A stretch of DNA of 64,000 bases from NCBI GenBank assembly GCA_025201805.1, contig MU619251.1:300075-364074 (forward strand), written 5' to 3'. Of the stretch, positions 1-64,000 are shown piece after piece (position 1 is the first letter of the stretch; the number at the start of each line of letters is the position of its first letter). Below the pieces are notes generated by a model. It was given only the letters and a program-made list of their open reading frames with translations, had not been told where the DNA came from and did not search any database. Position numbers and translations under genes: made by a program. Source of the DNA: Parasitella parasitica NRRL 2501. Lineage: Eukaryota; Fungi; Mucoromycota.

Positions 1-928
1 GGTAGATATCATCAACTAAAATCGAAGCTCTCAGCTTAAAAATACCGTCGCCGACACGGACATGCAAACCAACAAAATTGTTGGCTCCACCCAGCTGTTG
101 CACAATCCTCTCTGCTGCACCAAATAATACGGGATTGTTAAATATCATTTTTGATCGGATATGGCGCAGGAGGTCTGCATGCTGCTCAGTCTCTGCCAGA
201 ATTCTGTATGAACCAAACATGGAACCAAAATGCAAGACGCGATGTGGAATATTTTCAAGCGTCACCAAATCGATACGGTAATTGAATCGATCAAGCGGTA
301 AATCTGTGGATCTGTCATCGTGGATCTGGTATTCGTAGGGCGACATGTCCTTGAAAAAATACACATCTTGCTCCGTCAAACTGAACGTCCTGTAAAGCCA
401 CTGATAATCCAATCCAGGTCTGAAAATAACAGGCACTTGCTTTTTGATAGACTTCAAGTCGTAAAAGAAAGACCAGGGTATATTTGTCCAGCGAAAGTTG
501 TTGAGACATTCGCTAGGCAACGGTAATCCAGCTGCATCCAATTCCACGCAATGATCCAGACCATTCTTGGTTTGAATTAAGAGTCGTTCATGTAATTTCT
601 CGTATCGCAACCACGGCATGGCTGGGCTGGCCAAATAAACAGGCGGTACCAGCAGTGTTCTGTTTAAATAAGATGCAAGCAGCAGTGCATTCTCCAATTC
701 AATTCGCTGGTTGTGGAATCCAGAGTGAGGTAGGTATGATAGAAACTTTTCGTTTTTGGTGGGCTGATGTAATGAAAAGGGTTTTGGAAATTCGACTGGG
801 ATGGCTTCTTGGTTCTCTCTAGTCATTGGCCCTTTTGCATGCAATTTAATATTGTATTGGAAATAAACCACACAAGAGATAAAGAATAGTAAGACTAGAC
901 TTATTACTGTGTTGCCTCTTCTCTTCAT
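1..928 (-). CDS. CigA-like / GDP-fucose O-fucosyltransferase-family type II membrane protein (3' end outside window)
   Basis: Manual translation from ATG 928: MKRRGNTVISLVLLFFISCVVYF (TM anchor)...EKFLSYLPHSGFHNQRIELENALLLASYLNRTLLVPP...FVGLHVRVGDG. Open to the window edge, so not in the ORF track. Confidence 0.8.
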   Translation of the reverse strand, partial: MKRRGNTVISLVLLFFISCVVYFQYNIKLHAKGPMTRENQEAIPVEFPKPFSLHQPTKNEKFLSYLPHSGFHNQRIELENALLLASYLNRTLLVPPVYLASPAMPWLRYEKLHERLLIQTKNGLDHCVELDAAGLPLPSECLNNFRWTNIPWSFFYDLKSIKKQVPVIFRPGLDYQWLYRTFSLTEQDVYFFKDMSPYEYQIHDDRSTDLPLDRFNYRIDLVTLENIPHRVLHFGSMFGSYRILAETEQHADLLRHIRSKMIFNNPVLFGAAERIVQQLGGANNFVGLHVRVGDGIFKLRASILVDDIY

Positions 929-1487
929 TTTTTTTAGTTAAGCTATGGGAAGAAGAAGAGCAAAAGAAAAGCAAAGACTTAAATAATGATATAATTAACA
1001 AAGGTGGTACGATTATTAAAAAAAAAAGATCGCCAATTTTTACCAAAAGCTTATTAATAAATGTAGATTGCAATATACTATCCGAATAAAGACTGAACTC
1101 GTCTCTTTATAGATCCTGATATCAATCTTTTATATTTATAATTTAATATAGCCCCACAAAAAAAATTTTTTTCTTGATAACCAGACAACGGTATGAATGT
1201 CATCTTTATATCACAAAGGGGCGGAAAAAAAACAACATTTCTTAATTTATGTAACAGAAAAAAAATCTCTCTCTCCTTTTCTAAATCGAAATCGTCTATT
1301 GAGATTGTCTCCTTTTGTAATCAGTGAAAATGTATTCAAGTAGTTTAATTATTCCAAAAGACAACATTTGAAAAAAAAAAAAAAAAAAGTGCTAAATGAC
1401 TAATAAATGAGAAGACAACGTTCAAGAAAGATCTTTTCACTAAGCAGTCATTTTATACTAATCGTACTCGACCACTTGCTCCCAAAT

Positions 1488-1511
1488 ACTCGCACTCGCA
1501 CTCGCACTCGC
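1488..1511 (+). repeat. (ACTCGC)4 microsatellite upstream of the TBRG1-like gene
   Basis: actcgcactcgcactcgcactcgc. Confidence 0.85.
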
Positions 1512-1608
1512 ACGACACAAGAGGTTCCTTCTGTTCATATAGCTTTCACACACTTTTTTTTATTCACTTTTTTTTATTTTATTTTTCTTCTTCTTTTTTC
1601 CTGCTTAA

Positions 1609-3113
1609 ATGACTAATCCATCCCCACAACATTCAATGATATCGAATAATAACAAGAATCTAGGTACAATTGCAAGGAAGCCACCTGTCACATCGCCGTC
1701 TAACAGCAATGATAATGAACCAACAGAAGACACATACAAGCAATTAAAACGGAAAATCAAAGAGATTACAGAACTGAACGTTGCTATGAGTCGAGATTAC
1801 TTTCATGCAAAAAGGAAAATTCGTACATTAACATTTGAGAGAAAGTAAATTGTTTAGATTGAATTTCTGCTTGTATGTATTATATTGATAAGCATGTCTG
1901 TAGTTTGCTACTTGATAACATTGGCCGTATGGAATCTTCATCAAATTTAACAGACGATAGTGATAGTGATATCTGTAGCGATTTATCAGGTTCGGATGAT
2001 GATATTGATAGCAGCAGTAAGTTAAAAATAGTAACTGGCCACATAATCTGTATATTGATCCTCAAGCGGCATTTTGCAGCAGTAACATCATCCAGAGCTA
2101 TCACAACCACCACAAAACCATCATTCTCATCCGCAAAAACATTAAAGAAGTTGATAAATAAACCTGTCACCACCTCCTCCATCGCCGCCAGCAGCAGCGG
2201 CAATAGCGCCTATCATGCAACATATGCGAGTGACACTGCAAACCTACCAACCATCAGCAGTACATCTCCTCATCCTCCTCCTCACAAAAGATCCAAACTA
2301 ACTCCCCAATCAGTGAAAACGCGTCGGGTTCAACCAATTGAAAGGGATGCTCAAGGTCATCCCAAACTGCCTCAGCAAATTGGTGTTTTAACAGTACATC
2401 ACCTAGGTAAAATTGTAACCGACAGACCTAATTACCACAATGAACGATACATTTTCCCAGTAGGATATGCTGTTAGCAGGTTTGTTTCAACAAGCCCCGA
2501 CTAGAAAAAGAAATACTAAATGAACAACAGAACATATCCTAGTATGGTGGATCCCAATAGCAATACTGTTATAACATCATCCATCATTGACGGAGGAGAT
2601 TACCCTCGATTCCAGGTAGTAGCTGCTGACATGCCACATGAGCCTATTGTGGCCAATTCCGCAACAGGTGCTTGGACTGTAGTGGTTCGTCGCTCTAATG
2701 AAATTCGTCATAGAGAGCACTCTAATTCGGCATCAGGCCCAGATTATTATGGATTTAAGCACCCCACCATAGCCAAACTGATTCAAGATTTACCAGGTGC
2801 AAAGAATTTGAAGCATTACGTTTGGCAAACTTTTGAGGAGATGGAGCCTAGAGCTGCAAAAGGTGTGATGGCTGCTGCTGAGAAAAAGAGAGGAAATTTA
2901 GAACAAATGGGAAGTGCAAATCGTAAAGTACCACCAAATCAACCTTTTTCCTCTTCTTCTTCCTCAAAAATCGCTTCTGAACATCATCGATCTGCTTTTA
3001 TTTATGAAATAAATGATGCGGAAGAAGACCAAGTGGCAAGAGCACCAGCAGAAACAGATGATGAAGAAGAAGTTGATGAATTAGCTGCTAGTGATAAAGA
3101 GGAAGACGCATAA
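1609..3113 (+). CDS. TBRG1-like FYRN/FYRC-domain protein (spliced)
   Basis: N-terminal coiled coil YKQLKRKIKEI...; FYRN LPQQIGVLTVHHLGKIVTDRPNYHNERYIFPVGY; FYRC SATGAW...SGPDYYGFKHPTIAKLIQDLPGA; GT-AG introns near 1845, 2017, 2480. Confidence 0.85.
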
Positions 3114-4059
3114 TTATACAAACATCTGTTCTTTTTTTTTTTTTTTGTACATATATTATTATATTTTGGGGATTGAGTAATTGCACAACATACATACTGC
3201 TTTTAACCCCATTTTTTTAATGCTTGCTGCTACATTATTTCTGATTTTAATAATGGTATGTTTGGATTTTTGTGCCTGAATGGCAGTTGCATGATACTTT
3301 AGAAAATTAAAACCACAAATGTACATTAATATTGATGTCCAATCATATTCATGCAGAATATAGAGAAATCGCCCAATAATGTTTATGCAAAGTATTGTCC
3401 AATAAGATCTGTTTAATTTTTACCCCACCTCAACAGCATATAAAAACTCATTGCAGAATTCCCGAATAGCTAAACTCTTTTTTCTTCGCAAGTAGGAATA
3501 ACATCTGACTGAATCAATAGTAATAATTCATTGGAGAGAAACAAATATTTCTGTGCTTCTTTGCAAACTTAGCGTGATCAGTACTTTGTGTTTCCAAGAT
3601 ACGTTTTGAGATAGCAGGAATAAGAACATCTTGAACGAATCTATTGCGTTCATTTATGATCTCATCAGCCATTTCAGAACTAGGAGTTGAATCGATCTTT
3701 GAATAGTCAGCGAATAGGTTGAAATACATGTTGACATATTAACCCAGTGATACTAATACCTAGTTTGGATAATATACACTATGCATTCCAAACAGCACAT
3801 GTTGCATTTTCCTCAGAATAAAATAAAAAACATTTCAAACAGATAATGTTTAATAAATTTATTTTTTTCCAAGTTCAAAGATACCGTGCCTATACGATGT
3901 GCAAAGGTTATTTGATGAGCCAATTGTACAAAGTTATCTTCTTTAGTATTAGGCGCAACTGTAGTGAGAACAGTTCCTCCTTAAAATGTAAAAAGCTCTT
4001 CACAGTAACTCAACTAAATGTAGCGCCCATATCTACTGGGCCGAAACATACTATATCAC

Positions 4060-5040
4060 ATCAACCGGAGCACATTTAGATTTCTTAAGCTCAGCTGAGG
4101 CTTCCACGTTAGCAGTTTGAGATAGACCATGTTTTTTCTTAGAACTACCATTATGTCGATTGTCTACAGACAATTCAATGCGACGGGCAACAGAGCAAAC
4201 AAATTCAACATCATAGAAGGATGCTTCGTTCGATCGCCCCATAGCAACAATCATCAGATGACTAAATTCCGTAGAAAAGGCATCAAAGAAAACTTTGGCA
4301 ATAATATACTTGTCAGATACCTTCGAACGAACCTTAAGGCCTTGAAGCGTTCATAGAAAGCATCAACAGTTTCAAATTCCTACTTAGTAGTGTACAGACG
4401 AGGCATTCCGTAACAAGCGATGAAAGCAGTTTTGAGAACAGGCCTTGACATCGATGAACCCTTCACATTAATGATTCCGTTGAGCCAATCCCGAAGGTCA
4501 TTGCTCAAGCAAGGAGGCAAGAGACGAGCCCAGTTAGCGTCGAGACCCAGATTATGGCTATTGAGAACATCCTCGAAATGGCGGATGCATTCTTCCACAT
4601 CAGCAAAAGATTCTCTCTTGGAATCCCGTATACACCCAGTCGACTGAAACAAAGGAAGACCATGAGGAACGATTGATCCAGGGGACTAGCCAGTAGAGTT
4701 AGCTGAACTAGCAACAGCAACAGAAGGAGGAGGAGAAACCATTGAAATAACTTCAAGCAATCGCTGAAGATCAGCTTTCTTTTCGGCCAAACGTGCAACC
4801 AGCGGATCAATTTCTTCTCTTGAAGCATTTCCAGCAGTACCAATATGAATAGCGAGCTTAGAACCTTTAGCCCGAAGACGTTGAACAGCCTCTTCAACAG
4901 TAGAGACAGAGGAAGAATTTTCAGCGACATCAACATCCATTTCAACCACAGTAGGATCCGAATGTTGAGAAACAACAGAGGCAGTTTCCAGATTGACTGT
5001 ATTAAAGGAAACAGATGGAGGAGGCAGAGACAAACATCCA
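4060..5040 (-). pseudogene. Decayed LTR-retrotransposon gag (capsid) relic
   Basis: ORFs 4686-5033 and 4380-4652 share a frame split by TAG: VPHGLPLFQ...FEDVLNSHNLGLDANWARLLPPCL...ETVDAFYERF. Further stops and frameshifts; no pol visible. Confidence 0.7.
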
Positions 5041-6474
5041 ACTGTGGAAGTAGCAGGAAAGTAAAAATCTTAGAAAATATTGTGCTCATTCGCAAGACCT
5101 GGCACAACAAATAATCACACATATCACATATTTGCTCGTAACTTCTGCTAAAATGACCGTAGAACCGAGATCTAACTCGGAAAACTTAGCGTTGATTTGG
5201 CGCTATCTGGTAACAACATTTTCATCCAAAAAATTTCAGCTGATAACACTAACTTTCATATGAAAATTGCATATAATTGCAGATTGATTTCGATAAAGAG
5301 CAAAATTAAACATTTCTTATGCGCCCTGAAAACAAGCATGATTGTCGCTTTCTGATGAGCATAACTTGGTTTCCACTAGGTGATGTGTCTATGGTTGGCG
5401 ACTGTTCTTGGTGAGGCTGTTCCTCTGGCGTCACTGATTGTACTATATAACAGCAGCAGAAAGTAGAATGACTCAAGATTTTTTGCTATGAAAATGGCAA
5501 AAAGTGAGATTGAATTTACTTGTCCCTTCCATTACACAAATGGCTGGTCTTGCAGTGATTTTTTGAAAAGTGCGACAGATTATGCATTTTCGAATAGCAT
5601 TCCTGTAATAATAGAAAAAAAAAGCTTGTAGCATGTGCCTCGTTTTCTTCAAAGTGTACAAAAAGCTTTCAACCAAAGTTTTAGCGACATGAAGAGGTGT
5701 GTATTTTGCAAAATTTCATAGAATGTAAAAAAAAATGTTACTTTCTTGCAATACTGACCATTTTAATAAGAGCTGACAATCAGGTTTATGACAAGAGTTG
5801 CACTTTTGCTATGACAAAGGCAAAGGCCTTTTCGCGGTTGCCATGGTCGAAAAGATAAAATAAAAGCGAATAATTCTAGTTCCTTCCTCTTGAGAACTAC
5901 TTATTATTAAAACGAAAATGAACCCCCCCCCCCACAGAAGTGTTTTATTTTCATTAAAAATCACAATCTAACATGAACAAGAGTTCAGTGCCACGGTGAT
6001 TAAGAACTCGGCATCTTATCTGATCTATTAAGCTACAGCTGTGAGACAACATCATCCCTTGAAAGGAAACATAAACATTTAATTCACTTTTCCACTTAGG
6101 AAATGTGTCATAAAACATCAATCATCAGGTCCTCCAATACTAAGGCCATGCCTGTAAATGAAACATATAAGTAGAAAAGTATAGATAGTTGAACATATTA
6201 GAACTAGATTAGAATCTCTCATTCTGTATTCGTATACTAATATATCGTACCAAGTGTCAAATACTATTCTAAAGATCCTTTTATTAAAATACAGGGAATT
6301 CTACAAGAAATGGACCATGACATGACTTGGAAGTAATAAGTCTATGTTTTCTATGATTGGAACAACTCTGTTATTGCTTATATAATAGATTCTGGATTCA
6401 CTGGCATTGAACCAAGTTTAATAATTATAAACAATTGTTTTACTCCCATCCCAGAAAGATCTTCTAATTCTGAA

Positions 6475-6668
6475 TGATGTATCAAATATAAAATTAAAAA
6501 GCATAACATTACATTTGGGATAATAAATACAATCTACCCTATTATCTCCCAGACCTCATCACTAAACCTTTATCTTCTCATTGCTTCCATCAACTCGTAA
6601 AAAGTATATAAACCTTCTATTTTGAATATAATAACGGATCTTTTACCTGATTAATTTCTGATAAATCA
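6475..6668 (+). mobile_element. Solo LTR, internally deleted relative of 60473-60780
   Basis: Starts TGATGTATCAAAT, ends TCTGATAAATCA; flanks CTGAA/CTGAG (4/5 TSD); shares GTATATAAACC and GATCTTT(T)ACCTGATTAATT with the 60.5-kb LTR. Confidence 0.7.
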
Positions 6669-6718
6669 CTGAGATTTTAAATATTGAAATGACTTTACTT
6701 GAACATTTATTGAAATAG

Positions 6719-8496
6719 TTATTTTTTTATATCAAATGCTACATTTACATCTGCGTTATTTGTTTCAACAACTAAATCCCCTTTTCCTTTTCCTTTTCTG
6801 TAACCACGCTTGAGGTTCTCAAGCTTTTCTCGATATTCAATATATTGCTCGTTGCTAATACCAACATCGCCATGAGAAGTACTTAGCACAAATGATCCTT
6901 CAAATTCTTCGGTCTACGTATATACACATGTCGTACGCACACATTAGACTATATAAAATTTACTTTTTGGAGAGTTACTTACCATGTGCAAGTTTATATT
7001 CGCATTACTATTGATAACCTTGACTTGATTGTTCTTTTCTCCAGCAACAGAAAGTGTGACAGGACCGTTTGACGATGTGGCCAGGACTTGAGACTTGGCC
7101 TCAATGTAGTCCACTTGGATCTCATTATTAGCGTTGGATATAGAGATATCCTCGGCAAACAGTTTAGAAAGCCTGATGAAAGCGTTGGTCGTTTCGACTT
7201 TGATGCTATCATCTGCGCGTAATGAACCCAATGCTTCAATCATGCCATTCGAGTTCTTTACACTTAAAATTCTCTTGGCATCGATATCTTCTGCAAGGCG
7301 CACCAATGCATTGGCATTTTCCAAATATATGGAGCCACCGGATATCAATCTGCCCAACTTCATCTCCCCATTTTGTGTCGACAACTTTAGTGATTCTCCA
7401 GTCCAGTGGTCCAAGTTGATCATGCCGTTGCTAGTCTTAATTTCAACATCGTCAACATCCTTGACAAAAGGTTGCACCTCAATGTCTATATTTTTAACAT
7501 TGACAAACAATCGATTGGCTGCATAAGGTAAGCGAACCTGGATGTTGGCACTAATACAGTCCTCGTTTTCGTCCTCAAACTGCTGGGGCATTTGTATAAC
7601 CAATCTCGTGGATTCGCCATTGTTGTAATTATGCTGCACCTCAAAAGTCATTTTTTCTTGTAACGATGGTGGGTACACTTGAATGTCACTCAAGATGGCG
7701 CCTTCGTGTCGATCTTGTACGGGAATGACTGTAACCAGCCCGTTAGAGACACGACCCTCAATCACCAGCTCTATATTGTCAGTAAACTCGATAGTTCCAG
7801 GAATGTCATTCCATTGGACAGAGTTACTGTTACATCCTTGATGTCCATCGCCGTAGGGAGGAGCAGGAGCGGAAAACCCAAGCTTGTCACTATACATGTA
7901 AATGACCAGCCAAAACAAGATGGCTGCAACAATATACTTGCACCATTTTTTACAGCATCCTGGGTCCTGATAAGCCTGTCTTCTTGTAAATGAAGGGGAA
8001 GATGGAGCAGCTGCAGCTTCTTGATCATAAGGCTCTGATGTAGATAGTTGCTGATAATCAGAATCTACGTATAAAACGGCTTAGTTCATTTAAAGTGTAA
8101 ACAAATACGTAAAAGTAGTATTACGGGAATTCCAATTTCTCTTTGGTGGTGGAGGGGAGCCACTGACATCACTAGCGTTTCTAGGTAAAGATGGTGCCAA
8201 CAGACCATGTTGTTGTTGTTCAATGCTATTTCTGACAGATCCATAAGCAGAACTGCTTGTTCCCTCAGTATTTCTGCCCGTGTGGTCAGGGGAATAAGGT
8301 GGGGGCGGTACCAAGTCTGCAGAAGTAGCTTCGTCTGGCTTGTGAAGGATCTGCTGCTGTGGACCATTTCCTGCGCTACCACCAGCAGTGTAATCTTGTA
8401 AATTATTTAATACGATGTATGAAAATCTTTATTAGATCATGTTAATGGTTTACCAGGTTGGTTATAAAATGATTTTGGGTTAGGGTTATTAGACAT
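6719..8496 (-). CDS. Membrane-anchored DUF4097 (putative adhesin beta-repeat) protein with PPxY motif, 4 exons
   Basis: LVPPPPYSP; GCCKKWCK followed by TM YIVAAILFWLVIYMY; repeated T(S/T)NG-I-L strands (KTSNGMINL, STQNGEMKL, KNSNGMIEA, TSSNGPVTL); last exon ends ETNNADVNVAFDIKK*. Confidence 0.75.
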
Positions 8497-8679
8497 TTGC
8501 CATCCACTAGTATGAGAAAGAGAGAGAGAGGAAAGGGAGAGGAAAAAATAGGGGGAGACTATCAAGTTACACTATTTTATAGATGGAATTAATGCAACCT
8601 CCTTGATTATTGTTGATATAAATATATGATGTTATGGATGATATGAAAGGTTAGACGCCAATTACCAAATTAGCAGAGC

Positions 8680-10268
8680 CTAAATATACAGTGTTGCAGG
8701 TGCATTTGTTGTTTTGATGCTGATCTCAATGTTGGACTTGATGCCAAGTTTCTTGCATCTTCCTTCCTTTTTACTTTTTTCATCTGTTTCAAACCAAAGC
8801 TCACAGCTTTCACTGTCTTTAGCCACCACAGACGCGGACGCATTTGAATTAGTCTTGACTGAAAAGTAACCAGAAAAGCTTCTTGGTAAGTGAACATTGA
8901 CAGGCGCATTTGATGATTCAATTTCAACAGTAGCAGAATTACTCGCAATATCATTGATGTGGATTTCGATAGATGCATTGCAGGTTTTAGTATACATCTC
9001 AGAGCCTACATTCACGGCATTCAAGAGAATGGGAGCATTCTTGCTCTTGAGGTCAATACGTTTTGCTTCGATAATACCGTCGTATCGAAGAGGTGCATTG
9101 GTTGTAGAGATCTTTAATTCCTTGGTACTGATGGAGGAGCCTTGTAGGGTGAACACGCCGTTGGTTGTCTTCACTGTAATTGCGTTCGTTGCCATTAATT
9201 GACCCTGCACCGTTATGTTGGCATTGGTGGTTTCTAGGTTGATTGTATGAGATGCTGTTAATGAACCTTGAACGCTGAGATGGCCGTTCGATGTTTGTAT
9301 CGAGCACTCTAAACCACTCCAGCTATGATCAAAAGTAACCGGTTTGTTAGAATCTTTGATAAAGAGCTTTCCGGAATCTTGGTATGAGGAAGAAGAACAA
9401 CCATATTCTTGACGAGGTTGATGAGGTTGATGAGGTTGATGAGGTTGATGAGGTTGATGAGGTTGGTGAGGTTGATAAGGCTGGTGGCTGCTGCTACCAT
9501 AGTCGCTGCTCTTGCGATCAGAGCAAGCCCGTCCTTCTTGACACATAGTAGCCTCGCGTTGTTCTAGCTTTATTTCTCTTTGCTGACATTTTGCATCCTT
9601 ACGAAGGCTTCTGGCTCGCATACGCTCATCTCGTTTTTCCATTTTAGAATTCATATAATTTTCTACCATACCCATTGCTGCTCTGCAAGAGTCAGATGCG
9701 GAACGAGCAGAGCTGGAAGCGATACTGGTAGCATGGCCAACAGAGCCTAGAGCAGCACCTGTTGCGAACGATGTTGCTCCAATTGCATGATTTGTCGTGT
9801 ATCCCACAATATTACTTGCTAGACCGATCACGTTGCCAATTGGCCCTCGATTAAGATCGTAGCCAAATCCTTTGATATTGATTCCACCGAGATACTGTGG
9901 TGTGTAACTATCGTTGCTTGGTGCTTTACCTTTTCTATCGAAAGAACTGTTGCCGTTGTTACCCAGAAAACCATGTTGTTGATGCACTGTGCTGTGATCG
10001 GTAGGAGAAGGATGATATGGTGATGGAACCGAACTGTTGAAGGCTTCATTAGTTCTTGATGCAGTTGAGGGCGCTTCCTGATATTGATTCGGTGATTGAT
10101 GGCTACATGATAAAGATGCTTGAGATGCTGTATCCGAAACCGTATATGGTGGAGGTGGATCACTGTTATGGTTTAGCTGATTGTCAAAGCCCTTCGATTT
10201 AAATATAATACTTACTGAAAATCTTTGTCTAGTTTAATGGGAGAAGATGAAGGTTCTTTAATAGGCAT
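8680..10268 (-). CDS. Soluble DUF4097 beta-repeat protein with PPxY motif and (HQP)n tract, 2 exons
   Basis: Exon 1 MPIKEPSSSPIKLDKDF, then DPPPPYTV; C-terminal QTSNGHLSV, ETTNANITV, KTTNGVFTL, STTNAPL, ESSNAPVNVHLPRSFSGYFSVKT. Confidence 0.75.
9414..9485 (-). repeat. Coding 9-bp tandem repeat encoding (HQP)n
   Basis: (gaggttgat)n on + strand; protein HQPYQPHQPHQPHQPHQPHQPHQP. Confidence 0.9.
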
Positions 10269-12132
10269 GTTGTTGATGAGCAGTGTGCAAATTACCTGAC
10301 ATTTTTTCTGCTCTTTTTATACCGCAAGAGGATAAAGAAGATATTCAATTGCTTGGCGTACAAAGACTTGACAAACCTCTATGCAAAATGACTGACTGTT
10401 GTTTGTTGCTGAGCAGCATTTCAGCCAATGTAGTGGTAACCATCTGTTTATATTCGGCCAATAGTCTCCAAAAAAGGAAGATGATTTGGCCTTGACTTTA
10501 CTATAACGCTCTACTACACAACATCGCATTGTTAAGCAAAGCGCCACTTGGTACACCATCCCTTGACAGCAGATATCCAATGCAATATCAAGTTTCAAAC
10601 TGTTGTAAAATGCCATGAAATGAAATGCGTTAGTGGAACTAAATCTGTACCAAACGTTGATACATAACCAATAGATGCAATCATTTTTTTTTTTTCACTT
10701 TTGATCCTCTTTAAACAGTCTGTTCATTCTATACTCATTGTTAAATTCATCTAGCAAATACACAGTAAACGTGGCGCTGGTTATAAACAATAGGTAATTG
10801 TACAGTACCTTGATATCACATAATGGTCTATTCTCCAATCAGCTGCTTACCTTATTTTGTATTGGTCTGGGAAATTATAATACATTGAAGCTCACGCGTC
10901 TTTTTTTTTTCCACAAAGTTGGAAATACGCTAATGCATTAAAAACATCGTATGAATGATATTTATATAGCACAATAAAGCTGTTTTCTTTTTATACATGT
11001 GTACAGATTTGATAGAAGATATTGTATGTTTACAAATAAACACGCAAAATTCCGTAGAGCATAAACCAGGACCGTGCAGGGCGCTTGTTTATTTTATGGC
11101 AGAGATTACCATCGCATCGGGAATCAATGATACGACTTTTGATTGCTATTGTGTCAGATCGTCAGGAATGTATAAATATATACGACATTGTGGTTAGCCC
11201 TTCATTAACAGAGGCCAACATAAGAAGAATATGTTAACACTTTTTCGGTTATATCTTGATATGATATTTACAATCTGAAATTACTATCTTTGCATATGAA
11301 ATCTGGAGAGGATCTGATAAGAGATATTGTGCAACCATTAGACGAAGATTGTTATTACCTATCCATTTACTGAAAAATGATGAGCCATGCGGATGGAGGA
11401 GAAAACTTAAAGATAATGCAAAAATCAAACGTGTGAACTTTGAACCTTAAAACAGCTTCAAATCTGTTACTCTGAGACGGAGCAGCGAATACATGTATAC
11501 ATAACATATAAATGAAACTGACGAAGAATACTATGCGGTACAATAAGAACCGTAGCGAGCCAAAACAGCCATGTGCCTTGCCAGACGAAGAGAAATGGCG
11601 GCCCTTTGCTTAGTTGCCATGCATTGATAACATTTACCCCCCCCTCCCCAAAAAAATTATCGTATCAATTTCGTCTTCCTGGGTCTCTGCCAATAAGAAT
11701 CAAAGATTTTTGCTCTTTCCACTTGGATATTCTCACTGTCCTGCGTTATGTGCATGTATATTTTGTTGGGTTTATGAAATGCTACAATTTTAGACTAGTG
11801 TAGAGGACAGGGCGATGAAGCCCCGCTGATATCATAGCTTTGGCATGCGTTTTGATTGCACCATGGCTAATTGATGATGTACATATAAAATTATTAGAGT
11901 ACTGTATACCAGAATGGCGTCGTAGTCCGAGCGAATGGCATTATAATGCTGGACGAAAATGTTTCGAAATTTCTGGTGTGACACACGATGTCAAGGTAAA
12001 GCTCGTCATTTGATGCAGGCATTTCGCCAATAAAAAAAAAAGAGAGAGAGAGCGAGATGTATGATAAAAGGCAAAGGGGACAGGTCTAAGATAATCCTTT
12101 CCCTTTCTCTTTTTTTGTTACTCAATTTCTAA

Positions 12133-13284
12133 ATGCTTACGAACTACCAGCAACAGCAACATACATACACTACAATGGATCCAAGTGCGCTGTTCAATTA
12201 CCCATTGGATGATTCAATTGATTCGTTGCTTCTCAATGAGGCTCTCCAGCAGCCAGCAAGCTATGACCATCTAGTAAATCCCAACAGCCTCCCCACAGAT
12301 CTCTATTTGACAAACTACAATCCCCACACAATATCAAACAACGCTGCTATGTTGACTACAAACAGTACATATCTACGCCCTTCCTCTTCTGTCTCCTCCA
12401 ATATGCACCCTCTTCAGATCTTACAACCGCATCAGCAACAACAACAGGACGACTATAGCAACTCTCCGTCAATAGACACTTTATTATTCAAGGATACTAC
12501 TTCGTTAGACTATTTGGGTTTTGACATACATGTGATGCCCAGTGTGTTCGATTCAGGCGAGTCTCGCTTTAGCGAATCCAATCGTGACGAAGAAGAAGAG
12601 GAGGAGCAACTACTTTCTCCAGTGCAATCCCCTCATTTGGATGACATTTTTGGCATATCTCACAGCCCAGAACCTGAAGTTTCTAGCCAAAAAATTGAAT
12701 CTCAATCCATCACTGCATTATCAAACATCTCAGGTCGAGATGAAACTGATGAAGAACTCGAAACTAATGAAACTCTAGACGATTTCTTTTTTGAACTGGA
12801 TTATGAGGATGATGATGAGGATGATAAGGGTGATGAGGAAGATGAAGAAGACGAGGGTGATGAGGATTCCGACTCTGATTGGGAGACGCATACCAATTCC
12901 AAAAGAACGGCTTCACTGCCGTCCTCAGCGTGTGCCAAGAAAAAGTCTAGAAATAGCAAGTCTAATAACAAATCCGTGTCACTTTCATCGACAACATCGC
13001 CTATAAACACAGCAGAAAATACATGTTCCAATTGTGGAACGACAAATACGCCCTTATGGCGTCGCAACTTGGACGGAACCCCACTTTGTAACGCATGTGG
13101 GCTTTTCCTGAAACTACATGGCAAGGTTCGACCATTGAGCTTGAAAACTGATGTCATTAAGAAGAGAAACAGATCTCCTACTGGCAGCAATATACGCCGC
13201 CGCAGCGGTGGTACTAGTATTAGCAAGAGAAAGAAAAAAACTGCTACTTCTGGACACAAAAAAAATAGTAAAAGAAAGAGTTAA
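12133..13284 (+). CDS. GATA zinc-finger transcription factor, AreA/NIT2/Gln3-type finger, intronless
   Basis: [50 protein letters not shown]; acidic tract; basic C-terminal tail. Confidence 0.92.
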
Positions 13285-16200
13285 TCAAGGGGTCTTGCCA
13301 CGGATGAATACGGAAATTAAACGTTAAAGACATTACTATACATTATAATGCACATTTTTCGCATCTTACTTTACATTATATACACCAACTGACAAACATT
13401 ATGGAAAAATCGTCTCTCCAAATAAATGGTGTGTCGACTACCTTTTCTGACACGAATTAGTCTTTTAAATAAATTCAAGAGAAAACTAGCTGATTCCTTT
13501 GTAAACTGTAGCCTCCATGTCAAGGAAACAAGCCAAGAAACAACAAGGACGTGCTTTGAAATGAGATCTCATTTAGTGAAATCTAGACACCCGTTCGAAA
13601 TTATGCGTTTTATTTATGCAAAGTCAGTTAGTCTTAAGCCTAAAAAATTTATAAGAATAGCCTTATTAAACTGTTCTATTAATATAGCTTAAAGATAATC
13701 TTGATAAAATTTATGCTATGGTATAATCACCAGAGCATGTTTTTTGACAAGCGGTAGAACCAACGCATGAATCCTGATTCATGATTCATGATTCATGGAT
13801 TGCCCTCTATTCTTTTGAGGTAGAAGCTACATAATTGTTCCAGCCCTCCTGTTGGCGTATTATTATGAATACTCCAGTTGTGTGTACAGAAAATGAAAGA
13901 AACTGGTGTTACTCAAATGACCTTATCGATAATCATTCCGTCTTTAAACTCAGCACGTGTGTATTTCACAGCAAAGGAGCACGCTCAAGACGCAATCAAT
14001 ACGCTTTCAATAATCTCTTTCAATCTGATTACCTATCAATAGGATTTTGACATGTCAAATATTTACACTCGTTCTTGGTTGTTGAATTTTGGTTTACCAA
14101 GCATGCGGTGGCGCGTATGTATTCAGAATTGTACTTTTTTCAAGACTTCTATACGGAACAACTTAAGAAGAGTCATATATCTCTACACCTAGTTAGCCCA
14201 AGACTTGGATGGTTTAATAAATTTCTAAGCTCTATTTTATCAATAGCAGAAATTAAATGTTTATAATGTTATATGTCATGTATGTATGAAAACAGTATGA
14301 ATTCCAAGAGAAAAACATTATATAGTGTTTAATACAAGAATCGAAATATTCTTGATAGGAGCAGGACCATCAGAGCCCTGACAAATTACCAATACTTATG
14401 TAGTACCAATCACCTTCTGAATTCACAATACTATGCAAAACCTATATATATGCCTACCACCTGATCTTTCTCTTAAGAGTATACCATGAATATATAAACT
14501 AAATTTTTAACATTTTGCTCGCCAATCAAAGATATTCAATATACGCCTATATATACATACAGATATGATTTAATTTCTCTCAATGAATGTGTGCAGAAAT
14601 ATTAAATGATTGTTTCTGTAGACAGATGCTAACTGACTAGTGTTGTGCAATCAATTATTTCCTTTGATTTTTAAATTTGGTTACTCAAAATAATAGCTAT
14701 CAGACACAACAAGAATACATAATTAACAGTTAGATATCAGAATTATCAATCATTCTGTTGTGTCAGCAAGTCAACATTACGAGATGTGAATGACTGGTAG
14801 ACTTTCACTTTTCATATTTAAACTAGTAATGCGCATTTTAAGATGCTAAGAAGGAAGCATTGACTACATGAATTATGCATTATCATTAATTTATGAGCGA
14901 AGAATGGACAACTTGTGCTTCACATTAAATAAACATTTATTGCTGCCTTCACAGAGCTTGACTTATTCACTTAATTTACTGCGTCTAGTAACTCGATGAA
15001 TTAATATATAGTTCTGACAAAGACTAGACAAAATTTCTCTTGCATTAACCTCATTACGAAGAGTTATCTGTCTCTTTTTTTTTTTTTTGTCATTTTTAAT
15101 CAAAGCGTTGCCAAACAATTTTACTTTATTACGGATAGACATCTTACGGTTACATCTTATCATCCTGTACTTGTACAAAAATCTTTATGTTGCTAGGGTT
15201 AGCATTATGTAACTCAAAATAAACGGTTTGATCTCTTAAGGCTTGCAAAATGTAAATCAGGATCGCTCATGATTTGCCTCAAGTACTAATATCAGCTAAA
15301 CTTGGTACATTACATTTTTCACTGAATAGACTTAATCCAGATCTAGGCTTCTAATTATACTCCATCAGGTTTTAGAGCAGTATAGCCAGGACGGCCTCCG
15401 GTTTTATATTTCGGGGGCTTCTGATATGCCGCAAGTTCCTATGTATACTCGTTCTATGTAATTTTGGGTCTGAGGGATCGTGAAAAAGCCTAAAAGTGCT
15501 TTCGATTTATAGAACGTTTACCATTATACACATGCTCCAGAAGTAATAAATTTTGTTGACTTTAATTGTTGTTTGTGAACCTTTCATCGTTTTTTTTTTC
15601 TTGCAAAAAGAATCCCACACCATCACAAGGTGTGTCTTGACCCTTGAAATTTCTCAGGGAAGCTTGTAACACCCTACTTGCGTGCAAACCCTGTAATGAA
15701 ACAGGTTCATAAACCTTCCGTTTTTACGTAACGGGTACAGGACACGCAATAATCTTACCTAAGTACTCTTAGATCGAAAATATGGGAAATTCAGAACGTG
15801 GTGGCAAATAAGTTCCCATTCATCAAAAAGCTAGATTATATGATGGCAGCACTTTGATGGTAAAAATGTAAATGTATTATCAGACAGGCAGAAAAATATG
15901 TGGTCAGCCATGTAATGGCATCTATTTTTCAGGCCACTTCAGCACATCAAAAGTGCAGCTGTTTTGTCCATAATGAAAAAAGGGTTTTAAGGGTATTAAT
16001 TAAGCGTTCTCTGATCATGTTTTGGGTGGCTACAATTAATAATAATAACTATTAAATTACACAAGCCGTAAAAAAGGAAGAGGAAAGCATGCCAAATGAG
16101 AAAAGATTGGTTTCTCAATATTTCGAGTGGAAATTGTGCCACTTGCGACAATGAAATTACGAATGCAAACAATGAACTATATTATTTTTTTTAAAAAATA

Positions 16201-16428
16201 AAATAAAATAAGATACCGAAATCTGACACTTTATGAAGACAGTAAAAAAGATGGTGCTCTCTATATACCAAGATCATTCCTGACTATCGACAGCACCTTC
16301 TATAAGAAGGCTGTAAAATCCATGAGAAAAAGTTTAGTCATTACGTTTTGCTAGGCTTTTTTTGAATATTCCCGGCTCAGTTATTATTATTCTACTTTTT
16401 TGTTTCTACACAAAAAAAAGAAAGCAGC

Positions 16429-17094
16429 ATGTCCGAACCCATTACCTTGGTAGGTGCACCATTTTCCACCTTTACTCGTACTATGCGCATGGCTTTGCGC
16501 CATTTGAAGGTGGAACACAATTTGAAAGTAACTACACCACACTCAAAGGTTGCTTACAACTACAATCCATTTGGACGTATTCCTTCCTTGATACACAACG
16601 ATAAAGTCATTTTTGAAACCTCGGCTATCCGTGATTACATTGATAGTATATTTAGCAATGCACTTACACCTCAGGATTTGGATACAAGACTCAAAATGGA
16701 CCAACTCGTCAGTGTGCTATGTGATTACATCTTCCATCACGTTGTTTTTGGTGTCGCTAAACCTCGTGCGAATTATGAATCGCAGGGAAAGGCCGAGTCT
16801 GAAATTGCTGAACTATTAAAGGCCCCATTGAAGTACGCAGGCAAGATTATTGGTGCAGTTGACGGCATGGTCGATAAGGATGGACCCTTTTTGTGCGGCA
16901 ATAAACTAACCTGGGCCGATTACTTTGTGTATCCTGCCATTGCTGATCTATTCTCGTTGCCCGAAGCTAAATTCTTCAGAGAGAAGGCACCTACATTGGC
17001 TGCATGGTACGATCGTTTCAAGGAACGCGAGGAGGTGATTTACACTTACCCTGACACTGTTGCTGATGTAAGAAACAAGAAATCAAACTTGTAA
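16429..17094 (+). CDS. Glutathione S-transferase
   Basis: APFSTFTR; YNPFGRIPSLIHNDKVIFETSAIRDYID; FLCGNKLTWAD. Confidence 0.9.
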   Translation: MSEPITLVGAPFSTFTRTMRMALRHLKVEHNLKVTTPHSKVAYNYNPFGRIPSLIHNDKVIFETSAIRDYIDSIFSNALTPQDLDTRLKMDQLVSVLCDYIFHHVVFGVAKPRANYESQGKAESEIAELLKAPLKYAGKIIGAVDGMVDKDGPFLCGNKLTWADYFVYPAIADLFSLPEAKFFREKAPTLAAWYDRFKEREEVIYTYPDTVADVRNKKSNL

Positions 17095-17301
17095 AACCCT
17101 GAGCATTATTAGGTTTTTTGTAAGACAAACTAATTATTGATGATAAAGGGTCAAATTATATAATACTTTGTGTTTGTGAGATGGACATTCCTTTATAAAA
17201 TGATTTTGTAACATTAGTTTTTTTTGATATAAATAAACAATGCATTGTTTATCTGTTTCTCCTGTTTCTTCATCAAAAATTTACCTTCGTTTTTATTACA
17301 A

Positions 17302-19053
17302 ATGCAATTATTGTCAATTATTGCTGCTTGTGCTTTAGTTTCTGCAGGCATTGAAGCCAAAACTTTCCTGTTCCCCATTCCTCAAGAGGTTGCTTGGTCT
17401 GGCACTTCCACAGTCCTCTCTAGTAGCTTCAAGATCTCTGGTGCTGAGAATACTCATGTGAAGAAGGCTGCTGACCGCTATTTGTCTTTGATCAAAAAGG
17501 AGAGATGGGTTCCTGTTCAAGTTTCCACAGACAAAACCGCTGTCAAGGCCAGCAAGAATCAATTGAAGGGGCTGAACATCAAAGTCAAAAACAACAAAAT
17601 TAAACTCGATATTGATGTCGACGAATCTTATAAGCTGGATGTCCCTGCTCAAGGAGGTTATGCTACTCTTACTGCTCCTACTTGGGTTGGTGCTCTTCGT
17701 GCTCTTGAAACCTTTTCTCAATTGATTGTTGCTGATGACAAAGATCTAATCGCTCACACTGCCACAATCAATGATAAACCTACGTATGGTCATCGTGGCA
17801 TTTTGTTGGACACCTCTCGTAACTACTATCCCGTCAAGGACATATTGCGGGTTATTGAGGCTCAAGCTTACAACAAGATGAATGTTTTGCACTGGCATGC
17901 TACTGATTCTCAATCATGGCCCTTGTACTTCAAATCTCATCCTGAGCTCTCTGAAAAGGGTGCTTATTCTAGCAAGGAAGTGTACACTCCCGCCGATGTC
18001 AAGACAATTTTGTCTTTTGCCGAAGAGCGTGGTGTTCGTGTTATTTTGGAGATAGATATGCCTGCTCATACTGCCACCATTGGTGAATCTCATCCTGATT
18101 ACTTGATTTGTGCAGATGAATTCTGGGCTGCTTACAGCGCTGAGCCTCCAGCCGGTATGCCTCATGCTTATCCAGGCATATATTATATTCTCTAACATTC
18201 TTATATAGGTCAATTAAATCCTCTCAATGACAAAGCTTTCAGTCTTGTCAAAGACATTATAATGGAAGCTACCGATATTTTCCCTGACACTCTTTACCAC
18301 ACTGGCGGTGACGAAATCAACACTGACTGTTGGGATTTGGATGCCGGAATCAAAGCATACACTAGCAAACACAGTATGAGCACTAAAGAAATTTGGTTTG
18401 AATGGACCAACAAGTTGCTGTCCTTTGTTAATACGAAGACAAAGAAGCGTCCAATTATGTGGGAAGACCCAGTCAAAGATGGTGGAAGCTACCCTAAAAA
18501 CACTGTTATCCAATCCTGGCTTGCTCCTCCTTCAAATTACACTGCTATCGGCCATGATGTGATTGTTTCCAACTACGATTATTTCTACCTGGATTGTGGC
18601 CACGGTGGTTGGGTAGGTAACGATAACCGTTACATTAGTCCCACTCAGGTTGAAACTGCCTCTGATTTATTCAATTATGGCGGCGTTGGTGGCTCTTGGT
18701 GTGCTCCTTTCAAGACATGGCAACGTATTTACAGTTATGATATGACCTATGGTGTTGAAAAATCTCACAAGGGTAAGATCTTGGGTGGTGAGGCTGCCAT
18801 GTGGGCCGAACAGACCGGTCCTACAGTCATTGATGGTCGCCTCTGGCCTCGCGCTGCTGCTGCCTCTGAGATTTACTGGTCTGGTTCGTATGACAGCAAG
18901 GGAACTAGACGTACCGTCAAGGCTGCCTCTGAGCGTTTCTATGATTGGGTCTTCCGTCTTCAAGCTCGTGGTATTGATGCCGAACCCGTTCAACCAAAAT
19001 ACTGTGCACGCCATCCTGGTGCTTGCGATCTCAATGATCCCAATGCCAAATAA
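17302..19053 (+). CDS. Secreted beta-N-acetylhexosaminidase (GH20); intron 18155-18208
   Basis: Signal peptide MQLLSIIAACALVSAGIEA; HRGILLDTSRNY, NKMNVLHWH, EIDMPAH, catalytic HTGGDE, YLDCG, GGEAAMWAE, LWPRAAA. Confidence 0.95.
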
Positions 19054-19156
19054 GCCAACTAATTTACTTCCAACAACTAATGATAAACACATGCAATAAA
19101 CTCGACTTTTAATGAATTATTAATTACATTTTACTTGTCAATAAAATAATTGTATA

Positions 19157-20132
19157 TTAATTTTTTTCTTTCTCTTTGTCTGCCTCGCCTTCTTTTTCTT
19201 CTTCTGTCTTTACCTCTTCTTTCTTGTATTTTATATAGTCTTTTTGTTGATGTCTTGTATTAAATCTAGCGGATTTTCTTGATTGATATGAATTTTGGAT
19301 CAAGTTGTAAAAAAATTTGTAATAATACAACAAATTATCATATTGTCCACTATAAGGCGCCTCAAATGTTTCTCCAAATTCTCGATATAAATAATAGGTA
19401 GCTTCAATAGTTGCCAAGTGTTCGTTAGTTACATTTTGAAAGCGCCAGAAATATGTTTTGCGAGGTGCAACCGTTACTTGTTGCATTTTGTTTAAAATAG
19501 GTGTATTCTTGGTGATTTGTTTAGCTTGAGCCCATGTTCCATCAATGACAACAATTTTATCGAATGATTCTCTGGGTAAATCAGTGAATTTTTTGGCATT
19601 CTAAGCAATGTTGGTATATAAAGCAAGAGTTTAACGTGTGGAAAAGCTTACTGGTCCTGGAAATAAAAGCAATGTTCGCTCTGGATTTTCAAAAGCAGGT
19701 ATTTGAGGCCATGTATGAACCTCAACATCATCTGGTGCAATGATACGAGCATGAATAGCTGTCGATTTACCATCAAGTTCTTTATGATGCTTTATCCTAT
19801 TTGGTAGTCGAATAAATCAAGTATCTAAACATACCAGATACACATTAAAAACTTACACATCCAAATGTACAGGAAGCTTAACAGATGGGATACTCGATCT
19901 TTCCATGCCAACTACTTTATAGCATATATAACAGAAATATTTGACAGTTTTCTTGCAAGTTGGACATGCTGTACGCTGTTCAATGTCTTTCAATACTTGA
20001 TCGTCTGCTATTTTCAACTCATCAAAAGGGCCATAAAATGTTTGATCTAAATCCCTTTTCTTGCTGCCTTCTGTCTGCTTTTAGTCCTCAGACTATGGCT
20101 AATTGTTTCTTCACCATACCTTCTTGAGTCAT
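19157..20132 (-). CDS. DTWD1: DTW-domain tRNA-uridine aminocarboxypropyltransferase (DTWD1-like), spliced
   Basis: CPTCKKTVKYFCYIC; KHHKELDGKSTAIHA; LLFPGP; VIDGTWAQAK; TYFWRFQ; LATIEATYY; YDNLLYYY. Confidence 0.85.
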
Positions 20133-20518
20133 TAATATTGTTGAAAAAAAAAGGATGCTTTTGCGTGGCTTAAATTCACAATGCTTATATGGTTTAAATG
20201 ATGAATCGAGCGGATTATTTCTCATATATAAAAGAATACAAAACATCATTAATTTTAATATCAGTAATTTTTTTTTTAAAAAATAAAACTGTCTTTGCAC
20301 TTAACTTTTGATAGACACATGGCTTTATATAATACCGTACTGTGCACTCTAGGTATGTGAGCATCAGCACTTAGCCAAGCAAATATGTCGGAGTATAAAG
20401 CGGAGCATAAACTACGAGCGATATATTTCTACCAATCAAATTGCTTTTAAGAAAAGACTTGATTTTTTCTCTTATTTTTGACGTTTCTAAACAACCCCTA
20501 CACTATTGAATGAATCAA

Positions 20519-21225
20519 ATGGCATTTCGAATTTTGACTAAACCTATAGGTTTAGCACATAGACCAGCATTGAAGATCACACCCTTAATATTAAGATCTT
20601 CTTATTCAGCAGGTAAAAAGGGATATACTACACTACAATTTTGATTTTTAAATTATGTTCAAGTAGCTTCTGCAAATAACAACAAGGCCATCAAACCAAC
20701 AGAAACCGACAGCGCTTCCAAGCCAGTTACCCCTTCAGATACACTAACGACTGAAAAAGACGATATTGTTAAATCAGATAAGGGTAAGATTGCGTGTATT
20801 GAGGTGTCAGAATCAGGGGTTGAAGCTGAAGTTTAGAAGTAGCTGAGGCGCTGCAAGAAGATGGCGAAAAGAAGAAAAAGGTTAAAGTAGAGGAGCCTGA
20901 GGAAGGATACGCCTATGGAGCCCATCATTGGAACATGGAGCGTGGATCAGCTATTGCATTAATTCCAATCCTCAGTACACAGCTCATTTATGGTGCACAC
21001 CCAATTGCAGATGGTTTATTAGGTGTTGTCTTGCCTTATCATATTTATATGGGTTTTGATTCCTGCATTACAGATTACATTCCTAAGCGTGTTTATCCTA
21101 GACTTCATAAATTGGCTAATTGGACTTTAGCAGGCTCAACAGGCTTAGTCATGTGGGGATGTTATGAATTCAATACAAATGACATTGGTATCACTGAATT
21201 CCTTCAAAGATTGTTTGCTGCTTGA
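20519..21225 (+). CDS. SDH4: Succinate dehydrogenase cytochrome b small subunit (CybS; Sdh4/Tim18 family), spliced
   Basis: Mitochondrial presequence MAFRILTKPIGLAHRP; GAHHWNMER; HIYMGFDSCITDY; YEFNTNDIGITE. Confidence 0.85.
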
Positions 21226-21631
21226 TAATCCTTAATAACTACGATAAATAAATCACCGCTATAGACATAGTTTCAAGAAGCCCGAGGCCGAAATTTATCC
21301 GTCATTTCCATCGATTATGAATGATGATTGTGAAGTGGCGTTGTTAATCTCAAGTAAATGACCTTAACACTAGCTTATGCTAGAGGCAATATCAATTTTT
21401 GTCATAGGAATAGCATTGGATAATCGATCCATATTGCTATGTATTGTTATGCTGGAGTTTTAGAAGCTAGGCATTACATGATGATTATGATTCATAAGAA
21501 CCATTTTTCGGTAAAGATCGCTATGATATCGTGACGTTTTGTGCGGGGGGATAAGTGGGGTACAGGAACAGCCATTTAAAGAGAAAGACGTGAAAATTAT
21601 AGAGGTTCTTCTCTTTCTTGTATCACTTAGT

Positions 21632-21997
21632 ATGTCCCATCATCCTTGTTATACTTTGGCTGGCTTGTGCGCTGTTGGGTAAGTCTTATTATATTCAAAA
21701 CATAGCATTCTTACATTTAAGTGGGTGTATAGTGGTGTCGCTGGATTTGCTAAAACTCGCTCAGTTCCTTCTTTGGTTGCTGGCCTCGGTGTTGGTGCTC
21801 TTTACGGTGCTGCTGGTTATATAATTCAACAAAATAAAGATTATGGTCACGAAACTGCTGTTGCTGCCTCAACCTTGTTAGGTGGTGCCATGATTCCTCG
21901 TGCTCTCAAGACCAGGAAACCGGTTCCTATCGCATTATCTGTCATTTCCCTTGCGGCTGGTGGCTATTATGTAAAAAAAGTTATTGAATATAGTTAA
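21632..21997 (+). CDS. TMEM14-family small membrane protein, 1 intron
   Basis: MSHHPCYTLAGLCAV|GGVAGFAKTRSVPSLVAGLGVG...RALKTRKPVP. Confidence 0.85.
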
Positions 21998-22538
21998 ATA
22001 AAATTGCTTTGGAAGATGTAATATCTGATTTTTTGTACCATTTAGTTCAAAATGCATGAGTTGTAACTTGTTTTATTACAAATAGCACTTTTAAAGCGCT
22101 TTTATCGAGCATTGCAACACTAAGAAGTTAAATTGGTATAATGATTGCTTGTTTCGTAGTATTTTGCTGGTAACATCACGTTGCAATAGCTGTCAAAAAG
22201 AGAGCAAGATTTAAATGCCAATATTTTAATAGTTTCGGCTTGAATATCGAGAGACTCTCTTAACCGTAGCATATCTTAAAACATTAAAATTAATACTAAA
22301 CCATTACATATACATATATATATATGTATATCTCATTCATTTGTTAATCCCTCTCATTCAACCTCTGTAAGTTTGCCTTTTTCCAAGCGGTGCAAATACG
22401 GATATCATATACCAAAAAAGGTAACAAACGGAGTTTACATGGTAATCGGAGTTGTAAATGTAAATTCATTTTAACATCTCATCAACCCTTTCATTTCCCT
22501 CTTTAACATATACAGGGTTGTGAGGATAACCATAGACC

Positions 22539-22977
22539 ATGGCAGACAACTCATCACATGAAGACAAGGATGCTAAAGCATTTTTTGAAGAATTTGAAAA
22601 AGAAAAGAAGCATGATTATGAGACATGCAGTGCGTCTCAAGCATTTGATGCCGTATTTCAATGTTATAGTAAGAAAGCTTTTGTAGCTGCTGTCATGAAA
22701 ACTAAAAATTTATATGTCTAGCACTTGGGTCGCAAGCTATTAATTATTATAGGTATGGGGCAAAGAAAGACTGCTCTGGAAAATGGGATGATTTCAAGTT
22801 CTGTCTTAAAACAAAGACCAAATCTTCTGAAATTGCAAATGTAAGCGTCTTGTTTGAACTGTGGATGTAATGCTTAATACGTGGAGTTAGGCTATGATTA
22901 AAGAGCGTCAAGCTGCCAAGGATAATCTGAAAAAAAGAGGGCGTAATTCTGAAGAAGTTTGGGAAGCTAGACAGTAA
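22539..22977 (+). CDS. EMI1/C22orf39 (DUF3128)-like protein, 3 exons
   Basis: CSASQAFDAVFQCY|LGSQAINYYRYGAKKDCSGKWDDFKFCLKTK...RNSEEVWEARQ*. Confidence 0.8.
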
Positions 22978-23261
22978 TCACAATTTGTAATCTATATCCA
23001 AGTTTTGTACATTTTTTTTAGTAAATAGATTCCGAGATTCAACACAATGATGAAGAAGAAACTGCTCACTTTGAATAAATGATAACAGTGGCTTGTTTTT
23101 GATTTTTTTTAGCTTGTAATAAAGAATTCCCTTTTGAGTGCACCCCCCTCGTCTTCCTCAGCTAAGCAAAAGAAATACGCGGATTTCGTTTTTTCTTTTT
23201 CTCTCTCTTCTTATTCACTTTGCTTCATAGAAAAAAAATATATAACAATATATAGCAAAAG

Positions 23262-23740
23262 ATGAAGTTGGTCAGGTAATTTTTAAAGCATGAAAAGGTA
23301 CATCTATTATGGTTTATTTACGACATGAAAACGATCGTTAGATTTTTGATGAAATTGAACAATGAGACAGTCTCTGTCGAGATGAAAAATGGAACAGTCG
23401 TTCATGGCACCATCACAGGAGTTGATATGAGCATGAATACACACTTGAAGACGGTCAAAATGACGGTTAAAAGTAGAGATCCTGTCAGTTTAGATACCTT
23501 GAGTATTCGTGGAAACACAATTCGTTGTGTTATTCTGCCTGATAGTCTGCCGTTAGATACACTCTTAATTGATGATTCACCTAAATCAAAAAAGAAGCAC
23601 GATGGTAATTGGCACTTGTATATCTACTAATGATTTACTAATTTATATTTGCTATAGATGATGGTCATGGTCGTGGTCGTGGAAGAGGCATGTCGCGTGG
23701 ACGTGGTGGACGTGGTGGTAGAGGAAGAGGTGGACGTTAA
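23262..23740 (+). CDS. SMD1: Small nuclear ribonucleoprotein Sm D1, 3 exons
   Basis: MKLVR|[36 protein letters not shown]...[23 protein letters not shown]; RG-repeat tail. Confidence 0.95.
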
Positions 23741-23915
23741 AAGCATGATCAACATGAACCAACATTTGCAGCAACAATTATTAGTCCATCGATATAAATG
23801 TATAAAAAAAAACTTGATAATAAACACACCCAAAGCACTCAAATATTTTACTTATTTTCTGCCACATACATGCTAGAATACCAGCTAACATTGTACGTGA
23901 CAAAAAAGTATTTAT

Positions 23916-24990
23916 TCATTTATGGCCTTGAATACGTTCATGTCTCCTCAGCGCATCTAAGCGAGTAAATTTTTTACCACATGTGCGGCAATAACAAAGC
24001 GGTCGATTTTTCATATGAATGGATTGGTGTCTTGATAGGTCGTAGGATCTACGAAACGCCTGACAGCATGCTTTACCAGTGCCATCGATATATTCACAAA
24101 TAAATTGTGTTTGGTGCGGTACGCTACCTCCTCTTGCGCGTTTTTTGTAAGTGTAGATAGTTGTTGTTGTGGGCGACGAAAAAGGGGATGCAGAAACAGA
24201 TACTGGTGACAGAGGGGGCATATAAATAGGAGCTAACTGTGGGCTGTCAAGCACGTATGATAAAGATGGCAATTTAGTGCTATTGGTAGCAGGAGACCAT
24301 TGGATGGGTGGGGCTGTTATGATATTTGATAGTGTTGGCAGTTTTCTTTTGTTGCATGTAGTTGTATTAAATTTAGTTAAACCTTGTTCAAAGGAGATTC
24401 CTGAATCTTTCCGAATTGCACAAGATGGAGGCGAAGGCAGAGGTGATAATAGCGATTTTAAAGGACTCATTCTTACAACAATTGGCTTTATGATATGGAA
24501 GGGCTCTCGGCCTGGAAATCGAAATGAGTACTTTATGGCATCAGATACACGTATATCCTGGAATGGCTTACCATTCATCTTCATGAGGCTAATATTTAGT
24601 CTGTCTCGTTCGGATATAGATTTGAGCGCATTCTGCAAACCATAATCATCATTAAATTTGAACTTGTAAATGTCATCTCTTTTGATCATCATGTAGTAAT
24701 CATGAGTATTGATTATATTCAGCTTTAGATAAAATAAACATCAGTTTAAAATGTGTACTGACTTGAGCAACAATACCTACCCTTGAATGTTGTTGGATTT
24801 CACGTACCAAGTCAAGATACCGAGGTAATTCATAGCGTTGTACAGAAATATGTAGTAAAAAATCCAATGATGGTAGATCTTCGATTTGAACCCTGTATTT
24901 CAGCGAAATAAGGTTTAATCGTCGATTATCCATGCATACAATTAGACGTGTAGAAAATACTCACCTGAATTGATATATGTTGGCGCTCAT
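23916..24990 (-). CDS. C2H2 zinc-finger transcription factor (two C-terminal fingers), spliced
   Basis: CCQAFRRSYDLSRHQSIH and CRTCGKKFTRLDALRRHERIQGH; exon 1 MSANIYQFR then a GTGAGT donor. Confidence 0.85.
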
Positions 24991-26177
24991 TAGATATAAA
25001 ATGATTTAGGTATAAGAAAGGAAGAAAAGGAAACAACAACAAAAAAAGCAAGATGTAAAGAGGTTCCTTATATATGTTTATATGACAGATAAACAAAAAA
25101 GACCTTCGACATACAATCTACATGTGTTTCTCTTTACTCTACCACACCAAAGAGAAAAGAGAAGAGGGAGTGGCAATAGGAGTACATATCATATCTTTAT
25201 TAAGAAAAATCACAGAAAGAATCGAATAAATAGGGGATAGCTAGATTCTAAATTGATTTGAATATAATACCAAGTGGCTAACGATATGCAAAAACCCTGA
25301 AAACTTCCCTAATATGAAAAACATTCATGTAGATATGTTGTTTCTCTCTCCTCAGTTATATTGGTAAACACATATACATTTCAAGGCGTATACTGTTTTA
25401 ATACATTTTTTACATCGACATCACAAGACGCTTTTACAATACCAAAGAGGAGGATCTTTTCATTGTGGCTGTCATCTGTCATGTATCCTTACCAATGGTT
25501 CAACCAATAGGTTGGAAACTATTGTAATATTTGTAGTTGCGCGCACTTTCCACAATGTTAAATGCCTCCTTTGTGACAATCATATACAGGATGGCTACAA
25601 ATGTAATTACAGAATCCTCGTTTGATGATCAAGAGGTAGATGTAGAACTCTCAAGAAAGTCCCCCAAATCGAACCCCTTTCCCTGAATATAGCAATCATA
25701 AAAAATCTATTTAAAAAACGATTTCTTCATATAACAAGAAATGAAATGAAAGAAGCAAGATCTAATAATAATCCTTCTCTTTCAAGGAAAGCCATGTAAA
25801 GAACAAAAAAAGTTGTTTGCATATCTGTATGAGTTGCATGTTGCACTAATGCACTAGTATAATCTGTAATGTTCAAATTGTTTGAATTTTGCGGCTCACG
25901 TCCCTTTCCATATCTCCTTAGTTCAATACAAACGATTATACCCGCATTATTGGTGTACTGTTGGTGTGTTTGCTTGATCAGGAAATTCAATACATCAATG
26001 AGGAGCAGTGTGGTATATAGGACATGCATTTCAGTGTATGCACACAAAGTGTCCGAAACTTCAGAATCCAACGGTTGGCACACACATACAGTAACGCAGC
26101 GTCTGCAACCATAAGCATCTTTGTATATACCGACTCAATTGACAGTCTATGCATCATCTATATACCAATGTGGATAC

Positions 26178-26198
26178 ATATATATATATATATATATA
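26178..26198 (+). repeat. (TA)n microsatellite
   Basis: atatatatatatatatatat. Confidence 0.85.
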
Positions 26199-26964
26199 TT
26201 TGGTTGCCATTGTACAATCAACACTAACAACGGTATCCATGTACGTGTGCTTTACATATGTAATTCAAGGCTCCTTAATGTTTTAGCAGACATTTTATGT
26301 ATAACATGCCATTTATATTCTAGTTCTTGCATTTAATAATGGTGTGTGTATAAATGTCTATAACGATTGCAGGTTATCTTTACAGACTTCAAGTATGATG
26401 ATAGATGTTATCCTTGTTAGAGGTGCGATCAAAGTCGAAATCAAGGGATATTAATACTAGACGCAATGAGAAATATTATGCTTGTAGGCAATCACTGAGC
26501 CAGAAAGCTGTCATACTAATATGCTTTGCAGCAGAAGATGACCTCAATGATGCAACACTATTGGGGCATGAACCCCAAAATTAAATGATATACATGCTTT
26601 AATTGAGATATCGCTTGGGTCTCTTTTAAATGGATCACCTCTGCATTTATTCTCACAACAACGAAAGCTACAGTACACCGCCCACAATGTTTAATAACAG
26701 GTGTATCTTCGAGAAAGTATATATTTTCAATATGAAAAGATCGTGGGAACTATTATAGTAGAGTCAAGCAACAAAAGCTTGTGCAATGAGATGATGGCAG
26801 AGACCTATGCGGGGGCGAGTCTAAGTGACCAATAGCCTATTGTGTATAAAGGCCCTGGATAGATAATATTTTCCCTTTTTCTTCTTCTCTTTCCTCGACA
26901 CTTTTCTACTTTGAAAAAAAAAGAAAAAAAAAGAGAAAAAAACAAAGAAAAAAAAAAGGGCAGG

Positions 26965-27774
26965 ATGGATAAACTTCCGTTTGAAGTGTTGCTGCAAGTA
27001 TTTGAGTATATTCCTTTAGCAGAGTTCGGGTCGCTTTATGGTGTATTTGGGCAGTTATTTTTAGACGAAGCAGTGGTTTACAAACTTGGGAAGAACAGGA
27101 CACAACCTATTGTCAGTTTGATATCAACCAATCTCCATGAATTGGCCACAGACACAGTCAGCAGACGAAACGAATCATACTTATCAATGTACTACACCTC
27201 CTATGACCCCTCTCATAGATACATTTGGACTCTGCCTGATTTTAGTTGCTCGCAGCACTATTTTAAAGTCAAGGATGCGTATGTGTCCCATGGTAAACTT
27301 GTGCTTAGAAGGCCTCATGACAATACTCTTTCCAGTCAAAAAGCATTGGCTTCTTTATGGGACATAAGAAAACGCTTTCCGCCTACTCGAGCCGGCTCCT
27401 TTTCTGGTGCAAGTGAATACTCAAGAATCAAATCCCAAGAGTTGACTTTACATCAGCCAGGCTGTGTGTTGGACTCTTGTTTGATTCCTTCAGGTACAAA
27501 TAGTAGCGTGAAAATAATTAGTTTGGATGACAACATTAGTGAGAATACAAGGCTAGGCGTAGTTGATGGTGGAGAAGTGAAGGACGCAGTGCTGCTCAAG
27601 AGACCGGCGTTACCTTCAACTTATATGCGGCAGGTTCCTAAACTTGCTGCTGATGGCAGTGCTCGCTCGCCTCCATCCTTACTTGTACCTACCTACCCTG
27701 ACCCTACATGTGGTTATTTCCTGGTTGAGAGATTTGCTATTGATATTCCAACTTTTTTAAGGCTCTATTGTTGA
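26965..27774 (+). CDS. F-box-like protein, intronless
   Basis: N-terminal MDKLPFEVLLQVFEYIP F-box signature; TATAAA near 26845. The C-terminal part is not recognised. Confidence 0.6.
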   Translation: MDKLPFEVLLQVFEYIPLAEFGSLYGVFGQLFLDEAVVYKLGKNRTQPIVSLISTNLHELATDTVSRRNESYLSMYYTSYDPSHRYIWTLPDFSCSQHYFKVKDAYVSHGKLVLRRPHDNTLSSQKALASLWDIRKRFPPTRAGSFSGASEYSRIKSQELTLHQPGCVLDSCLIPSGTNSSVKIISLDDNISENTRLGVVDGGEVKDAVLLKRPALPSTYMRQVPKLAADGSARSPPSLLVPTYPDPTCGYFLVERFAIDIPTFLRLYC

Positions 27775-28940
27775 ACGTTTCGACATATTCATCCACGTTT
27801 TGTACCATTTTCTTTCTTTTTCCCTTACATACACTTCCACTTTTCCATATCACTTGAATATTCTGTATACACATCTATTCTCAAATATACATACACATAC
27901 ACACATGAAGATATTCCTCCAACTTGGAGCATCTAGATTTATGATATACCAAATTTGTAGTTTGTTATTCAATAAAGCTTTAAATTTTTATCCAATCAAA
28001 TCAGATACCAAGGAGTACAATGATGTCAAGTATAGCTGATGAAGTTCTGATATCATTTGTGTTGCTCTCTCTGGTCGCATTAGTCACATCTAAAACAAAG
28101 CAGCTCAATTTTACATTCATTTTCTTCAGATTAGACGACTTTCAAACTTTGAAGGGTTTTTACTGTATATATTGTATGTTCAACATGTATCGTGCTTTTA
28201 TCAAAATTAATAGTGAATATTCTGAAAAACGATTTAGGATTTTAGTTTCTATTTTTCTTCCAATGCTTACCTACTTGTTTGAAAATTCATAAAAGTAGTT
28301 TTTGGGAGAATTCACTATAAAAGTAAACTGGAGTTGGTTGCGCAATCTACAAGTCATATGCTTATGTATTATTTTTACTCTGATAAATAAGATAGTAAAA
28401 ATTTTCCAACCGAAGCATCGGTTTCAGTTCAAATTTGAAGTGACATATTGTACCCACAAAACAACAATGACCATGCACTTTGAATAAGTGAGAGAGTATC
28501 ATACAGCTTAAAATGATCTTCCAAATACTCGATTCTAAAAGCACTGCTAGCCCAATAAAAGGAGTGCACAACCAAATATCTAGACTTTTAAAAAATAGTG
28601 TCAGTATAAAGTATGTAAGATACTGTACATCCGAATAAACCTAGTGATATTACTCATTACCCAGGACGTGTTCATTGTTGCGTTTTTCGATTTTAATTCC
28701 ATCTTGACCAATTCCATGGCTAGTACTTAAGACCATCAACAAGATTACGTTTAGTACTGTGTTCAGACATTCATAAAGTTCGAAATACGAACATACGTAT
28801 ACTAGCAGCGTATCTCCATTCGGAGCAGCAAGGTTAAGTTGACGTCTGATGTCCTGTAAGTGCATAAACATTTTTCTGACGATGACTTTTGCCAGGAGCA
28901 ATGAGACTGATCATGCGCCTTCTGGTGATGAGCAACTTGT

Positions 28941-28955
28941 TTTGGGTGGTGAGTA
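28941..28955 (+). promoter_or_regulatory. Motif TTTGGGTGGTGAGTA upstream of knottin-like gene 1
   Basis: Identical 15-mer at 30352-30366 upstream of paralog 2, while surrounding DNA is diverged; TATAAATA follows at ~29024. Confidence 0.6.
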
Positions 28956-29095
28956 GTCTCCTAGTAAATCTTTGTATCTATCATGCATTCATAAAAGCTA
29001 TGCTATAAAGTCTTTGAAATGCCTATAAATACCAGACTCATTTTTGGTCCTAAAAGTATTTCTCAACAATCTGTCTGTCGCAAACATTTTTCAAA

Positions 29096-29272
29096 ATGCA
29101 ACTCAATCTCAAAATCTGTGTCATTTCCACCGTTCTTTTATGCATGTTGGTGGCAGAAACTACTCAAAGAAAGCTCATACGTCCGCCTGAATGCTTCAAT
29201 AATCAATGTACTGGTGAAAGCTCTTGCTGTCCTAATACAGAGTGCCGTGATGGAAGATGCCAGTTATCTTAG
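29096..29272 (+). CDS. Secreted six-Cys knottin (ICK)-like peptide 1, 58 aa
   Basis: MQLNLKICVISTVLLCMLVAETTQRKLIRPPECFNNQCTGESSCCPNTECRDGRCQLS*: signal peptide plus C-x4-C-x5-CC-x4-C-x4-C; TATA upstream, AATAAA at ~29342. Not in the ORF track. Confidence 0.8.
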   Translation: MQLNLKICVISTVLLCMLVAETTQRKLIRPPECFNNQCTGESSCCPNTECRDGRCQLS

Positions 29273-30185
29273 ATATAATGGACCTTCTTCTGTATCAGAA
29301 AAGGAAGGAGTATATACAACTGTAGATATTCAACATCATACAATAAATATATACCCTATTTTCTTCGTCATTTAAACTTACAATCTTACATGATTTAAAA
29401 ATGTGCTTGCAATTTTAGTTTTGTAGTTGAACACTGAATTTAAGAATATACAAAAAAAGGTGAAGCAGTACATGTCATTAGATCAAGAGCAAAAACATAT
29501 AGTCTATCAGAAAACTCCCAAAAATAGCTCTTCTTATTGTATTTGAACAGTGATGTCAAAAAACTCTTGATTGCAAGTGAACATGCTTATTTTGTGAAGA
29601 AATCATGGGGTCGGCCACAAAAAGTAAAAGCCAATGGCCAATCCATTTTGATCTGTCTATGTAACCGCCAATAGGCACTTGTATAATTAGATATTGACAA
29701 TGGTGATACAGTTGCTGATTTCTCTTCATGTGGATCTTCAAATAATTTCGATCAAAGACCGTATGAGGTCAAGCAGCTCAGTTGCACAATCTTGGCATAA
29801 CTAAGATGTGAAATTCTACCTAACTTGAGAAATCAATGCAAGTCTATAGATCATTTTCATTTTGACACTTCTAAAATAACGATGCTGAAGATCGTTATCT
29901 TTTGAGGTTATAAAAATATTCTTAAAACGTGGTTCTGTTCTAAATGGAGCGTAAGACCAATAAATTTAGATTTGGAGACACTTTTGTCATGGCAAGATGT
30001 CCTTAGAAGGACGAGAAAAAATGTTATTTAAGCAGGATCACACGCTTAGATTAAACAGGGGAAGTTTTTGAAATGGACAGCAGCAATAGCCGAACGATGA
30101 GAGGAGAAAATAGCATACGTTTTGAGAAAAGATAGCTTCAGATTAGCACACATGGTGAAAGCGACATGTAGATGCTACGTGATCG

Positions 30186-30270
30186 CTCACCACCCAAAAG
30201 AAAGCTAACCGCCCAAAGAGAGTTTTTAACCGCCTAAATAGAATTTTTAACCGCCTAAAGTGAATTTTTT
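30186..30270 (+). repeat. Short array of related ACC(A/G)CC(C/T)AAA units upstream of knottin-like gene 2
   Basis: ctcaccacccaaaa, ctaaccgcccaaa, ttaaccgcctaaa, ttaaccgcctaaa at ~20-bp spacing; the first is the reverse complement of the TTTGGGTGGTGAG motif. Confidence 0.75.
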
Positions 30271-30351
30271 GTCCTTGTGGCAGTTGTGCCAATCAATCTT
30301 TTTTTGGAAACAAACAATGAGATATGCAGCACATTGAACAAAAAAGCCCGC

Positions 30352-30366
30352 TTTGGGTGGTGAGTA
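30352..30366 (+). promoter_or_regulatory. Motif TTTGGGTGGTGAGTA upstream of knottin-like gene 2
   Basis: Exact copy of 28941-28955; TATAAATA at 30421. Confidence 0.6.
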
Positions 30367-30495
30367 TCCCTCATCACCAATTGCATTTTTATGTCATTTT
30401 CTGAAGCTAATTCTACCATCTATAAATATCGGGTTCTTCACAGGCTTTGATTGCTTTTCAAATCATATCTCTTTTATCATCAACACTTTTCCAGC

Positions 30496-30672
30496 ATGCT
30501 CTTCAACCTCAAAGCCTGTGCCCTTTCTCTCACTCTATTGTCCTTGTTCGTCGCAAAAACTGCCCAGAAACTCGTTGACGCACCCCCCTGTTTCCTTCAA
30601 TCGTGTGCTAATACGCCTTGTTGTCCTGGTACCGTGTGTATGAATGAGCAATGTTTCCCTAGTAGTCAATAA
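30496..30672 (+). CDS. Secreted six-Cys knottin (ICK)-like peptide 2, 58 aa
   Basis: MLFNLKACALSLTLLSLFVAKTAQKLVDAPPCFLQSCANTPCCPGTVCMNEQCFPSSQ*: C-x4-C-x4-CC-x4-C-x4-C; AATAAA at ~30754. Confidence 0.82.
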   Translation: MLFNLKACALSLTLLSLFVAKTAQKLVDAPPCFLQSCANTPCCPGTVCMNEQCFPSSQ

Positions 30673-30980
30673 CTTGTGGAGTTTCCTTCGTACATAGATA
30701 TATATATACATATATATAAACATATGATTATAGAAAAAAATGTTACATAACACAATAAACTCGTATTACAATGTCTGGCCATTTAAACTATAAAGTTCCC
30801 TGAAATGCCCAAATTACACCTTACTTTCTGTGATCTGACTCTTTGGGTTCCAAAATCTAAAATAGAAAATCTGAAAGTCTCCTTCTGGAACTTGAATGGC
30901 CGCCGAGTTTTTTCATAAAATGCTCGCCGAGAAATAAAAGCTTTCTTTAGCCTCATTTTTCAATATAAAAAAAACTGAGT

Positions 30981-32480
30981 ATGGGGAACACTCTTAGTTC
31001 GCAAAAGCACCAATGTCTCAAAACACAAGAGTTCAAAGAGACCGGATTTGAAAGCTTGACTGAAGTGTCGTCCTGCCTACGCGGAGCAATCATTGAACTG
31101 GTGAGCGATGATTCATGTGGAAACGCCTCCAATTTGATAAAGAAGGGCAACGTAAATCGAATGTTAAACTTGGACGACTTCAGTAAAGCGGTGAATGACA
31201 TTGATTCAATAGTATATTATACTCAATTAGCAATCTATAGGTGAGGAAACTGATGGCTGGCTGACAAAGAGACACGAATCGGCTGGGAGGTAAACGACAG
31301 TAACGTATGAGCAGTTGACTGCAGGCTGTATTGATATTCATAATTTGGGCAGCGCTACAGTGACGTTGTGTAATGACAGTAAAATTCTCGGCATCGACAT
31401 TGATACTACGGGATATATAGACAGTTGCCCTTCTTTTGCAAGCGTTGAAGGATATCGATCGTCAGACATGACGGTAAGTCAATTGCATTAGTGGTATGGT
31501 GCTTTGCTTTGCTTTGAATTTAACGCTTAACAGTGGCAGGCTCTCATGCCCCAGTCGAGGATCAATGCCGACTCACATAATTTTTTCAGTATCAAGGAGT
31601 CGAATGTCTATTCAAGCGTCAGGTTAAACGTCATTCCAGGTGGTGGCATCGTAAGTGGGGAGGGAGGCGGGTTTTTTGTTTATTGATTTGACATGTGTAT
31701 TTTTTTTTTATATTTTTTTTGACAGGCCCGCTTTCGAGTGTATGGGGAAATATCGCCTGATTGGTTAGACAATACAAAGGATTACAATCTGGCGTCTGCC
31801 AATCTGGGTGCTCGCATCGTTCGCTGGACAGATCAACGCAATGCAAACAATCCCAACATTCTGCTAGACAATGGAACTGAAATGCAAGTGCTTTTCCTTT
31901 ACGCTTTATTTGATGGTTTTGACGAGCTATTTTAAATAGATCTGAAGGCTGGCTGACCCCTCGCTCACGATTCGGAGAAGAGAGAAACGATTTCATCTTG
32001 ATCCAGCTAGCTACAGCTGGCATTCTCGAATCCATCATCATTGACACGAATGGATTTGGCGCACACTCGCCCGAAAATGTATTTATCCAAGGCTGCTACA
32101 GTAAAGACGTAGACCCACATTATGACCAATTTACCCGTTGGGTATGTCTAGTCTCGCATGGCTCGGTTGTTCCTGCAGATAAAACTGTTTTCCATGTCAA
32201 TTTCAAAAGAGCTATTACTCACATTCGATTGTATCTTGTTCCGGACGGAGGTATTCAGCAAATCAAGGTCATTGGCAAGCCTTCAGAGAAAGAGGACAAG
32301 CAGCCATTGTTAATCCAGTCTTTAGCCAAAGGAAAGAGTGTCCAAGACGATGCCGAACAAGAAGAGGAGGATAAAGTGGCAGGGTCTATGATTGACCAGT
32401 GCAGCAAAAGATCAGCTATTGAGCAACTGAATGTCCTGGATCAGACAGCGAAAAAGGGCAAGCGGCTTCGCAGCGATTAA
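30981..32480 (+). CDS. Divergent allantoicase-like protein (two repeats), 6 exons
   Basis: ELVSDD; DGWLTKRH; GIDIDTTG; VRLNVIPGGGIARFRVYG; NLASANLGARIV; EGWLTPRSR; IIIDTNGF; THIRLYLVPDGGI. Confidence 0.75.
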
Positions 32481-33023
32481 TTGTTTTTATTTTTTACTTT
32501 CATTGTTGCCACTCCTAAAAAAACTAATATTGTCATAATTACTCTAATCATTTCTTTAATAAAGCAGCCCCAATCAGTGAATAAAGATTCTATATTCGAA
32601 TGTGTGCAAAGCAAGTATGGCTCCTTTGAAATCACAGGCACAACGTTATCCAGCATCTCTATGTTACGCCAAGATGCTTTGAATCCTTTCTATAGGGTCT
32701 TTTGGCCGGCAATGGCCGTTGAATAAATATTAAATCAACCCAGCAAAAACTGACGCATCGTGTTGTTAACAATAAAGTGCAATAATAACGATAATGATAG
32801 CAACTGATTAATAAATCCATGCAATAATGAAATAGTAGGCTGCCACTGGGACCAAGTTGAAATTCATCATTGCACACACTGCAATTAACTGTCCGCCAAA
32901 CAAGTGCACTTTTAATTGCTGATGGCCATGCAAATCATCTTTCTTCCTCTTCTTTACCTTTTTTTTTTCTTCTTCTTCTTCTCTTCGTCCCAGTTTCCTC
33001 GATTCTTTCAGCGATATTCACCA

Positions 33024-36000
33024 ATGGCCAACAGTCCTGCACCCGCTTCTCGAGTTGCAGACTACTTTTTTGTAGCAGGGCTCCACGATGATCACTTGCT
33101 AGCAACCTTTGAGTCTGCTAAAAAGTACCAAAGGACAGGTGACAATGACGTATCGTACTACCGGCAGCAGGAGCAAGCCGTCTTGGGCAAACCGACAATG
33201 TCAGACTCTCCTCCAACACCAGACACTATTGAATCTACCATGCGAGCTTCTGCGGGGAATCGTCGCCGTGGCTATTCCGTTGTCGAGCCGCCAGTCCTAC
33301 ACTCAACTTTATCGGAAGCTGCTACTTCCGCTTCTTTGTTGGGTGTATTGGACCATGTTCAGCATGTCATCGACAATTTTGACAAAGAAAGAGATACGGC
33401 CCGAGATAATGTGATTGCTGTGCAGGGTCCTCACAATACGGAGAAATACAACAGAAGCGATAGCGACAAGACAATTACGATGAGCAGTAATCACAGATCC
33501 AGCGTTTACTCTATAGATGAAGCGACAAGACGAATGTCTATTCGAGATGCAAATTCTTCCACTTCCACGAGGACATGGAGAAGCCCATCAGACCCCAAGA
33601 AAAGTAGGTTTATTTACACTGTGTATATATGAGCGCGTACAGAGGCTAATATACATTGGATGCAGTGGATAAACCAAAACGGTTCTCGTCAATATCTGTC
33701 AAAAAGTCACCGTCGACGGAGAGTGTGCCAGCTAGCTCTCCAGAGCCAAAAGAAGTGCCTAATATCTTGGACCTCAAATATACACCAACTGTACTGATGC
33801 GATACCCTAAAACAAACTATTCATTTGACACACCCTTTCCAGCCTATGCAGCCATGGTAAGGCAAAACTGTAATTGAATAAAAAAAAAAAACCATTGACG
33901 CCAACGTTCGCGACAGTTCTGCTTTCCAAGAGATATATCCCTATACTTTGGAGATATACCACCGCCACCAGAACAGTGCCATTCATTCGTAAGTCTACAC
34001 ACCCGCGCTCCTCATTATTGTTGTATGAGCTAAACATTTTACCTGCAAATCTTATAGACAATGACAGATGAAAACGGAGCTACGGTGTATGGTACATGTG
34101 TTGTGTTTTATGAAAAGTTGGCAGACAAGCTCAAGGAGCCCGTGAACAATGCAATTAAAGATTGGGTAAAGGCCAATATGACTGCGAGCTCAGTTGAGTA
34201 TGCTCAACATCTGCAAGGAAAACTTGATTTCGAGAAGGACGAATTAGAAAAGGCGAAAAAGGATCAGGCGCAGATGACAATTGGATTATCAAAACGGGGA
34301 AAAGATGGCCACTTGCTCGAGATTGAAGAGAGAATCAGAACCTGTCAAGAAAATATTGGACTTTATAAGGAATTGCTGGAACCTGTCAAAATGGGGGTTT
34401 GCACTGCTGATGACGTTTGGGTGCCCAAGAGCATTGGGTTACTTGCCAAAATGCCTTGGATGGATTTGTTCAGCGACTGGATCCGAATTCTGCTCGATAA
34501 CATTGTGGGCGTTGGTGGCCATAGAAACAACCCAAAGCCTACCATCGACATTGAGACCACTGTCATCAACCTGATAGAGGAAGTACCTTTACCGCCTCCT
34601 GGCAGATTTGAAATTGGATTAACTATCAACAAGAGACCCTTGTTCTTTTCGAGACCTCCTATCAATCAAGTGCCTGTTTTGAAAAATGTAAGTTTTGGCG
34701 CTATGTATGCTGAACCTGTGTTATACTAAATACTAAATACTAAATACTACTATTAGTTTTCATTATTCCCTTTATTTCGTGCTTTATCACCCCACCTGAT
34801 TCTTGCAGTGTTAGAGGCAAGTAATTTATACATCTCCCTGAATTTTCTTGACTAATTGTTTCCCATAGACTCTACTAGCAGAAGGCAAAGTATTGTTCTT
34901 GTCGCAATATCCAGGGATGCTTTCCCTGGCATGTGAGTCGTTTCGATACTTGCTTTTTCCCTTTTATTGGCAATTTGTATTCATTCCAGTTTTGCCAGAA
35001 CGACTATTGACTTGCTTACAAGCACCTGTGCCGTATATGATTGGATTTCAGGGAAATATGGCAGACTTGGAAGACCATGCTCCAGAGGACGTTTGTATTG
35101 TAAATTTGGATAGCAATAGCATGCATCACAGCCAAAGATCAATGCCAATACCCGACAGACAGCGACGAAAACTTCAGTCGGCCCTTGAACTGTACGCTCC
35201 TTTGCATACGAAATGCAAAATCCCTTATGGCGTCCCATTGCCTGTCCAGTGCACTTACCCTAAAGGGAAGATGATCCTCAACTGCACTCGTTCCAGGGCC
35301 ACAGATATTTTCATTAGTCCTGCAAGACCTAGGGACTCTGAAAGCTCAGATACCAATACTTCAGTCTGGTCTCACTCAGCATCTTTCATGTCTAAACCCT
35401 CTGGTTTTTGGTCCAGCAATGCAAGCACACGTAGCTCCGACGAATCAGCTACCTCTATCAGCAATGCAAATCCAACTAAAGCCACTACTCCTATTCTATC
35501 AAAGATCAATACAGGCGAGCACATGCTGCCTCAGCTCCCTGGTCTGGCAATGCTGTCTACGAGCACTGGCAACTACGCTTCTTCTTCTACCAGTTCTTTG
35601 CATAGTCCTCCAATGAGCCCCATTAGACCCACCACAAGTATCCAATCTTTACATTCAGCATCGTCAAACGTCTCTCGATCTCCAAACCAACGCGTATCTA
35701 TGCCGTCCCCTATCACAGCTGCTAATGTCACTTCACTGGACAAACAAAATTCTTATAGAAAGGCCAATTACAGACGGTCTGACCCTCCACCAAAGCCGGC
35801 AGAACAAGATGTATGTAACAATCCAAGCAATCAGCTTATCTTTTCTAACTGCAGTCTTTTGATAGAACTCATCCAAAACTCGACTCGCCAGCTTCATGTC
35901 AAAACCAAAGGCTGTATTCCAGCAATTGGAACACACAGAGGCTCGCAACAGCAACATAACTACATCTCCTCGGATTTCCATTACCTACAACGATAATTTT

Positions 36001-36901
36001 GATCATGGCTATCATAATCAAGTACCGCGTCGTGTGAAACATATCGAAGGCCACATCATGGCCGAAATTTTTACTGCTGAACTTGGTAGATTCCAGGGAT
36101 ATCGTTGTGTTTGCGGCAAGCAGGTATCAGAAGAAGAGGATGAGGCTAGTCGTAAGCCTCGTATGTTTATGTGCTGTCAAGGTAAAAACAAAAAACAAAA
36201 ACAGAAAATGTTCATTTACTATTTCAGCGACTTATTTCTTTACGAACCTAAGAGTGCCATTTAGTAACTCATAATACGTGCACAGATCAGATTTTGCACC
36301 CCTGCTTACCCACTTGTTTTGACGAGCAAAAGGTACACAATGCATTTATTCGCATGTTTGCTTCACTGCTGTATAATTACAGAACTGGGTTTGTGGATCA
36401 TCTCGAATCGGGATCGATTACTGCAAGCGATGCCAATGGAGTTGCAAAGAAAGGTGTGTACTTTTCCAAAGAAAGGTTCCTAAAGCATTCAGATAAGGAC
36501 ACAAAGGTAATGAGAATGATACACGATGAATAGTTGGGACCATGGCAGCTAATTGTATAATAACACTAGACCTTTTTGTCAAATTTGAGTGGTTCGCAGA
36601 TGTTTACTCAGTTTATCACGGACAGACTCTTAAAATCGAGCCAGGACCCTGAAATTTTGGTCTTTGACGAATACATCAAGCTCAAACTAAACCGCTCTAA
36701 ACTTAAATTTGTTAAAGAAGAAACACCGTTCCTGAATGTAAGGTTATTCTAAGCTTCTTTGCCGATATGTACTGACATGTGCAAATATAGGATGAATCGT
36801 TCAGAGTATCACAAATAATATGGGCAACTCCTCCGCCCGATGTAAAGTTCATCAATCAAGGCGATTGCAAAAGATTCCCAACAAATCTTCCTTTTTTATA
36901 G
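33024..36901 (+). CDS. DENN-domain protein (putative Rab GEF) with a C1-like Cys/His domain, multi-exon
   Basis: RVADYFFVAG; LMRYP; FCFP; MTDENGATVYGTCVVFYE; VWVPKSIGLL; EVPLPPPG; LLFPFYWQFVFIPVLP; LQAPVPYMIG; dDENN SQMFTQFI; ends RFPTNLPFL*. Confidence 0.88.
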
Positions 36902-37255
36902 CATTCTTCTATCTTGTACATTCTCATTTTCTGTATTATTTCATTTTATTTTTTACATATTTCTATAGATTCAACCACTACGCCGTTAATAAATACATAA
37001 TTCTGGCTCCATCCAACAAAAATCTTTGATAATTTAGAAAATGCCTGTTTACTGCATATCAAAGGTGGTTTGGCCTTTTTTTCTGCTGGATTAAATGCCT
37101 TCGATGGTGCTAACAACTATTCATCTTGTTTATCCGTACCTCTTTTAAGACGCAGATGCTTGATCCTGTATTAAGCTTGTTGAAATGATGAAAAGTGATA
37201 TAAATTTTTGCCATGTCCTTCTCATATTTTTTTTTTCTCAACAAGTGGCGAATCT

Positions 37256-38365
37256 ATGCTAATATCCTTTTTAAACCAAATATTTTGCTGTTTTTTGCAA
37301 CATGCGAGTACAGCAAACGATACCTCAGTTTTATTCAGCAGAGACGATGGCGCTTCCTTGGTATCGACTGACCGAGACATTGAAGAAATATTAGAAAATA
37401 CGATTGTAAAGCCAGATGTTTTGGAGGTTGCAATCCCTCAAACAAATAGCTGCCCCAGGGAGGCTATTCCAACAATCAATACCAATTTACTTAACGGCAT
37501 CCCACAATATTCTGACCAAGATGCGACACGCTGTAAAGGATGCGGTCAAGCTTTTAGTTTAAATTTGAATAGTTTAGTTCGTCAAAGCCAATCAGTTTCG
37601 CATCTTTGTTATAGTTGCATAAGGTATATATATATATACTTGATGCCGTCAGTAAAACCATGAATAATCCAAGTATATGCTGACTGACAACATTGGATTG
37701 TAAATTCTAGACTTCTTGATGTAATCAAACAGCAAGATATCATAGGACGCCTTAGTCGTTTCACAAAGAGCGATGCTATTAATGTTGAACATGAAGCCAA
37801 GTTTACGTATTATCTTCATCAACATAAAGTTCACAGCCATGCAGAGTTGGCAGCAGGATTATTATATCACCTACCTTTATCAACCAATTACTATCGTAAG
37901 CAAATGGGTGGAACTACGCGTCTTGCAAAATTTGTTTATTACAGATCATTACCTGAAGAAAATAATGTTTCCCATTTTATCGACTGCGTTGGCTGCCAAA
38001 ATTTTGTAGCCACAAGAAGAAGTACATTAATCAGCAATACTAAATATGCTTGGTCTAGGTATAGAGTGTATATACCCCCACACATTGCATCTCACAAGGA
38101 GCTATTTGCCTTAATGGTAAGCTCGAATTGTACTTGTAAACTTAGTGGCGTTCAAGGTGTTTGGATAACAACTCCTGGATATCCAGATTATTCCCTCTCT
38201 TTGTTATCATTAGATCACATAGTCCCATTGTCAAAGGGGGGAAGTTCACTTGTTAACAACCTCCAAGTTTCGCTGCAATTTTTCAATAACTTTAAAGGAA
38301 GCCATAGCCATGAAGAGTTTCAAACTTGGTTAAATGGATTTAAGCAGAAACAAGGCTGGTGTTGA
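37256..38365 (+). CDS. Spliced HNH-endonuclease-like protein (~340 aa); intron 37624-37710
   Basis: GT..AG intron with CTGAC branch site joins ORFs 37208 and 37847 in frame; CKGC...CYSC; SLDHIVPLSKGG...NNLQV...NNFKG HNH motif. Confidence 0.7.
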
Positions 38366-38903
38366 TACACTATAACACTTGTGATATATATGCTTTTATG
38401 TTGATTCAACAAAGCTAGCTCAGACTGTCATTTTGGTTGCAATGGTGGTGAATGAACTGTTTATTGTAACTTACCACGCGTTTTCTTTTAAATCCTGTAT
38501 ATTAATTACGCACTGAATTGAATGAAGTGGTTTAAAGCCAAAAATGAAGCAAAATAAAAATTGTCTTTAAAGCCTTACTTTTTAACATCTTTGTTATCAG
38601 TGCAAATAAATGCATTGTGGATTTACCTATTGGATTCATGTGTTGCTGCTCCAAAACTGAAAACAGGCGCATACTGATAAATGGTATAAATTAGGGTATT
38701 ATCTCAAAAAAGATGACTTGAGATTCAAAAAAAAGGCATCAATGCCACTCCTGGGAATGAAGAGAGAGTTACGATAAATCAATATGAATGTTTGAAAAGT
38801 TTAGAAATGAAGACATTTCGTGATTTGCTTTTATTCATGTATATGTTAAACACCTGCGAAATGAACTATCGTTGTGACCAAACATTAAGCCAAAAGATCG
38901 TTT

Positions 38904-41900
38904 TCAATCTAGAATATGTGTCCAAAAATCAGGTATCATACAGAAATAGAGATCGATTGCAGATCTAAAACGTTTTCTATACATTCTTGGAGAAACAATG
39001 GTGGGATCCTTTTTACCGCCACCCAGCATGCCAGATTCTTTTACCCAACTTTCGAGTTTTTTATCCCATGTAAATGTACGAATAAAGTCTATAATTTGTT
39101 TAAATTAATATAATATAGTTGCATAATGAGAAGGTACTTGCCAACAATGCCCACAATAATTTCATTTGTGTCTTCATCAAATCCAACTAAAAGAGAGTAA
39201 TCCATCACATCAAGAGATAATAAAAACTGTGTATCGTTGTATAGAGAATCTGACAGATTACATTTCGTGTCTACTCGCATGTACATTGGTGTTTTGCTAA
39301 TAACTACGTATATACGAAACACAGTGAGCATACATACGGCGTTTATATCTTTCTTATTTCACGATCAAATTCGTACCTTCAACAAAATTCTCGTCTAAAA
39401 ATACTTCGACGTCTTTTCCCGTCTTTTCAGCATACCTATTTCTCATGGAGCCCTTTAAATCGAACACCTTTTTGACCGATGTATCATAAAACAGGTTCTC
39501 CATGACCAGGATATCCATTTTCATTGACTTGCCGCTGACATTATTATAGAATCCAATACGGTATAGACCAAAAATCTTGCACAAAACAGTAGGAATCTAT
39601 CGAGATGTCACGTCAGTTAAACGCTTTATATGTTTAAATCACAGAAATCCCTTACACCTTTATCAAATACTTCGTTGAACATGTATAAAAAGTATTTGTT
39701 GGCAGAACCCAGGAAAGCATCCATTTCATATTTTGATATCTGTTTGATTAAGAAACGCTCATCTACCAAGTAGTTAATTCTTATTTTGTTTTTTAAAAAA
39801 AAAAAAGAAGAAGAGGAAAGAGAGATGGTGTACCTTTGGTTTTCAAGAATATAGAACCTGATTTTCCGCCCGCTGTATCCCATGGAGTGCACCTTGCAAG
39901 CGATGAAATAAAAATATCATCACAGCCACAACTCTTTCGAAGCATGTGAAATTGTTCTGCAAAATAAATCTTGCAAGAAAAACTTGTCGATCCGCCCTGG
40001 AAACCTATTCATCGACGATAAGATTGAAGAGCACTGACTACCGCACAATATAAGCTTACTAAATCTCCATGGTTTTTCTCTTTCATCTGTCTCTGGAAAC
40101 ATCTCAGAAAAGAACGGTTTGCTCTCTGCTGTTGCATCTGTTGATTTTTCCTTGTTGGCTGCGTTAAATATCTCGGCTTTAGCCATTCTTAGTTCTTGTT
40201 TTCTTTGCAGTTTCTCGTTGTAAAAGGTGCTGCCAAGCATGTATGAGATAATGCTGCTAGGTTCATCTTCTCTAACTAGGATATTGGAGTCTGCAAAGAT
40301 ATGTTCATTGGGGGAACTAGGATATTTTTAGAATACACATACACAACACAATTTTGAGACGCTTACAATGGATAATCTAATGGCGCTAAGTTGCTGATGC
40401 TCTTTTCAGCAAGTACGTAGGTAATAGCTTTCATAATGGAGTTTTTTCCACTTGTATTTGTTGACCAGTCTAGATTCGAGGAGCCTATACAAACATTAAT
40501 ACTTTGCCGCATACCAATACGCGTCGAGGTACCTATTCCCACATTGGATGACTTCAACAACGCAGCTGCTTCCATCATAGCGGATGCTCCCGTTTTCAAC
40601 TCTAAACATTCGTTTTTCTTGTCCATGAACATTCCACTTTCAAGACTTAAAAACGGCAAGGTGTTTGTAGACATTTGCAATTGATGCTCTCTATGAAACT
40701 GTTCCAACTCCAATATACTCGGTACGATTTCACGGCCCAATGATTCATCATATTCGTCAGTATCAGTCAAAGAGAACGTATTGTGCTGGAAAGGCACCAA
40801 GTTATTATTACTATCATCGTCTGCTTCTTCATCAGCGGAAATGGCTACCGCCGCACCATCTTGGCAATTGCCTTCATCAATCAGTAAAACAGTGCTATCT
40901 TCATCGTCGTCTATGTCATCATCGTCTGAGCTGGAAGAGACAGAAGAAGATGACGAGGCCGAAGATCTATCAATGTCATTGTCTTCATCGTCGTCATCTA
41001 TCATCTCCTTGATTTTGGTATATGGCTCAAGCGACGCTTTGCTAGGCAATCTTTGACGTATTGTTCTTGCAGTCAGCTTGTTTTCTGAGAGTTTGCGATG
41101 ATGTTGTTGATATTGAGTGTTCTGATGATGGGGGGATGCAATGGGGATGGGAAGATGTGATATGCTAGAGCCAGTATAGCCAAATCTGTGATTATTATGC
41201 CTGCTGTTTGACGATGAAGCAGCAACATTCCCCAAGTTTGCTGGGTGTTGGAATAAATAAGTTGCCGTAGGAATTGGGATACGACCACCTACTCGAAGTC
41301 GACTGGGAGATGGCTGCGACAATAAATTGCTGGACGACCCGCCAACAATAGCCATTGTTCTTGATCTCGGTCTAGGGATAGAAATATCTTGAGTCTCGTC
41401 AGTCTTATGTGAAGACAAAGAGGCTTTTGTATTAGCAGCTTTAGCAACAGCAGCAGCTTGAGCAACATGTTGAGCCGCTTGTGCAGCTGCCATTGCACTA
41501 CTCACTGGATGCGTAATATTAGTAGATCCTAATCTTCGTTCTGCCATTGGCATCCTGTTGTTCAGCCCCGACATAAACCCGTATCTGTAAGCAATAGAAG
41601 ATCTCTCTGGCATCTTGGTGGTGTAAGGGGATCCACGGTAAAAGGCAGGTTTTTGCGGTGTGGGCCCAATTGAAGTTTGAGGAGGAAATGGAAATGCATC
41701 CTGGGTAGCATTCTCCATTAAATGATTCGAAGAAGACTCATAAAATTGAGACTTGCGATTCTTGCTCTTATTGTTGTTGCTCTCCAACAGTTTCTGGATG
41801 GGCGACGTTTTCTGTTGCTGACTTGGCAGATTATTCCCGAGTGATGGGGAGCTCTTTGATTTGCCAACCATTGGGTCTGGCAACAGACCAGCTAATCGTT

Positions 41901-44900
41901 TATAAGCTGTTGAGGATAAAATGGGCAATGCTGCAGCTTGTCTGATAAGTCTGGACTGGTTTGAATCCTGAATTAAGGGTTTTGCTACGACAGCGGACGA
42001 ATCTGGCATTGGTGTCGAAGGCGGCGTTACGGCGGAAGGGGGTGTATCTGCAGTCTGGCTAGTTTCCTTTATCCTGGAATCTTGTAAATAGTTCTTTTGC
42101 ATCTTTTGATGTTCATATTCTTTCTGTTGTTGATGCTGATGCTGTTGCTGTAGTTTCTCTTGCTGTTCTTTCTGTTTCTTGTCTTCGGCCACTTTTTTCT
42201 TTTTGGGTGCATCTTTCATCAATTCAAGAGATAGACGACGAGCTACACTTGGATCTAAATCTCGAGAATCATCACCCTCATCTAAACCTGAATTTAATTG
42301 AGGAGATGCAGACGTTTTACCATTAGCATCAGAGTGGCTCTCTGTACTGTACTTTTTCCTTATTGATTGTTGCTGTTGTTGTTGTGCTGCATTGGTATTA
42401 CTGATATGAGCATTGTCGCTTTTACCAAGAATACCTTCCTTAGTTTGATCCGGTTCCATAAACATCTGATCAAATCGTGTGAGCTCGTCAAACCATGGAT
42501 AGGATTCTGTTGGCGATTCACCTAAACCTGGCTGCTCCCTGAAGCTGAAATTAGCTTCGTCGTCAACAGCGGAAGGCTGCGGGATGACGATGTCTGAAAC
42601 GCCATAGGGTGCCATAATAGATTCTTGGTCTAAGCCAACGTCCAAGAGAGGCAAATCAGCAGCTTCGATAGCTCGCTTTGTACGCAGATTTAGGTTGGTT
42701 ACGATCGGAGTATTGCTGCTACTGTTATAAAGACTCTCAGCGGGAAACATCTTGCGCAAGTGGTTTGTTGTCAAACGTCTCAATTCTCTTTCTGGTCTAA
42801 CAAATCTTCTAGCAAAATCAATGTATTTCAAGTCCCAAGTGACAGCATGATTTTGTAAATCTGCAAGAACATTATTCAATTGCAATGTATCCGTCGGTGC
42901 GCTTGTTGCGTACTCCATTTGCAGCTTTTGCAGCAGATTCTTCTTGTTCTTGAGTGCTTCCTGTGAGAGTTCCTGCAGGTATTCTTTACAAAGGTCGACC
43001 ATATTAGGCTGCACAATGTCATAAGAAAAGGCTTTGTTTCTTTCGATAATTGAATCAAAGAACTTTGCAATCTTGGAGCGTGTAGAATCCAAAGAAGCAT
43101 CTTTCAAGGTCATTTGCTGTTTTGAGCTGAAGCGCAGATGCAATGGTGGAGGATTTACTTCCACCACTTGTACCATGGCATGCGTGAAATTAACAGACAA
43201 ATTCTGGTAGCGAAAGGATATTGTATGATCACGATAAAAACCATGAGGGCACCCCAAACCGCCGTTTATATTGGCATCTTGCCCAAAATATCCATGGCCG
43301 CCATTGTTTGCATCATCGTACAGAGGGATGGATTCAGACTGGTAGAACAGAAGTTCTAGGAACTTGCCGAAAGAATAGCGCTGCAGTAGATCAGACATGG
43401 GCTTCCAATTATGCGTAACATTACAGAAATTGCAGTGAGTGCATATCAAAATAGGGATTCTGCGCAGGTATTCGTCACGGCTAATATCAATCTTCTCCTC
43501 GACCAAATCATCCTCGCCGTTATCATCTTCCAAAAACACTTGCACCTTGATTTGTGCATTTCCGTGCGAGTATGTTTTGTCATGGAAAATCATAGGTCCA
43601 CCACACATCTTGGAGCTACACTTTGTGTAGGCATCTTTGATCGAGTTGAGGATGTATTGTCCCAGAGTGCAATCTCCCATAGGATTGTAGTAGTCGTAGG
43701 GATCCAACATTGCTTTCTCACAAGGAAAACTATGGTTATCCATAGGATTTGTTGTTCGGCGAACTATAATTTGTTGATGATGTACAGGCGTCAAATACCT
43801 GTGAATGTCTCCAATGTATCTTTTGAATAGAAGCCAACATTGCAAATGAAGGTCCTGATAGTGGCGATACTCTAAATCATGATCTAAATAAGCATCAAAC
43901 GCTTTAAAATAATCGTACATCATCATGAGATCAGTAGGGATAGGCGGAATGATTGGCTTGTTCAATGCTTGCTTCTCAGCATCGCCAGGAGACGAAGGTG
44001 ATGCTGACAATGTATTATTTGCAGAGTTGTCTGTTGATAGAGTGCCTGTGATATTAACCCCTAACCGCTCACGAATCAACCCAATCAACTTTTTCTGTGA
44101 TTCTCTCAGTTTGAGAAGAATATGAGGCACTGGTAAGGTCACTCCTGGAGAGATGGATAGTGTTGTGTTTTGATATTTCTTCAACACTGCATTAATTGCA
44201 GTAAGACATATATCATCATCTTCTACAATAATGGTTGTTTGTTGGTATTGCTGCTGAGATTTCTTTTTGGCCGCAACTACGTCCACTGTATTGACAGTGA
44301 TTTGGGATTCTGCCACGGATAACGCAGATACGCTTTGCGTGTCCATTTGAAAGTGTTCTGATGAAGAACCTGCTTCTAGATGGTATGATGAGACAGCCGT
44401 AGATCTAACTCCATTATTTGCTCTGATTGGGTGCTGATGCAATGTTGAAGAGTCATCGTCGTCGCCAGCACGGCTAATTTCTCCATCCTCATCCATACCG
44501 ACAGCATTGTTGTAAAATGAGAGATCATCTCCATAAATGGGCTGGTTGTATCGGCGCAATTCAATGAAATCCTTTCTTAACTGAGCTTCTAGATTAATGT
44601 TGTTTACCACCTTGACCATGAAATTCATAATGTGTTTCACTGTCGATAATGTCTTAAGAGTGTCACCACGCAATACAATAGTAGCTCCTCGCTCTTTTGG
44701 ACAATCGTTAAACATGAGAAATGTCTTTCTACGGTTTGGCAGGTACTCGTGCATGATTGTCAATGGTTCAAATTTGCCGCATTTGCCAGGCATCATTGTT
44801 TTGGCATTCCACAGCTCATTCTTGTAGTTGAACACTGTAGCATCTGTACAGCGAGCAATTGCGTCCAGTTTTTGCTTCTTGACGTTGTAGGCTACTATGA

Positions 44901-47716
44901 TTTTGGCTTTATTCAGTCGCTCTATGATAATCCGAGGTGCATGAGCTGCAATCAACACGATATGAGGCTTCAGCCCAATAATCTCTGATACCAAAGAATT
45001 CATATGTTCCTTCTCCCATGCCAGCAAGCGGTCAAATTTCAGGTATTCCTGGCGAGGTGGGTTGCTGACGCCATCTGAACCATATGTAGAAGCCGACGAT
45101 GACATTGTTGCCGCTGTTGTTGCTGCAAAGGGGGCTCCTCCATAACCATCCAAATCAAAGTTCAATATCAATATCGAAGGATTCCGAATTTTGCGCATCA
45201 TGTTTTTGTGTGCGACGCTCTTTGACAGAACGACGCCGCTGACAGCGAAACTGTCTTTTGGTAAACCGCCTGGTACCTTTTTGATCTTGACATAGTGATT
45301 CATGTTGAATGTATCACGGATGCGGATGTGCGGCTGCACTTGATCCGCAATCACCAGCAGAAGGTTCATCATTACCTCCTCCCAGTCACTCAAAGGCAAA
45401 CTAACTTCATGAAGCAAGTGGGTAATGATATTGCGCATGAGCTGAATAAATGACGGATCCCACTGATGATGAGTCGCTACTGTCACAGGATGACATGTCG
45501 ATGCAGAAACGGACAGGATTTGTGCTCGCAGCTGATCTAAGTCAGGTGTGCTTTTGATGTTGGTTGCTGTATTGGCTGTGGGTGTCGATGTGGATGGTGT
45601 CAACGCTTGGTGAAATGAATTTCTGTTGCTCACACTTCCGGGGCTCTCATAGCCCGTACTGCTGTTGTCGCTGTGGTCCAGCATCGTGATGGGTGTATTC
45701 CTCATTAAACTTTTTGTTCGCACACGAATACGTCGAGTGGAAGACCCTGAGCTGCCACTGTTCAGATTACCGCTGCCTGTTGCACTGCTACCGTTGCTGC
45801 CACTACTACCACCACCACCACCAGTGCTATTCGTCTCGCTTAGACTGAGACGTCGACGGATAATGCCTTTCGAGCGATGGTCATTTGATGACCGCATGAA
45901 CCAAGAGGATGTCTTGTTGATGGTGCTCGTACTGGTGCTCATCATCGGTTTGGGAACAGGAGAATCTATCTGATAATCCTCGAATGAAAAGTTGTTGAAT
46001 ATCCCTGAGCTTGGCCTCTCGCTTGTGCCCCAAAAGCTTAACAAATTGCGTGGATTCTTTCTTACATCATCATCATCTCCTCCACCACTGCCAATACCGC
46101 TACCGCTGCCATTACCGCCTTCATAATATTCTATTTGCTGCTGCTGTTGCTGCTGTTGGAACAACATATGCTGCTGCAATTGCTGCTGCTGTATGAATGT
46201 GAGATGACTATTGTTTGCTGTAAAAGATTCATGATGGATGGGCGTGACAATAAACGAATTTCGCCTGAACGGCATGGGTGAATTCATTTGCTGCTGTGAT
46301 TGCTGCTGCTGCTGCTTCACGCCATCCAATGCAGCTGCGCTTGTGTCAATGCCCAATGAATTCATAGTACTCGTCCTCGATCTTGGTGTTGTCCTCAAAA
46401 ACGTATTTGTCAGCAGCTTTTTGAAACCAATATCAGAGTCGCTAGCAGTATGATGAGATGATGTAGACTGTGAAAAGTGTATATCCAACGGCCTTTGCAT
46501 GTCAAAACTGTTTGTTGATCTGTCAAACTCTAATTCTTCGACGCTGCTGTCGTCGTCGCCACTCGTTGGAATCAGGAACGATGACTTTTGCAGTTGCTGC
46601 TGTTGCGGTTGTAGAGAAGACGATAAAGGGCCATCAGCCACAACGGACGAGTAGGAATATCCGTCATGAAGTGAGATAGTATCGTCTGCTCGATATCCTT
46701 CCATAAACTTGCTGTAGCAATCGTTACAGACCCGAAGCGAATGGCTGGTGTGGATATTGTTACTGAGGCACTTGGAGCAGAAAATCCTGCCTGCACATAG
46801 TTAGCTACCGGCCAACAGAACACTACTACAATTTCAGCTACTTACCACATGTTCGGCAATGATGTTTCCTTCGAAAAAGATTAAATGGAGCGCTGCAATT
46901 GTTACACTCTTTGCATTGTTCATCCGGCATCCAGAAATCCTTGTTGCTGTCTATAGGCTCGCCGCCTCTCAATCGATTTAGTATTCTACTAAGAGAGTTG
47001 GTGTTGGAAACAGAGAACGTCGTCATTACAGATTGAGTATCGCTGTCAATGGAAGATGTCTTTTTTAAGGGTATAAGTAAATGGGATGGTATTTGCTGCT
47101 GTTGGTTTTGCTCTTCATCGATAATAATGTGTCTATGTTTAGGCAACGGAGCAGCAGGGGATAATGTCTCTGTGATGGTTGGTATGTTGGATAAATTAGA
47201 GTTGTCTGCTTTCGTTATCGTGCTGACGGTCGACAAGGATTTCTTTGAGCCATCTTTGTCTTCATTGGGCGTTGATACAACTGACGAAGACAATGCTACT
47301 GTCGCCTTGTTAGGATTTTGGGTATGTATAGGCACCGGCAGTGTAGTGCTGGTGTTTGTTTCTGTAGCCAGTATAGCAACAGTGGTTGTGGCAGCAGAAA
47401 CAGGTGTATCTGTGGTTGTCATGGCAGTGGAAGATGAACTGACGATGACATTGGATGGCATCTTTTCCAAAGCAACAATCTGCTGTTCAGGAGCGACATG
47501 GTCTGTTACCAAGTCGCTTTCATTTGACAACACAATCGATATTGTACGTGTAGAAGATGATGGTGATGCTGTCTGTTGAGGGTTTGTTGGACCCGATACT
47601 GCCGTTTTAAACTTTGAGAATATCTTTGATATTAATCCTTCTTCGTCGCCCTCTGGTATGAAGTTAAACGATGTCAAAGAAGACGGATCATCTTCTAATC
47701 TGCTGAATTTCTCCAT
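38904..47716 (-). CDS. FAB1: 1-phosphatidylinositol-3-phosphate 5-kinase Fab1/PIKfyve, multi-exon
   Basis: FYVE ([11 protein letters not shown]...[10 protein letters not shown]); CCT-like ([16 protein letters not shown]); [10 protein letters not shown]; PIPK ([35 protein letters not shown]). Confidence 0.96.
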
Positions 47717-48104
47717 GTATTTATTCACTTGCTCAAAATACAAAAAAGAAGGTATAAATTTATGCTCGAAAAATTTCAAAAAGGGGTGATTTTGGAGAGA
47801 GAAGGAGTGTAGCTAAAAGGTTGCCTTTTTTCATCACATATTGACTTTAAAAGTAAGACAGGCACCAGATGCTACAGTGATTGTATGCAAGATACCAGGG
47901 CGCTTTCGTCACATATTACACGAGGCTGCTTGACTTGCTACATGTGAGTTGCCATTGCTTGAGTAATCGAATAAAGTTTCGAAAAACTGCTCCGCGTTAA
48001 CAAGGTACGGTACTTATTTGGCGTATAAAATCAAAGCTCCCTCGCACAAAGTTTTTATACTTTTCTTTCCATTTTCCATTATATTTCTTCATTAGCAATC
48101 GACC

Positions 48105-48566
48105 ATGGCAACGTAAAGTATACATGATAAGCTTTGTGGTAATGTGAATGTTGACATGACACGCTCTACTAGCGAACCTCCCAAGACCACCCCTTTTACT
48201 GTTTCTCAACTCGCCGAATTTAACGGTTCCGATCCTTTACTCCCAATATACGTAGCTATTAAAGGTGATATCTTTGACGTATCTAGTAAACGTGACACAT
48301 ATGGTATTGTTGGTAAGGGATATAATGTATTTACTGGAAAGGATTCATCAAAGGTATGCGTAAATGAACAGGAGATGAAATAGAACATAAGAGACTGATT
48401 GTATGTTGAAAACATCAAGGCACTCGGCAAATCTTCTCTAAACAAAGACGATTGTGTTGCTGATTACAGCGATCTCACCGAAAAGGAGTTGGAGGTCTTG
48501 GATCAATGGTATACTTTTTTTAAAACAAGATACAATATTGTTGGCAAGGTGGTACCTGACAACTAA
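48105..48566 (+). CDS. Cytochrome b5-like heme/steroid-binding protein (Dap1/MAPR family), short soluble form, 3 exons
   Basis: FTVSQLAEFNGSDPLLPIYVAIKGDIFDVS...GYNVFTGKDSSK|ALGKSSL...LDQWYTFFKTRYNIVGKV. Confidence 0.85.
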
Positions 48567-49628
48567 TACCACTCAAGTATTACGCATGCAATAAAATACT
48601 GGGTATATGCAGGCAGAATACTACATGTAAAGTTAGCGCATATTCAATGGAACAATACACTATGAGGCTATTGTCCCAAAAGATCCTTTGCTCTTGTGAT
48701 AGAAGCTTGTTGGAGATTACCATAGAGTTGATATATCATGACTAAGCAATATACTGCTCTTGTCTTGGAATTATTACACTTTGAAAAGGTGTAGTAATCT
48801 TTGGATTGTTATGCTGGTTATAAAAAAAGATTTGGGTAGCAGTTGGGCAAAGTAGGATGAGAAGAAATACGTACTGGCATGCATTCATTCTTTGCATCAG
48901 CCATAAGCCTAACAAGGTTACAGGAATATTTCAGTATACTTCATCATCATTCATAATTTTTTGCGATATTTGCTCAGTTAGATATGATATAAATTGGATA
49001 TTGGCTGATAACCCTTGCCGATATCTCGTTCCTGGTTGTTATGGGTATTTCATGTTTGGTTGCTATAGTGGACTTTGATTTTACGCATGCAGCCCTATAC
49101 AATCATAACACATTGATGTTTTGATTGGCTAATCAGTCGCTTGATCGATTGTTCATGATCCATTGACCCCTTCTAAATCTCCAGAGCAATAAGATAAAAC
49201 AAAAGAAAAAATGATTAAGAAAGACAGGTAAATGATATATGCTAATTAAGATTAATTTGTTGATCTTGATTTATTCATGTTGTTCGGATATCTTGGTTTA
49301 GTTCAGAAGTTTATTATGAAATAGAACTACAATGTGACTTGATACACACCCCAAACATCAGCTCGCACCGGTATCGCATCGCTTTAGTCTGCAGAAACTA
49401 GATGAAGCGCATTTTTTTTACCCACAAACTTTCCTTCTTTCCCTTTTCTTTCCCTTTTTTTTTACCCTTGTTCACAATCTTTTAAAAGCGGTTTATATAA
49501 ATATATTGATATATTTATACAAATCTATTCTAGGAAGGATTCAAAATTAGCAAGTAATACTTTTAATCTTATAAATATCTATGCTATATTTAACGACAAA
49601 ATTAAAATAGAATCTAAAGAAAGTTAAT

Positions 49629-51297
49629 ATGGGACGCAAGAAAATCAAGATTCAACCAATTCAAGATGAGAGAAACAAACAAGTAAACTTGCTTAATATT
49701 CACCTTTTCTTTCAAAACTAAATGCCTAACTTAGGTCACGTTCTTGAAACGAAAACATGGTCTGATGAAAAAGGCTTACGAACTTAGTGTTCTATGCAAT
49801 TGCGAAATTGCATTGTTAATATTCAATACTAGCGGTAAACTGGTACAGTATGCTAGCACTGATATTGATCAAATCTTGATGAAATATACAGAGGTATGAT
49901 GAATAACCAATATGAAAAGAAGAAAATATTTGGAAATTTAACAATCCATAGTACAATGACCATCACGAAAGCAAATCAAACCAAGATGTAAAGTATTTAT
50001 CCATTAAACCAATATCACCATATTTAATCATTTAATTAGTTTATCAACAATGAAGATGGTGAAAACTGGGAAGAAGGAGATGAAACGTTGGAACAGGAGT
50101 CGGAAACACACAATGAAAAGAGATTCTCTGTGGACACCATAGATGCTCATGCACCACCTGCTCCGAATAATAGTGCCCCTCCCTCTCGACAACCTCCTCA
50201 TCCTCCAGTTGTCATGACTCAGCAATCGCTCGGCCGTCAACAGCAGCAACCATTACCAACACATCCGCCTCCTCCTCCCAACGTGGCTATGTATTACCAC
50301 CAACCAAACACTCCAGCAAATCAAAACCCTCATTTTCAAATCAGTTATGGGCATCCACCTCCACCTCCACCTCCACAGATGCAAGGATACTATGATGTAT
50401 ATGGTGGGTTACATCAACCTCATCCAATGTATATGGCACAGGTTAGTTCAAAGCTTTAATGAAATTTTTTGCCATTACTCATTCAGTGATTATAGGGCCA
50501 GTTAGCTCAACAAGGGTACGGTGTACCCGTAATACCATCACAACCACAGCATATGGTCAATTATCCACCAGTAACAAGTGGTCAAGTAGGAACGCCTACA
50601 CCTACTAATAACACAAATATCTACTACCAACAACCACAGCAAGAACAACCACAGCAACCGCAACAACAACAGCAACCGCAACAACAACAGCAGCAGACAT
50701 CGCCACAGCAAGCACAAACAGGCAACAAAAAACCCAAGAATCTACGAGTTGAAATACCAAATGATAATGAGAGTGGAGAAGCTCAACCACAGCAACCCCA
50801 ACAATCACAGCAACCGCAACAGCCGCAACAGCCGCAGCCGCAGCATCCACATCATCCACAGCATCCACAGCACCCACAGCATCCTCAGCACCCGCAACCG
50901 TACCCTTCTTACCCAGCATTGGCTCCACCGTCGGCTTTACCATCGCAGTTTGCGCACAATTTACCTTCGCCATCCACATTTTATCCAGAATTTTATCAAC
51001 AAAGTGAGTTACCTAGTCCATTAAACTTTTCAGCTACACCAGTTTCGGGCACATCATTTTACTGGCCTTCGAGAAATCCGTCATTAAGCGCTCCCGGAGT
51101 ACCAGGAACCGACTACAAGCCATCACCACTGGCTAGAATGTAAGTTGGCGTGCATTAGCTATAAACCGTGCAGGGTTTTGATTTTCTTGTATATTTTTTA
51201 TAGAAACGAAGATACTACGCCGCCTACAGTAAAAAGAAGTCGTGATACACAACCTGGTGATGATGGAGGAGGGTCTAAAAAGAAAAAATCCGATTAA
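49629..51297 (+). CDS. MEF2-type MADS-box transcription factor (Rlm1/Smp1-like), multi-exon
   Basis: [18 protein letters not shown]|[30 protein letters not shown]...[15 protein letters not shown]; Q/P-rich; [12 protein letters not shown]. Confidence 0.92.
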
Positions 51298-52140
51298 TGT
51301 AGTATTGCATAACGTATATTTATTCACTTGCAATAATAAAAACCTCTAAAAAATACGATAATATTAATAAAAGCTATTGTACATGATGCTCTAAACCATT
51401 GATGTTTGATCAGGAAGGCAAAAATTGCGTGTTATCATAAGGGCGTTGTTAATGCAGAAGTCTACTTGAGATGCTTTCATCGCTGCACGTCATTTATGTA
51501 CGGAACATCATGTACAATTTAGAAACATCTAACACGAGAAAATTTTCAAGAACAGAGGGATATTATTCGATTTTCATCGAGGTGCAGTTGATCCTGTACG
51601 TGTGCACACGGATACTATCCTAATTGATAGACTATACTGATTTTTCAACTAATTATAGCTTAAATCCATAACTTGGAGTGATGTAAAGAGACAATCAAAA
51701 GAAAAAATAAAGTAGACAGAGTAGTTCAATTATCATCATCATTTAGAGTTCCAGTTCACGGTCAACATGACAGAATCAAAAACCAGTAATCGTACCATTA
51801 ATCTAAAACTTTGATCTGGTTGATTAAATACACGTATTTGCGTTTACCCAGATTTCGGCTTGAAGAATAGCCCTTTTCTATCAAAATACAGATACGAAGG
51901 ACTATACAATGCAACTATACTTCTCTTTTTTTTGTTATCTACTATATGAGAAGTGATTACACTTTAAACAGATTTTCTCATTCAAGTAGCAATATATTTG
52001 GATCCCCTTGAACATATTTTTTCTTGTCTCACTGGAAGCCAATATTTAGCACGCCACAGCGAAAAAAGTCGAAAGATTTTGTATATAAAGAAACAAGTTT
52101 TTTTTTTGTTGTGAAAAAAAGGAAATCCATACACTACAAA

Positions 52141-53236
52141 ATGTCTTCTCCCATATCCTCCAAGTTGGCCATTTACCAGAGTGATAATGCAATTGTAAAT
52201 ATTTAATATAAATATATAGTGCACATCTAAGTGACATCCCAAGTATATTAACATCTCTCGATAAAAGCGTGCCAAGGGCCCTATTGGTGATGATGCTCCT
52301 ATGCGTTTAAGAATGGAAGCGTACGTCAAGGATCTTCAAAGACGTATTTGTCAAGGGATCGAGGAAGTTGATGGTAAGGGCAAATTCATCCGTGATATCT
52401 GGCAAAGACCTGAATTTGGCGGCGAGGGCATCACTTGTGTCATGCCTGGTGGTGATGTAATGGAGAAGGCTGGTGCAGCTGTATCTGTTGTCTACTCTGA
52501 GCTCTCTCCTGAAGCTATTCGCCAGATGCGTGAAGATCGTGGTAAGGATATCGACTGTGAAGGAACTGTTCCCTTCTTCGTCACTGGTCTTTCTCTTGTC
52601 ATGCACGCCAAGAACCCTAATGCTCCCACTGTTCATTTGAATTATCGTTATTTTGAAGTCATGAACCCTGATGGCACTCCCAAGCTCTGGTGGTTCGGTG
52701 GAGGAGCTGATTTGACTCCAGTCTACCTCTATGAAGAAGATGCTGTCTTTTTCCATCAAATCTACAAGGAAGGATGCGATAAATTTGATAAAGCATACTA
52801 CCCTGAGATGAAGAAGGCCTGTGATAAATATTTCTTGAATGCTCATCGTGGCGAAGAACGTGGTATTGGTGGTGTCATCTTTGATGACTTCAACTCTAAG
52901 CCTGCTGAAGAAATTTTCCCTTTTGTTAAAGAACTTGGCGATCGCTTCTTACCCTCATATGTTCCCCTTCTGCAGAAGCGCAAAGACATGCCCTTCACTG
53001 AGGAAATGGTTCACTGGCAGCAAATTCGCCGTGGACGTTATGTCGAATTCAATTTGATTTGGGATCGCGGTACTAAATTTGGCCTTGCTACCCCTTGTGC
53101 TCGTGTTGAAGCTATCATGATGACCATGCCTCTCACTGCTCGTTGGGAATATATGTATGAACCCAAGGAAGGCTCCAGAGAAGCTGCTCTTGTTGAAGTC
53201 TTGAAGAATCCTATAGACTGGATTCCTCTCAATTAG
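52141..53236 (+). CDS. HEM13: Oxygen-dependent coproporphyrinogen III oxidase, 1 intron
   Basis: HAKNPNAPTVHLNYRYFE; WWFGGGADLTP; HRGEERGIGGVIFDD; RRGRYVEFNLIWDRGTKFGL. Confidence 0.96.
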
Positions 53237-53719
53237 GTTTATATCATTTAGTCTAAACTTGTAACTTCGTATCTCATTTAATACTGTACATTTAATAAAA
53301 CTCCTTTGCATTGATAATTTTAAGCTACCACATATTCGAATTGCCGCATACTTGGTAAAGAGGAGTGATAAAGTAATTGTCGCGCTGACTGACATACAAA
53401 CTATAGCTCCTTGAAACGAACTTTTAAATCCTCCTTGTGTTTTCATCAGGGGATCAAAGCTATTCCATTTGTTAAAGTATATTGTGATGCATGGGATAGT
53501 GTAGGTCAAATATGTTTTATTAGTACCATATAGTAGTGTACACTTTTCATCTTAATTCCTAAACAAACACTAAGTGGAGCAAGTCGAGTCAGTGTTACAC
53601 AGACCGGACGAAATGACAAAGGGAGTAATCATATCATCAGCAACCGCGCACTTGTTCAATGTTGAAGATGATTATTTTCTTTTTGTTTTTCTTCTCTACT
53701 TGATAACCTGCTTGTAAAA

Positions 53720-54518
53720 ATGGCTACACTTGCCAATTCATCAGCAAAACAACATTGGAATTACTTTTTAAATGGTCTTGAACAAGCATCACAATGGCCT
53801 AAAACCTTTATATCCTTCTACACGTAATAGTGAAATGTAAACTAATGCAACATGAAGGACTCACAATATATCAATAGTTCCTCAAGCATCCAAAAAGCAA
53901 TGTTGACTACTTTTTTTTTAAATGGTGTTATTTTCTTGGGCGGTCAAGTGTTTATAGAGACATTTTACCCTGTATCAAAATTGTTTGGATGTGCTTATGT
54001 TGTAAGGAAAAGGAAAGAGAGGAGAAGGGGAAGCCGATAAAATTTTAACTACTCGAATATATGTAGAGCTTGCTTGGTGTTCCCATGTATTTCGTATTGC
54101 TCGGAATAAACGGGAAATTCTTTGGAAGGGTAGCCGAGAAATCATACCAAATTCAAGCAAATCAAACCAAACAGAATGCTGCAGCAAGCACTACGACTGT
54201 TTCGAGTTTGGCTTCGACTATTTTAACTACTATCTTATACATCAACTGTGGTATATTCGCAAATCTCTTGAGCAAGGTGCCCCATGTGGGTCGATTGTTG
54301 TCATTTTTAATGAACTGTATCATCTTATCCTATTATTCCTTCGAGTAACGTATTCAAGAAAAAAAACAAGTTTCTCGTATATATACGCTAATCTCTCAAA
54401 TGCAGATATCAATGGGTTTACAAAGGCTGGAACATTGAAAAACGTTTATCATACATGGAAAAACATTGGGCTTACTTTTTAGGCTTTGGTAAGTTAATGA
54501 CTATGCATTTTGCGTGTT

Positions 54519-54605
<87 letters not shown>

Positions 54606-54979
54606 GCTAATGTAAAGCAGGATTTCCTGGAACCGTATTCACATTCTTCCTTTCCTTCCTCCGTTCTGGTGCCATATTTGCTCTGATTTACCCCTGTGTA
54701 AGCGTGAATACCGTATGAAATCAGATGCCAGAGCTAACCCTTTTCTAGTTTATCATTATGGCCATGATGGCAGTACCTAAAGCAACTACAACCTACAGCC
54801 AAACCATGGCATCTGGTGCAGACGCACAAACAGAATGGACGTTGCCCAATAGAATCCCCATCTTTTATCCTGTCAGAAAATTGAATGATTTGGTAATACT
54901 GCTTGTTCGTCTAATTGGTGGTGTTCATGCAGATTCGATCGTCACCGAAAAGAAAAATGCTAGTTTAAAACAAGAGTAA
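53720..54979 (+). CDS. EI24-like (etoposide-induced protein 2.4) membrane protein, multi-exon
   Basis: FLNGVIFLG; SYYSFE|YQWVYKGWNIEKRLSYMEKHWAYFLGFG|FP; GAIFALIYP. Confidence 0.82.
54520..54604 (+). repeat. ~85-nt poly(T) run inside an EI24 intron
   Basis: Uninterrupted T run between the GTAAGT donor and the GCTAAT branch site/CAG acceptor. Confidence 0.9.
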
Positions 54980-55073
54980 TTTGTAAAGCTATGTATTCAT
55001 TTTTTAATAAATCTAAGGCGGTTCTCTATCTAAATGTGTTGTTGTCTATACATGTACCACTATGGTATACTCT

Positions 55074-57683
55074 CTATTTAGCAGACTTTTTTCTCTTTTT
55101 CGCTAGATGCAAATCATCGACAGCTTTGGAATTGGATGACCCCGGTAAAAGTTCATGTGCTTAAAGAAAACGAGTGTTAAAACACCTCTATACGATTACA
55201 TACGGCATTACTTACTCTCGCACTTCATTAATCTATCCACTAAATCAGAAATAAGACCACCAGTCAAAAACTTTTTGGACACACCAGCAGGCAAGATGGG
55301 CTGCTTCAGTAAATGAGCCAGCTTGTTGTTCAAATTCTGAGCTTTCACCTTGCCCTTCTGGATATCTTCTACTGATTTCTGATAGCCTTTGCCCTTCATT
55401 GTGTCCTCATCAAAATCAACGTCCATTTCTTTAGCCATGTTACGCATCCAGTTAACTTCATGTGTCTGCTTCGACTCTTGATGCTGAATAGAATCAATTT
55501 CACCTGCTAATTTAACACGCTCTGTCATTGCTCTCAGGATGCTCAAATCGACGGGAAAAGTGGGATAGTCCTTGTTTTTGCGCAATGTTTGACACAGCTT
55601 TTGATAAATCTTCATTTCTTCAGGACCACAAAGCAACAAAGATACACCATCACGATTAGCACGAGCTGTACGACCACTTCGATGGACATAAATTTCACCA
55701 GAGCGAGGCAATTGATAATGTATGACATGATCCACAAGGGGAATATCCAAACCACGAGCAGCTACATCAGAGGCAACAAGCACAGCCTTCGGATTTGCCT
55801 TGAACCTATCCAAGCTCTTGAGACGCTGCTTTTGTTGCATCTGCGCATGTAATCCCAATACTTCTACACTCAAAAGCTTGAAAATAGGCACAAGACGACG
55901 AATAGCATCAATAGAGTTGACAAAGACGATAGTACGTCCCGGATAACGAGTTACGAAATAATAAACATACAAATCCTTATCAGTGTTAACACAATCAATT
56001 TTTGCTTCCAACAATCGAGAAGCGACAATGTTCTCAGATGTCATATCCACAAGGGCAGGATCCTTGTCAGCGAATTCGATACGACGCAGCAAATCTTCCA
56101 TTGTGTTTGTAGCGTTAACAGGAAGCTTCTTCTTTTTGGACTTGACATTGAATCGAAGATCTTTACTGAGGGTAGCGGTATATATGAATGTTTGGTGGTA
56201 GCCCACATCTTGAGGCAGCGATTTCTTAGTGGCACCTGCGTCTACTTCTTCAGGCCACTCAGTGGTATCTTGGCGCTTGTTGGAAAGAGCATTCAATAGA
56301 CTTGTCAGTTCTTCAAAATGACCCTTTTCCAGCATACGATCAGCTTCATCCAAAACTAAAAACTTGATATGCCTCAACAGGTCCATATATTCAGAGTTGT
56401 TTGAAAAAATTTCCCAAAGACGCCCTGGAGTAGCAACAATGATGTCAGGTTTCTGCTTGACAAGACGCTCTTGCTTTTGGATAGACATGCCACCCACAAT
56501 AGCAACTACACGGACATTGCTGAAAACTGACATTTTCTCAATATGATCACGCACTTGGATGGCCAGTTCTCTGGTAGGAGTCAAGATCAACCCTGCAAGT
56601 CCTTCACGAGCAGAACGTGTGGCGAGGTAGTTGATGATAGGAATACCAAACGCAAGCGTCTTACCAGAACCAGTTTCGGCAGAGCCGATAATGTCTCGAC
56701 CCTTCATAGCCAAGGGAAGAGAGTTGATTTGGATGGGCGTAGGCGAGGTAAAATTGTTATATTTGAGAGCATTCAGAACAGATTCACACAAATTCAAATC
56801 TTTCCAAGCAGATACATCCACACTTTGATCTACATGTGCAACTGAAGGGAGAACCTTTTTAGTTATTGGTTCTTCTTTTACGGCTTGTTCGGCTTGTTCA
56901 TCTTTGTCTTTCGATTCTTCCCCGAGCTTTCTTTTGGCAGCTAATCGCTCGCGTTTATTCAACGGTTTCTTCTCGTCTTTTACGGTAGAAGATGCCTCAG
57001 CTTGAGCCTCCAACTTCTCCACTTGACTCTGCAGCTTTTCCAATTCCTTCTTTTTCTTTTCGAGCAGCCTTTGAGCTTTGGTCTTTGTTTCAACAATCTT
57101 AACTTCCTTGACTTCTGTAATGGACTCGTCTTCAATTTCATCGCTATTGTTATCTTTCTCATTCATACTCTCTCTTTCTCCTATTTTCTTCGCTTTTGCT
57201 GCTTCCTCTTCATTAAATGTATCGACATCATGAAAAGTACCAGTCTCTTCTAAACTAAGAGGAGTAGTAGGCTGGGCTTTCTTGCCACTTTTACGATCTT
57301 GTTTCTTTAATCTCTATTCTTCCGCAGTAAGGACATGGAATCTGTTATTTGTATGCTTACGTTACCTTGAATGTAGCTACTCTACCACTAACATCATCGC
57401 CTTCATATTCAACTTCGACGTCGCTGATCTCCTCCAAGCACAAAAATCCGCCAGCATCATCGCCCATAAAGATGTCAGTACCAGATGCTTCATTCCAGTC
57501 CCAGCTGTCAATATTGCCAAGTTCTTCGTATTCAATCACCCCGTCGACACCCTCTTCCAACTTCTTTTTTTTCGTAACCCTTTTGACTACATCTGCTATC
57601 TTTTTATTGCTTGACTTTTTATTGATGTGCTTCTTGTTCCCTTTCATAGGTGTGCTGTTGGTCGTTTTGGTTGTTTTCACCAT
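55074..57683 (-). CDS. MAK5: DEAD-box RNA helicase Mak5/DDX24, 3 exons
   Basis: N-terminal GGFLCLEEI; PTPIQ, AETGSGKTLAFGIP, PTRELA, ATPGRLW, DEADRM, LHAQMQQKQRLKSLDRF, HRSGRTARA. Confidence 0.92.
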
Positions 57684-58399
57684 TGTAAATTAACCAAAAA
57701 GTGAGAAAGAAATGGGTAAAAAATTTTCTCCACTGTCACCCATTTTTGACTTATGCGTTTGGAAGTACGATTAGGCCGCTCATCCTCTTTGTTCGTGAGC
57801 TATAAATTGTGGCCTCATTCTGGCTGAAATATATGCCCTCAATTAATTGCTAATCTTCTCGATGGTTCTTTTCGATATGTTGTCATAAATAATTAACGCC
57901 ATCCTAGTCGTCATTTATGTCATATGCTGCGTGTGCTTTTTTAGAGCTGAATATATGTTTCCATGTTCGTGTCCGTTGCTTCACGTTACTCGGTTTATTA
58001 AATAACTAGTTTCTTACAGTTTGCTGTGTGGGATTGGTATATTCTACTTTTTTTTCGATTTTTTTTTTATTACAGAGAGTGTGATATAGACTTTTAACTT
58101 TATGATGACTTGAGTGATGCTTCAATATGCGCTGGTAATCGAATTTTTTATACAGAGGTATACAAGATCATAACTAAAAAAAATATTTGAAATATTCCCT
58201 TCAAAAAGTCGAAAACCTTCCAAATTCAGAAGGTAATAACTGAATATTTCCCTGCGTTTGAGACAGTAAAATTAAATCCTGACTTAACACGAAATCTCGT
58301 TATTATTAGAGCCCTAAAGTTAGAAATCATGTATAAACCTTCACATTTCCGATTTATTCTATTAAAAAACAATACATATCAACCAATATTTTGCTTGTT

Positions 58400-61188
58400 A
58401 ATAGTGTATCATCTATGTCATTCGTTTTTAATGGTCGCAAAAGACGCTTTATTGCTATTAATGATGAAGAACAAATGTCAGACCAGTCGTGAGTCTTGCG
58501 GACAAATCAGCATTTGAACAGCCAATTTACTTTCACGATGCATGCACTCAACAACAATGATAACCAAGAAGTTGGGCATAACTCTGACCACAATTCCCTG
58601 TTAAATGCAATGTCTTTTCAGTTACATTAGCAAAATCGACGACTAAAGACAAGACAGCAACGAGACATAATCCAAAAATTGAAAACAAGCCAGCGATTCC
58701 TGAAATCGCAGCTGGAGCTTGCTTTGGCAGACTAGGGATACGGTAGATTGATAAATTGAGAATTTGGACCAACAAAGGTTGCAAACACGACATCCCATCC
58801 AAAACTAGCAAGTTTTCTTTTCTTAGCTTTATTGCCAAACATGAAGTTCAAAAAAGACAGTTTGAATGTTATGTTGCAGGCTCAACTATCATCAGTCCTC
58901 CAGCTTCGTTTCTAAAGCCATCCAGTGGGCTTCGAAGCAAAGTCCAGACATCCAAAGAGAAAACGGATTAATGGAATGCCCTGCAGTTGCAATTTCGAAT
59001 CTGTCTTCTACGCTCAATTGTACATTGCAGAAAGAAAAATGGAGACTATGATGAGCTGCATATCTCTTTATTGAAAAGTACTAGAATACCTAAAGGCTTA
59101 GTGCAAGAACCAGAAGCAAAAATCAAGAGTCCAGGAAAAATCAGAACGATGTTAAGCACTGTGTATACACAGAATAAAAAGGCTGGAAGTCCAAAGAAGA
59201 ATTATGAGTAATGGACAGAATTTTTGGAGAAGAACTTCCAGTCTCTTTTGGATTTACTAGAAAGAAATGATGGTAGCAATGATGATAAAGACAGTGAAGA
59301 TAGCGAAGACGAAGACAATGATGGAGCATCTCAAGATGACGCTGAGCAATTTCGCGCATGCTCAATTTCTTTGAGTCAAATACTCAGAGACGACTTGAAA
59401 GACGACATCAGATCATTATTCATCAATACAATCGGTGCTACCATGGAGCAAGTATACCTCTGACCTCAGCAGGCAGGTTTTCAAAATCGCTCTGTTGTTT
59501 GCTGAGTATACATTTGAATCTAATGCCAGCAACATCGAACTTGTCTACGATGGTGGAAACAGCATTGCGTCAATACTGCCAGAAGGATATTTGAGGAAGA
59601 TATCTCTGTACCAAAGCCATTAAATTCCAAATCTCTCGAGAATGACGAGTTTAATGCTCACTATCAATCGCTGTTTTTATAACCCCACTTGGAACAAATG
59701 CACTCAACATACTATGGTCAAGTGGGTATTGAAAAGAAGCGAAAAGCCAAGTATGAAGAGAAAGGAAAGCATGAGGCAACAGACCTGTGCCAAATGAGAA
59801 TCGGTACATATGAGCAAGTACTTTATAGAGAGGTAGGGGTCTTCTGGTTTTCAAAGGAAGACATAGTGTCGTAACTCGGAATGTATGTGGCAAGCGGAAA
59901 GGGACAGAAATCCAAGACAGCAGCAGCAGCAGCAGAAGCAAGGAAAGCGTAAAGAAAGTGATACTAATGATAGAGAGGACTACGAGAAAGGGAAAAATTC
60001 CAATGTATCTAGAAAAAGAATCAGTCAGTTAGTCGACATTGCAAGATCAACATTGTTTGCCACTCAAGATATCACAGACGCGTACCTCCAAGATCAGGAT
60101 GAACGCATCACCACACAAGAATCTGCAACAATCATCAAAATTACTAGCTTCATTCGGCCATTCATACCATCAAGTGAGACTTATCATCTCCTTTCATGCC
60201 AACTCAAGTTCATCTTGATGGCAAACCAAGTACTGCGCTCTATCGGCTATGAAGGCCAAGTTGCTAAATTTATTCCATTAGTCAGACCCACTACTTTGCA
60301 TGCACTTCTTATTGACACAACGACCTTGTATGCACTTTTCTGCTCGAGCAAACTTTCAAAACGGATGTATCTTCGAGACTTTCAAGGCAATTACGTAAAG
60401 CATAAAGACGCCAACGCAAAAAAAGACGCCGTCTTTAACAGTTTTTTTAACATTGAGAAACTAAAAGCGTGATGATGTGTCAATTTCCCAACCGGAAGTC
60501 AAACTCAAGTAAACTCAATCCTGAACACAATTCAGGAACATATCCCAATGGATCATGTTCCTTATTTATAACTCAACATGACATGTTCATGGATAATAGA
60601 TACGATCTATCGTTCCATTCTCTAAATCACACCATGTCTCACACTTGTATCTTATCCTCCCATCAGTCCACTTAGATTCACTAGTATATAAACCATCATT
60701 TTTTCCATGTAATAAACGAGATCTTTACCTGATTAATTCACAACCGTTTTATTTGAATAATTTCTCATTCTGATAAATCACGTGACATCAAGCTATGGTA
60801 TGGAGTTTTTAAATATAATACACATTATACCAGGATCGAAGACTGTCAGATTGTATGGCAGCATTGGACATTTCAAGTCTAGCCGCAGGAACCCAGAAAC
60901 AAAAAGCAAGCTGAACCATCATACCGATGACGACCAGTTCGAGCTATGAAGGCTCAAAAGAAGGAGCTCGATAAGTCACTCAGGGATAGCACTCAAACGA
61001 ATTGTTTCAGTTTCTTCAAGACAACGACAGTGTCCGTGGTCTCAAGAGAGCTTGGAGAACCAACTTTGAAGAACAAAAACAATGTTATGAGAAAGTCGAA
61101 GATGCCCAAGAAAGTGACAAAACTTCTGATCTTACAAAGACTTGGAAGGTTAAAGTTGAAGAAAAAGACGAGCGCTATCAGAATGTGG
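58400..61188 (+). pseudogene. Fragmented large transposon-associated ORF, possibly the N-terminal/middle part of a Mucorales Fanzor1(TnpB)-like protein; boundaries approximate
   Basis: Collinear + strand fragments with stops and frameshifts: FRACSISLSQILRDDL; LEQMHSTYYG; FILMANQVLRSIGY; LHALLIDTTTLYALF; KDAVFNSFFNIEKLK|SYGMEFLNIIHIIPGSKTVRLYG. Family call is from recall only; RuvC motifs are absent. Confidence 0.45.
60473..60780 (+). mobile_element. Solo LTR (308 bp) with perfect 5-bp TSD CGTGA
   Basis: TGAT...ATCA termini; CGTGA at 60468-60472 and 60781-60785; internal TATATAAA and AATAAA. Confidence 0.85.
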
Positions 61189-61701
61189 TGTTTAGGATAC
61201 AGATCAAATCTTAGCGGTAATGTATTATACTCTGTATAATACATCATAAAGCGAGCATGAGTAGAAATGCGTAGTAGAATGGAATGACTTTATTTAGACA
61301 TGGCAAAGAGACATAAGTGGTAACATTGAATGGCGAATCTTTATCCCAGTACAAAGTGGTGATATCCTATGACATTTGGTTCCTGAGGTCGGTGTTTAAT
61401 CCTGATGAATGTTCTTCCATCAAAGCTACTAGGAACAACATTCTATCCTTTATACGTATCTATGCTCTTGTCTTACTGGTAACTCGGAAACTCTTATCCA
61501 CCAAGCTCCTAGGGATTGGTTCAAGGCGTACCCAATTATCCCTCATCCTAGATCATGGTCCTATTGCTGCGGCACTGTCAAATAACTATAAATACCTTCA
61601 AAACATACACTAGTTTAAATCTTCATTCAATCTTGGAATAGCAAAATAAATATATTCAGTTCTAATTGTATTTTTCTGGCTATATTTTGTTATTCTAAAC
61701 A
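61189..61701 (+). mobile_element. Solo LTR of a second family (513 bp), no TSD
   Basis: TGTTTAGGATA...TATTCTAAACA (10/11 inverted repeat); TATAAATA ~61588; AATAAA ~61645; perfect 11-bp hairpin 61220-61244; flanks TGTGG/GAATC differ. Confidence 0.65.
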
Positions 61702-62355
61702 GAATCCACCTTCATATGGACAGCAACGCTGTCAGAAGCATATTTTGAACTTGCAGAGCTTTGGTGACACAACACACCAGATTCACTAGTCTTCTGAACG
61801 CCAGCAGGAAGCATAACAATGTCCTTGTCACCATCAAAATCATCCTCCTCCAACTGCTTACCTGGAACCTCCTCGCATTCCATTTGCTCCANNNNNNNNN
61901 NNNNNNNNNNNNNNNNNNNNNNNNNNNNNNNNNNNNNNNNNNNNNNNNNNNNNNNNNNNNNNNNNNNNNNNNNNNNNNNNNNNNNNNNNNNNNNNNNNNN
62001 NNNNNNNNNNNNNNNNNNNNTTAGCCAACTCAGGACATTTGGCGCGAACATGACCACTATGGCTGCAGAAATGACAAACAGGAGGAGCACCCTTGTAAGT
62101 CGCTGGGACATAGCAATCAAACTCGCTGAGATAGAGCATTCTATCCAAGGGACGGGCCTCCTGCCACTCTGAGTCCCCTACCTGATAACCCAACGAGGTA
62201 TCCAAAATTGCAGACAACTTGCCCTCAAAATAGCCACTGCGAGTAAACTTCTTCACCTGAAGTACTCTACCAAAGTAAGACAATGATTCCATTAAATCAT
62301 GCATGAATGTTGCCTTGTCCACCATACGGAGAAGAGTAAACTGAACATGCTTGTA
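61702..62355 (-). mobile_element. Non-LTR (LINE) ORF1 fragment with CCHC zinc knuckle, spanning an N gap
   Basis: KHVQFTLLR...YFGRVLQVKKF...GYFEGKLSAILDT...YKGAPPVCHFCSHSGHVRAKCP; C-terminal SASSKYA...MKVD. Confidence 0.7.
61892..62020. other. Assembly gap
   Basis: Run of N. Confidence 1.
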
Positions 62356-62404
62356 ATGAAATGGCACCTATTATATAGCACCACAATTACATTAAAATAA
62401 AATC

Positions 62405-63038
62405 NNNNNNNNNNNNNNNNNNNNNNNNNNNNNNNNNNNNNNNNNNNNNNNNNNNNNNNNNNNNNNNNNNNNNNNNNNNNNNNNNNNNNNNNNNNNNNNN
62501 NNNNNNNNNNNNNNNNNNNNNNNNNNNNNNNNNNNNNNNNNNNNNNNNNNNNNNNNNNNNNNNNNNNNNNNNNNNNNNNNNNNNNNNNNNNNNNNNNNNN
62601 NNNNNNNNNNNNNNNNNNNNNNNNNNNNNNNNNNNNNNNNNNNNNNNNNNNNNNNNNNNNNNNNNNNNNNNNNNNNNNNNNNNNNNNNNNNNNNNNNNNN
62701 NNNNNNNNNNNNNNNNNNNNNNNNNNNNNNNNNNNNNNNNNNNNNNNNNNNNNNNNNNNNNNNNNNNNNNNNNNNNNNNNNNNNNNNNNNNNNNNNNNNN
62801 NNNNNNNNNNNNNNNNNNNNNNNNNNNNNNNNNNNNNNNNNNNNNNNNNNNNNNNNNNNNNNNNNNNNNNNNNNNNNNNNNNNNNNNNNNNNNNNNNNNN
62901 NNNNNNNNNNNNNNNNNNNNNNNNNNNNNNNNNNNNNNNNNNNNNNNNNNNNNNNNNNNNNNNNNNNNNNNNNNNNNNNNNNNNNNNNNNNNNNNNNNNN
63001 NNNNNNNNNNNNNNNNNNNNNNNNNNNNNNNNNNNNNN
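62405..63038. other. Assembly gap
   Basis: Run of N. Confidence 1.
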
Positions 63039-63041
63039 TCA

Positions 63042-64000
63042 ATGTCAATTCAATCTTCGTCTTCGTCTGCTCCTGGTAGTCCTTTGTCCAGTCCAACGGG
63101 CACTATGCATCAACAGGTATCCGAGGAACCGGACATCTCTCAAATCTGCCTTGGTGGAACGGACGATGAGGATGGCGATGTAGAGATGTCTCAAGCAGAG
63201 ACTTCTCCTACAAATCCAAATGTAACCACGAATGCTCCTGCGAACAACTTACCCAGTATGCCTATCAAGTCTTTTCCTGTATCGTCAAGTGATACATCCC
63301 GTAACCCAGTTGATGTCGCTAAGAAACTGGTTACTAAGCGTGATCATTACCTTTCGTTGTTAAATGACATGATTGTTGGAACTGCGGACGACGATGCTAA
63401 TGGACAACAGCATATGGTGGAAATTCGCAGCAGAGTTGAGGAACTAAATCGTACTATCTCAACTATCAAGCACTCGGTAAAGCTATCTGGTGAGAGGGTG
63501 GCTGCGTCTATAAATGACATTACCTCTGGTTCAAGTGCTGCAACCGGTGGCATTTCTCTGTCAAAGCGAGATTTGCCAAAATTTCAACTCAAGTCTGACT
63601 CGACAAAATACTTTCAGGGTGAGGAATCATTCGATTCCATTTTCCACTTCTTGGCCGTTTTCGAGAAGGTTGTGAGTTCGTCTGGTCAAGATGTTGAGGC
63701 AGTTTGGAAGAGGTATCTTCCACTGACCATTCCCTATGAATACGACATGTGGCTCAAGCAAGAATTGCTTTTGGTCAATAACTGGAAGGAGGCCAAAGAT
63801 GCATTTGTTAAGAAGTTCAACAGCTCGTTACATCGGTTGAGCGCGAGAAGAGCAGTGCAATCTTCGGTGATGCAAGGCGGTGAAACAACTGAACATTACT
63901 TGAATCGTTTTTCAAGATCCTGTGTGGAAGCAGGCTACGATTCCAATGACACGTCTATTGCAGACGCATTTCTCAACGGCTTTCCAACTGACTGGCAAAT
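63042..64000 (+). mobile_element. LTR-retrotransposon (Ty3/Gypsy-type) gag ORF, open to the window end
   Basis: MSIQSSSSSAPGSP...SKRDLPKFQLKS...FLAVFEKVV...WKRYLPLTIP...WKEAKDAFVKKF...MQGGETTEHYLNRF...AFLNGFP; no stop seen; not in the ORF track. Confidence 0.75.

Follow-up and report, generated by a model that had tools for sequence, protein, structure and literature searches.

Two tandem genes for predicted adjacent-cysteine knottins of an apparently undescribed small family in a Mucorales fungus

The stretch of DNA analyzed here (the window, 64 kb long) carries two tandem genes whose products appear to form part of a genuine small family, apparently undescribed, whose peptides are predicted to be knottins with adjacent third and fourth cysteines. 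Both genes look as if they have been kept by purifying selection, both share exact promoter and 3' elements, and a third member is found in the protein record of Parasitella parasitica. Knottins, fungal ones included, are a familiar scaffold; the novelty is the family, not the kind. We tentatively favor a reading in which the peptides bind a protein of neighboring fungi, and below we set out the evidence on the genes, the family, and the predicted fold before weighing this reading against others.

Results

Two tandem six-cysteine frames

Table 1. Features of the peptide locus and its immediate neighbors (positions in the window)
Feature	Position	Strand	Remarks
Left neighbor, F-box-like protein P0005	26965..27774	+	conserved across Mucorales
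Shared upstream motif, gene 1, 15 bp	28941..28955	+	at -155; exact copy before gene 2
TATA box, gene 1	29023..29031	+	CTATAAATA at -73
Gene 1	29096..29272	+	177-nt ATG-to-stop; 58-aa precursor P0001; core spacing 4-5-0-4-4
Gene 1, predicted signal peptide	29096-29161	+	residues 1-22; 10-residue linker follows
Gene 1, six-Cys core	29192-29260	+	
Gene 1, polyadenylation signal and conserved downstream 10-mer	29342..29378	+	
Third upstream-motif copy, inverted, 13 bp	30186..30198	-	lies 153 nt upstream of gene 2's forward copy
Three tandem 21-nt units	30206..30269	+	TAACCGCC core; upstream of gene 2
Shared upstream motif, gene 2, 15 bp	30352..30366	+	at -144
TATA box, gene 2	30420..30428	+	CTATAAATA at -76, identical 9-mer
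Gene 2	30496..30672	+	177-nt ATG-to-stop; 58-aa precursor P0002; core spacing 4-4-0-4-4
Gene 2, predicted signal peptide	30496-30561	+	residues 1-22; 9-residue linker follows
Gene 2, six-Cys core	30589-30654	+	
Gene 2, polyadenylation signal and conserved downstream 10-mer	30754..30789	+	
Right neighbor, spliced allantoicase-repeat gene	30964..32480	+	not a family member

Genes 1 and 2 lie on the same strand with an offset of 1400 nt (Table 1), and the original prediction of two intronless 177-nt frames 1.4 kb apart was exact to the nucleotide. In each, leader and core form one unbroken frame, a reading of the open frame that says nothing about a UTR intron. P0001 and P0002 are 45% identical, with the same residue at 25 of 56 aligned codons. 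They share 12 of 24 N-terminal residues, the six core cysteines, CF, CCP, and a Thr two residues past CCP. The leaders thus align as originally proposed, except that gene 1 reads TTQRKL, a gap having hidden an Arg; Cys, CF, and CCP are indeed fixed, but to call the loops almost fully diverged was too strong, as the two peptides agree at 3 of the 16 core positions other than Cys.

Such frames are rare by chance. An ATG frame combining a hydrophobic leader with a C-C-CC-C-C core occurs twice in the window; when the window was simulated 300 times with an order-3 Markov model, three copies had it singly and none twice. The cysteine pattern alone is commoner, with a mean of 0.34 per copy. Searches of the window by tblastn, by hmmsearch over 2595 frames, and by nhmmer brought up no additional paralog. 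A 118-aa frame that overlaps gene 1 in another reading frame (29019-29375) has no Pfam match.

Over the 56 aligned codons, pN is 0.38 versus a pS of 0.61 (Fisher p=0.015 on rounded counts), with dS about 1.3, and four of the six core Cys codons differ silently between the genes (TGC versus TGT). On these figures genes 1 and 2 look like genes under purifying selection. Comparing loop with silent change in a dN/dS-type check gives pN 0.54 versus pS 0.45 (p=0.74, 16 codons), which indicates relaxed constraint at most and does not bear out the earlier description of the family as diversifying, if this is taken as positive selection. The difference in pS between leader (0.43) and mature part (0.76) is borderline (p=0.05-0.09 depending on rounding), and codon adaptation (0.72 and 0.68) is uninformative, falling within the range (0.60-0.82) spanned by 93 open stretches between genes. 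Old tandem duplication best explains the pair.

Shared regulatory elements

Upstream of both genes stands an identical 15-bp motif that the original prediction did not mention; random 300-nt pairs gave a longest exact match of 12. Its 13-bp core has exactly three copies in the 64 kb, all upstream of genes 1 and 2 and one of them inverted, against 0.02 matches expected in the window with one mismatch allowed; the sole other near match, at 18780, sits inside a coding frame. The motif is likely a putative transcription-factor site, and from its exact sharing we infer a common regulator and hence co-regulation of the two genes. The TATA box and AATAAA originally noted at each gene are both present, the latter beginning 70 nt (gene 1) and 82 nt (gene 2) past the stop. 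AATAAA is weak by itself, since the + strand of the window has it 74 times; the 10-mer that follows 27 nt (gene 1) or 26 nt (gene 2) behind it occurs nowhere else in the window. These non-coding elements are exact although silent sites are near saturation. We regard the genes as real because of purifying selection, the silent Cys-codon changes, the exact motif, TATA box, and 3' elements that they share, and their rarity by chance.

Two other observations concern the same region. The 21-nt units that precede gene 2 in tandem have a single similar TAACCGCC-type core at 29662-29674, 544 nt before them, and none upstream of gene 1. There is no Rfam match in 27700-31100.

Transcript contigs

RNA run X1 comes from the same organism, since four of its five contigs are 99+% alike to the window and show five spliced joints in the right neighbor. 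None of the contigs at least 99% alike lies over either peptide frame; contigs show presence and not absence, so this is no sign of silence. The fifth contig, less than 90% alike, follows the beginning of gene 1 as far as 29124 and then departs from it for 255 letters; read by eye, the first 30 of these encode hydrophobic residues in frame with no stop codon. This hints at a probable further expressed paralog, though chance could produce the same picture. Two X1 contigs, at 28238-28635 (depth 42) and 28684-29023 (depth 6), lie in the interval that separates the F-box gene from gene 1, a stretch with neither a long ORF nor an Rfam match; they do not reveal strand and possibly represent a long UTR, or an antisense or non-coding transcript over the gene 1 promoter.

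A third member and apparent gaps in annotation

An HMM of P0001 and P0002 found two matches at E<=0.001 among 1.84 billion representative proteins. One of them, P0003 (KAI8643211.1, E 5.8e-7), is a 100-aa 'hypothetical protein' of Parasitella parasitica. Its best-scoring stretch is the leader, where it is identical to the two peptides at 13 and 14 of 24 N-terminal residues, and it carries a core of its own (C-x14-C-x5-CC-x4-C-x5-C, including CCP) behind a Lys/Pro-rich linker. It differs from P0001 and P0002 in its longer protein, linker, and loop 1. The combination of leader likeness with an independent core is good support for a real family, and P0003 appears to be a true homolog with a conserved cysteine framework, either ortholog or paralog. 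The second match, P0004 (E 9.5e-5), was rejected as a homolog, being a metagenome ORF of 217 aa with repetitive sequence and no Cys core.

Further searches added no member. Outside Parasitella, the HMM search of the 1.84 billion representatives found no other protein with the Cys core, and a word-index homolog search with P0001 returned nothing. P0003 alone stood among 12 candidates from a search with the three-member alignment, and in metagenome contigs neither the 112 pattern matches to the peptide alignment nor the 48 matches to an F-box alignment, used for synteny, could be confirmed.

The exact sequences of P0001 and P0002 are absent from a collection of about 15 billion proteins in which the neighboring F-box protein is present, from NCBI. 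The peptides were thus apparently missed by annotation, much as the original prediction had said of genes of this size. Because two of the three known members are absent from that collection, the apparent restriction to Parasitella may itself be an artefact of missed annotation. The earlier impression that no named family matches agrees with Pfam, where P0001, P0002, and P0003 have no match at cut-off, and with the papers, mostly from open-access journals, found for Mucorales or Parasitella knottins, which showed no account of this family. Knottins also go unmentioned in the main texts of a 132-genome zygomycete secretome study (PMC9391592) and a mycoparasite effector study (PMC13188720).

Precursors, predicted secretion, and charge

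By a hydropathy heuristic, the leaders of P0001-P0003 have a Lys at residue 6 and a best 11-residue window of 2.3-2.9 from residue 9. All three members have small residues at -3 and -1 of position 22 (A-E-T, A-K-T, T-E-T). Signal cleavage is predicted after Thr22, which in P0001 and P0002, both likely secreted, would leave mature peptides of 36 residues. The linkers measure 10, 9, and 30 residues in P0001, P0002, and P0003, with post-leader basic residues RK, K, and KKKKK, and no conserved KR/RR or dibasic site precedes Cys I in the three members.

Net charge is -1 in each of the three cores, which contain one or two aromatic residues, and +1, -1, and +5 in the whole mature P0001, P0002, and P0003, the last of which has a Lys-rich N-terminal extension. 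Cationic antimicrobial knottins, in contrast, are net positive in the mature domain, and the antimicrobial action once suggested for this family is disfavored by the charge of the cores, at least in its cationic form. Hevein-type (chitin-binding type 1) domains follow the pattern C-x4,5-CC-S-x2-G-x-C-G-x4-aromatic-C, which none of P0001-P0003 matches.

Predicted fold

P0001 and P0002 fall within the inhibitor cystine knot (ICK) consensus CX3-7CX3-8CX0-7CX1-4CX4-13C, as given in PMC4942781, and P0003 falls outside it with a loop 1 of 14 residues. The model of the P0001 precursor (pLDDT 70) shows an N-terminal leader helix and a C-terminal hairpin; among its seven weak matches in Foldseek are five ICK peptides and the Dkk4 N-terminal domain. 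Mature P0002 (pLDDT 78, C-terminal hairpin 24-27/30-33) matched 56 Foldseek entries, but never at E<=0.001 (E>=1.4). Among the 48 of these 56 that were listed, we class, by title, 33 as ICK or cyclotide peptides, 4 as related, and 11 as unrelated proteins. When the mature P0002 model was compared with 48,161 chains, 12 scored Z>=2 and 10 of the 12 were ICK peptides, which superposed with an rmsd of 1.2-2.6 Å over 26-30 residues at a Z of just 2.1-2.7. Purotoxin-1 (Z 2.7, 1.2 Å over 27 residues) and J-atracotoxin-Hv1c (Z 2.7, 1.4 Å over 29) were the top chains. The chain search with the full precursor model returned coiled coils alone, matching the signal helix, and a viral fold library returned nothing meaningful.

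Sequence comparisons point the same way. Seven of nine PDB sequence matches are spider ICKs (E>=0.088). Below the Pfam cut-offs, P0001 has no match, P0002 matches Dickkopf_N (12.9 bits) and Toxin_16 (8.8 bits), and P0003 matches Toxin_23 (16.3/22.2), Toxin_12 (16/21), and Conotoxin (14.5/25.1), all three of them ICK toxin families. Matches in the Atlas (conotoxin, lycotoxin, nodulin, and unnamed bacterial clusters) score at most 0.84, all below 0.9, and are leads only.

None of these fold and sequence matches is significant alone, and the models rest on two sequences; individual scores are weak, which is to be expected of 25-residue cores. Their agreement makes it likely that the mature peptides adopt a cystine knot, presumably with I-IV, II-V, and III-VI disulfides. 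The ICK-like fold of the original prediction is therefore favored by the models, at sub-threshold scores. False knots are not a common product of AlphaFold2, one preprint argues (10.1101/2025.05.13.653811).

Comparison with known knottins

Avr9, the fungal comparison first offered, proved a poor match. The Fungi1 group (Avr9 of Cladosporium fulvum and Histoplasma Knot1-4) is described with the pattern CX3-4CX5CX3-6CX2CX6-12C and two exons, the knot lying in the second (bioRxiv 10.1101/2025.05.13.653811). Like genes 1 and 2, it comprises small secreted six-Cys fungal peptides with a predicted knot and divergent loops that gene callers often miss. Its Cys III and IV, however, are not adjacent and its genes have two exons, whereas genes 1 and 2 encode adjacent cysteines in one frame, and none of P0001-P0003 matches the Fungi1 spacing. 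The same preprint describes knottins as rare in fungi and, in a survey of 623 genomes, reports some Mucoromycota matches found with a Fungi1-type pattern (10.1101/2025.05.13.653811). As given there, that pattern is blind to the family of genes 1 and 2.

Conotoxin O and spider ICK toxins carry a propeptide that is cut off at a conserved basic site. P0001 and P0002 have no conserved propeptide or dibasic site and no Pfam match at cut-off; they also differ from these toxins in being fungal, intronless, and neutral to acidic in the core. What they share with the Cys IV = 61 class (conotoxin O, purotoxin-1, J-ACTX-Hv1c; PMC2238874) is a predicted signal peptide followed by a C-C-CC-C-C core with ICK spacing, and a conserved leader with variable loops; the modeled hairpin core of mature P0002 superposes at 1.2-1.5 Å, though at low Z. 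Their loop 1 has 4 residues, whereas KNOTTIN is described as biased toward 3 and 6 (PMC2238874). The likeness to animal toxins is likely convergence. Closer in kingdom are KNOTTIN Fungi2, listed as two sequences known by prediction only with Cys IV adjacent to Cys III (PMC2238874 Table 1), and the spider-toxin-like knottins predicted in Beauveria bassiana (PMC12099005). Compared by description only, the former resembles our three members, all of which have the adjacent CC, and the latter resembles them in predicted fold. Homology to either was not detectable, the HMM search of the 1.84 billion representatives having met the Cys core in no protein outside Parasitella.

Neighboring genes and organism

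The F-box-like neighbor is 85% identical to a P. parasitica protein and 73% identical to proteins of Mucor ambiguus and M. circinelloides, and in a tree of 16 of its 58 matches the window is sister to P. parasitica (support 100/98). This placement among Mucorales, together with purifying selection, upholds the original view of real small-peptide genes in a Mucorales fungus. The mycoparasitic lifestyle of the window's organism is one that we infer, because M. plumbeus and M. racemosus are missing from the F-box matches and the tree. Facultative parasitism of zygomycetes by fusion is described for P. parasitica (PMC4241652). A barcoding table gives strains formerly called P. parasitica as Parasitella sp. 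(PMC3734965), so the genus would have more than one species.

Several other features of the window deserve record. The allantoicase-repeat gene has five introns seen in X1, one with GC..AG ends (31883-31940). A DUF4097 (toastrack) tandem gene pair on the - strand (6944-8080 and 8680-10233) represents a second local duplication. Right behind a DENN-domain gene, a 225-aa open frame (37688-38365, +) has sub-cut-off HNH endonuclease matches. A 201-aa frame without Pfam or PDB match (59867-60472) and another whose zinc knuckle looks gag-like by eye (61858-62367) lie beside assembly gaps, one of them near 62400-63040, and are probably transposon debris. Left of gene 1, a 90-aa hydrophobic ATG frame without a Cys core (28020-28292, +), with a weak DUF4153 match (E 0.01, below cut-off), is probably not a gene.

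Discussion

In regard to function, the explanation that we put first, tentatively and at somewhat less than even confidence, is a small co-regulated new knottin family that putatively binds a protein of neighboring fungi. The 58-residue precursors would lose their 22-residue leader and be exported as 36-residue peptides, oxidation in the ER would close a protease-resistant knot, and the short, differing loops would bind different partners. These partners may be surface or secreted proteins of hosts or competitors, and the peptides would serve in conflict between fungi. A protein target, such as an enzyme, receptor, or channel, seems likelier than membrane lysis or chitin binding, because a core charge of -1 and few aromatics fit neither cationic membrane-active knottins nor hevein-type binders. 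Neighboring fungi are our first choice of target because all known members come from a mycoparasitic genus.

A more elaborate form of this idea would see in Parasitella a hidden venom-like library of co-regulated knottins, switched on through the 13-bp motif at host contact and passed on during hyphal fusion to act on proteins of the host fungus. We regard this as doubtful. Against an arms race stand the loop pN/pS comparison and a restriction to one genus that may be artefactual.

Alternatively, the secreted knottins may target ion channels or digestive enzymes of small grazers such as mites, springtails, nematodes, or insect larvae and so deter them, in convergence with spider ICK toxins. 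The nearest structural and sequence look-alikes of our peptides are mostly channel toxins of spiders and cone snails, and the knottins predicted in Beauveria (PMC12099005) lend this idea some precedent. The ranking is biased, however, because spider and cone-snail toxins dominate the solved ICK structures, and every score is sub-threshold. The peptides also have no conserved Trp/Phe patch or cationic ring, given one aromatic residue and a net charge of -1 in the core, and no venom-type propeptide. We consider deterrence of grazers unlikely.

It is similarly unlikely, in our estimate, that the peptides are directed at the fungus itself, as signals or as wall or spore-surface parts in development, mating, or Parasitella hyphal recognition. 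Knottins are described as having many functions, hormone-like ones included (PMC2238874), the shared promoter motif is suggestive of a stage-specific regulon, and purifying selection without demonstrable positive selection is consistent with this notion. Against it, the two paralogs share only 3 of 16 non-Cys core positions and P0003 has very different loop lengths, which would be more divergence than a conserved ligand-receptor pair normally allows, and no homolog in other Mucorales was found among the 1.84 billion representatives.

Less probable still are membrane- or chitin-active antimicrobial knottins resembling the antifungal knottins of plants and insects. Adjacency of Cys III and IV is, according to PMC2238874, shared with insect and plant antimicrobial families of KNOTTIN, and P0003 with its Lys-rich extension is cationic; against this, mature P0001 is at +1, mature P0002 and all three cores are at -1, and the hevein pattern is unmatched. 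We think it very improbable that the peptides are real but fold with three disulfides and no knot, or that the copies are decaying and unexpressed, for despite fold scores that are weak in absolute terms and the lack of a direct transcript for either ORF, the frames are intact, Cys codons have changed silently, regulatory elements are exact at a dS of about 1.3, the ICK consensus fits, and two separate models point to ICKs.

That Mucoromycota have an adjacent-Cys class points to a pool of knottins that has been overlooked, because the pattern described for the kingdom-wide scan has no adjacent cysteines and cannot find P0001 or P0002. The exact shared motif offers a direct route to listing the remaining family members and their regulon in the genome. 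Should these prove to be merely two more knottins whose role stays open, the value of the finding would lie in a correction of the annotation and a new small family. If instead a library is deployed at host contact, its members would be the first effectors of peptide type from a fusion mycoparasite and would form a fungal knottin class invisible to current pattern scans. If the peptides act on host molds, they would provide a first molecular handle on the fusion parasitism of Parasitella, as well as small, stable leads against Mucorales.
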